A stretch of DNA of 64,000 bases, from the NCBI GenBank assembly GCA_018396535.1, contig JAGTQC010000002.1, positions 205,136 through 269,135 of the forward strand, in the 5' to 3' direction. A program made the translations under genes and the position numbers. This DNA comes from Candidatus Bathyarchaeota archaeon (lineage in GTDB: Archaea; Thermoproteota; CALKCG01; B24; DRYS01). Below, one piece after another: positions 1-64,000 of the stretch (positions are counted from its first letter, which is position 1; each line of letters begins with the position of its first letter). Below the pieces are notes generated by a model that made no database searches, had not been told where the DNA came from, and was given only the letters and a program-made list of their open reading frames with translations.

Positions 1-681
1 CCCATCCCTTATCCATGCTATACGATCAGATACATCTATCATCTTAAGATCGTGCGTAGCACATATAACAGTCACACCTTTCTCAGCTTTAAGCCTATAG
101 AGTAACTGAACTATAGCAAAGCCAGTAGTTAAGTCTAGGTTTCCTGTAGGCTCGTCTGCTAGTATTATAGCTGGATCGTTTGCTAATGCTCTAGCTATAG
201 CAACCCTCTGCTGCTGACCACCTGAAAGCTCGGTCGGTCTATGATTCAGACGATCACCTAAACCGACAGTTTCAAGAAGAGCTCTAGCTTTCTTAACCCT
301 CTCTTCTCTAGGTACACCAGCAAATATCATAGGAAGAGCCACGTTATCTAAAGCAGTTAGTACAGGGATCAGATTAAACGTCTGGAATATATAACCTATC
401 CTATGACATCTAAGCCAGGCCTTCTCTTTAGGATTCATCTTAGCTATATCTACATTCTCTATAAGTACACGCCCAGAAGTCGGTGTATCAAGGCCCCCAA
501 TCATATTGAATAATGTAGTTTTGCCAGATCCACTAGGACCCATTATGGATAAATACTCACCCTTACTTATATTTAAGTTAAGCCCTCTTAAAGCATGGAC
601 CTCCTCACCTTTTAGTAAATAGACTTTACGTAGATCTTCAACCTTCACCACATATTCAGGTGATATACTCAGAGAGATCAC
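1..681 (-). CDS. ABC transporter ATP-binding protein, LolD/MacB-like (3' end runs off the window; not in ORF track)
   Basis: Manual translation: VVKVEDLRKVYLLKGEEVHALRGLNL...IMGPSGSGKTT (Walker A), GYIFQTFNLI, LSGGQQQRVAIARALANDP, LADEPTGNLD, ATHD. Start is GTG 681 or a nearby codon. Confidence 0.9.
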   Translation of the reverse strand, partial: MISLSISPEYVVKVEDLRKVYLLKGEEVHALRGLNLNISKGEYLSIMGPSGSGKTTLFNMIGGLDTPTSGRVLIENVDIAKMNPKEKAWLRCHRIGYIFQTFNLIPVLTALDNVALPMIFAGVPREERVKKARALLETVGLGDRLNHRPTELSGGQQQRVAIARALANDPAIILADEPTGNLDLTTGFAIVQLLYRLKAEKGVTVICATHDLKMIDVSDRIAWIRDG

Positions 682-753
682 CTCGACTACAAGTTTATTT
701 AGCTGCTAACAATGATTATAAAAATTTTTAATACCCCTTAGGAGGGTGAACTT

Positions 754-1287
754 GTGGTAGAATTATTTAGAGATAGACGATTAACATCTGAACTTAAAGA
801 AAGATTGAGGGAGCCTCTAGGTATACTCATAGAGGGGCAACCAAAAGAGAATATAGATAAGATGAAACATATAGTAGATAAAATTAGACCCGTAGCTATA
901 GCAGTTGTAGGTGACGTTGTATCTAGCATGGCCATGGCTGCAGGTATACCTATTAAAATCTATGTTGCAGATGGTAGGGTTATGAGAAGTCTAGCTGGTT
1001 TAGAAAGAGCTGGTAGCGTAGATATCATAGTTAGAGTTAGAAATCCACCAGGCTTCATAACAAGAGAGAGTATCGATGTTTTGAGAAGAGCTACCGAGTA
1101 TAACGGATCAGTATGGGTTTGGGTGGAAGGGGAGGAGGATCTTATGGTAATACCTCTTGTACTTTTCATGCCTATAGGTTCGATCGTAATTTATGGTCAA
1201 CCACATAGAGGCTTCGTAGTTGTTTATGTGGATGAAAAGAAAAAGGCTGAAATGCTCCATATAATTAACTCTATGGAGTTAGTATAG
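754..1287 (+). CDS. GTP-dependent dephospho-CoA kinase (DUF359 family)
   Basis: LREPLG, VGDVVS, VRNPPGFIT, VEGEEDL and YGQP motifs typical of DUF359. Confidence 0.85.
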   Translation: MVELFRDRRLTSELKERLREPLGILIEGQPKENIDKMKHIVDKIRPVAIAVVGDVVSSMAMAAGIPIKIYVADGRVMRSLAGLERAGSVDIIVRVRNPPGFITRESIDVLRRATEYNGSVWVWVEGEEDLMVIPLVLFMPIGSIVIYGQPHRGFVVVYVDEKKKAEMLHIINSMELV

Positions 1288-1340
1288 CTAAATCCTTTAA
1301 TAATCGTTTATTACGAAAATATGGTGTTCGGTGATCCTCT

Positions 1341-2231
1341 ATGAAACTGGGTGTAGCTGAGCTTATAGATGATTTCACAGAAATGTTTCCTATGTGGGTT
1401 TCTAGATTATTAATAACAGCAGATACTCCTGAATGGGCTTTAACAGCTGCACACGTAGCTACAGGTTTTGCTACCTCTATAATAATGTCTCCTGCTGAAG
1501 CTGGAATAGAAGGCATCCAACCTGAGAATACACCTGATGGTAGACCTGGAGTCTATGTACAGATATACCATACTGATAGGGTTATGCTAAGAACTCAACT
1601 CTTATTTAGGATAGGACAGTGTATACTCACATGCCCTACGACAGCCCTCTTTGATGGACTTAAAGATGCTAAGAGGAGGTTTAAGGTAGGTAAAAGTCTA
1701 TCTACGTTTGGTGATGGATTTCAAAAAGAGGATGCAATCGGCGGGAGAAAGGTTTGGCGAATACCTGTTATGGAGGGTGAATTCATCGTAGAGGAAAGTT
1801 TGGGTGTTACTAGAGGGGTAGCTGGAGGTATGTTCCTAATACTAGCAAGTGATAAAGCTTCAGGTTTAAAAGCTGCTGAAGCTGCTGTAGAAGCTATAAA
1901 GACTGTGGAGGGCGTTATTCTACCGTTTCCAGGTGGAATATGTAGATCAGGTTCTAAAGTCGGAAGTTTAAAGTATAAGCTTAGAGCTTCTACAAACCAC
2001 TTATTCTGCCCAACTATAAGAAGCCAGGTGAAAGATTCAAGAATACCTGAGGGCGTAAACTCTGTATATGAGATAGTAATTAATGGTCTTACCTTCGACT
2101 CCGTCAGAAAAGCTCTTAAAATTGGTATAGAAGCAGCTTCGCAGTTCGATGGTGTAAAATATATAACTACAGCCAACTACGGAGGGAAGCTTGGACCATA
2201 CAAACTATACTTAAGTGAAGCTTTAAGGTAG
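1341..2231 (+). CDS. ftr: Formylmethanofuran--tetrahydromethanopterin N-formyltransferase
   Basis: TGFATSIIMSPAEAGIE, TPDGRPG, RIGQCILTCPTTA, FGDGFQ, GGICRSGSKVGS, NYGGKLG. Confidence 0.95.
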   Translation: MKLGVAELIDDFTEMFPMWVSRLLITADTPEWALTAAHVATGFATSIIMSPAEAGIEGIQPENTPDGRPGVYVQIYHTDRVMLRTQLLFRIGQCILTCPTTALFDGLKDAKRRFKVGKSLSTFGDGFQKEDAIGGRKVWRIPVMEGEFIVEESLGVTRGVAGGMFLILASDKASGLKAAEAAVEAIKTVEGVILPFPGGICRSGSKVGSLKYKLRASTNHLFCPTIRSQVKDSRIPEGVNSVYEIVINGLTFDSVRKALKIGIEAASQFDGVKYITTANYGGKLGPYKLYLSEALR

Positions 2232-2266
2232 CAGAATTAACCGTTAATGGAGGATGTATATGGAGT

Positions 2267-3268
2267 ATGACCTGTACAGTTCTTGTTGGAGGATTCTTTG
2301 GGGATGAAGGTAAAGGTAAGATAGCATCATATCTAGCTATTAAAGATGACATGGATGCTAATGTTAGAACAGGTTCTGTTAATGCAGGTCACACTGTCGT
2401 GTGGGGCGATATAACGTATAAGTTAAGGATGATTCCAAGTGGGTTTGTAAACCCGAAAACGAAACTATATTTAGCAGCCGGATGCAATGTTAATCCGTCC
2501 ATATTTTTAGAGGAAGTTAAACTTACAAAAGTAGAGGGAAGGATCTGGATAGATAGACAGGCATCCGTCATCGAGCCAATACATATAGAGAGGGATAGAA
2601 GCGAAGGAGGAAGAATAGGAACGACTGGGCAGGGTGTAGGTCCAGCACAAGAGGATAGAGTTAAACGTATAGCTAAACTCGTTTCAGAGATTGATTATCT
2701 TAAACCATACCTTGATGATGTAGCTTTAAGAGTAAACGAAATCCTAGATAGAGGAGGTAAAGTTCTTCTTGAAGGTACTCAGGGAACATACTTGTCTTTG
2801 ATACATGGAACATACCCATATGTTACTAGTAGAGATACAACAGCATCAGCTATATGTAGTGAAGTTGGTATAGGACCTAAAAGGGTAGATGATGTCATAG
2901 TAGTGTTCAAATCTTATGTCACACGTGTTGGCAAAGGTCCGCTAAAGGGGGAGCTAAGTGAAGAAGAGGTTAGGCGTAGAGGATGGATGGAGATAGCTAC
3001 CGTTACTGGTAGAATTCGTAGAGCAGCCCCCTTCGACTTTGAGTTAGCTAGGAGAGCTGCTATACTAAATAGCGCAACCCAAATAGCTATAACGAAACTT
3101 GATAGTTTGTATCCTGAAGCAGCCTATGCCAGAAAGTTTGAGGATTTACCGACGGAGGCCAGAATGTTTATCGAACATGTGGAAAACGAAGTCAAAGTAC
3201 CTGTAACTCTCATAGGCATTGGACCTAAAGTTGAAGATATAATAGATAGGAGGAGGGAGATTCTATAG
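2267..3268 (+). CDS. purA: Adenylosuccinate synthetase (short archaeal form)
   Basis: GGFFGDEGKGK, NAGHT, LLEGTQG, GTYPYVTS, TVTGRIRR, TKLD. Confidence 0.96.
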   Translation: MTCTVLVGGFFGDEGKGKIASYLAIKDDMDANVRTGSVNAGHTVVWGDITYKLRMIPSGFVNPKTKLYLAAGCNVNPSIFLEEVKLTKVEGRIWIDRQASVIEPIHIERDRSEGGRIGTTGQGVGPAQEDRVKRIAKLVSEIDYLKPYLDDVALRVNEILDRGGKVLLEGTQGTYLSLIHGTYPYVTSRDTTASAICSEVGIGPKRVDDVIVVFKSYVTRVGKGPLKGELSEEEVRRRGWMEIATVTGRIRRAAPFDFELARRAAILNSATQIAITKLDSLYPEAAYARKFEDLPTEARMFIEHVENEVKVPVTLIGIGPKVEDIIDRRREIL

Positions 3269-3281
3269 CACCTAATAAGGT

Positions 3282-4376
3282 TTATACAGGTGAAAGTTCT
3301 TCTGTCAATCCCGCTTTAGGATATGGATACAGAAAACATCTGGATTCTGGTACCTTAACATATATCCTTGATCCAGGTTCAACATTTGTATTAGACCATA
3401 TCTTAGCTTTCATATGCACACCATCTGGTAGTACGATGCCTAAGTAAAGCATCCTACCTATACGTCTAGCTGATGATACCTCTACCTTAATAGTATTTCT
3501 ATCCATATCCTGATTAGCAATTTTGAAGGCTTCAGGTCTAATAGCCAGTATAGCCCTCTTACCATCCTCAATTGGAGCCGGCACCCATCCACATATAAGC
3601 TTATATTCACCACTATCAGCTATGTATGACCCCCCGCTGCATCTAGCTACAACCTCTACGATGTTAGCTTCTCCTACAAAATATGCTACGAATAGACTTC
3701 TAGGTGCCCAGTATAACTCCTTAGGCGGACCTGTTTGAAGTATTCTACCTCTACGCATAACTACTATCTTATCCGCGATCGATAGTGCTTCATCCTGATC
3801 GTGAGTAACATGAATAGCCGTTAGACCGAAACCCTTAACGATTTCCCTAAGCTTATACTTCATATACACTCTTATCTTAGGATCTAATGCGCCTAGCGGT
3901 TCATCTAGAAGTAGTAATCTAGATCTAACTGCTAAAGCTCTAGCTATAGAGACAAGTTGAGCTATACCACCACTCACTTCATTGGGATAAGCATCACGGC
4001 CCATATGTATACCTATCCTTTCTAGATTTTCTATAGCTGTTTTTAACGAATCTTTATAACACCACCCCTTTACTTCAGGTCCGAAAGAAACGTTATCCAC
4101 TAGACGCATATGAGGGAATAGGGCTATATCCTGAAATACAAACCCTATACCTCTTCTCTCCGGTGGAATACCTTTCATTGATTTACCATCTATGTAGACA
4201 TCACCTTCATCAGGCTTTATGAACCCTGCTATTATCCTTAGAAGCGTTGTTTTACCACAACCGCTAGGACCCAATAGACAAACATAACTTCCATTTTCTA
4301 CCGTAAGGTTAACTCTATTCAATGCTTCGATATAACCAAAACTTTTAGATACGTTTACGATATCCACACTTGGCAA
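3282..4376 (-). CDS. ABC importer ATP-binding subunit (PotA/FbpC/CysA-like, C-terminal TOBE); atypical signature motif
   Basis: GPSGCGKT, VSGGIAQ (atypical signature), LLLDEP, HVTHDQDEA. Confidence 0.9.
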   Translation of the reverse strand: MPSVDIVNVSKSFGYIEALNRVNLTVENGSYVCLLGPSGCGKTTLLRIIAGFIKPDEGDVYIDGKSMKGIPPERRGIGFVFQDIALFPHMRLVDNVSFGPEVKGWCYKDSLKTAIENLERIGIHMGRDAYPNEVSGGIAQLVSIARALAVRSRLLLLDEPLGALDPKIRVYMKYKLREIVKGFGLTAIHVTHDQDEALSIADKIVVMRRGRILQTGPPKELYWAPRSLFVAYFVGEANIVEVVARCSGGSYIADSGEYKLICGWVPAPIEDGKRAILAIRPEAFKIANQDMDRNTIKVEVSSARRIGRMLYLGIVLPDGVHMKAKIWSNTNVEPGSRIYVKVPESRCFLYPYPKAGLTEELSPV

Positions 4377-4379
4377 ATT

Positions 4380-5498
4380 CTACCCACCATGATAGAGTAT
4401 AGAATCATATTCTGATACATCGTATATACGTGCATCTGAAGTTTTAAACCCGACTTTAACTTTACAGCCTATTCCAACTTCCATTTCATCCATAACTTTC
4501 ATCATTATCTTCGTAGCTCCGCAACAGGTTTTTAAGATGTATGTATATCCACCTCTATGGAACAATACTTCTTCGACTATAGCATCAAAAACATTCCATC
4601 CAGAGTCAGAGGGTGGATCTAACACGATAACATCAGAATCTACACATACGATAACTTCACCTCCACTTCTAAGTAGACTTGATGCATCTTCACATAATGG
4701 CTTAACCCTAAACTTAAAGCATACATCACTAGACGATCTGAGTAACCCATCATGTGGATCTAGAACGTAGGCTCTAAATACATTAACATCTGATAGGAAG
4801 TATTCTACGAATAAGTTCTTAGGTTTTCTGCGTAGCTCGTCATATGATCCTACCTGGATAATATAACCATTGTTCATTACTGCAATCCTATCAGCCAACT
4901 CTACCGCTTCCTCGACATTATTAGTAACATGTACTACAGTCCTACCTAAACTTCTAGCTATACTCTTTAATTCTTCCCTTAATTCAACGGATAATTTAGC
5001 ATCTAACTGGCTTAGAGGCTCATCGAGGAGTAAAAGCTCAGCGCCAGTAGCTAAAGCTCTAGCTAATGCTACTCTTTGACGCATACCACCCGAGAGTTCG
5101 TACGGATAAGAGTCAGCTCTATCTAATAGATGCATGAGGCTAAGCATCTCTTTACAGATCTTCTCAGCTTCGACGATATCGATGCCTTTCACTAGTAAGG
5201 GAAAACAGACGTTATCCCATACAGTCATATGGTTAAAGAGGTTGAAGAACTGAGGAAAATAGCCTACCCCCCTCTCTTCGGGAGGCACATTTACCATAGG
5301 CTTACCATCGATATATATTTCACCTTTATCAGGGCTTACTATACCAGCTAATATCTTTAGAAGGGTGGTTTTACCAGCTCCAGTCGGTCCCAATACTACA
5401 AAGTATTCTCCTCTACTCACTTCGAAGGATATATCCTTTAAGACGGGTCTACCAGAGTAATACTTCCATATGTTAGATATCTTTAGGAAGCTATTCAC
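4380..5498 (-). CDS. ABC importer ATP-binding subunit; switch His replaced by Asn
   Basis: GPTGAGKT, LSGGMRQR, LLLDEP, HVTNN. Confidence 0.9.
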   Translation of the reverse strand: MNSFLKISNIWKYYSGRPVLKDISFEVSRGEYFVVLGPTGAGKTTLLKILAGIVSPDKGEIYIDGKPMVNVPPEERGVGYFPQFFNLFNHMTVWDNVCFPLLVKGIDIVEAEKICKEMLSLMHLLDRADSYPYELSGGMRQRVALARALATGAELLLLDEPLSQLDAKLSVELREELKSIARSLGRTVVHVTNNVEEAVELADRIAVMNNGYIIQVGSYDELRRKPKNLFVEYFLSDVNVFRAYVLDPHDGLLRSSSDVCFKFRVKPLCEDASSLLRSGGEVIVCVDSDVIVLDPPSDSGWNVFDAIVEEVLFHRGGYTYILKTCCGATKIMMKVMDEMEVGIGCKVKVGFKTSDARIYDVSEYDSILYHGG

Positions 5499-7191
5499 CA
5501 GCTATCACCTTCACTATACCCATAAATACTAGTGAGAAAACTATTAGAATAAGAGTCGAGAATAGAGCAGCGGGTATAGCTAGCGATTCCACCATAGTTA
5601 CGACTAACGTTGATACGGTATAGTCGCCACCCATAACTATGAATGTAGCTCCAGTCTCGCCTAGAGAGTGCGTGAACGATAATATAGCACCTGTTAGGAT
5701 CCCCCTCTTAAGCATCGGTATAGATATCAATTCGGCTAACTCCATAGGCTTAGCACCAAGAGTTCTAGCTACATCTTCGCAATCACGTATATCAGATCCT
5801 TCGAAAACAGCGATTATAGATTCGACAATGACGGGTACAGAAAACGTCATATGCGTTAACGTTATAAGCCATACACCAGGAGTTACTATGTTAAATAGTC
5901 TAGGACCCCATAGAAGCATAGAAGATATACCTAAGGCAGACGTAGGTATCACGAGCGGAATCTTAAGTAAAGTTCTAAGCACCCTTCCAAAGCCGTATTC
6001 TTCGATAATGTATACTAACGGTATAGAAATGCATACAGATAAGAACGTGGATAAGCCTGCTACTATAAATGATGTTAGTATTGCTCTAGATAGTAGCGAT
6101 CCATAACCAGCCGGGCTCATAAAAATCTGATAGAGTATACCACCCTCCATCTTACCAGTAAACGGATCTTTACCCCAATATAAGAAGGCGGAGTATGAGG
6201 TAGAAAATATAGGTAAAACTACGAGTATGAGTAGAAGAATCACCACAAAGGCTTTACCTATTATCGAGGATAGACTTGAAGAAAGAACTTCCTCCAATAC
6301 TATTACTCTACGTTCTAGATCTAGCCTAGCTAGAATCTTAGGTAACGAAACCCATCCCTTACGTGATAACATCATCTCTAACGGAAGTACTATAGCCCAT
6401 GTCGAAAGTATAAGTAGGGCTCCTAGAAATGATGCGGTAGCTATCTTAAATTCGAACTCCCATCTAACGATAGCTACCGCTGCTGTGATGTAAGTACCAG
6501 ATACTATCATGGTAGCTCCAGTCTCACCTAAAGATCGAGCTAGAGCCATTATAGATCCTGACAAAAGTGCTGGAAGTGATAATGGTAGAATAACCTTTCT
6601 AAAGGATGTGAATGGATTGGCACCCAGTATACGGGAAGCTTCTAATAAGCTAGGTTTTATATCGATGAATCTTGCCTGCAGAGGTTTAACCACATATGGA
6701 AGGGTTAACGTTACATGAACCAGCAATAACAGGATAGGGATATCGACCACAGGTATCTTACTGGTTATATCTATAACACCAGTTTTTAACCCGAAAAGGC
6801 CTCCTAAACCTAGATTTGTAGTCCAGGATATGAGAGTAGCGAAGCCGAATCCCGATGTAGGCATCACAAGTGGAAGAGATACCAGTGTATCTAGTATGGA
6901 TTTACCTGGAAATCTGCCGTAAGCTAGTATATAGGCTAAGGGTATACCTAGACATACATCTATAAGAGCTGTTAGGATCGATAGTTTAAACGAAAATATG
7001 AGAACAGATTGTATAAGTTTCCAACCGGTATCACCGACTATAGGGTTATCGAATATCTCATAGCGTATTTCATCCCAGTTCACGGGTATAAAAGATATCA
7101 AGAAAACTGAGGGCATAAGCACAAATACAGCTGTAGCTATCAGGATCGCTATCTTTAAAATCAAACCACCTTTACGGTATAGAGAAGCCAT
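5491..7191 (-). CDS. ABC importer permease with two fused BPD_transp_1 domains (FbpB/CysTW/ModB-like)
   Basis: Internal duplication: PLVMPTS/PLVIPTS, EASRILGA/DVARTLGA (EAA loops), SLGETGAT twice. Confidence 0.9.
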   Translation of the reverse strand: MASLYRKGGLILKIAILIATAVFVLMPSVFLISFIPVNWDEIRYEIFDNPIVGDTGWKLIQSVLIFSFKLSILTALIDVCLGIPLAYILAYGRFPGKSILDTLVSLPLVMPTSGFGFATLISWTTNLGLGGLFGLKTGVIDITSKIPVVDIPILLLLVHVTLTLPYVVKPLQARFIDIKPSLLEASRILGANPFTSFRKVILPLSLPALLSGSIMALARSLGETGATMIVSGTYITAAVAIVRWEFEFKIATASFLGALLILSTWAIVLPLEMMLSRKGWVSLPKILARLDLERRVIVLEEVLSSSLSSIIGKAFVVILLLILVVLPIFSTSYSAFLYWGKDPFTGKMEGGILYQIFMSPAGYGSLLSRAILTSFIVAGLSTFLSVCISIPLVYIIEEYGFGRVLRTLLKIPLVIPTSALGISSMLLWGPRLFNIVTPGVWLITLTHMTFSVPVIVESIIAVFEGSDIRDCEDVARTLGAKPMELAELISIPMLKRGILTGAILSFTHSLGETGATFIVMGGDYTVSTLVVTMVESLAIPAALFSTLILIVFSLVFMGIVKVIAGE

Positions 7192-7197
7192 AACCGT

Positions 7198-8337
7198 TTA
7201 TCCTCCAGCTCTAACTTTACTCCAGAATGCGAATAAACCCTCGAGAAACTCGCTAGAAGGTATAGTTGTATAGGTAGGCACATCTATGTAGAATTTAACA
7301 CCGTTACTAGGATCGAATATACTTGTATCCATCTTTATGCCTTCCACACTTGGTCTAAACCCGTTTCTCATAGCTTCTATCTGAGAATACTCGCTTAGAA
7401 GGAAGGTTAGATAAATCTCAGCTAACCGTTTCTCTTCATCACTTACCCATGGAGCATTAAGTATAACGTAAGGATGATCACATAGGAAAACACCTTCACT
7501 CGGATATATAGCTATAAGCTGATCATCCCACCTACTTTTAGCTGCAAGCGAATTATCTATTACAACATTCTCATATACTATGAATATCTGTATAGCCTGA
7601 GGACCACTTTCAGCAGCCCATCTACCAAAGAACCCTGTACTCTTACCATACTTAACTGCAAGTCTCTCTAGGGATGCTACCCTTCTTTGAACAGATGGAT
7701 CCATAAGATCTTCTATAGTTAGCATAGATATAGGTTTACCAGCTGCCGCAGCTACCTCCATAAGTAGAGCTGTTATACCACCATTACTTAACATGGGATC
7801 TGGATGACCATATCTAAATTCTACACCATTTTCGATTATACGGTATAGATCGCTTAAACCTGTTATATTATAGCGTTCTGAGAATGATTTCCATATAGCG
7901 ATAACTGTTGGAGAGTATACCAGAGGTATACCGTTTAGAGCTAGATCGTAGGCGTATCCTAAAGCTCTCCATTTAGAATTAAGATATGGTATCCATAACG
8001 ATGATGCTGGACTCCAAGCGGTAGGCTTAACAACTCCATGTAGTATTAGGTTTACAGTTTCATGCGAACCAGCTACGATAAGCTTAACCCTAACATTCAA
8101 TCCAAAAGATTCTCTAACCCACCTTTCAAATATAGGTGTCACCGTTTCTATCCAACTCTGTTTCTCACTAGTATAGAGGAAAGTTATCTCTAGCATATCG
8201 GTTGGGGTTAACTTGAGAAAATAGAGAATAGAAGAAAGCGAATATACAGCAGAAATTAGAAGGAAGAGTAGGAAGCCTATGATAACACCTAGTATAAACA
8301 TGAGATACCCGCGTCTACCATATCCACGGCGTCTCAT
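7198..8337 (-). CDS. Membrane-anchored extracellular solute-binding protein (SBP_bac_11-like)
   Basis: N-terminal TM anchor; YTSEKQSW, PTAWSPASSLW, GHPDPMLSNGG, GKSTGFFG, VYENVV, YPSEG..DHPY, GFRP; first gene of the ABC operon. Confidence 0.8.
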   Translation of the reverse strand: MRRRGYGRRGYLMFILGVIIGFLLFLLISAVYSLSSILYFLKLTPTDMLEITFLYTSEKQSWIETVTPIFERWVRESFGLNVRVKLIVAGSHETVNLILHGVVKPTAWSPASSLWIPYLNSKWRALGYAYDLALNGIPLVYSPTVIAIWKSFSERYNITGLSDLYRIIENGVEFRYGHPDPMLSNGGITALLMEVAAAAGKPISMLTIEDLMDPSVQRRVASLERLAVKYGKSTGFFGRWAAESGPQAIQIFIVYENVVIDNSLAAKSRWDDQLIAIYPSEGVFLCDHPYVILNAPWVSDEEKRLAEIYLTFLLSEYSQIEAMRNGFRPSVEGIKMDTSIFDPSNGVKFYIDVPTYTTIPSSEFLEGLFAFWSKVRAGG

Positions 8338-8513
8338 ATCCTTTAAACCCTTCCTCAGCTAATCTTTATCAAACCCTGTTTAAGCGTATCTAAGGGTTAG
8401 ATTCTGAAAGAGAGATCTTCATAACTTTTATGCATACCTCGTTTATTTCTCTATTTTTTATATACTCTACGAACTCTTAAATATCTTACCTAGGATAACC
8501 TGATAATATCTAG

Positions 8514-9191
8514 GTGGGTTTAAACTTGGCTTCAGGGCTTATAGGATGGCTATACGGTAGAAGGAAGAGCAGGCTTATATCAAGTGTTGTGAGACATTTA
8601 GAGTTAGCTACCAGATGCGTGGAAGATATATCTGAAGCTACACATAGAGCTCTAAATAACGATAATCCTATCGATATACTCGAATTGTTGAACGAGAAGG
8701 AGAGAGAAGCCGATACGTATAGAAGGAGTATAATCTATGAGCTTTCTAAGAGCGAATTAACAGCGGAGGATAAGGATGATCTAAGCCATCTAGTAAAGAG
8801 AGTTGATATGATAGCTGATTATGCTAGAGGTGCCGGGAGAATATTATCTATCCTACCTAAACTCGGAGATCTACCAGTAGAGCTTAAATCATGTATAAGG
8901 GATATGGTTGAGCTACTAGTTAAGTGTGGTCAAGCTACACGTAGATGCGTTGAAACACTATTAGAGGATAAGGAGGAGGCGTTGAAGTATGCTGATAAAG
9001 TCGAGGAGATAGAAGAAGGTATCGATGAAGTCTATGGTCGATGTCGTAGACTCATAGTGGATAACTCGGATAAGATGCCGGTTGCACATATAATCTTTCT
9101 TGTACAATTCCTAGATGCCTTAGAGAATACTGCGGATAGCTGTGAGGATACGGTCGATCAGGTTAGAGTTATAGCTATACATATAGGCTAG
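8514..9191 (+). CDS. DUF47/TIGR00153 PhoU-like phosphate transport regulator
   Basis: Twice-repeated helical motifs EREAD..RR / EEGID and DMIADYA / ENTADSCED. Confidence 0.85.
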   Translation: MGLNLASGLIGWLYGRRKSRLISSVVRHLELATRCVEDISEATHRALNNDNPIDILELLNEKEREADTYRRSIIYELSKSELTAEDKDDLSHLVKRVDMIADYARGAGRILSILPKLGDLPVELKSCIRDMVELLVKCGQATRRCVETLLEDKEEALKYADKVEEIEEGIDEVYGRCRRLIVDNSDKMPVAHIIFLVQFLDALENTADSCEDTVDQVRVIAIHIG

Positions 9192-9237
9192 ATTTCACAT
9201 CTATATCTTATGCATCAAAGTTGAAGGGTGCTGAAGC

Positions 9238-9498
9238 ATGTATAACCAGGTTACGATGATATCTAATCAGAAACCTAAACTTATAGGTGCTCTTCTATTC
9301 GCTATTAGCATAGTATTCATAGCACTTCAAACTATACTTCTATTCTTCGTACCAGAGAACTTGAGTCTACTAGGAAAACCTATAAGCTGGTGGGCTCTAG
9401 CAGTACCAGTTTATCTAATAGTCGTTCTATTCTGGCTTGTAATCCTATGGATTGGATGGATTCTAATGATGGAGAAAAGGATTCCATCAAGCGGATAA
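9238..9498 (+). CDS. Small two-TM membrane protein, DPM2-like pattern (start may be ATG 9256)
   Basis: Two hydrophobic helices (LIGALLFAISIVF; WALAVPVYLIVVLFWLVILWIGWILM) and a basic tail. Confidence 0.6.
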   Translation: MYNQVTMISNQKPKLIGALLFAISIVFIALQTILLFFVPENLSLLGKPISWWALAVPVYLIVVLFWLVILWIGWILMMEKRIPSSG

Positions 9499-9519
9499 CC
9501 TCGATTAAACCCTGAGATT

Positions 9520-11277
9520 TCATACAGGAATACCTAATTCGCTGAAGCTAACCCTACCCTCAAAATAAATTCTAAGTTTATCTACAAGGTTAAGGGTATC
9601 TACCCTTACCTGACGCCACGTATCTCTATCTCTAAGAGTTACTGTACCATCTTCTAAGCTCCTATAATCCACTGTTACAACTATCGGTATACCGATCTCA
9701 TCAGCTCTCGCATACCTCCTCCCTATAGACCCGGATTCATCGTATTCAACCCTAAATCCTGCATCCTTTATAGATCTATAGATTTGGTAAGCCTTCTCTG
9801 GAAGACCATCCCTAGAAAGTAGTGGGTAGACCGCTATCTGTATAGGAGCTAGATCCTTAGGTAGCTTCAAAACTATACGTCCATCAACCTCGCTATAAGC
9901 GTACTCTAAAACTACGTAAAGCATCCTCTCTACACCGAAGCTAGGTTCGACTACATGTGCTATGAATTTACGTCCACTCTCCTCATAATCCTCTTCGATG
10001 AATCTGATATCGCTAGACTCTATCCTATACCCTTCGATCTCTATCCACCCTTTCTCGGATACAGCTCTCTTAACATCGTATGGATCCATCCTACTTAGAG
10101 TAGCGATTATGGTCTTAGCCTCCTCCCTATACTTAGATCCTATCGATCTATAATCAGGTTTGACTACAAGTTTCTTAGCCTTGATAGGGCTAGGATACTG
10201 TTTAAATACCGTAAGTTCTACTCCACTAAACCTTTGATGTCTACTTAGATCATAGTCTGTCCTATAGTTGTGTCCAGAAACTTCAACCCAACCCCACCTA
10301 GATAGGTATACCTCCTGATCGAAGCCTTGTATAGAGTAATGCGCTCTCTCCGAATCAAGCTTCTCTATAAACCTCTGCTTATCATCGGGAACACCGAGTT
10401 CTCTGAGAAATCTCTTCGCAAGAGCCATAAAGTATGCGAGCCATTCGAGTTTGATTAAACCTTTACCGATAGCTTCACCTACTGTTATAGTTATGGGTTC
10501 ATCCAGCCCTTTAATCCTCTGTTCTGCTGTTAGTATTCTGAGCTCCTCGTTTTCTACTTCGCTTATATATGGGCATGATCTATCCTCTGGATCGAAGAAG
10601 AATTCGAATTCAGCTATCGTAAACTCTCTAAGCCTTATAGGCCCCTGTCTAGGAGATATCTCATTCCTCAGAACCCTGCCTATCTGAGCTACACCAAATG
10701 GTAGGCTACCCCTATTATACTCTAATAACCTCTTAAACGCTATGAATATACCCTGAGCGGTTTCAGGTCTAGCATAACCTATATCACCAGATAGGGGTCC
10801 TATCCTAGTTTCGAACATAGTGAGAAAGTATTCTGGTTTACCAAGTTTAGAACCGCATTGAGGACATCTGATATCGTAGTTATAGACGAGCTTCTCTAGA
10901 TCATCTAGCCCTAATCCTTCGAGTCTACTATCAGGTATGTTAACCGAGTCTTTTATAAGATGATCGAGTCTATAAGCTCTACCACAGCCCGTACATACGG
11001 TCATAGGATCTTTAAAATGTTCTAGATGACCAGATGCTTCAAATACTATTTTAGGAGATACTATAGGCGTCTCTATCTCTAGTAATCCAAGGCGATCTAC
11101 GAAGAATCTCCTCCACTTATCCTCTATCCTCCTCTTGAGTATAACTCCTAGAGGTCCTAGATCTATGAATCCTCTTACACCACCATATATCTCGTATGAA
11201 TGCCATATGAAGCCTCTACGTCTAGCTAGATCCATAACCCTATCGTATAGATCCTCCATAGATATACCCTCTACCAT
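9520..11277 (-). CDS. glyS: Glycine--tRNA ligase (alpha2, archaeal/eukaryotic type)
   Basis: RRGF, ASGHLEHF, RPETAQG, RNEISPRQG, EPSFGVER, SIGRRYARADEIG. Confidence 0.96.
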   Translation of the reverse strand: MVEGISMEDLYDRVMDLARRRGFIWHSYEIYGGVRGFIDLGPLGVILKRRIEDKWRRFFVDRLGLLEIETPIVSPKIVFEASGHLEHFKDPMTVCTGCGRAYRLDHLIKDSVNIPDSRLEGLGLDDLEKLVYNYDIRCPQCGSKLGKPEYFLTMFETRIGPLSGDIGYARPETAQGIFIAFKRLLEYNRGSLPFGVAQIGRVLRNEISPRQGPIRLREFTIAEFEFFFDPEDRSCPYISEVENEELRILTAEQRIKGLDEPITITVGEAIGKGLIKLEWLAYFMALAKRFLRELGVPDDKQRFIEKLDSERAHYSIQGFDQEVYLSRWGWVEVSGHNYRTDYDLSRHQRFSGVELTVFKQYPSPIKAKKLVVKPDYRSIGSKYREEAKTIIATLSRMDPYDVKRAVSEKGWIEIEGYRIESSDIRFIEEDYEESGRKFIAHVVEPSFGVERMLYVVLEYAYSEVDGRIVLKLPKDLAPIQIAVYPLLSRDGLPEKAYQIYRSIKDAGFRVEYDESGSIGRRYARADEIGIPIVVTVDYRSLEDGTVTLRDRDTWRQVRVDTLNLVDKLRIYFEGRVSFSELGIPV

Positions 11278-11361
11278 GTAACCTAGATTCTGAGAGATAG
11301 CTTATTATTAAACTGAACACTCTCTCCTTTATATGTCTAAACTCTGTATGAGGTTAAGTAG

Positions 11362-12105
11362 ATGAGGATTAGGAGAGGATCAGCTGATAAGCCTAGTAGG
11401 ATGCAGGATATAGTAGAAGTCGTATACGATGAAGGTAGATGGAGGCTTCTATCGAATCTAAGATCCGAAGCTAGGGGTATACTAGAAGCGTTGCATAGGT
11501 ATGGTGTAGATGGTTATATACATGGTAGTATAGCTAGAGGTGATGTAGATGAGTATAGCGATATAGATGTAGTTATACCTATAGTGGTAGGATCGCATAG
11601 AGTCGAGCTTGCTCTAGCTAATAGTGGGTATAGGATAGAAGCTAAAAGGATCGTTCAAGCTACACCTAGGAGAGCTATAAAGGCGCATATATATCTAGAT
11701 CTAGAGGGTAGGGTATGCGTAACATTCCCCCTAGTTAAGTTTACTAGGTTAGAATGGGAGTTTTACAAGTTCGGCGGTATATTAGATTTGAATGGAGTAT
11801 TAGCTGGATCGAGGGTTCCAGGTGTATCTAAGAGGTTAACTATGGTAGAGCCTACTAGCTACGGTCATATAGAGTATTCTATACTAGGATTTGAATCAGA
11901 AGCAGCTAGAAAGCTCGGTGTAAGTGAGGATATCGTTCGCGAAAGGATAGAGGTATTGACTAGAAGGGATAGGATAGGTAGGACTGGAGTATACCTATCC
12001 GAAGATATACCTATCGATGAGAGTTTCGAAGAAGCTTTAAGAGATATAGCATCTAGAGACCCGGCTGTTAGAAGGAAGATTAGGTCATCGATATATGAGG
12101 AGTGA
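11362..12105 (+). CDS. Predicted archaeal nucleotidyltransferase (COG2413-like)
   Basis: HGSIARGDV...SDID Pol-beta motif, EFYKFGG, RVPGVSKRL, RRDRIGRTGVY. Confidence 0.85.
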   Translation: MRIRRGSADKPSRMQDIVEVVYDEGRWRLLSNLRSEARGILEALHRYGVDGYIHGSIARGDVDEYSDIDVVIPIVVGSHRVELALANSGYRIEAKRIVQATPRRAIKAHIYLDLEGRVCVTFPLVKFTRLEWEFYKFGGILDLNGVLAGSRVPGVSKRLTMVEPTSYGHIEYSILGFESEAARKLGVSEDIVRERIEVLTRRDRIGRTGVYLSEDIPIDESFEEALRDIASRDPAVRRKIRSSIYEE

Positions 12106-12111
12106 ATAGGT

Positions 12112-13236
12112 ATGGATGGATTACCGATACTAATCCTATCAGCTCTGATGCTATCGCTACTATACATCGTATCTAGAAGGATAGATCTATCTAGATACGG
12201 GTTGGAAGTAGGACCGGTATACATAATGTTGAAGACGGAGAAGGCTATAAAACTACTCGATAGATTAGCAGCTACCTCTAAGATGTTCTGGATAGTATAC
12301 GGTAGGATAGGAGAGTATATAGGTATACCTCTATCAGTATCAGCTATGATATTCCTATCATGGAATCTAGCAAGCTTCATAGTACCTGGAGGGGAGCCTA
12401 GCCCGATACTACCATTCCTACCTGGGGTAACTGTGGATATAGAGCTATTTCTATACCTCCTTATACCTGTAGCTATAGCTATGCTCATACATGAGTTAGC
12501 TCATGGAGTTGTGATGAAGATCGAGAATATACCTGTGAAGAGCGCAGGCATATTCCTAGCTCTACTATTCCTAGGAGCATTCGTCGAACCTGAGGAGGAA
12601 TCCTATAGTAGAGCTGATAGGAGGATTCGGAGACGTATACTAGGAGCTGGTTCGTTAGCTAACCTTATGCTAGGTATAGCATCCATAATCCTCTACTCTA
12701 CGTTATTCACAGCTCCTGAAGGACTTATAATCGCTGAGGTAGAATCTAGTAGTCCATTGAGGAGTCTAGGTGTTGATCGGTGGACGGTTGTATATTCTGT
12801 AGATGGCGTGAAGATGACTAGTATAAGAGAGTTTATGGATTATCTTAGAGGTAGGATCGATAGTTACGTAACCATATATACTAGTACCGGATCCTATACT
12901 GTGAAGGTTTCTAGAGATCTAAGCTATGGCATAGGTGTAAGGCTATACTCTCAACCATATAGGAGGCTTCTAGGCTTGGATATAGCTCCGCTAAACTTCT
13001 ACATCTCCATACTCCTAGCTGGGTTATACTTAGTGAATATAAGCCTAGCATTATTCAATATGCTTCCACTATACCCTCTAGATGGTGAAGGTTATATACT
13101 CAGCTTCCTACATCTCGGCGGTGATACTGGAAGGATTATCAGGATATCTATGAATATACTTATGCTTATACTACTCGTATCGAATATAGGTTTAACGGTT
13201 ACTAGGATAGGATACTTGATAACGGTGAAGCCTTGA
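12112..13236 (+). CDS. Site-2 protease (peptidase M50) with PDZ-like insert
   Basis: HELAH, GAFVEP, AGSLAN, NMLPLYPLDG. Confidence 0.92.
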   Translation: MDGLPILILSALMLSLLYIVSRRIDLSRYGLEVGPVYIMLKTEKAIKLLDRLAATSKMFWIVYGRIGEYIGIPLSVSAMIFLSWNLASFIVPGGEPSPILPFLPGVTVDIELFLYLLIPVAIAMLIHELAHGVVMKIENIPVKSAGIFLALLFLGAFVEPEEESYSRADRRIRRRILGAGSLANLMLGIASIILYSTLFTAPEGLIIAEVESSSPLRSLGVDRWTVVYSVDGVKMTSIREFMDYLRGRIDSYVTIYTSTGSYTVKVSRDLSYGIGVRLYSQPYRRLLGLDIAPLNFYISILLAGLYLVNISLALFNMLPLYPLDGEGYILSFLHLGGDTGRIIRISMNILMLILLVSNIGLTVTRIGYLITVKP

Positions 13237-14177
13237 AGTGTATTAGATGCGGAGGGGAGGCTGTATATCGGAGAGTATACTCTGGAGAGGTATACTGTGC
13301 TAGACACTTCGTATCATCTATAGAGGATAAGGTTAGATCTACTATCAGAAGATATAGGATGCTGGATATAGATGATAGGATAGCGGTAGGGGTATCTGGT
13401 GGAAAGGATAGTTTAACACTCCTAAGAATACTAGCGAAGATAGAGAAGAGCTTCCCTAAAGCTAAGCTATACGCTATAACTATCGATGAAGGTATAGAAG
13501 GATATAGGAGCGGATCTATAGAGCTAGCATCTAGAGAAGCATCTAGACTAGGAGTTGAGCATATAGTAGTATCCTTTGAAGAACTGTATGGTTCAACCCT
13601 AGATTCTATGGTTGAGGAGGCTGGTAGGAGGGGGTTGAAGCTTACACCATGCAGTATATGCGGGGTATTGAGGCGTAAAGCTCTAAACTATACGGCATCT
13701 AGGATAGGTGTGGATAAGCTTGCTACAGCTCATAACCTAGATGATGAAGCTCAAACATTCATAGTGAATATACTACATGGAGATCTATTCAGGCTAGTAC
13801 GTACCAAGCCTGTAACAGATTATAGGAAGGGGTTTGTACAGAGGATAAAGCCTCTTAGAGAGATACCTGAGAAGGAGATAGCGTTATACGCCTACCTTGA
13901 GGGTATAGAGTTTCAATCCGAGCCATGCCCCTATAGGGGTGTATCTCTTAGAAGCGATGTTAGGATGTTCCTTAATATCATGGAGGATAAGCATCCAGGT
14001 ATAAAATTCACTGTGGTTAGGATGTGGGATAGTATAAGATCGGTTATAGAAGAGAATCTACCAGAGGTTGAGCTTAGGAGATGTAGGTTATGCGGGGATC
14101 CATCGATATCTGATATATGCTCAGGATGTAGTATACTAGTATCCCTTGGTTTAAGAAGTTATCAACCCCTAACCTGA
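13233..14177 (+). CDS. ncsA: tRNA 2-thiolation protein (NcsA/TtuA/Ctu1, TIGR00269)
   Basis: N- and C-terminal Zn fingers, PP-loop SGGKDS, CSICGVLRR, TAHNLDDEAQT, CPY. Confidence 0.9.
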   Translation: MKCIRCGGEAVYRRVYSGEVYCARHFVSSIEDKVRSTIRRYRMLDIDDRIAVGVSGGKDSLTLLRILAKIEKSFPKAKLYAITIDEGIEGYRSGSIELASREASRLGVEHIVVSFEELYGSTLDSMVEEAGRRGLKLTPCSICGVLRRKALNYTASRIGVDKLATAHNLDDEAQTFIVNILHGDLFRLVRTKPVTDYRKGFVQRIKPLREIPEKEIALYAYLEGIEFQSEPCPYRGVSLRSDVRMFLNIMEDKHPGIKFTVVRMWDSIRSVIEENLPEVELRRCRLCGDPSISDICSGCSILVSLGLRSYQPLT

Positions 14178-14485
14178 CCGTAGCGTCTAGGACGCTCCAT
14201 ATTCATCCTCCACTTATCTATGAATAACCTATCTACATCTATCTCGATACCCTGAGTCTTCTCCACCAAGCCTATGAAATCTAGGATGTAGAATATGGTA
14301 TCGATAAGCTCTTCGCATACCTTAAGCCAATCCATACCCTTCTTATAAGCATCAGCAGCTTCACCTAACTCTACGAAAGCCCATAGAAGCTTCTGGGTTA
14401 GAGCAGGTTCATCGTTAGGGAAGCCCTTAGCTTCCACTAGTTCTCTAACCATCCTCTTAGCTTCGTTAAAGCTTAGATTACACAT
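14162..14485 (-). CDS. MazG-like nucleotide pyrophosphohydrolase
   Basis: ELGEAADAYKKG...EELIDTIFY all-alpha NTP-PPase motif. Confidence 0.85.
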   Translation of the reverse strand: MCNLSFNEAKRMVRELVEAKGFPNDEPALTQKLLWAFVELGEAADAYKKGMDWLKVCEELIDTIFYILDFIGLVEKTQGIEIDVDRLFIDKWRMNMERPRRYGQVRG

Positions 14486-14631
14486 ACCTAGATCGCTAGA
14501 TTATTTTAGGAGGATTTAAGGTTGTAGTTGAGGTTTAGTATATTCTAGGAGGGCCCCCTCTGGTTTTTCCATAATTTCCCCTATGGCTCCCATCCATAGC
14601 CTATCCATAGATCTGTATATAGATCGTTTAT

Positions 14632-15990
14632 CTAGGGTTTGGATCCTGATAGTTTCTCAAACCATTCTAGATCCTCATCCTCTATCCTCCTATACTCTAC
14701 GATCCTCTTTTCTACAGCCTCCAACTCCTCTTCGAATATACGTTTCAACTCCTCTTCGAATCTAGCCGGATACTTGTAGGGCTCCTCTATCGTCAGGTAT
14801 AGTATTCCTGAAGCTAGCCTACCGATTATGGATACCGTATACATTATAGTCATAGCTTCATGGAATCCGTAGCCTAAGCCTGTAAGCTGATCTAGCAGGT
14901 ATCCTCCTACCGTAGATCCTATGAAGGATGATGATCCAGCTATAGCGTTGTATAAGCTTGTATAGGATCCTCTCATACCCCTAGGCGATATATCGAGTAG
15001 GTATGCGGATAAAGCTACATCAGAAGCAGCGGTTAGTATACCTATCACAAAGTTCACTACTATAAGCTCATAGATAGAGCGAGCTATAGCATATATGAGA
15101 GGTATCAGGAATAAGCCAACCCTACCCAAGACTATGAGAGGCTTACGCCCAGCTCTATCAGCAAGCCTACCGGTAAACCTACGTACAATTATAGCTGTAG
15201 AAGCACTAACAACACTTAGAAGCGATACCTGAAACATATCAGCTCTAACAACCCTAACTATAGTTAACGTAAATAGAGGCCAGCTTAAACCCATAGAGAA
15301 GCCTTGAAACGTAGAAAGTATACAAAGCCTTTTAAAATACCTATTAGATTTCAAAGCCTTAACCCAATCCCTAATAGAGAATGAGTAAAACCCACGGATA
15401 GGCTCCTCCCCAACCTTAAAGATAGCTAAAGCCGCAGCTAGATTAAATACGAAACATAGGATTAAAGGTATACGATACATCTCCCCCACAGACCCGCCAA
15501 CCCTATAGATGATATACCCGGATAGAATAGTCGCAGGCATACTACCTATAGAAGCCATAGCGTTAAGCCTAGCCATAACCCTACCACGATCAGATCCGCT
15601 AGAATACTCACCTAGAAGATAATTCGAAGCAGGAGCAGCCATAGCTAGAAGTACATAAGCAGATAACACAACCAGTATGAAGCTTAACATATCGCTAGCA
15701 AAGATCAATAGTAGAAGAATAAACCCGTATAGCAGAGTACCGAGAGCTATAAAAAGTGTACAACGCTTAACCCTATCCACAACGAAACCCCAAGGTATCT
15801 GAGCTATACTAGGAGAAACAGAGTTTACAGCTTGAACAAAACCCAACTCCGTAGGCGTAGCTCCAAGCTGAGCTGCATAGATAGATATAAACGGGCTTAC
15901 AAACCCAGATCCAAAAGATGATAGGAGAACCCTCCTATACAAAGCCTTCAACACACGCTCCCCAGATCTCTCAAACCTAGATCCAGTCAT
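14632..15990 (-). CDS. MFS transporter
   Basis: About 12 TM; GFVVDRVKR and GRLADRAGRKP motif A; start placed at ATG 15990 (MTGSRF) because the longer ORF overlaps the divergent gene. Confidence 0.9.
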   Translation of the reverse strand: MTGSRFERSGERVLKALYRRVLLSSFGSGFVSPFISIYAAQLGATPTELGFVQAVNSVSPSIAQIPWGFVVDRVKRCTLFIALGTLLYGFILLLLIFASDMLSFILVVLSAYVLLAMAAPASNYLLGEYSSGSDRGRVMARLNAMASIGSMPATILSGYIIYRVGGSVGEMYRIPLILCFVFNLAAALAIFKVGEEPIRGFYSFSIRDWVKALKSNRYFKRLCILSTFQGFSMGLSWPLFTLTIVRVVRADMFQVSLLSVVSASTAIIVRRFTGRLADRAGRKPLIVLGRVGLFLIPLIYAIARSIYELIVVNFVIGILTAASDVALSAYLLDISPRGMRGSYTSLYNAIAGSSSFIGSTVGGYLLDQLTGLGYGFHEAMTIMYTVSIIGRLASGILYLTIEEPYKYPARFEEELKRIFEEELEAVEKRIVEYRRIEDEDLEWFEKLSGSKP

Positions 15991-16124
15991 AACCACTAAA
16001 CCGCTATACCGATAACAGAGAAAATCTATAAAAGCTAATCTATGGATATAGAAATGGATAGCAAAGCAGATATAGACACTTATAGAAGTGGATAGCTTCA
16101 TAGAACTAGGAGGGTTACCGAAGA

Positions 16125-16661
16125 TTGAGGAGGGAGGTTGAAGGAAGAATACTAAGAATACTAGCAAATATAGGAGTAATAGCCCTCATAATGCTAGCCC
16201 TAAGCTTCCTAAACATAAACATACAATCGATACTAAGACTCATACCGCATGAAGGATTCACATTCATAACAGCTATAACAGTTATGATAACAGTCATACT
16301 ATTCTTCATAGCTCTAAGAATCATACTAGATCTCATAAGACTAGTAGATATAGCATCTAACACCCTACTAAAACGCATACCCGGATTCAACCCTGAAAAA
16401 AGCCCATCGATAATCAGAGCATTAAAAGAGATATCGATAGTATTCCTAGCAGCTATAGCGCTATCCATAGCTACACCACTAATAACATCCATACCGAGAA
16501 TAGGAGGATGGATAAACATAGCGTTAACCATAACAGTATTCATATTCTCCCTAATACTACTATACGATGCAGGGAAAACCCTATACGCAGCATTCGAATC
16601 ATCGATACAAACACTCATAGATAGAATAACATTAAAAGATAATACAGAAACTAGACAATAA
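16125..16661 (+). CDS. Hypothetical four-TM membrane protein
   Basis: Four hydrophobic segments; host-like ATA/CTA codon usage; divergent from the MFS gene. Confidence 0.75.
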   Translation: MRREVEGRILRILANIGVIALIMLALSFLNINIQSILRLIPHEGFTFITAITVMITVILFFIALRIILDLIRLVDIASNTLLKRIPGFNPEKSPSIIRALKEISIVFLAAIALSIATPLITSIPRIGGWINIALTITVFIFSLILLYDAGKTLYAAFESSIQTLIDRITLKDNTETRQ

Positions 16662-16674
16662 AACTATAAATCCA

Positions 16675-17694
16675 CTACTTAGTCCTTATACCTATAGCTG
16701 GGATATTCTGCACCAGAGGCATACCATCGCTAAACTGTCCTTCAATAACTATCGTAACATAGCCAGATCCACTACTAGGAGTTTTACTCTCCCCGACGAA
16801 TACAAGGGTTACACTCTGCCCATATCTCACTTCTAACCTATCGAAATCCAATATATATCCACTACTACTCACATTCTTTATACTAAACAATATGTAATTA
16901 CCTATACCGAGCTTTTCATGATAAAGCTTCATATACGAACCCCGTGTTATAATAAGCGTTCTTCCTCGCGGATCATAATTCGTAACATTTATAGTGAAAG
17001 CTATCAAACTACCTGATGGAACCTCAAACCCGGGAAGCCCGCCATCCGGATACTTTAACAATCTATCACCTGATTTAGAGACATCATAATATGTGAAGGA
17101 ATAGAACCAGAGAGTCATAGGTCCGAATTGCGTTTCAGCTAAGTATTCTACAACCTCCCTCCTTACTATAGTTTCTATCTCTGTTTTAGGCGGTTTTAAC
17201 GGCTCAGCTTTCTCTCTCGGATGCAGAACACCTCTATCCGACTCTAAATAGAAGTATATCTGATCCGGGTTTGCAAGACTAGCTAGATCTATCTTAAGTA
17301 CAGAACCCGGCTTCAACATTGGTGGAAGCCTATCCGGAGCCCTCCCATCAACACTTAAACCTAGCACTATACTATTCGGTGGTATAAGATCTACTATATA
17401 CTCTATCCTCCCTTCTCTTATAAGCCATAACCTAGTAAGCGTTACAGTTGTCGATCCTGTATTATTCACTGTTATAGTTGAAGCATCCTCAGATCCTTTA
17501 ACAGATAAGCTTTCCCTAAGCTTTTCGTTTATGAAATTCAATTCTACTATCGCTTGACTTGACGTATACTCCGCCGCCCTCTGATACAAAAGTATAAGCG
17601 GCAGAACTATACTGAATACTAGAGATATTATTATTATACCTCCTATCACAGCTGCCTGACCCTTCCTACCTTTCAAATATCCAACCCCACCCAT
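16675..17694 (-). CDS. Type IV pilin-like protein with an extra C-terminal domain
   Basis: Class III signal KGRKG|QAAVIGGIIIISLV; pilin-like ITVNNTGSTTVTLTRLW...YLESDRG. Confidence 0.75.
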   Translation of the reverse strand: MGGVGYLKGRKGQAAVIGGIIIISLVFSIVLPLILLYQRAAEYTSSQAIVELNFINEKLRESLSVKGSEDASTITVNNTGSTTVTLTRLWLIREGRIEYIVDLIPPNSIVLGLSVDGRAPDRLPPMLKPGSVLKIDLASLANPDQIYFYLESDRGVLHPREKAEPLKPPKTEIETIVRREVVEYLAETQFGPMTLWFYSFTYYDVSKSGDRLLKYPDGGLPGFEVPSGSLIAFTINVTNYDPRGRTLIITRGSYMKLYHEKLGIGNYILFSIKNVSSSGYILDFDRLEVRYGQSVTLVFVGESKTPSSGSGYVTIVIEGQFSDGMPLVQNIPAIGIRTK

Positions 17695-17696
17695 AC

Positions 17697-18332
17697 TTAT
17701 ACACCTCTAAGTTGCAGGCTATCCACTATATAATACTTATCACCTATAGATTCTAGTATCATAAGGATAGGATACCCTTTATCAATCAGAACCCCTATCT
17801 TAGCATCGAGAAGTATACTACAGCCTGATGGACTAGGTTCAGCCCACACCTCGTATACCGTAACCGCCTGAGTATATCCTGTATAGAGCGGCGGCTTATC
17901 CACCGATGGATAAACCCTTGCTAAAGGTATTAGAGAAGCGGAGGGAGAGTAGGGTCTATACATACCTCCATCACCCTTAAGTAGGAGTATACGACATCCA
18001 GGTTGACTAGATAGATCCTTATACACTAGTAGCGTATCGCTATAGTACTCACCCACTACCAGAGAGAACATTATCCTAGCACTACTCGTATCCAACCTCT
18101 TAACAAATATGAAGTGATCTGTTTTATTGAAGTATAGCTCATCTATAACCGTGTTAAACCTTAGCCTAGCTAGCTCACTCTGTATACTCTGATTATAGCT
18201 GGATATAGCAGCTTGAGATGCGAAATAACCGTAGACAGCTAAAGCTATAGCTAAAACCACACCTGTAAGGATAACTACCGATACAGGTTCAGATTGACTC
18301 AACCTCAATTTCATCTTAGAGCGCATAGTCAA
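17697..18332 (-). CDS. Type IV pilin-like protein
   Basis: KMKLRLS|QSEPVSVVILTGVVLAIALAVYGYF: class III-like signal plus hydrophobic helix. Confidence 0.7.
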   Translation of the reverse strand: MTMRSKMKLRLSQSEPVSVVILTGVVLAIALAVYGYFASQAAISSYNQSIQSELARLRFNTVIDELYFNKTDHFIFVKRLDTSSARIMFSLVVGEYYSDTLLVYKDLSSQPGCRILLLKGDGGMYRPYSPSASLIPLARVYPSVDKPPLYTGYTQAVTVYEVWAEPSPSGCSILLDAKIGVLIDKGYPILMILESIGDKYYIVDSLQLRGV

Positions 18333-18504
18333 TCATACTCTTTATAAACATTGAGAATATCTAATTATTAAAGTTTCTGGTTAAAAATCAAAATCGATGT
18401 AACATCTTTCACAAAGGTTAACCCACATCTAAGCTATAAGCTAACCATAGTATTCTAAAACATAACCCAGTTCACAGAGACTTACATACAGCTACCCCAC
18501 ACCA

Positions 18505-19407
18505 TTATAGACTATACGAGGTAGACCTATACTCTGGAAATATGGATGCTGAAAACTCTCTCAACATAGATACAGCCTCCCCTAACGGAACATTCGTCAT
18601 CGAGAAATCTATTATAATACCATCTGCACCTGCTTCGATATACTCATCGATCTTAGATCTCCACTCAGACAGCTTTCTACCTAAACCATCTGGATAAGTA
18701 AACGATGGTACTATACTTATAACCCTACCCCTAGACGCCTCCGATACCCTACGTACTAGATCCCTAAACCTATCTATAGATGTATTCGACATGGGTAGAA
18801 TCCCTACACCATACCTTACGGCTACCTCTATTATCCGATCTGATGAACCACCAACCCATACTGGTGGATAAGGCTTCTGCAACGGTTTAGGCCAGAACGG
18901 TGCTTTAACTACAGAATAGTATCTACCTTGATATGTTACACTACTATCTGATACCCATAGCTTAACTATTATTTCTAAAGCTTCTATCATCCTTGATATA
19001 CGCTCTTCATGACTACCCCAACCTACACCATACGATATAGCTTCTCTTCTAAACCATCCAGCTCCGATACCGAAATTTACACGTCCACCAGAGATTATAT
19101 CCACGGTGGCAACCATCTTAGCTAATCTACCAGGATTATAGAATGGAAGAGGTGAAACCCTAGGGCCAAGCCTTATCCTCTCCGTATAGCAAGCTATAGC
19201 CGATAGAAGAGTCCATGCATCAAGTTTATCAGGCTTACTCGGATCACCACCAGTCCCCTCATAGAATCTCCTCGGTAGGTAGAAGTGATCACCAACCCAT
19301 AAAGTATCGAAGCCAAGCCTATCAGCAGCTATAGAAACCTCCACTATATCCCTATAGCTATATCTTCCATGAGTGGGTAGATGGATACCGAAACCTATAG
19401 ACGACAT
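18505..19407 (-). CDS. LLM-class (luciferase-like, probably F420-dependent) oxidoreductase
   Basis: GFDTLWVGDHF, DAWTLL, RLAKMVATVDIISGGR, GIGAGW, PKPLQKPYPPVWVGG. Confidence 0.9.
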   Translation of the reverse strand: MSSIGFGIHLPTHGRYSYRDIVEVSIAADRLGFDTLWVGDHFYLPRRFYEGTGGDPSKPDKLDAWTLLSAIACYTERIRLGPRVSPLPFYNPGRLAKMVATVDIISGGRVNFGIGAGWFRREAISYGVGWGSHEERISRMIEALEIIVKLWVSDSSVTYQGRYYSVVKAPFWPKPLQKPYPPVWVGGSSDRIIEVAVRYGVGILPMSNTSIDRFRDLVRRVSEASRGRVISIVPSFTYPDGLGRKLSEWRSKIDEYIEAGADGIIIDFSMTNVPLGEAVSMLREFSASIFPEYRSTSYSL

Positions 19408-19541
19408 AAGCTATCCAGCCATAAATTCATACAATATTTATAAATCTTTCCATGAAATAGGATAGCTATAGCATGTATACGAGAAACCATCATGTAGTGT
19501 AGTAGAGAGATGTTTATTAACATGGCTATAACAACTCTATT

Positions 19542-20507
19542 ATGCTAGGTATGGTGGAAGCCCTCTCTAGAGAAGAGAAGCTTAGATTCTTAGAAGCTCT
19601 AGATAAGGATCTAGAATTCCGCTACGCCGTCGCAGGCTATCTAGGATTATCGGAGATCATCAAGAGATTAGACTCCATAGAGACACACATATTAAACCTC
19701 TACGAAGAGCAAACCAAGATTTGGAGCGAAATCCATAGGCTGTGGGAGAACCAGAATAGGCTATGGGAGGAGGTTAAAGCTCTTAGAGAAAACCAAGAGA
19801 AGCTGTGGGAGGGGCAGAATAGGCTATGGGAGGAGGTTAGAGAGTTGAGGGAGGGCCAAGAGAAGCTATGGGAAGGGCAGAATAGGCTATGGGAGGAGGT
19901 TAAAGCTCTTAGAGAAACCCAAGAGAAGCTGTGGGAGGAGGTTAGGGCGTTGAGAGAGGGTCAAGAGAAGCTATGGGAAGGGCAGAATAGGCTATGGGAG
20001 GAGGTTAAAGCTCTTAGAGAAACCCAAGAGAAGCTGTGGGAGGGGCAGAATAGGCTATGGGAGGAGGTTAGAGAGTTGAGGAGGGATCAGAGGAGGCTTA
20101 GAGGATCGTTCGAAGCTTTAGGTGAGGCTTTAGGCGCTACTATAGAGCATTATGCATGTGGATTTGTGAAGATTCTATTAGATGAGATGGGTTATCCAGA
20201 TGCTAGCGTAGGTAGAGGCTTCGTTCTATATCGAGGGACAGTTTACCAGGTTGATATATTCTGTGAAGATCCTTTAGTCGTAGGTGAAGCTACACTCTAC
20301 CTAAGGGATAGAGATTCTGCTATAAAAGAGTTAGAGAAGCTTGAAGCTAGGATAAAAGCCGCTGAGGAGAATACTGGTAGGAAGGCTTTGCTTAAGATCC
20401 TAGTTCTAGCTAATGCTCCTAGCGAAGTGGTGGAGTACCTTAGGGATGAATGTAGCAGAAGAGGTATTAGGTTAATGATCGGTAGGGAGCTAGAGCTAGT
20501 TACGTGA
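19542..20507 (+). CDS. Coiled-coil heptad-repeat protein with C-terminal PD-(D/E)XK-like domain (DUF3782/DUF1626-like)
   Basis: N-terminal LDKDLEFRYAVAGYLGLSEI, long LWEEVKA/LREGQEK/LWEGQNR array, C-terminal QVDIF...VGEAT. Confidence 0.85.
   Translation: MLGMVEALSREEKLRFLEALDKDLEFRYAVAGYLGLSEIIKRLDSIETHILNLYEEQTKIWSEIHRLWENQNRLWEEVKALRENQEKLWEGQNRLWEEVRELREGQEKLWEGQNRLWEEVKALRETQEKLWEEVRALREGQEKLWEGQNRLWEEVKALRETQEKLWEGQNRLWEEVRELRRDQRRLRGSFEALGEALGATIEHYACGFVKILLDEMGYPDASVGRGFVLYRGTVYQVDIFCEDPLVVGEATLYLRDRDSAIKELEKLEARIKAAEENTGRKALLKILVLANAPSEVVEYLRDECSRRGIRLMIGRELELVT
19740..20096 (+). repeat. Intragenic array of 17 x 21-nt units (three heptad types)
   Basis: Near-identical 21-mers such as ctatgggaggaggttaaagct, ctatgggaagggcagaatagg and cttagagaaacccaagagaag, mostly in 63-nt super-units. 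Confidence 0.95.
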
Positions 20508-20674
20508 AATCCTATGTTAAGGTCTACGTAGCATACAAGTCATCGATCATACATCCATGTTCTAGGGATATTACCGATAGCTTTGATATATCTCCTAACC
20601 CTGACGCCTTCCTATAGATTAGCAATGGTTAACCTTAAGATATCGTAGAATTCATATAGCAGATTTGAGGAGGG

Positions 20675-21883
20675 TTGAGGGAGCTTCATAGAGTCTCGGA
20701 TATACTATCTGAAGCCTTAGGCTATCTGAAAACTCCAGGTGAGATAGATATACCTGTAGAGGATTCTCTAGGCCGGTATTCTGCTGAAACCGTAATCTCA
20801 AGCTTCAAACTTCCACCTAAACCTAAAGCAGTTATGGATGGATATGCTGTACGAGTCGAGGATGTAGAAGCTGCATCACCTATCTCACCTATACCTCTTA
20901 AGCTTCTCGATATATCTGTTAGACCTGGTTTCGATACAGGTATAGTATTGGAGAGGGGTTCAGCTATCAAAGTTGAAACAGGTTCTCTACTACCATCTGG
21001 CGCTGATGGCGTAGTACCTGTGGAGGATGTGGTCGAGGATAATGGCGTAGTCTACGTATCGAAACGTCTAGCTAGATATGAAAATGTCTCGCTACCAGGT
21101 GAGGAATACTGTGAGGGTATAACGATAGTTTATAGGGGTTGCAGGATTACACCTCAATCTATAGCTGGACTTATACTCGAGGATAGGAGTAGGATTAGAG
21201 TTTTCGATCTTAGAGCTAGGATTCTAAACGTAGGGGATGAGATAGTTGGAGGCTTATACTTTAAGCCTTTTACACATATGTTCATAGCAGCATGGCTTAG
21301 ATGGCATGGATTCACAGTCGACGAGATATCCGTAGTAGGTGATAATGTTGAGAAGATAGCTAACTGGATCCGAGAGGATAGAGTAGGATATCTATCCATA
21401 TTGGTAGGAGGTACATCTATGGGTAGATACGATTATACGATTAAAGCTATAGAGAGAATAAAGCCTGAATACATGGTTCACGGATTCGCTATCCAACCTG
21501 GTAAGACTGCATGCCTAGCCGTCAAGGATGGGAAGCCTATACTAGCTCTAAGCGGCCTACCTGTAGCAGCTATGTCTACTCTAGAATGTGTATTGAAGCC
21601 TTTGATGAGGGGGTTAGGATTGGATATACCAGTTTACCCTAAGGTTAAAGCTACATTAACTCGTAGGATTACCGTTAAACTCGGTGTTAAATGCTTCGTA
21701 CGTGTAAAAGTCTATATGGATGGTGGTAGGTTATATGCTGAACCACTCATGACTGGCGGATCAGGAGCTCTAGCAAGCTTGCTCAAGGGTAACGGCTTCG
21801 TAGAAGTCCCAGAGGATGTAGAGGGGTTCGATGAGGGGAGTGAGGTCGAAGTTAACCTATACGGATCGGTGTCTAAGTTTTGA
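20675..21883 (+). CDS. moeA: Molybdopterin molybdotransferase MoeA (paralog 1)
   Basis: AVMDGYAV, TGSLLPSGADGVVPVED, GGTSMG, QPGK, LSGLPVA. Confidence 0.92.
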   Translation: MRELHRVSDILSEALGYLKTPGEIDIPVEDSLGRYSAETVISSFKLPPKPKAVMDGYAVRVEDVEAASPISPIPLKLLDISVRPGFDTGIVLERGSAIKVETGSLLPSGADGVVPVEDVVEDNGVVYVSKRLARYENVSLPGEEYCEGITIVYRGCRITPQSIAGLILEDRSRIRVFDLRARILNVGDEIVGGLYFKPFTHMFIAAWLRWHGFTVDEISVVGDNVEKIANWIREDRVGYLSILVGGTSMGRYDYTIKAIERIKPEYMVHGFAIQPGKTACLAVKDGKPILALSGLPVAAMSTLECVLKPLMRGLGLDIPVYPKVKATLTRRITVKLGVKCFVRVKVYMDGGRLYAEPLMTGGSGALASLLKGNGFVEVPEDVEGFDEGSEVEVNLYGSVSKF

Positions 21884-23838
21884 GTAAGCGTAAAATTTAC
21901 CGTAAGCTAGTCTCCGTAGATGAAGTTATACCGATAGTTGAGAGATACCATCCTCTAAAACCGCTCGGAGAATTAGAGATACCTCTAAACGAGGCTTTAG
22001 GTAGGGTTTTAAGCCGTAATGTATATGCGAGAGTCAACTATCCTCCATATACACGCTCGCTCATGGATGGTTATGCCGTTATAAGCGATGATCTCATAGG
22101 CGTATACGAGGATAGGCCTAAGAGATTGAGGCTTATAGGATACGTATCTACCGGGGATACGGAGATTCTAAGAATTGGTAGAGGTGAGTGTATAGAATTA
22201 TCTACAGGTGCGGTTATACCATACCCTGCGGATGCTGTTGTACCGGTAGAGTATACGCATAGAGAGGGTGACTATATAGTATTCTATAGGAGTGTAGCTA
22301 GAGGTGAGAATATCGATCATATAGGCTCCGATTTTTCTGAAGGCGAGGTTGCAGCTTGGAAGGGTGAAGTAGTTACACCTACTCTAGCATCTATGTTAGC
22401 TGCTCTAGGCGTGGATAGAGTTTATGTGTATAAACCTGTAAAAGTTGGTATACTACCTACCGGTAGAGAGATTAGAAATCTAGGTGAACCGCTAGATTAC
22501 GGTTGTATATACGATTCTAACTCCTACCTTATCTACTCTTATGCTAAGCTTATAGGTGCTGATCCTAGGATATACGGTAGAGCTTTAGATGATGAGAGCG
22601 ATGTAGAGGATAAGCTTCGTAGAGCTATGGAGGAGAATGATATAGTTGTGACGATAGGCGGTACATCCGCAGGTTTAGAAGATGTAGTTTATAGAGTTCT
22701 ATCAAAGCTTAACCCAGGCTTAATAATCCATGGCGTTAGGGAGAAGCCTGGTAGACCGTTAGCTATAGCAATCCATAGGGATAAGATAGTGTTAGGGCTA
22801 CCGGGATTCCCCCTATCATGTCTCCTAACAGTAAACCTATACCTTCTACCTATACTAGCTAAGCTTCAAGGATTCAGATCATACGAGTACAGGTATATAG
22901 ATGCATGCATAACCATACCGCTTAGAGGGGAGCCGGGTATAAGAGTCTTCATACCAGCTGTACTAGTAGAACGTGGAGGAGTGGTAAAAGCCTATCCTCT
23001 ACCAGGGCATAGCGGTAGGATATCATCCCTAAGCCTTGTAGATGGATATATAATCGTACCCGAGAACTTAGAGTATACACCACAGAATTATAGTTTGAAA
23101 GTTCTGGTAAACCCATTCTGGAAGCCTTACGATATAAATATTATCGGTAGCCATGATCCTCTACTACAGCATATAGTAGGCTACATATCCTCAACTGAGA
23201 ATATACGTATGCTTAACGTAGGTAGTATGACTGGATTACATATGATTAAGATGGGTATAGCGGATATAGCTGGAACACATCTACTAGACTACGAAACTAG
23301 GGAGTATAATATACCGTTTGTTAGGAAGCTAGGCTTAAACAATATAATACTTATCAGAGGCTATCTACGTGAACAAGGCTTCGTGTATAGGAGTGGTATA
23401 GGATGCATAACATCTATAGGAGATATAATTGATAAAAGCTTAAACTTCGTTAATAGGAATCCAGGTAGCGGTACTAGAATTCTAGTAGATCTACTATTAG
23501 AGGAGGAGGCTAGAAGGAGAGGGTTAGAAATAGATGAGCTGAAGAATATGGTTAGAGGATACAACTTCGAAGTGAAAACACATGAGGCTGTAGCATACAT
23601 CGTATCCAAGGGTATAGCAGATGTAGGTGTAGCTATCAGGTATGTAGCAGAGAGGTACAATCTAGCTTTCACTCATATAAACTACGAAAGATATGATCTA
23701 GTAGTTAGAAAGGATTCACTAGGAAAAAATATTGCTAGACAACTCGTAGAACAGATAGATAGATTAGCATCTAGATTCATAGAATATTTTCCAGGATACA
23801 AGATAGACGATAAGATAGGAGAGAAAATCGAGTTCTAA
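21880..23838 (+). CDS. moeA: MoeA fused to a C-terminal periplasmic-binding-protein-like domain (paralog 2)
   Basis: SLMDGYAV, GGTSAG, KPGRP, GLPGFPLS; C-terminal GSHD, VGSMTGL, VNRNPGSGTR, THEAVA. Confidence 0.92.
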   Translation: MSKRKIYRKLVSVDEVIPIVERYHPLKPLGELEIPLNEALGRVLSRNVYARVNYPPYTRSLMDGYAVISDDLIGVYEDRPKRLRLIGYVSTGDTEILRIGRGECIELSTGAVIPYPADAVVPVEYTHREGDYIVFYRSVARGENIDHIGSDFSEGEVAAWKGEVVTPTLASMLAALGVDRVYVYKPVKVGILPTGREIRNLGEPLDYGCIYDSNSYLIYSYAKLIGADPRIYGRALDDESDVEDKLRRAMEENDIVVTIGGTSAGLEDVVYRVLSKLNPGLIIHGVREKPGRPLAIAIHRDKIVLGLPGFPLSCLLTVNLYLLPILAKLQGFRSYEYRYIDACITIPLRGEPGIRVFIPAVLVERGGVVKAYPLPGHSGRISSLSLVDGYIIVPENLEYTPQNYSLKVLVNPFWKPYDINIIGSHDPLLQHIVGYISSTENIRMLNVGSMTGLHMIKMGIADIAGTHLLDYETREYNIPFVRKLGLNNIILIRGYLREQGFVYRSGIGCITSIGDIIDKSLNFVNRNPGSGTRILVDLLLEEEARRRGLEIDELKNMVRGYNFEVKTHEAVAYIVSKGIADVGVAIRYVAERYNLAFTHINYERYDLVVRKDSLGKNIARQLVEQIDRLASRFIEYFPGYKIDDKIGEKIEF

Positions 23839-24102
23839 AATGATGCTCTACGAATACGGTATGCAGCTACCTAGAATCAATGTATGAGGTTAAATATGAC
23901 AGCAACCTGGATCCTAAATCTTTACTAAACCTTAAGCTAGCCAAAATCTAGCTTAACCTATAAAATCGTAAAGCGTATCTTAACTAATAGTGTAAGCACA
24001 TATACGAATACTCCCACATGGTAGTCAACCTATGTAGTAGAATAGCATACGTATATACCTATGTATAAACTTATATAGCACTCTAACACTTCTTGAAGAA
24101 AC

Positions 24103-24483
24103 GTGAAGCATAAATCTTCACTAAGAGATATAGTTGAGGATACTTTTCGTAAAGCTTTATCATCCAGCTTTAGTATGGAGTTCTACCGGATTTTCGTTTT
24201 CTATATGAATAAAAGTTTGAATAAAGATTTATTCGAAACTTTTCTAGATGATCCTACTTACATCTATAATAAAGTTGAGGAAATCTACGGGTTTGGCGCA
24301 GTATTCATATTCAAAGTTATATACATCTATATTAGAGCTAAGATAGGGTTAGATCTATCCTTTGATAGCTTCCTAGATATCGTTAAGAGTGGTGATAGAG
24401 AAGCTTTGAGGAAGATCTTCGCTAATCTATCCGAGATTAGTAGATATAACGATCCATATATACAGAATAGATTAGGGGGCTGA
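24103..24483 (+). CDS. Small helical protein, DUF3227/NitrOD5-like, upstream of a KaiC-like ATPase
   Basis: Pattern resembling 53505..53831 (DPTYIYNKVEEIYGFGA vs DPCRVHDALVRILGDGA); ends 2 nt before the ATPase gene. Confidence 0.6.
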   Translation: MKHKSSLRDIVEDTFRKALSSSFSMEFYRIFVFYMNKSLNKDLFETFLDDPTYIYNKVEEIYGFGAVFIFKVIYIYIRAKIGLDLSFDSFLDIVKSGDREALRKIFANLSEISRYNDPYIQNRLGG

Positions 24484-24485
24484 AC

Positions 24486-25916
24486 ATGCTTACCGGACTT
24501 ACACCTACAGGTTTGGATGGGATCGATAAGGTTTTAGGAGGATTCCCGAAAGGTGGGTTAATAGTATTAGCTGGACAGCCGGGTACTGGTAAAACTATAC
24601 TCTCAGCTAAGATTCTATACGAGGGAGGGGTTAGGTATAGCGAGCCTGGAATCTATGCTAGCTTCACGGAGGATAAGCATAGATTCTACTCTAATATGAG
24701 AGGTTTAGGTTTAGATTTTGAAGAACTTGAAAATAGAGGGCTTTTCGCATACTTAGATCTAATACCTGTAGGTAGGCTTGGCGTATCTAGCATAGCTGAG
24801 TTTATAATAGATACGGTCGATAAGCTGAAGGCTAGGAGGCTTGTAATAGATTCATTCTCAGCTCTAGCCCAAAACTTCAGGGATGAAGCTGAACTACGTA
24901 TATTCACTCATAACGTTTTGTATAGGATATGTAGGAATATGGATTGTACTACCATACTCATAGAGGAGATACCTATCGGAGCTGAACGTATCGGATTCGG
25001 GGTTGAAGAATTCATAGCAGATGCAACGGTTATCCTTAGAAAAAGACTATTCGATGAGAGGATTCTAAGAGAGCTCGAGATAGTGAAACTTAGGAATGTA
25101 GAGCTTAAGGAGTATAGATTCATCTTCACGTTAAGTAGTGGTGTAAGAGTATACCCGCCGTTTAAGCTTCCTACCTACGATAAGCATAGACTCGCATATC
25201 CTCCAAATGATCCATCAGGTAATATGTACTCTACAGGTGTAAGAGATCTAGATAGGATTTTAGGAGGATATCCTAGAGGATCGACTATAGTAATGGAGGT
25301 TGATCCTAAGGTAGAGGATAACGTATACCGGCTAGGTCTACTACTCCCGGTGGTATACAGCTTTATGGAGAAGCATAGGCCTATCCTTATCATCCCATCG
25401 CTGAATACATCCTTCGAAGAAATCCTTTCGTATAATAGGTATATTGGGTATAGAGATGAAGTTATCGAAGAATTATTGAGAGTTGTAGGATTAGGGTTAA
25501 GAGGTGAGGAGCATCGATGTTTAATCAATCTCGAAGGTAGAGATATAGATGAGGATTATGGTATACTCGTAAATCGTCTAGATCAGTTTATGAGGGGGAG
25601 GGGGCCTCCGTTAGCTATAATAGGGTTAGATAGCTTGATAGCTAGGTATGGTTTAGAGGATTCTATCAGAATGGTTAGTCTAAGCATACATGAGACTATG
25701 AAGGTTGGAGGTTTATGTATAATCATAGCAAAGCCGGTATATAGGTATAGGAGAGTTGTGGAAGTCCTACCAGCGATATCTACTATGCATTTAAAGCTTA
25801 GTAGAGAGCATGGAGTATACCTACTCTATGGTGTGAAACCTAGAACAGGGCTATACGTTATGGATATAGATGTATCCGATAACCTTATCGAAACTAGGTT
25901 AACGCCTATGAGGTAG
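24486..25916 (+). CDS. KaiC/RAD55/GvpD-like two-domain RecA-fold ATPase
   Basis: PTGLDGIDKVLGGFPKG, GQPGTGKT, LVIDS, EEFIAD, KLRN; second domain STGVRDLDRILGGYPRG lacks Walker A. Confidence 0.9.
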   Translation: MLTGLTPTGLDGIDKVLGGFPKGGLIVLAGQPGTGKTILSAKILYEGGVRYSEPGIYASFTEDKHRFYSNMRGLGLDFEELENRGLFAYLDLIPVGRLGVSSIAEFIIDTVDKLKARRLVIDSFSALAQNFRDEAELRIFTHNVLYRICRNMDCTTILIEEIPIGAERIGFGVEEFIADATVILRKRLFDERILRELEIVKLRNVELKEYRFIFTLSSGVRVYPPFKLPTYDKHRLAYPPNDPSGNMYSTGVRDLDRILGGYPRGSTIVMEVDPKVEDNVYRLGLLLPVVYSFMEKHRPILIIPSLNTSFEEILSYNRYIGYRDEVIEELLRVVGLGLRGEEHRCLINLEGRDIDEDYGILVNRLDQFMRGRGPPLAIIGLDSLIARYGLEDSIRMVSLSIHETMKVGGLCIIIAKPVYRYRRVVEVLPAISTMHLKLSREHGVYLLYGVKPRTGLYVMDIDVSDNLIETRLTPMR

Positions 25917-25917
25917 C

Positions 25918-27825
25918 CTACTCCCATGGAAGCTTCCAATGTATAAGATCTGGTATACCCCCATATCTCTCGCTATCTGCTATAGTAAAGTATGCTTCTA
26001 ACGGTCTACTACTTCTCAAAAGCTTTATCGCTACCTGATTCCATCCGCTTCTAAGCTTTGCATCAGTATAGTTCGATCTATCTCCACTATAGTTTGGTCT
26101 TAGAGGTACTGGTTTAACTGTCTCATGGATAATTGATCCGTTCAGCCACAGCTTCATAATACTATTATTCGGTACACCTATCCTAACCCTACGCTCAGAC
26201 TGTGAGTATATGAAGTGTCTTAGATATATTATACCAGGCTTCCCTTTGAAGAAACGTTCTACTTCAAGCCTACTCTCAGACCATAACTCTATCCTCCAGC
26301 CATCACCTATATCGTATAGATCTACATCATCCTCAGGTGGTAGGTATGTATCTATAGATAAATCTCCATAGAATACATCGGATATAAGCCATACATATCC
26401 TCCTACAAAGTTTACCGGTATACCTATAACTCCAGGTCTACCAACTAGATCGATATCTACGAGGCATTTATTCGATGAACATATACTACCACTATAAGCT
26501 TTAACCGTGAAGATCGTATCTGCAACACCCTTACCAGGTATATCTAGGTTTACGAGAGTATGGGGATCTAGGATCCATCCATCTGGTGTATGAACCTTTA
26601 CCCTAGCAGATACTGGTATACTCCTAAGATTCTCTACAGATACCTTAAACCTATTAGGTATACCTGGTAGTATAGCTGGTCCATCGAGATAGGCTACATA
26701 GACCCTTATACTATTAGAGTAGAATTCAATCCTATCGTATGGTATACTCCATAGGCCTCTCACACTCTCTAGCTTAGATTCTATAATCCTCTCCGCATCT
26801 TCGAAATGATCTGTATCAGATATCTCGATAGATGTATCGAAATATGATATTACTCTCCTACCTATACTACATACCTCGTATGTAAGTTCTCCTAAACTCG
26901 ATGGTATACAGATATTTGCTATACCACTACTAACAGTTATAGTATCACCTAGAGGATCTATCCACTCCCTAGGTAGCCTACTCCTACCGTAGATTATACC
27001 CCATATAGCTCCGACGGTAGCCCCCGTACAATCAGTATCCCATCCACAATTCACAGCTTTACATATAGCATCACCGAAATCCCTACCATATAGTAGACCT
27101 ATAGTCTGGAATCCGAGATTTATAGGAGAATACTGCGCTACAGGATGGTATACCATCCTCCTAACATACTCACGAGCATCCATCCAATCCAATCCATCTA
27201 GGTATGCATCTAAAGCAGCTTCCACAGCTTTAGCAGTTTTCGAATCCTCTGGTATAGCTTTCAAACCTATCTCAACAAGCTTAACCCTATCGCTGATTAC
27301 GAAAGCTGAAGATTCCAAGACGGTATTGAATACCTCTCCATATACAGATTCACCTCCTGCATGATCGCATATAGCATCCTGATACGCATACCTTGCAGCT
27401 ATATCTGGAGCTCCAGGAGCTATGCAAGCCCATATCTCAGATCTTATAGGGCTACCCATACAATCCTTAAACCAGTTATCGTATAATCCAGAGATAGGCG
27501 GTATAAGACCCCTCCTAAGATTCATCCTACAGAAGCCATACTCATCCGGATTATAGAGTATACAATCTAGCCAATACTCAGCTAGATCTCGAGCTGATAA
27601 TAGTATACCTCTATCCTTTAAAGCTTGAAGCCATACAAGCTGGATCTCCAAATCATCGTTAGGTATACCACCCTCAACTATACGTGGATACCACCATACA
27701 TTAAACATCTCATCCCTCCCATATATATCCTCTAACGGTCCTCCAAGAGTCCCCCCAGCATTCTTACCGAGCCAGCATCCATATACCTTATCCATATAGG
27801 TATACCAACTAATCTTTAACACCAT
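25918..27825 (-). CDS. ADP-ribosylglycohydrolase family protein with C-terminal beta-sandwich domains
   Basis: GCWLGKNAGGTLGGPLE, PNDDL, GSPIRSEIW, AVNCGWDTDCTGATVG; start placed at ATG 27825. Confidence 0.88.
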   Translation of the reverse strand: MVLKISWYTYMDKVYGCWLGKNAGGTLGGPLEDIYGRDEMFNVWWYPRIVEGGIPNDDLEIQLVWLQALKDRGILLSARDLAEYWLDCILYNPDEYGFCRMNLRRGLIPPISGLYDNWFKDCMGSPIRSEIWACIAPGAPDIAARYAYQDAICDHAGGESVYGEVFNTVLESSAFVISDRVKLVEIGLKAIPEDSKTAKAVEAALDAYLDGLDWMDAREYVRRMVYHPVAQYSPINLGFQTIGLLYGRDFGDAICKAVNCGWDTDCTGATVGAIWGIIYGRSRLPREWIDPLGDTITVSSGIANICIPSSLGELTYEVCSIGRRVISYFDTSIEISDTDHFEDAERIIESKLESVRGLWSIPYDRIEFYSNSIRVYVAYLDGPAILPGIPNRFKVSVENLRSIPVSARVKVHTPDGWILDPHTLVNLDIPGKGVADTIFTVKAYSGSICSSNKCLVDIDLVGRPGVIGIPVNFVGGYVWLISDVFYGDLSIDTYLPPEDDVDLYDIGDGWRIELWSESRLEVERFFKGKPGIIYLRHFIYSQSERRVRIGVPNNSIMKLWLNGSIIHETVKPVPLRPNYSGDRSNYTDAKLRSGWNQVAIKLLRSSRPLEAYFTIADSERYGGIPDLIHWKLPWE

Positions 27826-27921
27826 ACATCGCTCCCATAGATACCTATCCGATCCGACATTTATCAATGTTAGTTTTCTATCAACCCTATCTAGATAGTC
27901 TATCTAAGTATTAAACATACT

Positions 27922-29019
27922 ATGCTAAATTCTTTAAACCCTCCTGATCAACTAAGATTTATCTCGGTGGTTTATTTGAATAGCGATGCTATAAGGGTTG
28001 GTATAGATGGTCTGGGTAGGAGTGGATGGAATATTCATGCACGTATTTTCGAAGAGCTATCTGATATGTATAGAGTTGTAGGTGTATGCGATCCGATAAG
28101 GGAGAGGAGGATGGAGGCTTACGCTAAATTCGGTTGCCGTATATACGATGATTTCGATGATCTAATAGGAGATGATGAGATCGAGCTTATAGTTGTAGCT
28201 ACACCTAGCTATCTACATGCATCCCATACCATAGCTGCTCTAGAATCTGGTAAAGATGTGGTATGCGAGAAGCCTATGGCTTCAAACCTATCTGAAGCCG
28301 ATGCTATGATAGAAGCCTCTCGTAGAACTGGTAGACTCCTAACGGTATTCCATAACAGCTTATTCGCTCCAGACTATCTAAAGGTTATGGAGATAATAGA
28401 ATCTGGTAAACTTGGAAAAATACTACTAGTTAAGATATACAGCCATACATTCGGTAGACGATGGGATTGGCAGACTCTTAGAAAGTTTGGTGGAGGAGAA
28501 CTTAGAAATAACGGTGTACACTTGATAGCTCAAGCATTACAGATAATAGGCGATAGAGATGTGGAAGTATTCTGCGATCTAAGAAGAGCATTAACCCTAG
28601 GAGATGCTGAGGATCACGTGAAACTAGTACTGAAAGCAGATGATTCACCCCTAATAGATATAGAGGTTACGAGAGCATGCGCATACCCACAATACAAGTG
28701 GCTGGTTATGGGTACACAAGGAGGATTGGTAGGGGATTCCAATATCATAAGATGCAAGTACTTCGATCCTAGAGAACTACCACCTAGACAAGTCGAGATA
28801 GAGCCAACACCAGATCGTAGCTACAATCGTGAAGAAATACCGTGGAGAGAAGAGGAGCATCATATAGGAGTGGAAGCCGGATCTAGCGGCGTAGCCTTCT
28901 ATAAGAAGCTATACGAAACCATAAGATACGGAGCACCACCACCAGTCCCGCTAGAACTACCACGTAAGGTTATGTGGATAATAGATAGATGCTTCAAACT
29001 AGTCGGAAACCTATCATAA
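27922..29019 (+). CDS. Gfo/Idh/MocA family oxidoreductase (true start probably about 27976)
   Basis: GLGRSG, VATPSYLH, CEKPMA, GGGELRNNGVH, AEDH. Confidence 0.92.
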   Translation: MLNSLNPPDQLRFISVVYLNSDAIRVGIDGLGRSGWNIHARIFEELSDMYRVVGVCDPIRERRMEAYAKFGCRIYDDFDDLIGDDEIELIVVATPSYLHASHTIAALESGKDVVCEKPMASNLSEADAMIEASRRTGRLLTVFHNSLFAPDYLKVMEIIESGKLGKILLVKIYSHTFGRRWDWQTLRKFGGGELRNNGVHLIAQALQIIGDRDVEVFCDLRRALTLGDAEDHVKLVLKADDSPLIDIEVTRACAYPQYKWLVMGTQGGLVGDSNIIRCKYFDPRELPPRQVEIEPTPDRSYNREEIPWREEEHHIGVEAGSSGVAFYKKLYETIRYGAPPPVPLELPRKVMWIIDRCFKLVGNLS

Positions 29020-29129
29020 CATATCATCGAGCAACCACGACTATACTCTTCCACGAACCATTACCCAACTCTAGATGGAAAACTTAAATCCTCCTAAACC
29101 TATCTAGCAACCCCCTACGCCCCAGATTC

Positions 29130-29400
29130 CTAGAATACTTCCATAAGCTCTATTACGGATCTTACCTTAAACTCCACATAGCTGTAATCCTTAGATACTA
29201 GAATCGCTTGATATGCTACGATGATGACTGATAACTCTGCAACCCTGCAAGCCTAAGATAAGCCATACTAGCAGCTTCCTAATAGCTCTCCGAAAACAGG
29301 TATATATTCATCTCGTTAGAAATGCTTCTAGAAACAGTATAATCACAGCTATCTTCCAAGCCTAGATGAAAACATATGGATACCAGCTTTATGAAGCTAA
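29130..29400 (-). pseudogene. Possible decayed HAD-hydrolase-like fragments
   Basis: Broken minus-strand frames read HLGLEDSCDYTVS and QAILVSKD...KVRSVIELMEVF*, reminiscent of HAD C-termini; weak. Confidence 0.2.
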
Positions 29401-29854
29401 TCTAGACTCAGCTACGTTATCTAAAGCAGATGGTAGCGGACATAGTATATGTAAGCCTACTAGGAATTAATATCGAGAGTAAGTTCAAGTTCTACTAAGA
29501 CTTTCACATGAAGCCTCATATAGCTATCTATACTCGTCTCGGCTATATAGGTTAACGCCTCCTTCATAATCCCGGTAAGTACGCTCATCATTCCGAATAC
29601 CCCAGTCATATCGATATAGCTGCTAACATAGCTTATACTATAAGGGAGGCCTAGAGTTTAAGATTACCATAAACTATGATATTATCCCAACCATAACAGT
29701 TCTACACTAAAAATAGCCCTAGGCTAGGTATAAAAGATACAAAAATATACGTTACGTTCGTTACGTTCTATTAAAGCTGAGGGGTTATAGGTTAACCATA
29801 GATAAACCCTACCATCTACTAGAGAATTTCCATAGCGAAGGCTACTAATACTCT

Positions 29855-30385
29855 TTAAACTCCTCCAGATTGTGAAACCACCCCTACTATCGATCCTGTT
29901 AAAACTATGGTATTACCGCTTACTAAACGAATCTCGATAGTCGCTGTAGAACCTCTAAGATCAGCAGACCCATTACCAGGAATTTTAGGAACATCGAACA
30001 CGAATTTTAAGACAGTACCTGCTCCAGGTGGAGTTGGATCGATGGATACTGGTGTAGGTAGAAGATTAGAATCAGTGTATATACCTTTGCAGGGTAGGGT
30101 ATAACCTCCGACTCTAAGCGTTATAGCAGATGTGTCTTGTATTCTATCTGATGAGGTACCTGTATTCATGAATAATACTCCTACAGTAACATTCTCACTA
30201 GGTTCCTCATTAGTAATGACCTGAGTCATGTTTATGAGTGATGCTGATATTTTTGGTCCTCCTACGAATCCCGACCATAGACCCATAAGCCATGCTGCTA
30301 CTGCTAGCGATATAGCTATGGTTACCGCTATTATTATTATCGTAGCTATTACTGGTGATATAGCTTTTCTTTCAATCTTCCTCAT
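29855..30385 (-). CDS. Archaeal type IV pilin (probable major pilin)
   Basis: ERKA|ISPVIATIIIIAVTIAISLAV canonical class III signal; FMNTG; several N-x-T/S sequons; SD GGAGGTGA. Confidence 0.92.
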   Translation of the reverse strand: MRKIERKAISPVIATIIIIAVTIAISLAVAAWLMGLWSGFVGGPKISASLINMTQVITNEEPSENVTVGVLFMNTGTSSDRIQDTSAITLRVGGYTLPCKGIYTDSNLLPTPVSIDPTPPGAGTVLKFVFDVPKIPGNGSADLRGSTATIEIRLVSGNTIVLTGSIVGVVSQSGGV

Positions 30386-30531
30386 AATTTCACCTCCTAC
30401 ACCTATACTATTAATATTTCAAATCTAGAGTATTTAAAGCTTATTATTTGGTAATACCTTTACCATATAGGCTTCGAAAATTTTATTAGAACCTATATAG
30501 CTATATTCGTATTACTGGTGTATAACTGGGT

Positions 30532-30945
30532 TTGGTTGTGGAAGTTAGAGGTTTTGAAAGATTTCAGGATTTCATAGAATCTATCGATAGCGAGGTTACA
30601 CGTCTTAAAGCTCTCCTAGGCGATTATATGCGTAGAGTCGAATCTGTTAAAGCTAGAGCTGAGAAGCATCTAAAGGTTCAGGGTGCGATATCTAAGATAG
30701 CTAAGAAGAAGCTTCCTGAAGGTGAGGTGATAGATCTTAAAGGTGTGGAGGCTTTGATCAACCCCTCTCCTAAACAGGAGCTTGATATACTTCTAGAAGC
30801 TATGCAGAGTGTTCAGGATCGTATAAATCAGCTTGAGAATATCAAGAAATCTGTATCTGTATTTCAGGAAGCTCAGAGTCTCGATATACCTATCGAAGTA
30901 GTGTATAGGGATGGTGTACCTAAGACGATAATAGTTAGGATGTGA
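30532..30945 (+). CDS. Hypothetical coiled-coil protein inside the pilus locus
   Basis: Two amphipathic coiled coils around LINPSPKQE; C-terminal EVVYRDGVPKTIIVRM. Confidence 0.8.
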   Translation: MVVEVRGFERFQDFIESIDSEVTRLKALLGDYMRRVESVKARAEKHLKVQGAISKIAKKKLPEGEVIDLKGVEALINPSPKQELDILLEAMQSVQDRINQLENIKKSVSVFQEAQSLDIPIEVVYRDGVPKTIIVRM

Positions 30946-30959
30946 TATTATACCATAAT

Positions 30960-33623
30960 TCAGCTTCCAACTCCAAGCTCTCTAAGCTCTTCTTCAGATA
31001 CTTCTTCAAGCTCCCTCATCCTACGTCTACGTAGATAGAATATTATAGTTAGCAGTGATCCTATAGGTATCACGGCTAGTAGTAGTATGTATGGTAGATA
31101 CCTCCATAATATAGTTATAAACTCGGGTTGAAGCCTTAGTAGAATCTGCTTAGATTCTGATAGATCTATATATGTAGTTGTAGGTTTATATCCATCCATA
31201 GATACTGTGACGGTGTATCTCCCTCTGATAAGCTCCCTTCTGAATATACCGTAGCTATCTGTATAGGATGCTAAACTCTCAGGCCCCGATATGGTTATCC
31301 TAGCACCTTCTAGAGGCTTATCTACATCATCTACTACTGTTATAGTTAGGGTGTAGGTTTCTGGTTGTAGGATAGCTTCTAGTGAAAGCTTATCAGGTAT
31401 AACTAGATCTACCGAATACCTTCTCCAACCGCTTGATATGAATTCGAATCTATATGAGCCGTATGGTAGGGGGGCTCTAAGTAAACCATCGGTGAAGGAT
31501 GCTTCCGAATATAGCTTACCAGCTCTATAGATTCTAACAGATCCGAATAGAGGTGTACCATCATAGCCTTTAATAGATGCTGTTAGAGTGTATATCGTAG
31601 GATCGAGGGATATTATCGTAACAGTATCATCGGTTAATCGTATAGGTATAGCTTTAGGATTGTAATGGTTTGCTTGAATCTTCAAGATATAGTCTCCGTA
31701 TGGAGCTGTAAATACAGCTTCACCTCTAGCTGATGTATAGGTGTACCCGTATAGCTTATCCATCCACCATAACTCTACCGATGCTCTACCTATGAATTCA
31801 TCGAGCCATGAGCCTACGGTTAAAGCTAGCCTATAGTATTCGGGTGTTAACGGTATGCTAAGGTTTACGCTAGAAGTTAATCTAACCGTAGCGTTATACG
31901 ATTTATAATGATCTGCATAGACTTTAACATTATACGTATCCCTTGGTAGTACTAGTATCGGGTTTACAGGTGTAAGCGTGGTAGATACGTTGAATCCGAG
32001 CCTACCTTCAACCTCTACTCTATAGCTCTCAGGTTTAATATCGATGCTTCTTTCATCGTATACGTTGAATATCAATGGATACATAGGTTGAACTAGGATT
32101 CTAGAATCGACTTCTAGACATAGATCTGATGCTAGCCGTATATCTATGGATGCTTTACCTATATCTATATGATCTACTACTATAGTATAGGATCCTACCG
32201 GTAGGAGTAGCCTAGATGGTGTGGTAGTATATATCTCCATACCCATACCTGCTATCGTTAAATTCGCTCCGGTTATACTTACACCTGTAGGATCCGTTAG
32301 CGATACATCTAGTATACGCTTCTTCAATCTAGCATCTGATAGTATAGCTAGGCTTCCATCGGAGAAGCCTACAGCTAGTCTATAACCTAGATTTGATAGA
32401 TCTATAGAGGTAGCTTTTGATAGGCTTAGAGGTGATCTCCATAGTAGATCCCCTACCTCATCGATCATGTACACCCATCCATCGGATACGCCTACCGCTA
32501 TAGTAAGTGGTATGGATTCTAGAGCGATACATGATGGTGTATATCCTAAGCTTATACTCCATAAGTAGTTAACGATATGAGCAGATATACCGAATAGGTA
32601 TAGCTGATAGTCTTCGGATACTACCGCTATATATCTACCGCTAGAATCCATTCTTACAGCTACACATCTTCCTCCAAGACTATAACTCCAGAAGGATCTG
32701 ATGGTGTAGAATCCGCTAAGCTTATACTCGCTAAGCTCGTATACGCGTATAAGGTATCTAGCCTTAGGATCTGGGTTAGCTGGATTACTACCAGCTGCTA
32801 GGATGAGTTTAGAGAAGCCTGTATCGTATAGTTCTAGTGAATCTAACCTATATCCACGCATATCATCTAAGACTACCTGGAATAGATTCTCTATAATAGT
32901 ATCTGTGAAACGGTAAAATCTGAGTAGCGGCGCATCGTATATCGATAATACTCCAGTCCTATTATCGGATATCCTAGCATATATAGCTATAGCAGCTTCA
33001 CCAGTTAACCCCTGGCTAGATTTAGATGGATAAATCTCTGTGAATATCGATGGATCGAATCTAGCTATAGATAGACTATACCCTTTAACCGTATAGCTGT
33101 ATCCTAGTATCCATTCCTCACCCCTACCTTCAGGTCTACCTATAGCGTAGGAGTATATCCATCCAAGTTCATCTAGAAGTACTACGATCGATCTATCGTA
33201 TAGGTATAGGAGACTCCTAGTTTGAGCTCTACTACATCTATGCCTATAGTCTACTAGGCTCCCGTTATAGCTATAGACTGTTAGCTCCATAGCCTTGGAT
33301 ACGGCTACTATATACTCTAGGTTTATGCTACCCTGCATATGGGATATACCGGCTCTCATAGGTGTCTTCCATAGGATACGCCCATCGTATCCTAGGAGAT
33401 ATAGGTACCCGGTATCAGATGCTACAGCTATATGTGAACCGTCGTAAGCTATATCTATGGATGTTATCGATCCATCAATCTTGGTATAAATGGATTTAGG
33501 TATAGATATGATGGGAGTTACATATTCAGCTCTATATCTAGGCATATACATAGATGCTATGGTTAATACCAGTACTATGCATACAAACATGTATAGATGA
33601 ATATTTACAGATCTATTCTCCAA
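30960..33623 (-). CDS. Surface protein: WD40-like beta-propeller, about 5 PEGA/carboxypeptidase-regulatory-like repeats, C-terminal TM anchor
   Basis: Signal peptide; DIAYDGSHIAVAS, DSSGRYIAV, DLSNLGYRLAVG blades; repeats ending L.P..Y.L with G.Y.V.V..GY; TM followed by RRRR. Confidence 0.82.
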   Translation of the reverse strand: MENRSVNIHLYMFVCIVLVLTIASMYMPRYRAEYVTPIISIPKSIYTKIDGSITSIDIAYDGSHIAVASDTGYLYLLGYDGRILWKTPMRAGISHMQGSINLEYIVAVSKAMELTVYSYNGSLVDYRHRCSRAQTRSLLYLYDRSIVVLLDELGWIYSYAIGRPEGRGEEWILGYSYTVKGYSLSIARFDPSIFTEIYPSKSSQGLTGEAAIAIYARISDNRTGVLSIYDAPLLRFYRFTDTIIENLFQVVLDDMRGYRLDSLELYDTGFSKLILAAGSNPANPDPKARYLIRVYELSEYKLSGFYTIRSFWSYSLGGRCVAVRMDSSGRYIAVVSEDYQLYLFGISAHIVNYLWSISLGYTPSCIALESIPLTIAVGVSDGWVYMIDEVGDLLWRSPLSLSKATSIDLSNLGYRLAVGFSDGSLAILSDARLKKRILDVSLTDPTGVSITGANLTIAGMGMEIYTTTPSRLLLPVGSYTIVVDHIDIGKASIDIRLASDLCLEVDSRILVQPMYPLIFNVYDERSIDIKPESYRVEVEGRLGFNVSTTLTPVNPILVLPRDTYNVKVYADHYKSYNATVRLTSSVNLSIPLTPEYYRLALTVGSWLDEFIGRASVELWWMDKLYGYTYTSARGEAVFTAPYGDYILKIQANHYNPKAIPIRLTDDTVTIISLDPTIYTLTASIKGYDGTPLFGSVRIYRAGKLYSEASFTDGLLRAPLPYGSYRFEFISSGWRRYSVDLVIPDKLSLEAILQPETYTLTITVVDDVDKPLEGARITISGPESLASYTDSYGIFRRELIRGRYTVTVSMDGYKPTTTYIDLSESKQILLRLQPEFITILWRYLPYILLLAVIPIGSLLTIIFYLRRRRMRELEEVSEEELRELGVGS

Positions 33624-33723
33624 ATCTAAATTACACCACGCCTTATATTGACATAGAAAACCTTTAAATACTTTTCTATTTTCTAAAAGTATTCAATTTC
33701 AGAATAGGTTAGGAGTAGATGAT

Positions 33724-35280
33724 ATGATAGAAGGTGTTGGGAGAACAGATGCTTCTACAGAAGCTGGGTTAGTAACGATAACCCCTACTCTAATACCAAA
33801 AGGCTTCAGGATTATCGAAGGCTATAGTATAAGAGAACCCTATGTACGTATAGCTATAGTTCGTAACGATGAAACAGGTGAGATACTATACCTCGTAGAT
33901 GAGGTTAAACTTACACGTAGGGAGAGGAGTATCTATCTACGTATAATCGAAACACTCGAATGGGAGCTTAAACCTATAGAAGAAACTGAAGATCCATATG
34001 AATACTTTAGGAAGACGGCTGTTAAAACTATACATAAGTATAGGATTAGGCTCGGGAATATACCTGGTGTATCTTGGGCTAAGATACTATACTATGCTGA
34101 AAGGGATATACTAGGCTATGGTAAGATAGATGCTTTAATGAAGGATCCGAACCTGGAGGATATAAGCTGCGATGGTTATGGTAGACCTATCTACGTATGG
34201 CATAGACGCTATGAGTATATACCGACGAACGTGATGTTCGAAGATGAGGAGGAGCTTAACGAATTCGTATTAAAGCTTGCACATAAAGCTGGTAAACATG
34301 TATCGACTGCATGGCCTATACTCGATGCTATGCTACCAGGTATGCATAGGGTTGCAGCTACGTTTAGTAAAGAAGTATCGACAAGCGGATCTACATTTAC
34401 TATAAGGAAGTTTAGGGAGGATCCTATATCGGTAATCGATCTGATAAACTTTGGTACGATAGATCCTGAGACTGCAGCCTACCTATGGATTGCTATGGAG
34501 TATAAGATGCCAGCTTTGATAATGGGTGTTACCGGTAGTGGTAAGACTACTTTATTGAACGCTCTCACATGTCTATTCAGACCTACACTTAAAGTCGTTA
34601 CTATAGAGGATATACCTGAGCTTAGACTACCGTTAGAGAACTGGGTTCAGCTAGTATCCAGACCTAGTTATAGCCTTGGACCTGAGAGGGTTGGGGAGAT
34701 TTCACTCTTCGATCTAGTTAAAGTTTCTCTAAGATATAGACCTGATATAATCATAGTAGGTGAGGTTAGGGGTGAGGAGGCATACGTATTATTCCAAGCT
34801 CTAGCTACGGGTCATGGAGGGCTTACAACCATACATGCTGAGGATGTGGAAGCAGCTGTTAGACGTTTAACATCACCACCTATGAATATACCTGATGGCT
34901 ACATACCTTTGATGAAGCTTGGTATGATAATAAGGAGGGTTAGGATATTCTCAGAGGATAATCCTGCAGGTAGGATTACACGTAGGGTTGCAGGAGTCTA
35001 CGAGGTGAAGGGGGTTGGAAGCTATAATCGTGTATCCATATGGGATCCTTATAGGGATAGATTCGAGAAGAATCTAAACGATAGCTTCGTATTGAGAGAG
35101 ATAGCTGAAACCATAGGTAGGAGCTATGATCAGCTTCTAGAAGAGGTTTCTAGACGTAGCACCGTACTCAGATGGATGGCTTCTAAAGGTATAAGAAGCT
35201 ATAAGGATGTAGCTTCCATGGTGCATCTGTATTATGCTGATCCATGGAGGGTGTATGAACGTGCGGTTAAGGAAGCGTAG
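33724..35280 (+). CDS. Type IV pilus assembly ATPase 1 (VirB11/TadA/ArlI family)
   Basis: LEDISCDG, TFTIRKF, GVTGSGKT, TIEDIPE, RYRPDIIIVGEVRGEEA, TGHGGLTTIHA. Confidence 0.95.
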   Translation: MIEGVGRTDASTEAGLVTITPTLIPKGFRIIEGYSIREPYVRIAIVRNDETGEILYLVDEVKLTRRERSIYLRIIETLEWELKPIEETEDPYEYFRKTAVKTIHKYRIRLGNIPGVSWAKILYYAERDILGYGKIDALMKDPNLEDISCDGYGRPIYVWHRRYEYIPTNVMFEDEEELNEFVLKLAHKAGKHVSTAWPILDAMLPGMHRVAATFSKEVSTSGSTFTIRKFREDPISVIDLINFGTIDPETAAYLWIAMEYKMPALIMGVTGSGKTTLLNALTCLFRPTLKVVTIEDIPELRLPLENWVQLVSRPSYSLGPERVGEISLFDLVKVSLRYRPDIIIVGEVRGEEAYVLFQALATGHGGLTTIHAEDVEAAVRRLTSPPMNIPDGYIPLMKLGMIIRRVRIFSEDNPAGRITRRVAGVYEVKGVGSYNRVSIWDPYRDRFEKNLNDSFVLREIAETIGRSYDQLLEEVSRRSTVLRWMASKGIRSYKDVASMVHLYYADPWRVYERAVKEA

Positions 35281-37057
35281 AGAAGCTGTGACGGAGGAGG
35301 CTCTACCGAAGCCGGAAGAGCCTCTAACCTTCATGGATAAGCTAGATGTATTCGCATACTCCCTATTCGGAGGGATATCCTCTAGGGTTGCTAGAAGCTT
35401 CGAATTCGATAAGTATCTAAGTAGAGCTGGTATAGATGTTAGCCCTACGCTATACGCTGCTAGAGCTCTACTATTTACGCTTATATCCACCTACATAGCC
35501 TATATGGCTATAACCTCTACTATACTCTTCGCAGAGGGTATGATAGTTAAGATTCTAGTCTTGATCGTAGCTTCCATGATTCCTCTCATGACACTCTCAT
35601 TCTTCCTGATATATCCATCACTTAAAGCTTCTAGCAGGAGTAAGGATATGGAGCATGAGCTGCCATTCTTCGCAGCCTACATATCGACTATGATTAGGGG
35701 GGGATTGAGTATAAGCGCAGCTTTAGAAAGGCTATCTAGGATAAAGGATCTGCCTGGAGCTTCTATGGAGGCTAAACGTATACTTAGAGATATAAAGGTC
35801 TTCGGGAAGGATCCTATATCCGCTCTAGAGGATAGTGTTAAGGAGCATCCGAATAGATACTATAGAGACTTCATACTAGGCTATACATCTACGGTTAGGA
35901 GGGGTGGAGATATAATCCACTATCTATATAGTAAGACTGAGGGGTTATTCGAAGCTCATGCCGCTATGATTAAGAGGATAGCGGATAAAGTTGCTTTAGC
36001 AGCTGAGGTATACGTTATACTCATAGTGTTGGTAGGTCTCGGATTCTACATATTCTTCGCTGTATCCACTATGATGCCTGGTCAAACTGCAAGCCCATTC
36101 TCCTCGATAGTATCACTAATACTATTCGCATACCTTCTTATGCCTCTACTATCGCTTATAACTCTTCTAATGGTAGATGCCATGATGCCTAAGATGGTTA
36201 TACCGATAAACGAGCCTAATAAGACGCTTATCCTAAGTATACCATTGGGTATAGGTGTAACTCTAGCCGTACTCTATGCTACCGGTGGCTGGAGCTTTAT
36301 ACAGAGTGGAGTGATAAACAGGTATACTGTAGTATCGACTATATTCGCTCTATCCATAGGTCTTATAGCTTTATCAACACCTCCTGCACTACATTACTCC
36401 TTACTAGCTAAAGGTATTAGAGGATTTGAAGATGATGTTGCTAGCTTTCTAAGAGATCTAGTAGAGGTTAGGAAGACTGGTATATCACCTGAGAGATGCA
36501 TAATCTATACATCTAGGAGGAGCTATGGCAGGTTTACACCCTTAGTAAACGATATGTCTAAACTACTATCATGGGGTATACCTATACGTAGAGCTATCGA
36601 GAGGGTGATATCTAGAACTAAGAATTGGTTTGTTAGAGTTCTACTAACATTCCTAGCTGAAGCTATAGATGTAGGAGGTGGGAGTGTAGAGATACTTGAA
36701 GCTCTAGCTAGATTCTCCTTCTCGCTAGCAGAGTATGAGAAGGAGCTTAGAGCTAGGATAAAGCCATACATTATGATGCCATACTTCGGAGCATTGATGA
36801 CTGTCGTATCAACCATACTCATAGTATACTTCACAAGCCAGACTATGGCTATACTACCGAGTAAACCCCCGATAACTATGGAGGAAGCTGTATTCTACTT
36901 CTCTACATCGATGATAATAAACTCATGGCTTATAGGGCTTGTAGCAGGTAAGATAAGTAATCAGCAGACTATGGCTGGACTTACACATTCGACGATACTA
37001 GTCTTCACAGTATTCGCTACACTAGCTATAATGAATGCTATGCTATTCCAATTCTAA
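35255..37057 (+). CDS. Type IV pilus membrane platform protein with two fused T2SSF domains (ArlJ/AapF-like)
   Basis: ELPFFAAYI...GGD and DVASFLRDL..RKTG...GGG domains, AGKI; start ATG 35255 after SD GGAGG. Confidence 0.9.
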   Translation: MNVRLRKRREAVTEEALPKPEEPLTFMDKLDVFAYSLFGGISSRVARSFEFDKYLSRAGIDVSPTLYAARALLFTLISTYIAYMAITSTILFAEGMIVKILVLIVASMIPLMTLSFFLIYPSLKASSRSKDMEHELPFFAAYISTMIRGGLSISAALERLSRIKDLPGASMEAKRILRDIKVFGKDPISALEDSVKEHPNRYYRDFILGYTSTVRRGGDIIHYLYSKTEGLFEAHAAMIKRIADKVALAAEVYVILIVLVGLGFYIFFAVSTMMPGQTASPFSSIVSLILFAYLLMPLLSLITLLMVDAMMPKMVIPINEPNKTLILSIPLGIGVTLAVLYATGGWSFIQSGVINRYTVVSTIFALSIGLIALSTPPALHYSLLAKGIRGFEDDVASFLRDLVEVRKTGISPERCIIYTSRRSYGRFTPLVNDMSKLLSWGIPIRRAIERVISRTKNWFVRVLLTFLAEAIDVGGGSVEILEALARFSFSLAEYEKELRARIKPYIMMPYFGALMTVVSTILIVYFTSQTMAILPSKPPITMEEAVFYFSTSMIINSWLIGLVAGKISNQQTMAGLTHSTILVFTVFATLAIMNAMLFQF

Positions 37058-37303
37058 ACTGGTAAACGTTCACTATTCGAGTAGGGGGTCGTGTATTCCT
37101 AGATTATTCCTAGATGAAACTATCATACCGATATTCTTAGAGCTAGGAGGGGTAGGGAGGCTGGTGTTTAGTAGTTTATCCTTGATATAGGATCGGATAC
37201 TATTAGATTCGCTTACCTAGATACACGTATAGAGGGAAGGGGATGTAGCATACCTATAGTTGAAGTATAAGATTCTATCATAGGGTATGGGTACCGTAAG
37301 ATC

Positions 37304-37756
37304 CTATATTACGGTTATATCAGCCATGAAGATCTTATTCCCAGAATCGTCTAGAACTACTACTATGATCCTATCACCTATCCTTATATCGGGAGATCCT
37401 TCATCCCCCTTAACCTCTACTACTAGAATCCTACCTGGTGGTAGATCTACGTAACGATCACCTGCTATGATATCGTCATCATCCTTCGAATCCCAATCTA
37501 ACCCGCCAGCCTTAATATTAACATCACCTATCCTCACTGTAGTAGCACCTATATTCCTTATAGTTACACCTAACGTATTCCTATCTATGTATACGACTTT
37601 ATCTATGATAACCTGAGACGGCTTCTGGCCGACCATATTCGATACCCACGTCCATATTATTACCGAAGCTACAACCGTTATGATTATGAGTAGTAGTGTC
37701 GCTACTACTGGGCTTACGATCTTCCTACCGATATTCACACGGTTTCCACGCAACAC
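37304..37756 (-). CDS. Archaeal type IV pilin
   Basis: GRKI|VSPVVATLLLIIITVVASVIIWTW; IRNIG. Confidence 0.85.
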   Translation of the reverse strand: MLRGNRVNIGRKIVSPVVATLLLIIITVVASVIIWTWVSNMVGQKPSQVIIDKVVYIDRNTLGVTIRNIGATTVRIGDVNIKAGGLDWDSKDDDDIIAGDRYVDLPPGRILVVEVKGDEGSPDIRIGDRIIVVVLDDSGNKIFMADITVI

Positions 37757-37860
37757 GCATACTATTTTGTAATCGATTACCTATAAATAGTTTTTCACTT
37801 TAGAAATATCTATAGATGTAAGTTAAAGCTAAGTTTAAAGAGCTATACGTAGAAATAATA

Positions 37861-38283
37861 TTGCTGGTTATGTCTAGACTCGCCGTATCAGAGGTAGTCG
37901 GATCCCTTCTAATGATAGTTATGGTAGTAGCTTTAGCTTCGATAGTATTGGGGGCTGTGAATCAATGGGTTTATACGCAGAGGGGGATAACTCTCCATAT
38001 GATGAGGGAGGCATTCGTAATCGAGGATGTATGGTTTAGACATATCGATAGTAGAGGTGTCATAACGATAACTATATACAATTATGGAAGTGTAGGTTTA
38101 ACAATTAGCCGCATATACGTTAACGGTACCCTAGTATTAAGCGGAGGGTATAGTATAGAGCCTGGTAGCCATTTATCGATAGATGTAGGCTACGACTGGT
38201 TCTACGATACAAAGTATGCTATCATAGTTTATACGGAGAGTGGGAGGGTTGTACGTATCGAAGAGAAATCTCCAAAAATCTAG
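37861..38283 (+). CDS. Archaeal type IV pilin (minor)
   Basis: SRLA|VSEVVGSLLMIVMVV; IEDVWF, IYNYG, IYVNG, YTESG. Confidence 0.88.
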   Translation: MLVMSRLAVSEVVGSLLMIVMVVALASIVLGAVNQWVYTQRGITLHMMREAFVIEDVWFRHIDSRGVITITIYNYGSVGLTISRIYVNGTLVLSGGYSIEPGSHLSIDVGYDWFYDTKYAIIVYTESGRVVRIEEKSPKI

Positions 38284-39040
38284 ATGTGAATCTGAACCTA
38301 TAGGCTTAGCTCTAGCAGTTATAGCGATAGTATTGATAGCCTATACATACTGGAGTATCATCGAGGGATTCTTTGAATCTGCTATCCTAAGCCTAGGAGG
38401 TATCGGTGAATCTCTAGAGGTAAGGTATGCATACTACGTGGATGAGGAAGTTTACATGGGAGAATCCCTAGATATACTTTTAGATGGAGATTTAACTCTT
38501 AGACTCTACTTGGGAGCTGAATATATCCATGCGTTAGAGTTTAACGTTATAGCTAGATCACTATCAGGTTATACGAGGATCAAACTCTACATATACGATT
38601 ATAGAGAGGGGGTATGGCATAGAATATCGGAGTTTACGGTTGACCAGTATACTAGGCTTTACGGACCGTTTAGATTCTACCATGCTTCGAACAATCTCTA
38701 CGATGGATCGATCTATATGAAATTCGAGATTTCGGATGGATCGGTAAATCTCGATAGAGTATATGCTATAGGTTATCTTAGAAGATCGAATATCGTTAGG
38801 ATAGGGTTATATAGTTTATCACAGTATAAGCCGGTTATAGTATCTAGGTTATGGTTGTATGACCCGTATACTGTTTCATCCATAGATGAAAGATGTATCG
38901 TTCGATACGGATCTATCTCCGACCTATATGTAGATACTGGATCACCGTATGTATACATGGTTAAGGTGGTTACAGAAGATGGAGGAGTATATTCTAGATA
39001 TCTTTGGAGGGGGGTTGATGAGCTGTATAACCATATCTAG
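38240..39040 (+). CDS. Pilin-like protein with an inserted beta-rich domain
   Basis: KSRC|ESEPIGLALAVIAIV; C-terminal VKVVTEDG pilin-type strand; in the pilus operon. Confidence 0.7.
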   Translation: MGGLYVSKRNLQKSRCESEPIGLALAVIAIVLIAYTYWSIIEGFFESAILSLGGIGESLEVRYAYYVDEEVYMGESLDILLDGDLTLRLYLGAEYIHALEFNVIARSLSGYTRIKLYIYDYREGVWHRISEFTVDQYTRLYGPFRFYHASNNLYDGSIYMKFEISDGSVNLDRVYAIGYLRRSNIVRIGLYSLSQYKPVIVSRLWLYDPYTVSSIDERCIVRYGSISDLYVDTGSPYVYMVKVVTEDGGVYSRYLWRGVDELYNHI

Positions 39041-39815
39041 ACGTAGGAGTGAATCGACGATAGTAGGGGTTGTATTCCTATTGATGGCATCCATCATAAT
39101 AGCTATGTATATGGTTGAATTCTACGAAGCCTATATGGAGACACGGTGGAGGGAGGATCTTAGATCTAGGGAGAATATAGTATTCGTAGGATTGGATGAT
39201 GCCGATACTCAGCATAGAGTAGTCTATTTGATCGATAGGATTATCGAAGCATCATTCTCTGAGGAGAGCGGTTTTTATGAAGCTAATCTAACGATGAGAA
39301 TGGAGCTGGGGGTATACAACGTTAGATATCTAGTCCTATACTATAGGGGGTATGTCTATTCAGATAGGGTTGTCGAGCATACAATCTACATATCGAAAAT
39401 AGATGGAGGTAGAGATCTCATAGCAAGTATAGATGCATCAAGCTATGATAGAATCTATGGACCCTTCACTATACCGAAGCCAGCTGTATACGTTTATCCA
39501 GATGGATCTATAATCATGTATATTCATGCTAAGAGTAGCGAATCCTTCGCTATACATGCTATAAGTTTTGAAGCTAGGTTTACAGGATGCTACCGTCTAG
39601 GCTTCATCCAGGTACAGAATATTGGTGATATAACCGTAGATATAGTAGGATTATGGGAGGTATACGATTCTGGATCTAAGGTTAGAAGGGATACATGCAT
39701 AGCTCTACGTCCAGGTGAAAGCTGTATAATCATCGATAGGATACCTGAGGATCTGGTAGAGGTTAAAGTTATAACTCGTAGAGGTAATATATTCATAGGT
39801 AAAGTGAAAAATTAG
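39018..39815 (+). CDS. Pilin-like protein with an inserted beta-rich domain
   Basis: Start ATG 39018 after GGAGGGGG; RRRS|ESTIVGVVFLLM; VQNIG...LRPGES...VKVITRRGN. Confidence 0.75.
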   Translation: MSCITISRRRSESTIVGVVFLLMASIIIAMYMVEFYEAYMETRWREDLRSRENIVFVGLDDADTQHRVVYLIDRIIEASFSEESGFYEANLTMRMELGVYNVRYLVLYYRGYVYSDRVVEHTIYISKIDGGRDLIASIDASSYDRIYGPFTIPKPAVYVYPDGSIIMYIHAKSSESFAIHAISFEARFTGCYRLGFIQVQNIGDITVDIVGLWEVYDSGSKVRRDTCIALRPGESCIIIDRIPEDLVEVKVITRRGNIFIGKVKN

Positions 39816-39817
39816 CG

Positions 39818-41383
39818 ATGTTTAGAAGATTAGCTAGCATCTTAACTAGATTTATTAAAGCTAGAAGGAGAGCTAACCCTCCACCCAAACCTCCTAGCCT
39901 TGGTTTGATAGAGGAGTATAAGGGTAAGGATATATTAGATGTATACGAGCTAGAACCAGGATACGCCTACGGTATGATAGTTAGGGATCCAGTAACTGGT
40001 GAACTACGCTACGAAATAGTTGAGCCAACCCTAACTAGTTGGGAGAGAGCTTTACTCGACTTAGTTAGATCCGAGCTTCTACGAGTTATCGATAGAACTA
40101 TCGATGAGATAGGAGGCTATGGAAGAGCTGTAGAATACTTGAAGGGGAAGGTTAAAGATATACTTGCTAAGAGAGGTGTGGATCCAGGTTCATCCCTATC
40201 AAAGCTAGAATACTACCTAGTTAGGGATCTACTAGGCTATGGTAGGATAGATGCTCTAATGAAGGATCCGAGTATAGAGGATATATCCTGTAGCGGGCCG
40301 GGTAGATATGTATATGTATGGCATAGGAGCTACGAATCCATACCGACGAATATAGTCTATGATATAGGTGAGCTCGACTCGTTCGTGATAAGACTTGCAT
40401 ACAGGAGTGGTAGGATGATAACATATGCAGATCCTATAGTAGAAGCTACCCTACCGGATGGTTCTCGTATACATTTAACTTTAGGTAGCGAGGTTACTAG
40501 ACATGGTAGTAGTTTTAGTATAAGGAAGTTTAGGAGAGATCTACTAACCATAGTCGATCTCGTGAATCTAGGGACTCTTACATCGGATATGGCTGCTCTA
40601 CTATGGTTCCTAGTGGAGAATAGGGTATCGGTACTAGTATGTGGTGGTATAGCTTCTGGTAAGACTACTATGCTAAACTGTCTCTCAAACTTCATACATC
40701 CAGATGCTAAGATAGTAACCATAGAGGATACACCTGAGCTTCAACTCTACCATACTAATTGGGTTAGATCCGTAACTAGGCCTAAGACGATGTATGGAGG
40801 TGAGATAACGGTATACGATCTACTTAGAACAGCTATGAGGCAGAGGCCAGACTACATAATCATAGGAGAGGTTAGAGGTGAGGAAGCCTATACCCTATTC
40901 CAAGCTATAGCTACAGGCCATCTAGGTATGTGTACACTACATGCTGAATCTATCGAAGCAGCTTTAATGAGGCTTGAATCCCCGCCTATGAATATACCTA
41001 GAAGTATGATATCTATATTAGATACGATACTAGTACAGCGTAGAGCTGAGAAGGATGGCACACCTATAAGGAGGACCGAGGTCCTAGCGGAGATAGTAGG
41101 ATACGATAGGGAGAAAGATAGGATCGAGCTAAATATAATCTATAGGTGGAAGCCTGAAAACGATACCTTCACCTATACTGGTAGATGTCTATCACTCGAG
41201 AATATAGCGACACGTATAGGTTACAGTATGGAGAGGGTGGAGGAGGAGATTAGTAGGAGGAGAATGGTTATAGAATGGATGTGTAGAGCTGGTAGGAGGA
41301 GTTTCAGCGATGTAGCTGAGGTTATCAGGAGGTATGTATACGATCCTGAATCCGTATTGAGGTATGCTAGGATAGGTGTATAG
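39818..41383 (+). CDS. Type IV pilus assembly ATPase 2 (VirB11/TadA/ArlI family)
   Basis: IEDISCSG, SFSIRKF, GGIASGKT, TIEDTPE, RQRPDYIIIGEVRGEEA, TGHLGMCTLHA. Confidence 0.95.
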   Translation: MFRRLASILTRFIKARRRANPPPKPPSLGLIEEYKGKDILDVYELEPGYAYGMIVRDPVTGELRYEIVEPTLTSWERALLDLVRSELLRVIDRTIDEIGGYGRAVEYLKGKVKDILAKRGVDPGSSLSKLEYYLVRDLLGYGRIDALMKDPSIEDISCSGPGRYVYVWHRSYESIPTNIVYDIGELDSFVIRLAYRSGRMITYADPIVEATLPDGSRIHLTLGSEVTRHGSSFSIRKFRRDLLTIVDLVNLGTLTSDMAALLWFLVENRVSVLVCGGIASGKTTMLNCLSNFIHPDAKIVTIEDTPELQLYHTNWVRSVTRPKTMYGGEITVYDLLRTAMRQRPDYIIIGEVRGEEAYTLFQAIATGHLGMCTLHAESIEAALMRLESPPMNIPRSMISILDTILVQRRAEKDGTPIRRTEVLAEIVGYDREKDRIELNIIYRWKPENDTFTYTGRCLSLENIATRIGYSMERVEEEISRRRMVIEWMCRAGRRSFSDVAEVIRRYVYDPESVLRYARIGV

Positions 41384-42320
41384 TATGAAGTCCAGCTACC
41401 TTATACTTAGACCGATCGTAGATAGACTTGGTAGATTCAATATGATCGTACAAAGAAACCTGGATAGAGCGTATATGAACCTAAGCTCTAAGGATTATAC
41501 CGCCTCCATGATACTATACTCTTCGATATCATCGATAGCTGTGTTAATCCTACTAGCCACCGGGTTAACGCTAGATATAGAACCTCTATCACGTATATCA
41601 TACATCCTCGCAGGATCCGTAGCTAAGCTCCTATCACCCATAGTATCGGATTATACTATAGCCTCGGCTATAGCTATAACGATATGGATGCTGATAGTAT
41701 TCGCAGCTACATCTATCACCATGTATCTATACCCGGTATATCTATCGAGCGAACTCTCTAGGAAGCTGGAATCCGACCTCATATACACGCTCGGATATAT
41801 ATCGATACTTTATACAGCAGGTATACCTGTAGAGAGGATATTCGCATCCCTAGCTATAATCGGTGATATATACAACGTAAAGCCTAGCGCTCTGAATATA
41901 GTTAAGAGTGTAGAGTTCCTAGGCTTGAATATACTCGATGCACTGGGTAGCGAAGCTGATAGGACTAGATCTAAGATTTATCAATCCTTCCTTAGAGGTA
42001 TGAGCACAGTCGTTAAGAGTGGAGGCGATTTGAAGAGTTATGTGTTAGGCTTCTCTGAGAAGGTATTCTCAAAGTATAGGTATTCTATCGAGAATCTAAC
42101 CGAGACGCTGGACTTCCTCTCAGAATTCTATCTAACCCTATTCGTTGTTATGCCTATAGTAGTAGTCGTGGTAGCTGTATTGATAGGATTAGCTGGAGGG
42201 TATATAGGTCCTCTAACACCTAGACAGATCATAGATCTAACGATCTACGTAGTCGTCCCGTTTGCATCGATTATATTCATAGTAATAGCAGATGTGGTGA
42301 TATCGAGATGGAGGCTTTAA
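41376..42320 (+). CDS. Type II secretion F-family (TadB/TadC-like) platform protein
   Basis: TM helices around LESDLIYTLGY..AG and VKSGGDL; follows the ATPase. Confidence 0.85.
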   Translation: MYSMKSSYLILRPIVDRLGRFNMIVQRNLDRAYMNLSSKDYTASMILYSSISSIAVLILLATGLTLDIEPLSRISYILAGSVAKLLSPIVSDYTIASAIAITIWMLIVFAATSITMYLYPVYLSSELSRKLESDLIYTLGYISILYTAGIPVERIFASLAIIGDIYNVKPSALNIVKSVEFLGLNILDALGSEADRTRSKIYQSFLRGMSTVVKSGGDLKSYVLGFSEKVFSKYRYSIENLTETLDFLSEFYLTLFVVMPIVVVVVAVLIGLAGGYIGPLTPRQIIDLTIYVVVPFASIIFIVIADVVISRWRL

Positions 42321-43153
42321 GGAGGCCTGGAGGAACATACATATGGGTGAAGATTAAGCTTATAGTATACCTTGTATCGATATCCATGGCGGTTGTATCC
42401 CTTACACTACTATACCTCATTCTAGGTTTAACCTACGATTTTAGGTTGAGTACGACTCTAGCTCTAGCTATATCTCTATCACCTATAGCGGTCTTTCAGA
42501 TATTAGACTCTAAACTCTGTACCGAGATCGATGAGAATCTCGAGAGATTCCTTATGGATCTAGCCGACGCACAGCTATCCGGTATAACCATGATTAGAGC
42601 TTTAGAAGAAGCTGCTAATAGAAGCTATGGAGCTTTAACTGGTGATATAAGGTATATGGTTGCTAGGATTCAATGGGGGTTCACGGTAGAGGATGCTCTA
42701 CAGGTATTCAAATCTAGAGTTATAACAGCCCTATCTAGGAGAATCGCTACGCTAGTAGCCGAAGCTGTAAGATATGGCGGAGACCTAGTAACAGTATTTA
42801 AGGGTACAGCCGAATTCGTTAGGAAGATAAACGATCTTAGGAGGGAGAGGTGGAGGAAGCTTAGACCATATGTAATAGTATTCTATACATCGATAATCCT
42901 ACTCCTAATACTAGCAGCTATAATATTCAAGGGATTTATAGAAGCTATAACAGTGGGGGAGACTGTATCACCGATATTCCTCACCATAGATAAACTATGG
43001 TTTAAAACCGCTATGCTAGACTTAGCTATCATAGAATCCATATTCGGAGGATTATCTATAGGTAAGGTATCTGAGGGGACGGTTAAAGCTGGAGTTAAGC
43101 ATATAGTAACGCTAATGCTGGCAACCTATATTACATTCAGATTCTTCATGTAG
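42308..43153 (+). CDS. Type II secretion F-family (TadC-like) platform protein
   Basis: FLMDLADAQLSG, YGALT, YGGDL, GKVSEG..KAGVKH. Confidence 0.88.
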   Translation: MEALRRPGGTYIWVKIKLIVYLVSISMAVVSLTLLYLILGLTYDFRLSTTLALAISLSPIAVFQILDSKLCTEIDENLERFLMDLADAQLSGITMIRALEEAANRSYGALTGDIRYMVARIQWGFTVEDALQVFKSRVITALSRRIATLVAEAVRYGGDLVTVFKGTAEFVRKINDLRRERWRKLRPYVIVFYTSIILLLILAAIIFKGFIEAITVGETVSPIFLTIDKLWFKTAMLDLAIIESIFGGLSIGKVSEGTVKAGVKHIVTLMLATYITFRFFM

Positions 43154-43166
43154 TATAACCTACTCA

Positions 43167-44126
43167 TCATTTAAGGGTTTCAGCCAGCTTCTTAACCTTA
43201 GCTTCAGCATCCATATAGTTTTCAGCTTCGACTACAGATAGACCGTAGAATTTCACAAGCCTCCTAGCTTCCTCAGATATATATGCGGTGGTAACGTAGA
43301 TTATATCCACATCCACATCTATGGATATTGTATACCATTCTATAACCTTAGCTTCTGTAATAGGTTTCAGAATATTCTCTATTAGGAATGCAACCCCCCT
43401 ACCGTTACTCTTCTTAACTACGAGATCGAATGTATGTACAACACCAGATTTACCTTTCAAAGCTACGTTTTCTTCAACTTTAAACCCGACCTCCTCCAGG
43501 ATGGCTTTTATACGAGATGGAAATATGAGCTTTCTAAGCGTAGATAAAACTTCTTCACTAACATTGTACTCTACGACAAACTCCATAGAGCTATCCTTCA
43601 CGGTGAAGAAATCTCCGCATACCCTACAGAAGAGGTTATGCCCAGGTTCTGGAAAACGTGAACTACATGAGAGGCATACGAACCATACGCCTACTATCCT
43701 TACATCATCAGAAATAGTCTTACCACATCTAGGGCATACACCTAGACCCTTCTCCTCGAATGACGATTTAAATCCTATGTAGCCGCATGGGATATGCTCC
43801 ATGAGCAGATCCTTTCTGATAGCTATGGAGCCGCATCTAGGACATCTATACACTATAGCTATATTCGTTGAATGGCATCTAGGACATATAACTGATAGAA
43901 ATAGCATCTTCTCGGATAATATTTTTAGGGATGCTAGATCGGATAGTATACGCACGGATTCTTTAGGTAGTATTCCTGTCTCAGATTCTATCTGAGGATA
44001 GTGGTACCCGTTTTCTAGATCATAATGCACTGATAGAGGTTTACCCTCAGCTATATAGAATAGGACCTTCTCTAGGGTTTTATCTCTAACAAGGCTAGCT
44101 AACACATCTTCGCCGATAGATACCAA
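43167..44126 (-). CDS. TackOD1 Zn-ribbon domain protein with C-terminal Mrr-like restriction-endonuclease fold
   Basis: CPRC..CPRCGS..EHIPCGY..CPRCGK..CLSC..F.EP..CRVC; C-terminal LKGKSGVVHTFD...ISEEARRLVKFYGL. Confidence 0.8.
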   Translation of the reverse strand: MVSIGEDVLASLVRDKTLEKVLFYIAEGKPLSVHYDLENGYHYPQIESETGILPKESVRILSDLASLKILSEKMLFLSVICPRCHSTNIAIVYRCPRCGSIAIRKDLLMEHIPCGYIGFKSSFEEKGLGVCPRCGKTISDDVRIVGVWFVCLSCSSRFPEPGHNLFCRVCGDFFTVKDSSMEFVVEYNVSEEVLSTLRKLIFPSRIKAILEEVGFKVEENVALKGKSGVVHTFDLVVKKSNGRGVAFLIENILKPITEAKVIEWYTISIDVDVDIIYVTTAYISEEARRLVKFYGLSVVEAENYMDAEAKVKKLAETLK

Positions 44127-44194
44127 GACTAGACACCTTACAACTTGTAGAAGACCCTGGTAGACTACTACGCAAACTACACGATTACCATCTA

Positions 44195-45325
44195 TTAAAT
44201 TTTAGCATATATAGTACTCCTTATAGATTCAAGCTTACCCTCTATGAAATTTAATAGGTATTCTAAGTTGTATCCTTTACTAGCGGATACGATTACTGAG
44301 GGATACCTCCTACTATAATCTGCTATCGAAGATAGTCTCCTAGATAGCTTTACCGAATCTATCAGATCCACCTTATTCAATACGAGTATAACTCTCGATC
44401 CGTCAACCCTCAGAGTCTTCTCTAGTATATCGCTTACAGTCTCAACTTTAAACCTCAATATATCCTCACTCTCAGATACATCAGCTACTAGTAGTATGAG
44501 ATCTGATTGGATTATATCGTTAAGTGTTAGTTTAAAGCTTTCAATCATTAAGGGATCTAGATCGTATACGAATCCTATAGTATCTACTAGGAAGAAGCGT
44601 CTAGCTATACCTTGAACTAGATAGTATTTACTAGAGAGGGTTGTGAATGGTAGTGGGCTTACAGGCTTCCTAAGACCTGTTAAAGCATTAAATAGGGTGG
44701 TCTTACCAGCGTTGTAGTATCCGGTTATACATACTAACGGTAGGCCTAGGCTACGTCTCTTCTCAAGCTGCATCCTTTGCATCTCTAGGTATTTATCCAT
44801 CTTCTCTTTAAGCTTAGATAACCTACGCTTCAACCCTCTTATCTGATTCCTATATATGTACTCTCCACGACTCCTTAGGCTTGGATGCTCCCTCCCGATC
44901 CTATACTTCTCAGCTAGGATTATCCTATCGTAGGTGAAACTCTTCGATAGCTTAGCTATCTCTATCTGTAGTTTCGATATCTCATCTGAAGCCATGGAGC
45001 TAAATATCTCTAACGTAAGCTCGTATCTATCTATAACCCTATGATTTAGCAACCTCTCTAGATTGAACTTCTGCTTACCGGTTAGTATGTTGTAGAATAT
45101 AACGGTATCGATATCGATGGAGGATACTATGGATTTAAGCTCTAAGACTTTACCCCATCCGAAGACGTAGTCTACGGATGGCTTGGATCTAACCTGAACA
45201 AACTCCCCCACTATGGCGTAGCCTAAAGCTTCAGCCAGCCTTCTAAGCTCCTCTAGCTTAAACCTATAGAGCTCATGGTCATGCGGGTTCGTTTTAACCA
45301 TACAAAGAATTGCTTTCCTCGACAA
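44195..45325 (-). CDS. hflX: GTPase HflX
   Basis: EELRRLAEALGY, FGWGK, IDRYELTLEIF, GYYNAGKTT, FTTL, DTIGF, NKVD, VSA. Confidence 0.92.
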   Translation of the reverse strand: MSRKAILCMVKTNPHDHELYRFKLEELRRLAEALGYAIVGEFVQVRSKPSVDYVFGWGKVLELKSIVSSIDIDTVIFYNILTGKQKFNLERLLNHRVIDRYELTLEIFSSMASDEISKLQIEIAKLSKSFTYDRIILAEKYRIGREHPSLRSRGEYIYRNQIRGLKRRLSKLKEKMDKYLEMQRMQLEKRRSLGLPLVCITGYYNAGKTTLFNALTGLRKPVSPLPFTTLSSKYYLVQGIARRFFLVDTIGFVYDLDPLMIESFKLTLNDIIQSDLILLVADVSESEDILRFKVETVSDILEKTLRVDGSRVILVLNKVDLIDSVKLSRRLSSIADYSRRYPSVIVSASKGYNLEYLLNFIEGKLESIRSTIYAKI

Positions 45326-45433
45326 TACTCTAGCGGTATATCTTAAAGCTTAAGCTATACTTAACCGTTACGGGTTTAACTCTTAAATACGACGCATGTA
45401 GATAGTACCCTGATCGAGTAGACACTACGGAGA

Positions 45434-48400
45434 GTGTGGGGGAGGATAAGCACGGGTATGGATTACATGGTTGGAGGATTAACCCTTAAACGTTATGATC
45501 CTAAAGCTTTCGAAGAAGATATACTTAGATGGTGGTTTGATGGCGGCGTCTACGAGAGAGCTAGATCTAAGAGTAGGGTTAAGGGTAGATTCTACTTTCT
45601 AGACGGTCCACCATACGTAACAGCTTCTATACACGTAGGGACTGCGTGGAATAAGATAATGAAGGATGTGGTCCTAAGGTATAGGAGGATGCGTGGATAT
45701 GAAGCTAGGGATCAACCTGGCTTCGATATGCATGGACTACCTATAGAGGTTATGGTAGAGAGGATTCTAGGTTTGAAGAGTAAGAAGGATATAGAGGTTA
45801 TAGGTGTAGATCGATTCGTAGAGGAGTGTAGGAAGTATGCGTTAGATCATATGAAGATACTCACCGAGCAGTTTAAGAATCTAGGAGTTTGGATGGATTG
45901 GAATAACCCGTATATGACTATATCTGATGATTTCATAGAAGCTGTATGGTGGCTTATAAAGAGAGCTGATGAACGTAGACTACTCGAAGAGGGTTTACGC
46001 GTAACACACTGGTGTCCTAGATGCGAGACAGCTCTAGCAGCTGGATACGAGGTATCTCAGGAGTATAGGGAGGTTGAGGATCCATCGATATATGTTAAAC
46101 TACCGATCGAAGGTAGGGGTGGAGAGTATATACTTGTATGGACGACTACGCCTTGGACCCTACCCGCTAACGTAGCCGTTATGGTGCATCCTGATGAGAA
46201 TTATGCTAGAATTAGAGTTGGTGATGAGGTGTATATACTAGCTGAAGCTAGGTGTAAACCTCTATCTGAGGAGATAGGGTTCGAGTACGAGGTTATAGAG
46301 GTCTTCCCTGGATCAAAGCTTGAGGGGTTGAGGTATAAGCCTCCACTACTAGAGGAGGTGGATATACAGAGGAGTGTAGGAGGTGCGCATATAATCGTTC
46401 TAAGTAGAGAGTATGTAGATGTACGTGAGGGGACTGGATGCGTGCATGTAGCTCCAGGCCATGGTGAGGAGGATTTTGATGTAGGATTAAGGTATCGTCT
46501 ACCAGTCCTATGCCCAGTAGATTCTAAAGGTGTATTCGATGAGAGAGCTGGTAAGTATAAGGGTTTAACAGTATGGGATGCTAACAAGGTTATAGTAGAG
46601 GATCTTAGAGGTAAGGGTCTACTATTATACGCATCTACGGTTAAGCATAGGTATCCACACTGCTGGCGTTGTAGAAGTAGGCTTATACTTAGAGCTACTA
46701 GGCAATGGGTTTTGAAGGTTACGGCTATCAGAGATAGGCTCTTAGAGGAGAATGAGAAGATATTCTGGATTCCAAGCTGGGCTGGTGAGAGTAGGTTTAG
46801 AAGCTGGCTGGAGGGTGTTAGGGATTGGGTTATATCTAGGCAGAGGTATTGGGGTATACCCCTACCTATATGGGTTTGTAGTAGCTGCGGCTCTAGGGTT
46901 ATCGTAGGATCTAGGGATGAACTTAGATCTAGAGCTTTAAACCCTGACGATGTTACGGATTTACATAGACCGTGGATAGATCGTGTTAAGATTAGGTGTG
47001 ATCTATGTGGAGGAGTTATGAGTAGGGTTGAGGATGTAGCTGATGTATGGATGGATTCAGGTGTAGCTTCATGGGCTTGTCTAGGTTATCCTAGACGTAG
47101 CGGTGAATTCGATAAATGGTGGCCTGCAGACTTCATACTAGAGGGGCATGATCAGACTAGGGGATGGTTCTATAGTCAGCTCGCATCATCGGTTATAGCC
47201 TTCGATTCTACACCGTATAAAGCCGTCTTGATGCATGGATTCACATTAGATGAGACTGGTAGGGAGATGCATAAATCTTGGGGGAATTTCGTAGCTCCGG
47301 AGGAGGTTATAGAGAAGTATGGTAGGGATACACTTAGATTCTACGAGCTTCAATTCACCCCATGGGAGGATTTAAGGTTCTCGTGGAGGGGTTTAGATGA
47401 AGCTTACAGAATCTTGAACCTTGTATGGAATCTATACCTATTCGCTTCACTCTATATGAATCTAGATAGATTCCAACCGTATAGGTATAGGCTTGAGGAT
47501 CTAAGGGATAGGCTTAGACCTGAGGATAGATGGATCCTCTCTAGGGTTCAGAGGATGGTTATGAAGGTTACTGAAGCTTTAGATTCATACCTGATACATG
47601 AAGGGTTAAGAGCTGTCAGAGATCTATTAGTCGAGGATGTTAGTAGATGGTATGCTAAGCTTATAAGGAGGAGGGTATGGGTTGAGGAGGAATCTATAGA
47701 GAAGATTACAGCTTACGCAACATTCTATAGGGTTCTTGATACATGTCTTAAAGTATTAGCTGTATATACGCCATTCTTAGCTGAGAAGATCTACCAGGAT
47801 ATGTTTAGGTATGCTGAGCCTGGTAGACCTGAGAGTATACATATGGAGGATTGGCCTGAACCCGATGTAAGCTGGCTCGACGATAAGCTTGAGGAGTATA
47901 TGGAGATATGTAGATCGATTATGGAGGAGGGGATGAGTCTCAGGAATAAGATAGGTGTTAAACTTAGGCAGCCGTTAGCATACTGTCTGATATATACGGA
48001 TAGTGGTGAGGTAGCTAAAGCTATAGAGGTGTTTAGGGATGTACTATCCTCTGGGCTTAACGTTAAGGATGTTAGGATCGTAGGGTTGGATGAACTTCGT
48101 AGTATAGCTAGGCTTAGGGTTAGAGGTATACCTAGAATGCTCGGACCGAAGTTTAAGGATCGTATGAGGCTTGTCATGGAGGCTCTAGATGGGATGGATG
48201 GGGTTGAAGCTAAACGGATACTTGAATCTACGGGTAGCATCAAGATGGTTTTGGATGGTGTGGAGGTGTATATCGATAGTAGTGATATCGAATTCTACGA
48301 GGAGATATCTGAGGGGTGGGTTATAGGCGATTTCGATGGCGGTAGGATTCTACTGAGTACTGTAGTCGATAAGAGGCTTGCTGCTGAGGGTCTTGCAAGG

Positions 48401-48658
48401 GATCTTATAAGGAGGATACAGTATATGCGTAAGGAGCTCGATCTACCTGTCGAAGACTATATAGAGGTTAGGATATCTGTACCTAGCGTTGAGGCTTTAG
48501 AGATGGTTGAGGAATTCAAGGATTTCATAATTAGTGAAACTAGAGCAAAGGTATTCGATACCGTGGTCGCAGGCCGATTGGATTATGGGTATGTAAGAGA
48601 ATGGGATATAGATGGTGAGAGTTATACGATATCGATTAGACATATAGGTAAAGGCTGA
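45434..48658 (+). CDS. ileS: Isoleucine--tRNA ligase (start may be ATG 45467)
   Basis: LDGPPY, HVGT, WTTTPWTLP, GTGCVHVAPGHG, WVISRQRYWG, EGHDQTRGWF, EMHKS. Confidence 0.97.
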   Translation: MWGRISTGMDYMVGGLTLKRYDPKAFEEDILRWWFDGGVYERARSKSRVKGRFYFLDGPPYVTASIHVGTAWNKIMKDVVLRYRRMRGYEARDQPGFDMHGLPIEVMVERILGLKSKKDIEVIGVDRFVEECRKYALDHMKILTEQFKNLGVWMDWNNPYMTISDDFIEAVWWLIKRADERRLLEEGLRVTHWCPRCETALAAGYEVSQEYREVEDPSIYVKLPIEGRGGEYILVWTTTPWTLPANVAVMVHPDENYARIRVGDEVYILAEARCKPLSEEIGFEYEVIEVFPGSKLEGLRYKPPLLEEVDIQRSVGGAHIIVLSREYVDVREGTGCVHVAPGHGEEDFDVGLRYRLPVLCPVDSKGVFDERAGKYKGLTVWDANKVIVEDLRGKGLLLYASTVKHRYPHCWRCRSRLILRATRQWVLKVTAIRDRLLEENEKIFWIPSWAGESRFRSWLEGVRDWVISRQRYWGIPLPIWVCSSCGSRVIVGSRDELRSRALNPDDVTDLHRPWIDRVKIRCDLCGGVMSRVEDVADVWMDSGVASWACLGYPRRSGEFDKWWPADFILEGHDQTRGWFYSQLASSVIAFDSTPYKAVLMHGFTLDETGREMHKSWGNFVAPEEVIEKYGRDTLRFYELQFTPWEDLRFSWRGLDEAYRILNLVWNLYLFASLYMNLDRFQPYRYRLEDLRDRLRPEDRWILSRVQRMVMKVTEALDSYLIHEGLRAVRDLLVEDVSRWYAKLIRRRVWVEEESIEKITAYATFYRVLDTCLKVLAVYTPFLAEKIYQDMFRYAEPGRPESIHMEDWPEPDVSWLDDKLEEYMEICRSIMEEGMSLRNKIGVKLRQPLAYCLIYTDSGEVAKAIEVFRDVLSSGLNVKDVRIVGLDELRSIARLRVRGIPRMLGPKFKDRMRLVMEALDGMDGVEAKRILESTGSIKMVLDGVEVYIDSSDIEFYEEISEGWVIGDFDGGRILLSTVVDKRLAAEGLARDLIRRIQYMRKELDLPVEDYIEVRISVPSVEALEMVEEFKDFIISETRAKVFDTVVAGRLDYGYVREWDIDGESYTISIRHIGKG

Positions 48659-48667
48659 TAACCTGTT

Positions 48668-49744
48668 ATGAGTGGTGGTAGGATAATCGTAGATATACTC
48701 ACACCTAAACAGGTTCTATTCTTCGAGCCGGTTATCCGTAGGCTTAGGTCTAACGGGTTCGATGTCTACGTATCGACTAGAGTATTTAGGGAGACTTTAT
48801 GGCTTCTAAATCGTAGGGGTATAGATGCTAGGATTATAGGTGTCTATGGGGGTGGTAGTCTTGAAGGTAAGCTTAAAGCTAGCTTAGAGAGATGTTTAGA
48901 GATGCTTAGATTCTTTGAGGAGGTTGACCCAGACGCCGTCTTATGCTTCTCATCACCTGAAGCTTCTAGAGTAGCTTTCGGTCTATCTATACCGTTGTAT
49001 ATAGCTAACGACTCACCTCATGCTGAAGCTGTAGCTAGACTCACACTACCCCTAGCTCGTAGACTATATACACCTAGGATTATACCTGTTAGGATGTGGA
49101 CTCGGTATGGGTTGAAGCTATCCCAGATAGTTAGGTATAACGCTCTAGATCCAGCTGCATGGCTTAAGGGTTTTAAGCCTTCTACAGAGGTCGTCGATAA
49201 GCTTGGCTTAAACATCGGTGAACCTATACTTGTAGCTAGGTTCGAGGAATCTAAATCTGCTTACATACCTAGGAATTCTAGATCCCCTCTACTAGCTCTA
49301 ATCGAGCGTATATCTGAGGAGTTTAGAGGTTTTAAGATAGTAGTTATACCTAGATATGAAGATCAGGTGGAGGCTTTAGAGTATCTTGAGGATAGGGTTA
49401 TCGTATGTAGGGAGCCTATAGAAGCAGCTAACCTTCTATACTATGCATCGATCTTCGTAGGGTTCGGTGGAACTATGACTTGTGAAGCAGCTCTTCTAGG
49501 GGTACCGACTCTAAGCCTAAGATTCTACGGATCATACTATACGGAGAAGTATCTAGAGCGCAGGGGGCTACTGGTAGCTGCGTATACTTTGGATGAAGCT
49601 ATGGAGAAGCTTAGAGATCTAGCTACGAGGTGGAGGGTTATGAAAGCTAAGCTGAGGGGGAGGGCTAGTAGGATATTAAATTCTATGGATGATCCTAGCG
49701 AGGTTATATCTAGAGGCTTGATTCTAGATCTAGAAGCTAGCTAG
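48668..49744 (+). CDS. DUF354 GT-B fold glycosyltransferase-like protein
   Basis: DILTPKQVLFF, SPEASRVAFGL, NDSPHA, GGTMTCEAALLGVP. Confidence 0.88.
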   Translation: MSGGRIIVDILTPKQVLFFEPVIRRLRSNGFDVYVSTRVFRETLWLLNRRGIDARIIGVYGGGSLEGKLKASLERCLEMLRFFEEVDPDAVLCFSSPEASRVAFGLSIPLYIANDSPHAEAVARLTLPLARRLYTPRIIPVRMWTRYGLKLSQIVRYNALDPAAWLKGFKPSTEVVDKLGLNIGEPILVARFEESKSAYIPRNSRSPLLALIERISEEFRGFKIVVIPRYEDQVEALEYLEDRVIVCREPIEAANLLYYASIFVGFGGTMTCEAALLGVPTLSLRFYGSYYTEKYLERRGLLVAAYTLDEAMEKLRDLATRWRVMKAKLRGRASRILNSMDDPSEVISRGLILDLEAS

Positions 49745-50439
49745 ACTTCTAGTATTCTTAAACCTCCATCCAATACCATTATGGGTAGAGCTGAATCTAG
49801 GAAATCATTTAGAGCTGATATATGTACTATAGGAAAACCTTCTACTATCGTATAACCACTCCTCCTCAATGTAACTATAACGGGTATCAATTTGATACTA
49901 TCCCATCCGTCGATTATCCTACGAAAGCTATGTCTAACGATTAGAGCGAGGGCTTCAACCCTAGCCCTATGCCTATCTATAGCTTCGCTTAATATACTAC
50001 GATAACCTCTCTTCATATGCTTACAATCTACAGCTACTATTATAGGCTTACGAAAACCTAGGACATCTATCTCCCATCTCCTACCGAGAGATTTAAACCT
50101 GTAGTTCGAGAATGTATCGAAGCCTAAACTATCCAGTATCATCGATGTAAATAATTCGAATTCCCTCCACTTCAATAGGGAGGCTGTATCCTCTAGGCTT
50201 TGAGAATACCTTGCTAGAAAGAGGAATACTCTAAACCTAGAAGAATCTATATCGTCTAGGCTATCTAGCTTGGTAATCTCGTATAGGGATTCTAGGAGTA
50301 TTGGTATATCATCTACAGGTATACGTGTATATTCTGATATCTCCTCTAATGTAAAGTGGTTTTTATCCCTAGTAACCTTCAGAAATCCTTTAGCTATCAG
50401 GGGTAAGCGAAGATCTCTTAAAGCCATTGTATGAGCCAC
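49741..50439 (-). CDS. Mrr/NERD-like PD-(D/E)XK restriction-endonuclease-fold protein
   Basis: LKWREFELF, EIDVLG, AVDCKH. Confidence 0.8.
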   Translation of the reverse strand: MAHTMALRDLRLPLIAKGFLKVTRDKNHFTLEEISEYTRIPVDDIPILLESLYEITKLDSLDDIDSSRFRVFLFLARYSQSLEDTASLLKWREFELFTSMILDSLGFDTFSNYRFKSLGRRWEIDVLGFRKPIIVAVDCKHMKRGYRSILSEAIDRHRARVEALALIVRHSFRRIIDGWDSIKLIPVIVTLRRSGYTIVEGFPIVHISALNDFLDSALPIMVLDGGLRILEV

Positions 50440-50555
50440 CTAGATATCTAGCATAAGATATAATTGGAGATTGGATAAAGCTTCTGCTTGATAGAGTTAG
50501 CCGTATAGGTATGGGTGATACTATCGATCTTGATGGATACTCTGATCGATCGGTA

Positions 50556-51446
50556 TTAGAGCTTCATATCTAGAAATCTCAGAGCGTTTCTACCCATTAT
50601 CTTCCTCACAGTCTCCTCTGATACACCTATAATCTGTCTTAGTATCGATGTATCTCTTTCAATATGCTGCTTCGCATATTCGATTCTATCAGCTCTACAA
50701 TCTGTACCGAAGAGCATGTAGTCTTCAGCACCGTATGCTATAAGTTTTTGAAGAGCGTTTCTACGATAGATTAGAGGTGTACCCGGGGTTATGTCTATGA
50801 ACATACGTATATCCTCCCTACTTCTCCCAAGCTCCCTGATAGTATATGATCTGAATCTACCCCATAGAGCTATACATTCATCAACCCAAGGCCAGCTTAT
50901 ATGGGCTAGAGCGAATCTGAGATCTGGGAAGCTTAGGAGTACTTCGTAGTTTACAGGTCTACAGAATCTAGATGAATCTTTGAAGCCGAATAGTATACCT
51001 GAATGGAATAGTATAGGTATACCTAGCTTCTCAGCTTTCTCGTATACCGGGTACATGAATTCATCATATGGATACCAGTGATCGGGTATCATCTTAACAC
51101 CTCTAACCTCTTTAGAAGTTACAGCCCATTCTAGGATTTGAACAGCATCTTTAAGTCTAGGTTCAAGCCATACGAAGCCTATCACTCTATCTGGAGCCTC
51201 TTTCTGAAGGCTTGCTATAAACTCTATAACCTCCCTCTGCTTCTCTACAGTTACATCTGGGTAGCTGAACTCCATATATCTAGTTACACCAGACTTGGGT
51301 TTAGGGAATATATCCGTCCTACGCATCTCCGATGGGTATGGAGAGAATATTATGGCTTTATCAACTCCAGCTGAATCCATACCCTTTAGAATTGTATCTA
51401 TGGACTCTGACCCTGTACTATGGATATGACAATCTATTATAAGCAT
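50556..51446 (-). CDS. Amidohydrolase family protein (Amidohydro_2)
   Basis: IDCHIH, GVKMIP, PILFHSG, LAHISWPW, LFGTD. Confidence 0.9.
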   Translation of the reverse strand: MLIIDCHIHSTGSESIDTILKGMDSAGVDKAIIFSPYPSEMRRTDIFPKPKSGVTRYMEFSYPDVTVEKQREVIEFIASLQKEAPDRVIGFVWLEPRLKDAVQILEWAVTSKEVRGVKMIPDHWYPYDEFMYPVYEKAEKLGIPILFHSGILFGFKDSSRFCRPVNYEVLLSFPDLRFALAHISWPWVDECIALWGRFRSYTIRELGRSREDIRMFIDITPGTPLIYRRNALQKLIAYGAEDYMLFGTDCRADRIEYAKQHIERDTSILRQIIGVSEETVRKIMGRNALRFLDMKL

Positions 51447-51537
51447 CTATATACACCTAAACCCATACTACCGTTTAAACCGTATATAACGCTTAATTAG
51501 TAGGAGGCGTACTACTAGCTGATGAAGGTGGAGTGTA

Positions 51538-51708
51538 TTGAGGATAGCAGGGCGGGGTAGACTTATATCATGCCCTAAATGCGGGTATAGATTCGATCTA
51601 ACGTATGCTAGAGCATATAGCTGCCAATCATGTCCCGTACTCATAGAGGATCTACACTGTAGCTATGTTAAATGTCCTAAATGCGGCTACGAATTCCCGC
51701 TAGGATAG
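51538..51708 (+). CDS. Small Cys-rich Zn-ribbon protein, 56 aa (not in ORF track)
   Basis: TTG start after GGTGGAG; MRIAGRGRLISCPKCGYRFDLTYARAYSCQSCPVLIEDLHCSYVKCPKCGYEFPLG. Confidence 0.85.
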   Translation: MRIAGRGRLISCPKCGYRFDLTYARAYSCQSCPVLIEDLHCSYVKCPKCGYEFPLG

Positions 51709-51793
51709 AAATAGTAGTAGTACCTGTATTTTAAGCTAGTAGAAAAGGTAAATATTAAAATAGTTGATCGTAGTAACATTTTAACCAAGAGTT

Positions 51794-52990
51794 ATGGGTT
51801 ATAGTAAAGGTGCATTAATATCGGATAGGTTATCTAGAGAAGAGGTAGTAAAAGCTGTAGAGGGGGAGAAGGATAGCCTCTCTAAGATAATTAAAGCTAT
51901 ACATGTATTCGGTCCTAGAAACTACACGGCTATATCTAGGATAACAGGTATTCCTGCAGAAACCGTAAGATACAAGATAAAGACACAGTTGAGGAATAGG
52001 GGTATAAGGGTATATGCTCATGTAGATTATGGTAGAATCGGATTAGCGAGGTATGCTTTGAGATTAAGGTTTAGCCATGAGGTAGAAGCTTATGCACCTA
52101 AGATTCTAGATAAACTAGCTGAGGTAGGCTATCTATACTATTATGGTAGGGTTATACCTAGATGGGAGTATGTATGTAATATAGCATTACCGCCGGATCT
52201 AGAGTTGAAGTATAGGGTATTCCTAGATGGATTGGTGGATAGAAGGATTATAGAATGGTATTCTATGAGTAGGTTAACCTCTGTAAGATACCTATCTATG
52301 GATACTAGGTTTTACGATTTCGATAGGGGTATATGGAGTATACCCTTCGATAGCGAATGCTACAACTATAGGGATGAATTAGAGGTATCTATAGAGGAGG
52401 ATGTATGTAGAGATCCACGTATAGATTCTATAGATCTAAAGATGATAGCATGGAGCCAGGTAGATGCCTATCTCTCACCGACAGATATAGCTAAGAGAAT
52501 TATGTGCGAACCTAAGAAGGCGTTATACCATTACAAGGAGCATATAGTTAAGCAGGGTATAATAAAGAGGTATATAGTATCCGCTGGATGGAGCCAGCAG
52601 GATATGAGGAGTATTATCATCAGGTTTGAAGGTATAGAGAGAGAGGATATAGATGAAGCTAGAAGGGTTATGGAGAGGATACCCTTTACAGTAAGGGATA
52701 CCGTTTCTGAGAATCCAGTAGCTTATACTTCATATCTAGTTATACCTAAGCAGTATATGATACCTGTAATCGAGTATATATCTGAAAGGGTAAGTACCAC
52801 TCTAAAGAAGTGTATGGAATATGAATTGATAGATTCGAAGATTCATCAATCCTATACTATACCATATGAAATGTATGACGATGATGATGGATGGATTTTC
52901 AATGTAAACGATACGTTATATATTATCGAAGAATACGGTAAACTAATGCGATCGGTAGAATACTCAAATACTCCATTACAATATGGTTAG
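51794..52990 (+). CDS. Tandem Lrp/AsnC-like regulator (two wHTH + RAM-like modules)
   Basis: HTH1 NYTAISRITGIPAETVRYKI, VDYGRIGL; HTH2 DSIDLKMI..DIAKRI..ALYHYKEH; each half ends in YDFDRGIW / YDDDDGW. Confidence 0.78.
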   Translation: MGYSKGALISDRLSREEVVKAVEGEKDSLSKIIKAIHVFGPRNYTAISRITGIPAETVRYKIKTQLRNRGIRVYAHVDYGRIGLARYALRLRFSHEVEAYAPKILDKLAEVGYLYYYGRVIPRWEYVCNIALPPDLELKYRVFLDGLVDRRIIEWYSMSRLTSVRYLSMDTRFYDFDRGIWSIPFDSECYNYRDELEVSIEEDVCRDPRIDSIDLKMIAWSQVDAYLSPTDIAKRIMCEPKKALYHYKEHIVKQGIIKRYIVSAGWSQQDMRSIIIRFEGIEREDIDEARRVMERIPFTVRDTVSENPVAYTSYLVIPKQYMIPVIEYISERVSTTLKKCMEYELIDSKIHQSYTIPYEMYDDDDGWIFNVNDTLYIIEEYGKLMRSVEYSNTPLQYG

Positions 52991-52995
52991 CGAAT

Positions 52996-53037
52996 TTAAT
53001 CTATAGGTATAGGTGCACCGATCGGTATTCCGAGCAT
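52996..53037 (-). CDS. Putative 13-aa micropeptide MLGIPIGAPIPID (25 aa if leaderless from ATG 53073)
   Basis: SD GGGGGAGGTG 6 nt before ATG 53037; in-frame upstream ATG 53073; BRE/TATA GAAAAA-TTTAATAA 24 nt upstream of that ATG; TAA at 52996. Confidence 0.55.
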   Translation of the reverse strand: MLGIPIGAPIPID

Positions 53038-53097
53038 ACTATACACCTCCCCCTTTTGGGTAGGGTTATTCATATTTGATGATTTATATCAGTTGGG

Positions 53098-53111
53098 TTA
53101 TTAAATTTTTC
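53098..53111 (-). promoter_or_regulatory. Archaeal BRE + TATA box for the micropeptide transcript
   Basis: Minus strand reads GGGAAAAA TTTAATAA with typical spacing to a start near 53073. Confidence 0.6.
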
Positions 53112-53176
53112 CCTTTTCACAAAGTCTTCTTGGAATATGTTTACGTTTTTTCCGATTTAGACTGATATAGGGGTAT

Positions 53177-53443
53177 ATGGTTTACCTATTTTTCGGTTTG
53201 AGCATCGAAGAACCTATTATGGATGCTATCTCGAGGATACTTTCGAAGCTTGCAGATGGTTTAGATGAGGATACAGTTTCTTCGGATAATGATTCTAGTA
53301 AGTTTATACCTATACTTCTTAGACTTGGCCTACTTGAGATTCGTAGAGTTGGTGGTAGGAATGTATATGTAACTAGTGTTAGAGGTAAGGTTCTGCTCGA
53401 AGAGTATGGATCGTTTAAGAAGAGTTTTTCTAATATTGGCTGA
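53177..53443 (+). CDS. Small winged-helix protein (ArnR1/HTH_45-like; start may be ATG 53219)
   Basis: ILLRLGLLEIRRVGGRNVYVTSVRGKVLLEEY wHTH wing motif. Confidence 0.7.
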   Translation: MVYLFFGLSIEEPIMDAISRILSKLADGLDEDTVSSDNDSSKFIPILLRLGLLEIRRVGGRNVYVTSVRGKVLLEEYGSFKKSFSNIG

Positions 53444-53504
53444 GTGATTTCACATTTAAGCTAAAAAGTTTTATATCACATGATCGAGAATAGTTGAGTG
53501 GAAA

Positions 53505-53831
53505 TTGAGTAAAAGGTTTGAGGATGTATTCGAGGAGGCTGTGGATAGGGGGCTATCTATCGTAGGAAATATCGCTAAAGAAGTCGTTTTACATCTTATG
53601 AGTGAATTCTATGGTGTGAAGAAGGGTTGTATGGGGTCTGATCCGTGTAGGGTTCATGATGCTCTTGTAAGAATACTTGGTGATGGAGCTAAGTTCGCTG
53701 AGAAGAGTATAGTATCGGCTTTATGTGAGCTCATAGGTTTAGAGCCTGTAGCGATTAAGGGGAAGGGGTTCCTTGAAATTATCGAGGAGGCTAGGAGGAT
53801 CTATGAAGAGAAGATTAACCCATCTATTTAG
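53505..53831 (+). CDS. DUF3227/NitrOD5-like small protein
   Basis: EAVDRGLSIVG..AKEVVLHL...DP..HDALVRILGDGAKFAEKSIV. Confidence 0.7.
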   Translation: MSKRFEDVFEEAVDRGLSIVGNIAKEVVLHLMSEFYGVKKGCMGSDPCRVHDALVRILGDGAKFAEKSIVSALCELIGLEPVAIKGKGFLEIIEEARRIYEEKINPSI

Positions 53832-53908
53832 GGTATAACCTTAATAAATAACGTTTATTCTCAACCTATTCTTCGTAGTAGGGTTTTATAGGAAGGGATG
53901 GGGAGGGA

Positions 53909-55849
53909 TTGAGACTATTATTGCTGCATGCGGATAGGTTTGAGTATAGAGTATTGACTCCAGCTTCTAGTGTGAGGGATGAGGTATCGGAGGATTCTAA
54001 GATATTCTCTATAGATGAAGCTCTTGTAGTGTTTACTACGGTGGAATCTAGGGATGAATCTGATGTTGATAGTGTTGTAGGTGAAGCTATCGAAGCTGTA
54101 CGTGAGGTAGCTGGTAAGCTATCTGTAGATAGTATCGTAGTCTATCCCTATGCTCATCTATCATCTAATCTAGCATCACCTACTAGAGCTATCGAGCTAC
54201 TCACCTTATTCGAGAAGAGGTTATCGAGTTTAGGATTTAAAGTTCATAGAGCACCCTTCGGATGGTATAAGAGCTTCTCTATAACGGTTAAGGGTCATCC
54301 GCTTTCGGAGCTTTCTAGGGAGGTTACTGGTAGAGGGTATGCTAGAGTTGAAGCTGAGGCTGGGAGGAAGGGTAAGTTTCATAGATTTCTTATAGTCGAT
54401 ATCGATGGGTCTGTATACGAGTTGGATCCATCAGATTGGAGGGTCTGCCCCGTATTCGCTAGATCTGATCGTAGATATAAGCTTCTAGAGGTATTCGTTA
54501 GGAATGAGCTTGAGGGTAGCCCTGGTAGGGGTAGGCCTAGGCATGTAGAGTATATGCGTAGATTGGAGCTTGTAGATTATTGTCCTGAAAGCGATGCTGG
54601 ACACTTTAAGCTATACCCTAACGGCGTACTAGTATTCGATCTATTGAAGGATTATGCATTCTTTAATGTAGCTCTACCATGGGGTGCTGTAAAGATACAG
54701 AATCCGCTGATCTATAGGGAGAGTGTGAAAGCTATAAGGGATCTTATGGGTGAATTCCATGAGAGGGATTATAGGATACCGATCGAGAATGAGGTTTTCC
54801 TACTTAGATTTGCTTCTGACCCCGGAGCCTTCCCATATGTTCAGAAGATTCAGTTAACGTATAGGCATATGCCGTTTAAAGTCTATGAGGAGGTCCCGTG
54901 CTTTAGGAGGGAGCAGAGGGGTGAGCTTGTAGGTCTTAGGAGGCTTAGATACTTCACTATGACTGATCAACACTGTTTCTGTAGGGATGAGGAGGAGGCT
55001 TTAAGGGAATTCGAGAATTTAACGCTTATGTTTAGAGATCTACTCGATCATGTTATAGCGGGTGGAAACTGGGTTTTAGGATGGGAGTGTGTGGAAGAGT
55101 TCTTCGAGAAGTATAGGGATTGGTTTATCTCTCTATGCGTTAAGGTTGGTGTACCATCGTTCTTTAAGCTTATGCCTAGTATGACTCACTACTATGCGTT
55201 CAAGAATGAATTCCAGGTTATAGGGACGGATGAGGCTAACGTTCAGTTATCGACTGTACAATTCGATGTGAAGAATGGTGAGAGGTTCGGTATAGTCTAT
55301 AGGGATTCAGATGGAGCGGTTAAACCTTGTATAATACTCCATGCCTCATCGCTTGGAAGCTTGGAGCGTACACTCTACGCTCTTATAGAATCTGCTCTAT
55401 ATAGGATGGGGGAGGGTAGGCTCCCCATGTTCCCTGTATGGCTTTCACCAGAGCAGGTTAGACTTATACCTGTATCCCAGAAGCATGTAGGGTTCTGTAT
55501 GGAGATAGCTTCTAAACTCGAATCATCTTCGATAAGGGTTGGTGTAGATGATAGGGATCTAACCGTCTCGAGGAGGGTTATGGAGGCTAAAGCTTCTTGG
55601 ATACCCTATATAATCGTAGTCGGGGATAGGGAGGTGGAGACTGGCATCTTCCCAGTCGTCGTGAGGGGGGAGTCTACGATAGATAGGGATTCTATAATCG
55701 AGATGAGGATCGAGGAGCTGGTAGATAGGGTTAGATCAGAGTGTAAGGGTATGCCTTATAGGCCTCTATATGTTCCTAGGGAGCTTAGTAGGAGGGTGCA
55801 GTTTGTAGCATGGACTCCTAAACCTCTACAACGTATTGGCGGAGGCTAG
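53909..55849 (+). CDS. thrS: Threonine--tRNA ligase, archaeal type with N-terminal editing domain
   Basis: MRLLLLHAD, YPYAHLS, RAPFGWYK, GHPLSELSR, FRREQRGEL, QLSTVQFD, GSLER, WLSPEQVR. Confidence 0.95.
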   Translation: MRLLLLHADRFEYRVLTPASSVRDEVSEDSKIFSIDEALVVFTTVESRDESDVDSVVGEAIEAVREVAGKLSVDSIVVYPYAHLSSNLASPTRAIELLTLFEKRLSSLGFKVHRAPFGWYKSFSITVKGHPLSELSREVTGRGYARVEAEAGRKGKFHRFLIVDIDGSVYELDPSDWRVCPVFARSDRRYKLLEVFVRNELEGSPGRGRPRHVEYMRRLELVDYCPESDAGHFKLYPNGVLVFDLLKDYAFFNVALPWGAVKIQNPLIYRESVKAIRDLMGEFHERDYRIPIENEVFLLRFASDPGAFPYVQKIQLTYRHMPFKVYEEVPCFRREQRGELVGLRRLRYFTMTDQHCFCRDEEEALREFENLTLMFRDLLDHVIAGGNWVLGWECVEEFFEKYRDWFISLCVKVGVPSFFKLMPSMTHYYAFKNEFQVIGTDEANVQLSTVQFDVKNGERFGIVYRDSDGAVKPCIILHASSLGSLERTLYALIESALYRMGEGRLPMFPVWLSPEQVRLIPVSQKHVGFCMEIASKLESSSIRVGVDDRDLTVSRRVMEAKASWIPYIIVVGDREVETGIFPVVVRGESTIDRDSIIEMRIEELVDRVRSECKGMPYRPLYVPRELSRRVQFVAWTPKPLQRIGGG

Positions 55850-56829
55850 CTCTCCTCTAGGTATGTGGTATACCTCATGTAGTCGTCGTATCCTACTTCT
55901 GATATCTCGCTCTGTATTATAAGGTATGCGGCTTGTGGTGGTATTATACCCTTCTCTGTTATTATTAGATCGATATAGTCTGGTGGGGTTACATCGAAGC
56001 TTGGGTTTCTAACAGATACTAGAGGGTATCTCTCTAGGAATTCTTTAGAGACGACTTCATCCGGGCTTCTCTCCTCTATCTTTATAAGCTCACCTATTAT
56101 AGTCTCAGGGCTAAACTTGTATGTTTCAGCTGCTACGAATACCCTAACCCTAGCTTCCTTAGCTGCTAGAGCTATCATAGATGTACCGATCTTATTGACT
56201 ACCGCACCGTTCGATGCTACAGCATCTGCTCCTACGAAGACTTTATCAACCTTCTTCATAAAGAATCTAGCGGCTGAATCTACTATCAATGTTACTGGTA
56301 TACCTGCTTCTGCTAGCTGCATAGCGGTTAGCCTACCCTGGAACTTTGGTCTAGTCTCGGTAGCTATAACCTTTATATCTTTACCCTGACGTTTAGCTTC
56401 GGTGAGTATAGCTATAACCGCTGAGCTATTACAGTGTGTGAGTATGATATCCCCATCTACTATCCTCTTAGAGCCTATCTTAGCGATAACCTTCTTAGCT
56501 TCATCCACCCTTCTAAGGAATTCTCTTCCAGCTTCGATAGATATCTTCCTAAGATCTTCTAAGCCTGCTCCTCTCCTATAGGCTGATAGTACTCTAAACA
56601 TGATGAATCTAACAGCGTTTGGCAGGGATACGGCTGTAGGTCTAGTCGATAGGAGTCTACGCGCAGCTCCATCCATCTCCTTGATGAACTCATCTGGTGT
56701 CGACGCTCTACTCTCCTCAGCTTCTATGATTAGAGCTTCAGCTGCAGCTCTAGCTATAGGTGTAGCTCCGCGTATACGCATCTCTTCTATAGCTTTAGCT
56801 ATTTCTTCAAGCTTAACTGAAAACTTCAT
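55846..56829 (-). CDS. Ribose-1,5-bisphosphate isomerase (eIF-2B-like family)
   Basis: MRIRGA, TRPTAVSLPN, LTHCNS (catalytic Cys), ETRPKFQG, VGADA, NKIGT, NPSFDVTP; start ATG 56829. Confidence 0.9.
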   Translation of the reverse strand: MKFSVKLEEIAKAIEEMRIRGATPIARAAAEALIIEAEESRASTPDEFIKEMDGAARRLLSTRPTAVSLPNAVRFIMFRVLSAYRRGAGLEDLRKISIEAGREFLRRVDEAKKVIAKIGSKRIVDGDIILTHCNSSAVIAILTEAKRQGKDIKVIATETRPKFQGRLTAMQLAEAGIPVTLIVDSAARFFMKKVDKVFVGADAVASNGAVVNKIGTSMIALAAKEARVRVFVAAETYKFSPETIIGELIKIEERSPDEVVSKEFLERYPLVSVRNPSFDVTPPDYIDLIITEKGIIPPQAAYLIIQSEISEVGYDDYMRYTTYLEES

Positions 56830-56941
56830 GATTAGAAAACCCAAATACTATGGTGTTAGCTTCTTTATTAATTTTAGCCTTGGTTGAAGTATACTTTTAG
56901 ATAATGCAGATTGGTATCAGCCTATTGTAGGTAGCTCATCT

Positions 56942-59587
56942 CTATGCAAAGCTGAAGCCGTAAAAGTCGAGTTGAGATAAACCTATAGCTTCGTTAAAAT
57001 CTATATCTAGAGCTTCTAGGATGGGTTGGAATGTCGTTCTAAGATGATCCACGTATTTAGCTACATCTATCTCATCCAGCGATGCTAGCTCGATAGGTTT
57101 AACCCCTATCTTACCGGTAACCTTTACGTAGGATATTATATCACCTACATCAACCTCCTTCCCTATACTCTTGAGTAGTAGAGCTGCTTTGAGATGCTGG
57201 GGTGTGGTCTTCTTGTATGCTTCTATAGGCTTACCTAGCATTATCTTGAAAGCTAGTTCTTCTAACGTTAACTCCTTCTTCTTAAGCTTCATATAGTATT
57301 TCCTAACTAGATCCTTTATCCTCCTCTTCACATCTTCGAATTCTCTATCATTCGTAACCTGTCCTAGTAGTTTAGTCATCTCTGCGAATGCTGTTTTAAG
57401 GAATTCAGGTGTATTACGCTTCTTACCTGTTAATCCTTTAACATCTACGCTTCCATCCTCGTATACGCCTATATAGTTCTTCTTCCTCATACTGAATACC
57501 GTATACCTGTATACCTTATCTACATCGATATCCATGAGGAGGTTTGATCTAACCCACTGGATAAGCTTAGCAACTCTATCAGGGTCGGGTTTCTCTATGA
57601 ATAGGGAGTCTGTATCCCCGTATATCACGTGGAGGCCTAGCCTCCTAGCCTCCTTGATAGTCTCCTCTATAGCGTATCTACCTATAGCTGCTGTAGCTTC
57701 GGCTACGGGTGGACAGTAGAATGCGAAGTTTTCAGCTCCGAATACACCGTACGAGGCGTTGATTAGAACCTTTAAGCTTTCAGATACGGTTGAATACCAG
57801 TCTCTAAGACTTTGTGGTAGACTCTTATCCTTAGCCTTAGATTTATACCATCTTACACGTATATCCTTGAGTGATCCTATTAGTAGGCTTGTAACCCCCT
57901 TCCTCCTCCTACAAACCCAGTGGGCTGTACCTGGTATTATATTCGATCTACATTCCTCGTGGCTGCATCTAACAGTCTCGTAGCTTAGGTTATACCTCTG
58001 CATAGCTGATGGATACATCGATTGGAAGTCTAGGACTGCTATCTGGAAGTGTACTCCTGGCTCAGGTTTTATAACATGGCCTCCACGATACTTTTTACCT
58101 TCTATAACTGCTTTCGTAGTAGCTCCACCCTTAAATTTGAGTAGATCCTCTCTCCTAGGTATCAGCCATCCTCTAGCTCTATGCTCTCTTTCAAGCATAT
58201 TCCTTATCCATCCTGATACGCCTTGCCTACATAGATCCTCTAGGATTGTGCCTGTAACCCTGGATAATACAACCATGAGGTTGAATGTAAGCCAACCCTC
58301 ATACGATAGTAGACCGTATGTTAGCTCAGCATCTCTTAGACAGTATTCTGCTAGTTCACGATAGCTTAGATCTGATATAGGCTTATCTATGGTTATCTTA
58401 CCTACGCCTAGTAGAGCTGATGCTACTCCTTCGAGTGTATTCTCGTAGTATCTGGATTTGAACGCGTATACCTGTATGGATCTATTGAAGAAGAACTTGT
58501 ATAGATCGAGGTGTATACCGTATCTAACAGAGGCTGAATCCCTCGATAGGGTTACAGGTATATCGCTCTTCTGGAATCCTAGACGTTCAGCTCTGTGGAA
58601 TAGGTATCTTAGATCGAAGTCGTCGCCGTTGAACGATACCACCACCGGGTAGCTATCGATCGCTTTGAAAACTTCTTCTAATAGGAGCTTCTCATCCTTA
58701 TAGAATTCTACGGATACTCCTTCCATCCTGAAATCCTCTCTAGGCTTATCATGCTTCTCTAGTAGTAGTATACGCTTCGAGCCTTCAGAATCTACGAGTG
58801 CTACCGCTACTATAGGGTATTCTGCTCTCCTAGGATCCGGTATACGTGAAGGGTATGGGGATGATACCTCTATATCCAGTACTAGATGCTTCATCTTCGG
58901 TACAGGGTATTCAAGCCTCTTCAACCATCTCTCTATAAGCCTCCTCTCCTCTTCATCTACATCTTTGAGTGAATCTATGAATCCTATAGCCTCCCTAGTT
59001 AGATCTACTTCGACCGGTACTAGTCTACCATCAACTATACGGTAGGGCATACACGGTATTATACCTGTATCATACATGTAGCAATCATGATACTTTATGT
59101 TAGCTTCCCAGACTCTAGGCTGTAGGATATCTCTTATAGATCCGGATGGTTTACCCCCTATCGATAACGGATCTTTAGCTATGATCTTAGTCATAACCTT
59201 CTCTTCATCGTTTACGGCATCGTATAGTTTAACCTCTTCGAAGCCCTCCAACCCTTTATGCGAAGCTATCTCTGGTATACGTTTAACCTCATCTATACTC
59301 ATATCTGTTAGACAGTAGGGTTTATGACCGGTGTTATCGTACCAGAAGTATACTCTACTATCCTCTAGGGAGTAGAGTTTAACGTATGCGCATCCTTCAG
59401 CTCCATCATAGTCTACAGATAATACTATGGATGAGCCTAGATTGCTTGGACGCCTATCCTCTATGCTCCTCCTGGATTCCCTATACCCCTCCACCCTTTC
59501 TACCTCTATACCTGGTGGTTTTTCCACTTCTCCACTTCTCTCAGGCTCCTCCTTCTTGTAGAATGAGTCTAGGGTTAGCGGACGCAT
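56942..59587 (-). CDS. polB1: Family B DNA polymerase, PolB1 type
   Basis: WYDNTGHKPYC, PLSIGG, LDIEV, FNGDDFD, LDFQSMYPS, KVLINASYG, YGDTDS, KGLTGKKRNTP; no intein. Confidence 0.95.
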   Translation of the reverse strand: MRPLTLDSFYKKEEPERSGEVEKPPGIEVERVEGYRESRRSIEDRRPSNLGSSIVLSVDYDGAEGCAYVKLYSLEDSRVYFWYDNTGHKPYCLTDMSIDEVKRIPEIASHKGLEGFEEVKLYDAVNDEEKVMTKIIAKDPLSIGGKPSGSIRDILQPRVWEANIKYHDCYMYDTGIIPCMPYRIVDGRLVPVEVDLTREAIGFIDSLKDVDEEERRLIERWLKRLEYPVPKMKHLVLDIEVSSPYPSRIPDPRRAEYPIVAVALVDSEGSKRILLLEKHDKPREDFRMEGVSVEFYKDEKLLLEEVFKAIDSYPVVVSFNGDDFDLRYLFHRAERLGFQKSDIPVTLSRDSASVRYGIHLDLYKFFFNRSIQVYAFKSRYYENTLEGVASALLGVGKITIDKPISDLSYRELAEYCLRDAELTYGLLSYEGWLTFNLMVVLSRVTGTILEDLCRQGVSGWIRNMLEREHRARGWLIPRREDLLKFKGGATTKAVIEGKKYRGGHVIKPEPGVHFQIAVLDFQSMYPSAMQRYNLSYETVRCSHEECRSNIIPGTAHWVCRRRKGVTSLLIGSLKDIRVRWYKSKAKDKSLPQSLRDWYSTVSESLKVLINASYGVFGAENFAFYCPPVAEATAAIGRYAIEETIKEARRLGLHVIYGDTDSLFIEKPDPDRVAKLIQWVRSNLLMDIDVDKVYRYTVFSMRKKNYIGVYEDGSVDVKGLTGKKRNTPEFLKTAFAEMTKLLGQVTNDREFEDVKRRIKDLVRKYYMKLKKKELTLEELAFKIMLGKPIEAYKKTTPQHLKAALLLKSIGKEVDVGDIISYVKVTGKIGVKPIELASLDEIDVAKYVDHLRTTFQPILEALDIDFNEAIGLSQLDFYGFSFA

Positions 59588-59791
59588 AGTAGCTCTATCC
59601 TTTAGAGAATTTATGAGTTGAGTACAGATATTAACGTTAGCATCCTGGAGGATCTATTCTATGTATAGTATCCCGATCTATGTTTCTATGTTTAGGTATA
59701 CCCTGTTATCGCTTCTAACAGTTATACATTTATGGCTTATAGATGTATGATCGCATATATATTCGGGTAGAGGTATAGTCTTGCTAGGTGT

Positions 59792-60361
59792 ATGCCTATG
59801 ATTAGGAGGGAGGTTGTATACTTCGATAAGCCTGGATCTGAGAATACTGATGAAACCTTGAAGGCGGCTAGGGCTAGGCTTGAGGAGCTTGGGATACGTT
59901 ACATGGTTGTAGCTTCTACTAGAGGTTATACAGCTTTTAGAGCTTTAGATATACTAGGGGATCTTAGAGATAGGGTTGATCTTATCGTAGTTACTCATGC
60001 CGGAGCTGTGGAGTATAGGGTTGAGGATCTTGAGAAGCTTAGATCTTCTTGGGCTAGGATTCTCACATGTCCTCATACCCTAGGCTGGACTGTAGGGGAT
60101 TCGTTTAGATCTAGGTATGGGGGAGGGTTTACGGTTGAGCGTATCGTAGCCGATGCTTTGAGAAGGTTTTCTGAAGGTATGAAGGTCGCTGTCGAGATAG
60201 TATTGATGGCTACTGATGCTGGGCTTATACCTCCCGGGGTTGATGTAGTATCTGTAGCTGGGACTGCTAGCGGAGCTGATACTGCTATAATCGTTACATC
60301 AGCTTATAGTAGGGAGTTCTTTAAGCTTAAGGTTAGGGAGATTATAGCTATGCCTAGGTAG
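59792..60361 (+). CDS. Pyruvate-kinase C-terminal-like domain protein (COG1751/MTH1675 family)
   Basis: YFDKPGSENTDETL, VVASTRG, GMKVAVEIVLMATDAG, GADTA, VREIIAMP. Confidence 0.88.
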   Translation: MPMIRREVVYFDKPGSENTDETLKAARARLEELGIRYMVVASTRGYTAFRALDILGDLRDRVDLIVVTHAGAVEYRVEDLEKLRSSWARILTCPHTLGWTVGDSFRSRYGGGFTVERIVADALRRFSEGMKVAVEIVLMATDAGLIPPGVDVVSVAGTASGADTAIIVTSAYSREFFKLKVREIIAMPR

Positions 60362-60382
60362 GGGTAGGGGGCTTAGTATCCT

Positions 60383-61339
60383 ATGCCTGAGATAATCAGT
60401 CTCGGTGAGGCTTTAGTCGAGATTATGCGTAGATCTAGGGATACCCCCTTCACGGTTCCAGCTGAGTTTCTAGGCCCCTATCCTAGCGGTGCTCCAGCTA
60501 TATTCGCTGATGCAGCTGCTAGGCTTGGAGCTAGATCTGGGTTTATAGGTGTGGTGGGATCTGATGATTTCGGGTTTGTAGTAGCTGATAGGCTTAGGAG
60601 GGATGGTGTGGATCTAAGCTACTTCAGGATTGTTGAGGGGTATACTACGGGTATAGCTTTCGTAGCTTACCGTTCTGATGGTTCTAGAAGGTTTATATTC
60701 CATCTTAGATACTCTGCTGCATCTCTACTATCACCTGATGATATAGATAGGGATTATATAGCTTCAGCTAGATTCCTACATGTGATGGGGTCGGCTCTAT
60801 CTGTAAGCCCTTCATCTAGGGATGCATGCTATAAAGCTGTGAGGATAGCGTCTGATAGCGGTGTTATGGTATCCTTCGATCCTAATCTTAGACCTGAGCT
60901 TCTACCTGTAGAGGAGATAAGAGAGATATGTAGGCCTATACTAGACTATGCCTATCTTATACTACCGAGTGGTGAGGAGGCTACTATGCTTACAGGTTTA
61001 GATGATCCTAGCTATGCATGCGATCGCCTATTATCTATGGGTGCTGAGATAGTTGCTCTCAAGATGGGGTGTCTAGGTTCTAAGATATATACTAGGGGTA
61101 GGGAGATATATATACCTGCTTTCAAGGTGGATGAGGTTGATCCTACTGGTGCTGGGGATACGTACGATGCAGGATTCGTCGTAGGCTTATCTAGAGGGTG
61201 GAGCCTCGAGAAGACTGGTGTATACGCTAACGCTGCTGGAGCTCTATCTGTAACCAGGTTTGGACCTATGGAGGGCTGCCCTACTCTAAGCGAGGTCGAG
61301 GATTTGATTAGGAGGCAGCCTCCACCTATAAGCTTCTAG
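60383..61339 (+). CDS. PfkB-family sugar kinase
   Basis: GPYPSGAPAIFA, GSDDFG, FDPNLR, DPTGAGDTYDAGF. Confidence 0.92.
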   Translation: MPEIISLGEALVEIMRRSRDTPFTVPAEFLGPYPSGAPAIFADAAARLGARSGFIGVVGSDDFGFVVADRLRRDGVDLSYFRIVEGYTTGIAFVAYRSDGSRRFIFHLRYSAASLLSPDDIDRDYIASARFLHVMGSALSVSPSSRDACYKAVRIASDSGVMVSFDPNLRPELLPVEEIREICRPILDYAYLILPSGEEATMLTGLDDPSYACDRLLSMGAEIVALKMGCLGSKIYTRGREIYIPAFKVDEVDPTGAGDTYDAGFVVGLSRGWSLEKTGVYANAAGALSVTRFGPMEGCPTLSEVEDLIRRQPPPISF

Positions 61340-61340
61340 G

Positions 61341-61760
61341 ATGGTGTATGGATTGACCGTGAAGTTCGGTGTAGCTCTTCCAGATGAGCTGGCTGAGGAG
61401 TTTGAGAAGACTTCTAGGAGGCTGGGTTATAAGAGTAGGAGTTATGCTATCTCAGAGGCTATAAGATACTTTATATCTGAGAATCTATGGCGTCTAGATC
61501 CTGGTAGGATTATCGCGGGGTTGATAGCTTATACGTATACCGATGTATCGGCTAGGCTTGAGGAGGAGCTTAGAAGCTTAGGTCATGAGTATCTAGATAT
61601 GATCGTATCATCCTTCCATATACATCTAACTAAGGATAGATGTTTAGAAACAGTATTCGTTAGAGGGGCTGCTGGGAGGGTTGAGGAGTATCTATCTAGG
61701 CTTAGGAGTCTTAGAGGCTTGGAGAATGTTAAACTCGTAGTATTAGCATTCCTCGAATAG
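61341..61760 (+). CDS. nikR: NikR-family metal-responsive RHH regulator
   Basis: KFGVALPDEL..GYKSRSYAISEAIR RHH; SSFHIHLTKDRCLE His/His/Cys metal site. Confidence 0.82.
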   Translation: MVYGLTVKFGVALPDELAEEFEKTSRRLGYKSRSYAISEAIRYFISENLWRLDPGRIIAGLIAYTYTDVSARLEEELRSLGHEYLDMIVSSFHIHLTKDRCLETVFVRGAAGRVEEYLSRLRSLRGLENVKLVVLAFLE

Positions 61761-62126
61761 ATCGTGGAGATCCATGGATAGAGCTTCATCTGCTAGCGAT
61801 GGTAGTATATCCCAGGATCTACCTATATACCTCTCTAGAACATCCTCTCTAACCGATAGAGTTAATACACCTTCATCTGATCTAAACTCTATCCTTAATC
61901 CTCTACTCGATTCTCTAACCTCTACGATTGTATCTGGTAGAGCTGCTCTAATACCGTCGATTATACATAGGTATGGCTTAACCCTTGGACATGATACTAT
62001 ACATAGATCTATCCTTCCAAGCCTCCTAGAAGCTTCTATAGAAGCTTTAATACCTAGAGCTAGGAATGGCCCCTTATGTCCATGAGCTTCTACAGCTCTA
62101 GATATTATCATGCTTAGATCAGACAA
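61743..62126 (-). CDS. Short FmdE-family protein
   Basis: AHGHKGPFLALG and PYLCIIDGI. Confidence 0.75.
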   Translation of the reverse strand: MSDLSMIISRAVEAHGHKGPFLALGIKASIEASRRLGRIDLCIVSCPRVKPYLCIIDGIRAALPDTIVEVRESSRGLRIEFRSDEGVLTLSVREDVLERYIGRSWDILPSLADEALSMDLHDLFEEC

Positions 62127-62127
62127 T

Positions 62128-62658
62128 CTACCTTACCTCCTTCTCTATCCTTAAAGCCTTCTCTAGAACCTTCAATGTTGGTAGACCTGCTATAAGCGCT
62201 AATACTCCACCTGAAGCGTGGAGTGGCCCCCAGTATCCTAGAGCCCACTCTAAGCTTCTACCCATAAATACTATACCTATCAATACCCCAGCTAGGTATG
62301 CTGAAGCTATCGTAGCTATGCAGGCTACGATAGTATTCAGTAATCTACCTGTAAGCTTGTAGCGTACAGTTAAGGCTAGGGCTTCGAATAATATCGATGA
62401 AGCTACGAAGCCGAATATATGGAAGGCTCCAGGCCTTAATAGTAGGAGTATAAGCGAACCTACTAACGATACAGAGATAGCTGTACCAGGTATGCGAGCT
62501 AGACCAGCAGCGATTATCAAGGGTAGGTATGATGAGAGATCGCATAGTACTGGTAGACCGAATAGCTGGAATCCTATAGGGCCTACGTAAGCGTTTAGGA
62601 GAGCCCATAGGGGTGAGGATACAGCTATTATCGATATCCTTAATGTTCTAGAGACCAT
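62128..62658 (-). CDS. Membrane protein, ECF S-component-like
   Basis: About 6 TM helices; PVLCD, RPGAFHIFGF, WGPLH; start ATG 62658 after SD AGGTG. Confidence 0.6.
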   Translation of the reverse strand: MVSRTLRISIIAVSSPLWALLNAYVGPIGFQLFGLPVLCDLSSYLPLIIAAGLARIPGTAISVSLVGSLILLLLRPGAFHIFGFVASSILFEALALTVRYKLTGRLLNTIVACIATIASAYLAGVLIGIVFMGRSLEWALGYWGPLHASGGVLALIAGLPTLKVLEKALRIEKEVR

Positions 62659-62661
62659 ACA

Positions 62662-62690
62662 TGTGCACCTAGATTTAGGATAGGTGCACA
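62662..62690. promoter_or_regulatory. Perfect 10-bp inverted repeat TGTGCACCTA-N9-TAGGTGCACA over the SD of the membrane-protein gene
   Basis: Seen directly; lies between a CATATATG TATA-like element (62691-62698) and ATG 62658. Confidence 0.55.
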
Positions 62691-62866
62691 CATATATGAG
62701 CGTACAGCTAGTAGAATACGTAGATATCGAAGCTAACTTGCTAAAACTTGGGCTGAGTATGCTGGCCGTTCCCAACCTCTAGAGGCGGGTTACTTTAACA
62801 ATTGATGTCCTGAACAGAGTTATGGATTGAATTGAGTAGTTTTTAATTGAGTCTCTCTAATGGTGG

Positions 62867-63130
62867 TTACTGGTAAATTCTTTTTCTGGTGTCTATTTTA
62901 GCGATAACTATGATTTTCTCTTGCTCATAAACTTTGAATAGCGCTCTATATTTTCCAACTCGTAGTCTGAATGTGTTTGCTTCGCCAGCGATCTTAACAA
63001 TATCGAGTTGAATGTCTGGGAAGTCTTCCAATTGCTTAAGTTTATCGATTATGTGTCTCCTGTCTTCGGGGTTGAGTTCGCTCAAATATTCATGCACCCT
63101 TCTGTGGAGAAGAATCCTAAATTTCGTCAA
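62867..63130 (-). CDS. relE: RelE/ParE-family toxin
   Basis: KFRILLHRRV, IVKIAG, FRLRVGKYRALF, IDTRKRIY. Confidence 0.9.
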   Translation of the reverse strand: MTKFRILLHRRVHEYLSELNPEDRRHIIDKLKQLEDFPDIQLDIVKIAGEANTFRLRVGKYRALFKVYEQEKIIVIAKIDTRKRIYQ

Positions 63131-63290
63131 GGGGCTTCAGCTCACTGAAGCGCTTATCCTTAACTATTTCGTCAATCTCTCTTAGTAGCAGGTATTCTTC
63201 GGTTGTTAGGAATATGTCTTCGAGAAAGCCCTTAAGCTCATCAATCTTCTTACCAATCTCCTCAATCTTCTCAAGAACCGCCTCGCCCAA
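63117..63290 (-). CDS. Putative antitoxin, 57 aa (not in ORF track)
   Basis: TTG after AGGTGA; MGEAVLEKIEEIGKKIDELKGFLEDIFLTTEEYLLLREIDEIVKDKRFSELKPLDEI; acidic; overlaps the toxin start by 14 nt. Confidence 0.8.
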   Translation of the reverse strand: MGEAVLEKIEEIGKKIDELKGFLEDIFLTTEEYLLLREIDEIVKDKRFSELKPLDEI

Positions 63291-63554
63291 AAAGCTTCAC
63301 CTAAAATGATGAAAACAAACATTACCCTAATAACATTTACCTCTCATTACCACTTCCAGCCTTCTTACAGGGATAACGCCACTTTTCCGAGTTGAGAGAA
63401 CTGTTTTCCCATGGTTTATGTTGAGGATTAAGCACAAGACTTTCCCATATCAATAATACTTGAATCCCCTTTGCTCAACCATGATTTCCTCTAAGCACTA
63501 GGAGTGATTTTCTAAATAATTTTCGCTTAAATTTAAAGTCTATGCTAATCTATT

Positions 63555-63890
63555 TTATTGTTCTACTATAGCTGGCTTTTGCATCTTAGCTTTTTCTTTT
63601 TCCGCTATTTGTAGGGAGAGTTGCCTCTCATACTCAATGAGCATTTTTATGATTGGGTTCTCAAGGTTGACTTTATATAAGGTGGCGCGTCCAATTTTTC
63701 TTGATGCTACGACTAGGCCGAGCTCCTCTAAATCTTTAAAGTACTTATAAAATGTGAGCTTACTCATTCCTAGAGCTTCCACTATTTCCTTCTTGGTGAA
63801 GTCGTTTAGCTTAAAGTCTAATAGGTAGTCTAGGATCCTAAGCTTTGGTGAGTTGCCTAAGGCTTTGATTAAGAGCGATTCACACTCCAT
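63555..63890 (-). CDS. ArsR-like winged-helix transcriptional regulator
   Basis: LGNSPKLRILDYL..FTKKEIVEALGMSKLTFY..LEELGLV..RKIGRATLY. Confidence 0.85.
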   Translation of the reverse strand: MECESLLIKALGNSPKLRILDYLLDFKLNDFTKKEIVEALGMSKLTFYKYFKDLEELGLVVASRKIGRATLYKVNLENPIIKMLIEYERQLSLQIAEKEKAKMQKPAIVEQ

Positions 63891-64000
63891 TTTTTATCAA
63901 GTTATATCCTGTGAGTAAAGGTATATATAGTTAACTGTCAAAAGGTATTATTAGTGTACCTATATGAGAAGAGATTACTCTGACCACGAAGTTAAAGCTT

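Follow-up and report, generated by a model that had tools for sequence, protein, structure and literature searches.

In a 64,000-nt stretch of archaeal DNA (hereafter the window), a 13-residue micropeptide and the double-Lrp protein encoded beside it probably form a cognate ligand–receptor pair that would be RRNPP/LCP-like in action and based on an unrelated fold. Judged from the sequences, the locus looks like an archaeal peptide-signaling pair of an undescribed type, the export signal of which was lost in the window lineage. The locus carries a cassette of two genes, the peptide is under coding constraint, its relatives include precursors of the secreted type, and a conserved box lies beside the peptide promoter.

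The host is a hot-spring Bathyarchaeia genome (1.41 Mb, 93% complete), and the genomes closely related to it carry the label Bathyarchaeia, near the B24 lineage. The regulator gene (51794..52990, + strand), which is single-copy in this genome, encodes a protein of 398 amino acid residues with a fused wHTH-RAM-wHTH-RAM architecture, proposed here as a peptide-sensing transcription factor. A putative TATA box of this gene (51753..51760, + strand) was inferred from the sequence, and the same AT-rich box was found in L002, L003, L054 and L056. The micropeptide gene (52996..53037, − strand) encodes the leaderless 13-aa peptide MLGIPIGAPIPID and ends 5 nt beyond the regulator stop (52990), with the two genes arranged tail-to-tail. 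Re-checking of the sequence placed the micro-ORF, its Shine-Dalgarno (SD) sequence and spacer, an upstream in-frame ATG and the BRE-TATA exactly where the earlier note had put them. The SD sequence (53044..53053, − strand; 6-nt spacer) keeps its core in six relatives, and its 10-mer occurs once in the window and four times in the genome. The BRE-TATA (53098..53111, − strand) is invariant in the same six relatives, and equivalent boxes were found across the clade. The surroundings of the locus consist of housekeeping ORFs (tRNA-synthetase-like, eIF-2B-like and polymerase-like). In a metatranscriptome assembly of a close relative, which is unstranded and may contain DNA, the regulator was covered at depths of 41 and 18 and the peptide gene was covered to 53066, with the flanking genes at 2–8; three raw-read RNA runs gave zero reads at the locus.

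All six members of the genus-level group retained the start, the stop, the SD core and the BRE-TATA. Within the core-only groups, third codon positions accounted for 22 of the 38 variable sites (p = 0.0016), a bias that lasts despite regulators down to 63–69% identity within the genus. On these comparisons, the micropeptide gene is a real 13-codon gene under coding-type constraint. The alternative 25-aa form that had been suggested for this gene stood in part: the upstream ATG is present at 53073 (53071..53073, − strand), near the expected transcription start, and in four of the six relatives (not in L002 and L003), but the extension is polar, variable and not signal-like. The 13 aa are therefore the conserved unit, and the longer form is possible in four relatives and would be dispensable. 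The acidic end that had been ascribed to the peptide was not conserved, being A or L in relatives. The complementarity of Gly and Pro codons explains why the opposite strand (53000–53102, + strand) also reads G-A-P-I-G-I-P in the frame of the regulator; the motif has two stops before it and no start.

More than 100 homologous loci were gathered, and a tree of 115 rows was built, in which the window protein fell inside a 57-row clade (SH-aLRT 99, by a quick method). A small peptide gene with its own ribosome binding site, convergent with the receptor gene, was present at 55 of the 56 testable rows of this clade; the rows include kin and near-duplicates but represent about ten deep lineages. The one exception was L094, and the sequence of L047 ends at the stop. 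As a background, a loosely defined SD-led convergent micro-ORF was found behind 27 of the 1155 long ORFs of the home genome (2.3%). In the first search, all nine homologues with more than 35% identity had a convergent micro-ORF ending no more than 40 nt from the regulator stop. The earlier note had held that its model would fall if homologous regulators lacked adjacent micro-ORFs; the search for such a lack revealed a near-universal micro-ORF under coding-type constraint. In the other half of the tree, a similar peptide gene, located upstream on the same strand, was called by hand at 22 of 55 testable rows, some of the calls being uncertain; since many homologues outside the clade showed none, a linked peptide is not a constant requirement of the double-Lrp fold. 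The family as a whole comprises 248 clusters at 50% identity (E < 1e-30) and was found in 94 of the 400 genomes sampled from the phylum. The genome G007 carries two cassettes with different peptides, each of which clusters with its own orthologues, and the core sequence varies by lineage and goes with the regulator, not with the genome of the host. A GDP-containing micro-ORF on contig C8 was also considered and was rejected as the end of a 352-aa protein.

Most peptides outside the home order began with basic residues, followed by a hydrophobic stretch, and had a core rich in Gly/Pro at the C-terminus. The secretion signal followed by a C-terminal mature peptide, as in RRNPP propeptides, was recognized in most outgroup relatives, where signal peptides were judged from hydropathy and by eye and not by SignalP, and is missing from the 13-aa form of the window. 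The 13-aa ORF, which has neither signal nor processing sites, as is the case for LCP genes, coincides with the repeat unit or core of these secreted relatives. The core is carried twice in L073, L074, L077 and L078. The largest array was encoded in genome G197 by L110:259-579:+, a 106-aa precursor in which a signal-like stretch is combined with six slightly varying Gly/Pro cores of 10 residues in tandem and with a helical tail; its gene is convergent with a double-Lrp gene and is preceded by the same operator half-site as described below. The first unit of this precursor, GAPIGAPVPL, was identical to residues 3–12 of the window peptide at 7 of 10 positions, a level of match reached at 3 of 2.8 million six-frame genome positions, both strands of this locus accounting for two of them. 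Because relatives such as L110 carry the same core on signal-type and multi-core precursors, the window peptide is read as a bare mature unit, and these forms point to an origin as a peptide signal. As further observations on precursor form, two tandem acidic cores were seen in L073, L074, L077, L078 and L098, and L065:2998-3057 encodes a peptide that has no signal and repeats its core internally.

Of the 20 testable rows from the subclade of the home order, 18 were core-only, and the signal was kept in two (L006 and L059). L059 has its first three residues and the core in common with L005 and L057, the hydrophobic stretch being the difference. On the tree, signal presence changed state at least four times, and the AU test rejected a single core-only clade, a group that was named after the tree had been seen. 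Because signals are carried by the surrounding lineages, the changes were more likely losses; the signal may have been regained in one subgroup. Core-only genes were also found in family f29 and at several upstream-type loci. Separate lineages with signal-less peptides of 10–15 aa, convergent or upstream, included L128, L130, L131, L134, L136 and L142 (all f29) as well as L137, L141, L165, L167 and L168. Family f18 (L135, L138, L143, L144, L146, L148 and L150) has precursors of 45–46 aa that begin with acidic residues, continue with a long hydrophobic stretch and end in a tail containing Lys; they represent a distinct peptide class within the same regulator clade.

Directly 5′ of the peptide BRE, between the peptide gene and the wHTH gene, a conserved two-part box (53112..53153, no strand assigned) was identified as a candidate operator. 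The box is conserved in two genera and in other families, and its promoter-proximal half, TTGTGAAAA, recurs across further genera and families, L110 among them. A clear inverted repeat with a 16–17-bp spacer is formed by the box in several lineages; the distal half is degenerate in the window. A PWM trained without this genome scored 50.7 at the box and 20.4 at the next best site, and the search of the genome with this matrix gave no credible second operator, so that no wider regulon is visible. A candidate on contig C13 was rejected, being internal to the coding sequence of a tryptophanyl-tRNA-synthetase-like protein. The binding sites of archaeal Lrp activators are located a few bp 5′ of the BRE (PMC2995911). 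As the candidate box sits at this very place, autoactivation is the simplest inference, namely that the regulator would bind the 53112–53153 box and activate the peptide gene.

Two genes divergent from the peptide gene, both candidate targets, follow the box. The first (53177..53443, + strand) encodes a small wHTH protein of 88 amino acid residues (HTH_45/ArnR1-like), and the second (53505..53831, + strand) encodes a DUF3227/NitrOD5-fold protein of 108 amino acid residues. Both neighbors had been described as wHTH and DUF3227-like from the letters, and structure matches agreed with this. The 88-aa protein has no Pfam match itself and matched HTH_45 clusters of the Atlas (TM 0.71–0.77), and the equivalent place in relatives is taken by HTH_45 genes. 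The AF2 model of the 108-aa protein matched PH0832 (2P9X; TM 0.73/0.80, probability 1.0, E 0.13), with NitrOD5 as the Atlas lead (0.87). On the far side of the box, relatives carry HTH_45, KaiC, MinD/ParA or TackOD1 genes, and the neighbors are often of a signaling type (also NitrOD5); NitrOD5 and TackOD1 have been reported to be output domains of response regulators (PMC5847659). The divergent wHTH and NitrOD5-fold genes are likely targets of the regulator.

The candidate operator at the peptide promoter would by itself be sufficient to explain the linkage of the two genes if the peptide were the output of the regulator and not its ligand. A metabolite-sensing regulator would then switch on a peptide whose action lies elsewhere, be it on another receptor, in a surface or antagonistic role, or on the wHTH/NitrOD5 proteins. 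This agrees with amino acids being the usual Lrp ligands (PMC2995911) and with the pocket co-variation analysis of 16 sister pairs, in which RAM-strand residues had changed no more where the peptides differ (p = 0.91, at low power). However, no other gene is constantly found beside the peptide across the clade, the peptide follows the regulator and not the host genome, and a cytoplasmic target encoded by the linked gene offers the easiest explanation for the repeated loss of the signal with the core kept. We consider the output reading unlikely, though it is the strongest of the alternatives.

For the regulator, the tandem wHTH+RAM architecture deduced in the earlier note was borne out by the AF2 model (pLDDT 90.2) and by fold searches, and the N-terminal wHTH plus RAM unit of Lrp/AsnC proteins is present twice. 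The two halves gave no significant alignment to each other when compared half against half. Pfam matches of the regulator family were to HTH families only, with an HTH_AsnC-type match in 23 of 25 members. The family profile matched Lrp/AsnC regulators, among them ST1022, LrpA and LrpC (E 1e-13 to 1e-10), and a few other HTH regulators. Both HTH regions are conserved, and R59, D214, H246 and H250 are among the most conserved residues. A TPR-type peptide-binding domain was not found in the regulator, the confident model being alpha/beta RAM plus wHTH with NirDL and Lrp proteins as top matches. On the model, the protein is read as a DNA-binding pseudo-dimer, and its fused chain of 398 residues differs from the ∼15-kDa homodimer-forming monomer of canonical Lrp proteins, which take up their amino-acid effector at the interfaces between dimers. 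The analogy with amino-acid-binding RAM domains is only a lead, as the nearest solved architecture is the NirDL enzyme, the catalytic motif of which is lacking here.

NirDL was the top solved fold match (Z 17.3, rmsd 4.9, 294 aligned residues, 11% identity), followed by single Lrp proteins, and this match would favor an enzyme of the NirDL/AhbAB type, which might decarboxylate sirohaem or, alternatively, tailor the micropeptide as its substrate. NirDL/AhbAB (PDB 4CH7, 4CZD; PMC4145669) have the fused double-Lrp architecture in common with the regulator, as well as a central cavity able to hold a large ligand. The identity is low, however, and the regulator lacks the catalytic HxYxR motif (PMC4145669), which is present in just 2 of the 115 homologues; NirDL/AhbAB sequences stay outside the matches of the family profile, no gene in the genome scored above the cut-off for PF17805, and no haem-pathway genes were seen among the flanking genes. 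With both HTHs conserved and a candidate operator in place, an enzymatic role is quite improbable.

About equally improbable is a vestigial micro-ORF, that is, the decaying remnant of a once-secreted peptide after signal loss. It would account for the missing export signal and for the degenerate upstream extension. But every core-only member has an intact start, stop, SD sequence and promoter, the third-position bias persists while regulators diverge within the genus, and core-only forms are maintained in several separate lineages.

Least probable of all is an antisense or structured RNA directed against the regulator mRNA, with the ORF incidental, a possibility already raised in the earlier note: the 5-nt gap without a U-tract 3′ of the peptide stop makes it probable that the convergent transcripts overlap, and base-pairing between the SD sequence and the ORF is feasible (L054 shows one compensatory pair), but whole-transcript folding was no stabler than that of shuffles (z −0.97), only one of 17 pairs was compensatory and the covariation term gave no support (six close sequences, modest power), Rfam gave no match, the structure is not common to other genera, Gly and Pro codons are naturally complementary, and signal peptides and in-frame core repeats are unexplained by an RNA function. 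A small 5′-UTR hairpin overlapping the start of the SD sequence (53049..53065, − strand) is weak, is confined to the genus-level group and shows no compensatory change. Antisense overlap may add tuning to a peptide mechanism.

Returning to the ligand–receptor pair, peptide binding would probably cause the double-Lrp protein to activate the peptide promoter and to control the divergent small regulators. In the ancestral circuit, the signal peptide would export the precursor, the Gly/Pro core would be released and re-imported via Opp/Dpp-type transporters, and the cytoplasmic double-Lrp protein would bind it, the likely site being the cavity between the two RAM domains, where the same architecture holds sirohaem in NirDL/AhbAB. 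The two HTHs would then occupy the box just 5′ of the BRE and activate the peptide gene in a positive feedback, and the divergent wHTH and NitrOD5-fold genes would probably be controlled by the same protein. In the secreted relatives, this would amount to cell-to-cell signaling with re-import. In the window lineage, the signal would have been deleted and the core would be produced ready-mature. A self-reinforcing switch that acts within the producing cell, possibly sharpened by the overlapping convergent transcripts, is slightly favored over Sec-independent export as in bacterial LCPs. Three SBP_bac_5 (oligopeptide-binding) genes are present in the genome; such genes are common, and nothing specific is shown by them. 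A complex prediction with regulator residues 12–392 scored 0.11 against a mark of 0.32, in a run without controls in which the peptide was a 30-residue stop-to-stop frame (the 13-mer, the 12-aa extension and five upstream codons that are probably untranslated).

Several known systems resemble the cassette in part. As in RRNPP systems (Rap-Phr, PlcR-PapR, NprR-NprX, Rgg-SHP, PrgX-PrgQ and AimR-AimP), precursors with a signal and a C-terminal core adjoin the regulator in relatives, oligopeptide uptake genes are encoded and autoregulation is plausible; unlike them, the regulator has no TPR and no homology and belongs to a different domain of life, and the cores are of about 10 residues with up to six per precursor. 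Receptor and peptide transcription are convergent in prgX/prgQ, as at this locus. With the LCP systems (RopB-SIP of Streptococcus pyogenes and the RopB clan; PMC10518010), the locus has in common an ultrasmall SD-led ORF beside a cytoplasmic HTH regulator, and a mature hydrophobic peptide without secretion signal and with lineage-specific sequence codes. LCP receptors, however, are HTH+TPR proteins of Firmicutes, whereas the receptor candidate here has a double-Lrp fold and an archaeal host, and LCP peptides are mostly aliphatic/aromatic and 8–10 aa long, compared with 11–15 aa and a Gly/Pro-rich composition here.

Compared with archaeal Lrp/AsnC proteins (Ptr2, LysM, Ss-LrpB and FL11; PMC2995911), the regulator shows the wHTH+RAM modules, sequence homology and a candidate site just 5′ of the BRE; yet those are 15-kDa monomers with sites of 13–17 bp, whereas two diverged modules are fused here and the conserved box is about 40 bp. 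The Lrp effectors listed in the same source are all amino acids or small metabolites, in contrast to the gene-encoded peptide proposed here. The system would be RRNPP/LCP-like in action, yet has no TPR receptor, and would depart from canonical Lrp proteins in architecture and in its proposed ligand. Archaeal cell-to-cell signaling, as proposed here, has a counterpart in the disk-forming-signal quorum sensing of Haloferax volcanii, for which the signal is unidentified, the readout is two-component, and neither a peptide gene nor an Lrp receptor is described (PMC13464002). That paper, of July 2026, states that archaeal quorum sensing is largely unexplored, and in a literature search covering few subscription papers no paper describing such a cassette was found.

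On a chance we put slightly above even, the locus is the minimal version, with two genes and 13 residues, of a widespread archaeal family of peptide communication, with Lrp-fold receptors independent of RRNPP, with peptides ranging from multi-copy secreted to bare leaderless forms, and with lineages switching repeatedly between cell-to-cell signaling and private action or leaderless export. If so, the range of Lrp effectors would widen from amino acids to gene-encoded peptides, and the secreted-to-leaderless transition known from Firmicutes would have arisen independently and repeatedly in archaea. The cassette offers a named candidate signal, receptor and operator, which can be tested in vitro without culturing the host.

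Some further features were observed around the cassettes. Viral contigs were searched and gave no relative and no promoter match, and a suspected integrase beside L008 had no Pfam match. A 56-aa double zinc-ribbon ORF lies just 5′ of the regulator (window 51538–51708, + strand) and was also called in L189, L190 and L192; in one lineage, a TFB (TFIIB) gene stands immediately 5′ of the regulator (L090:2914-3858 and L091:29-934). Just 5′ of double-Lrp genes at which peptides were undetected, a C/D-box sRNA-like element was seen (L157:1351-1404, L160:2731-2784 and L163:2760-2813), matching Rfam sR1/sR14 below the gathering score with E about 1e-4. The two cassettes of G007, L008 and L015, are located near tRNA genes (L052, tRNA-Thr; L053, tRNA-Arg and tRNA-Ser), and tRNAs flank L065, L069–L072 and L075 too, which hints at insertion hot spots.
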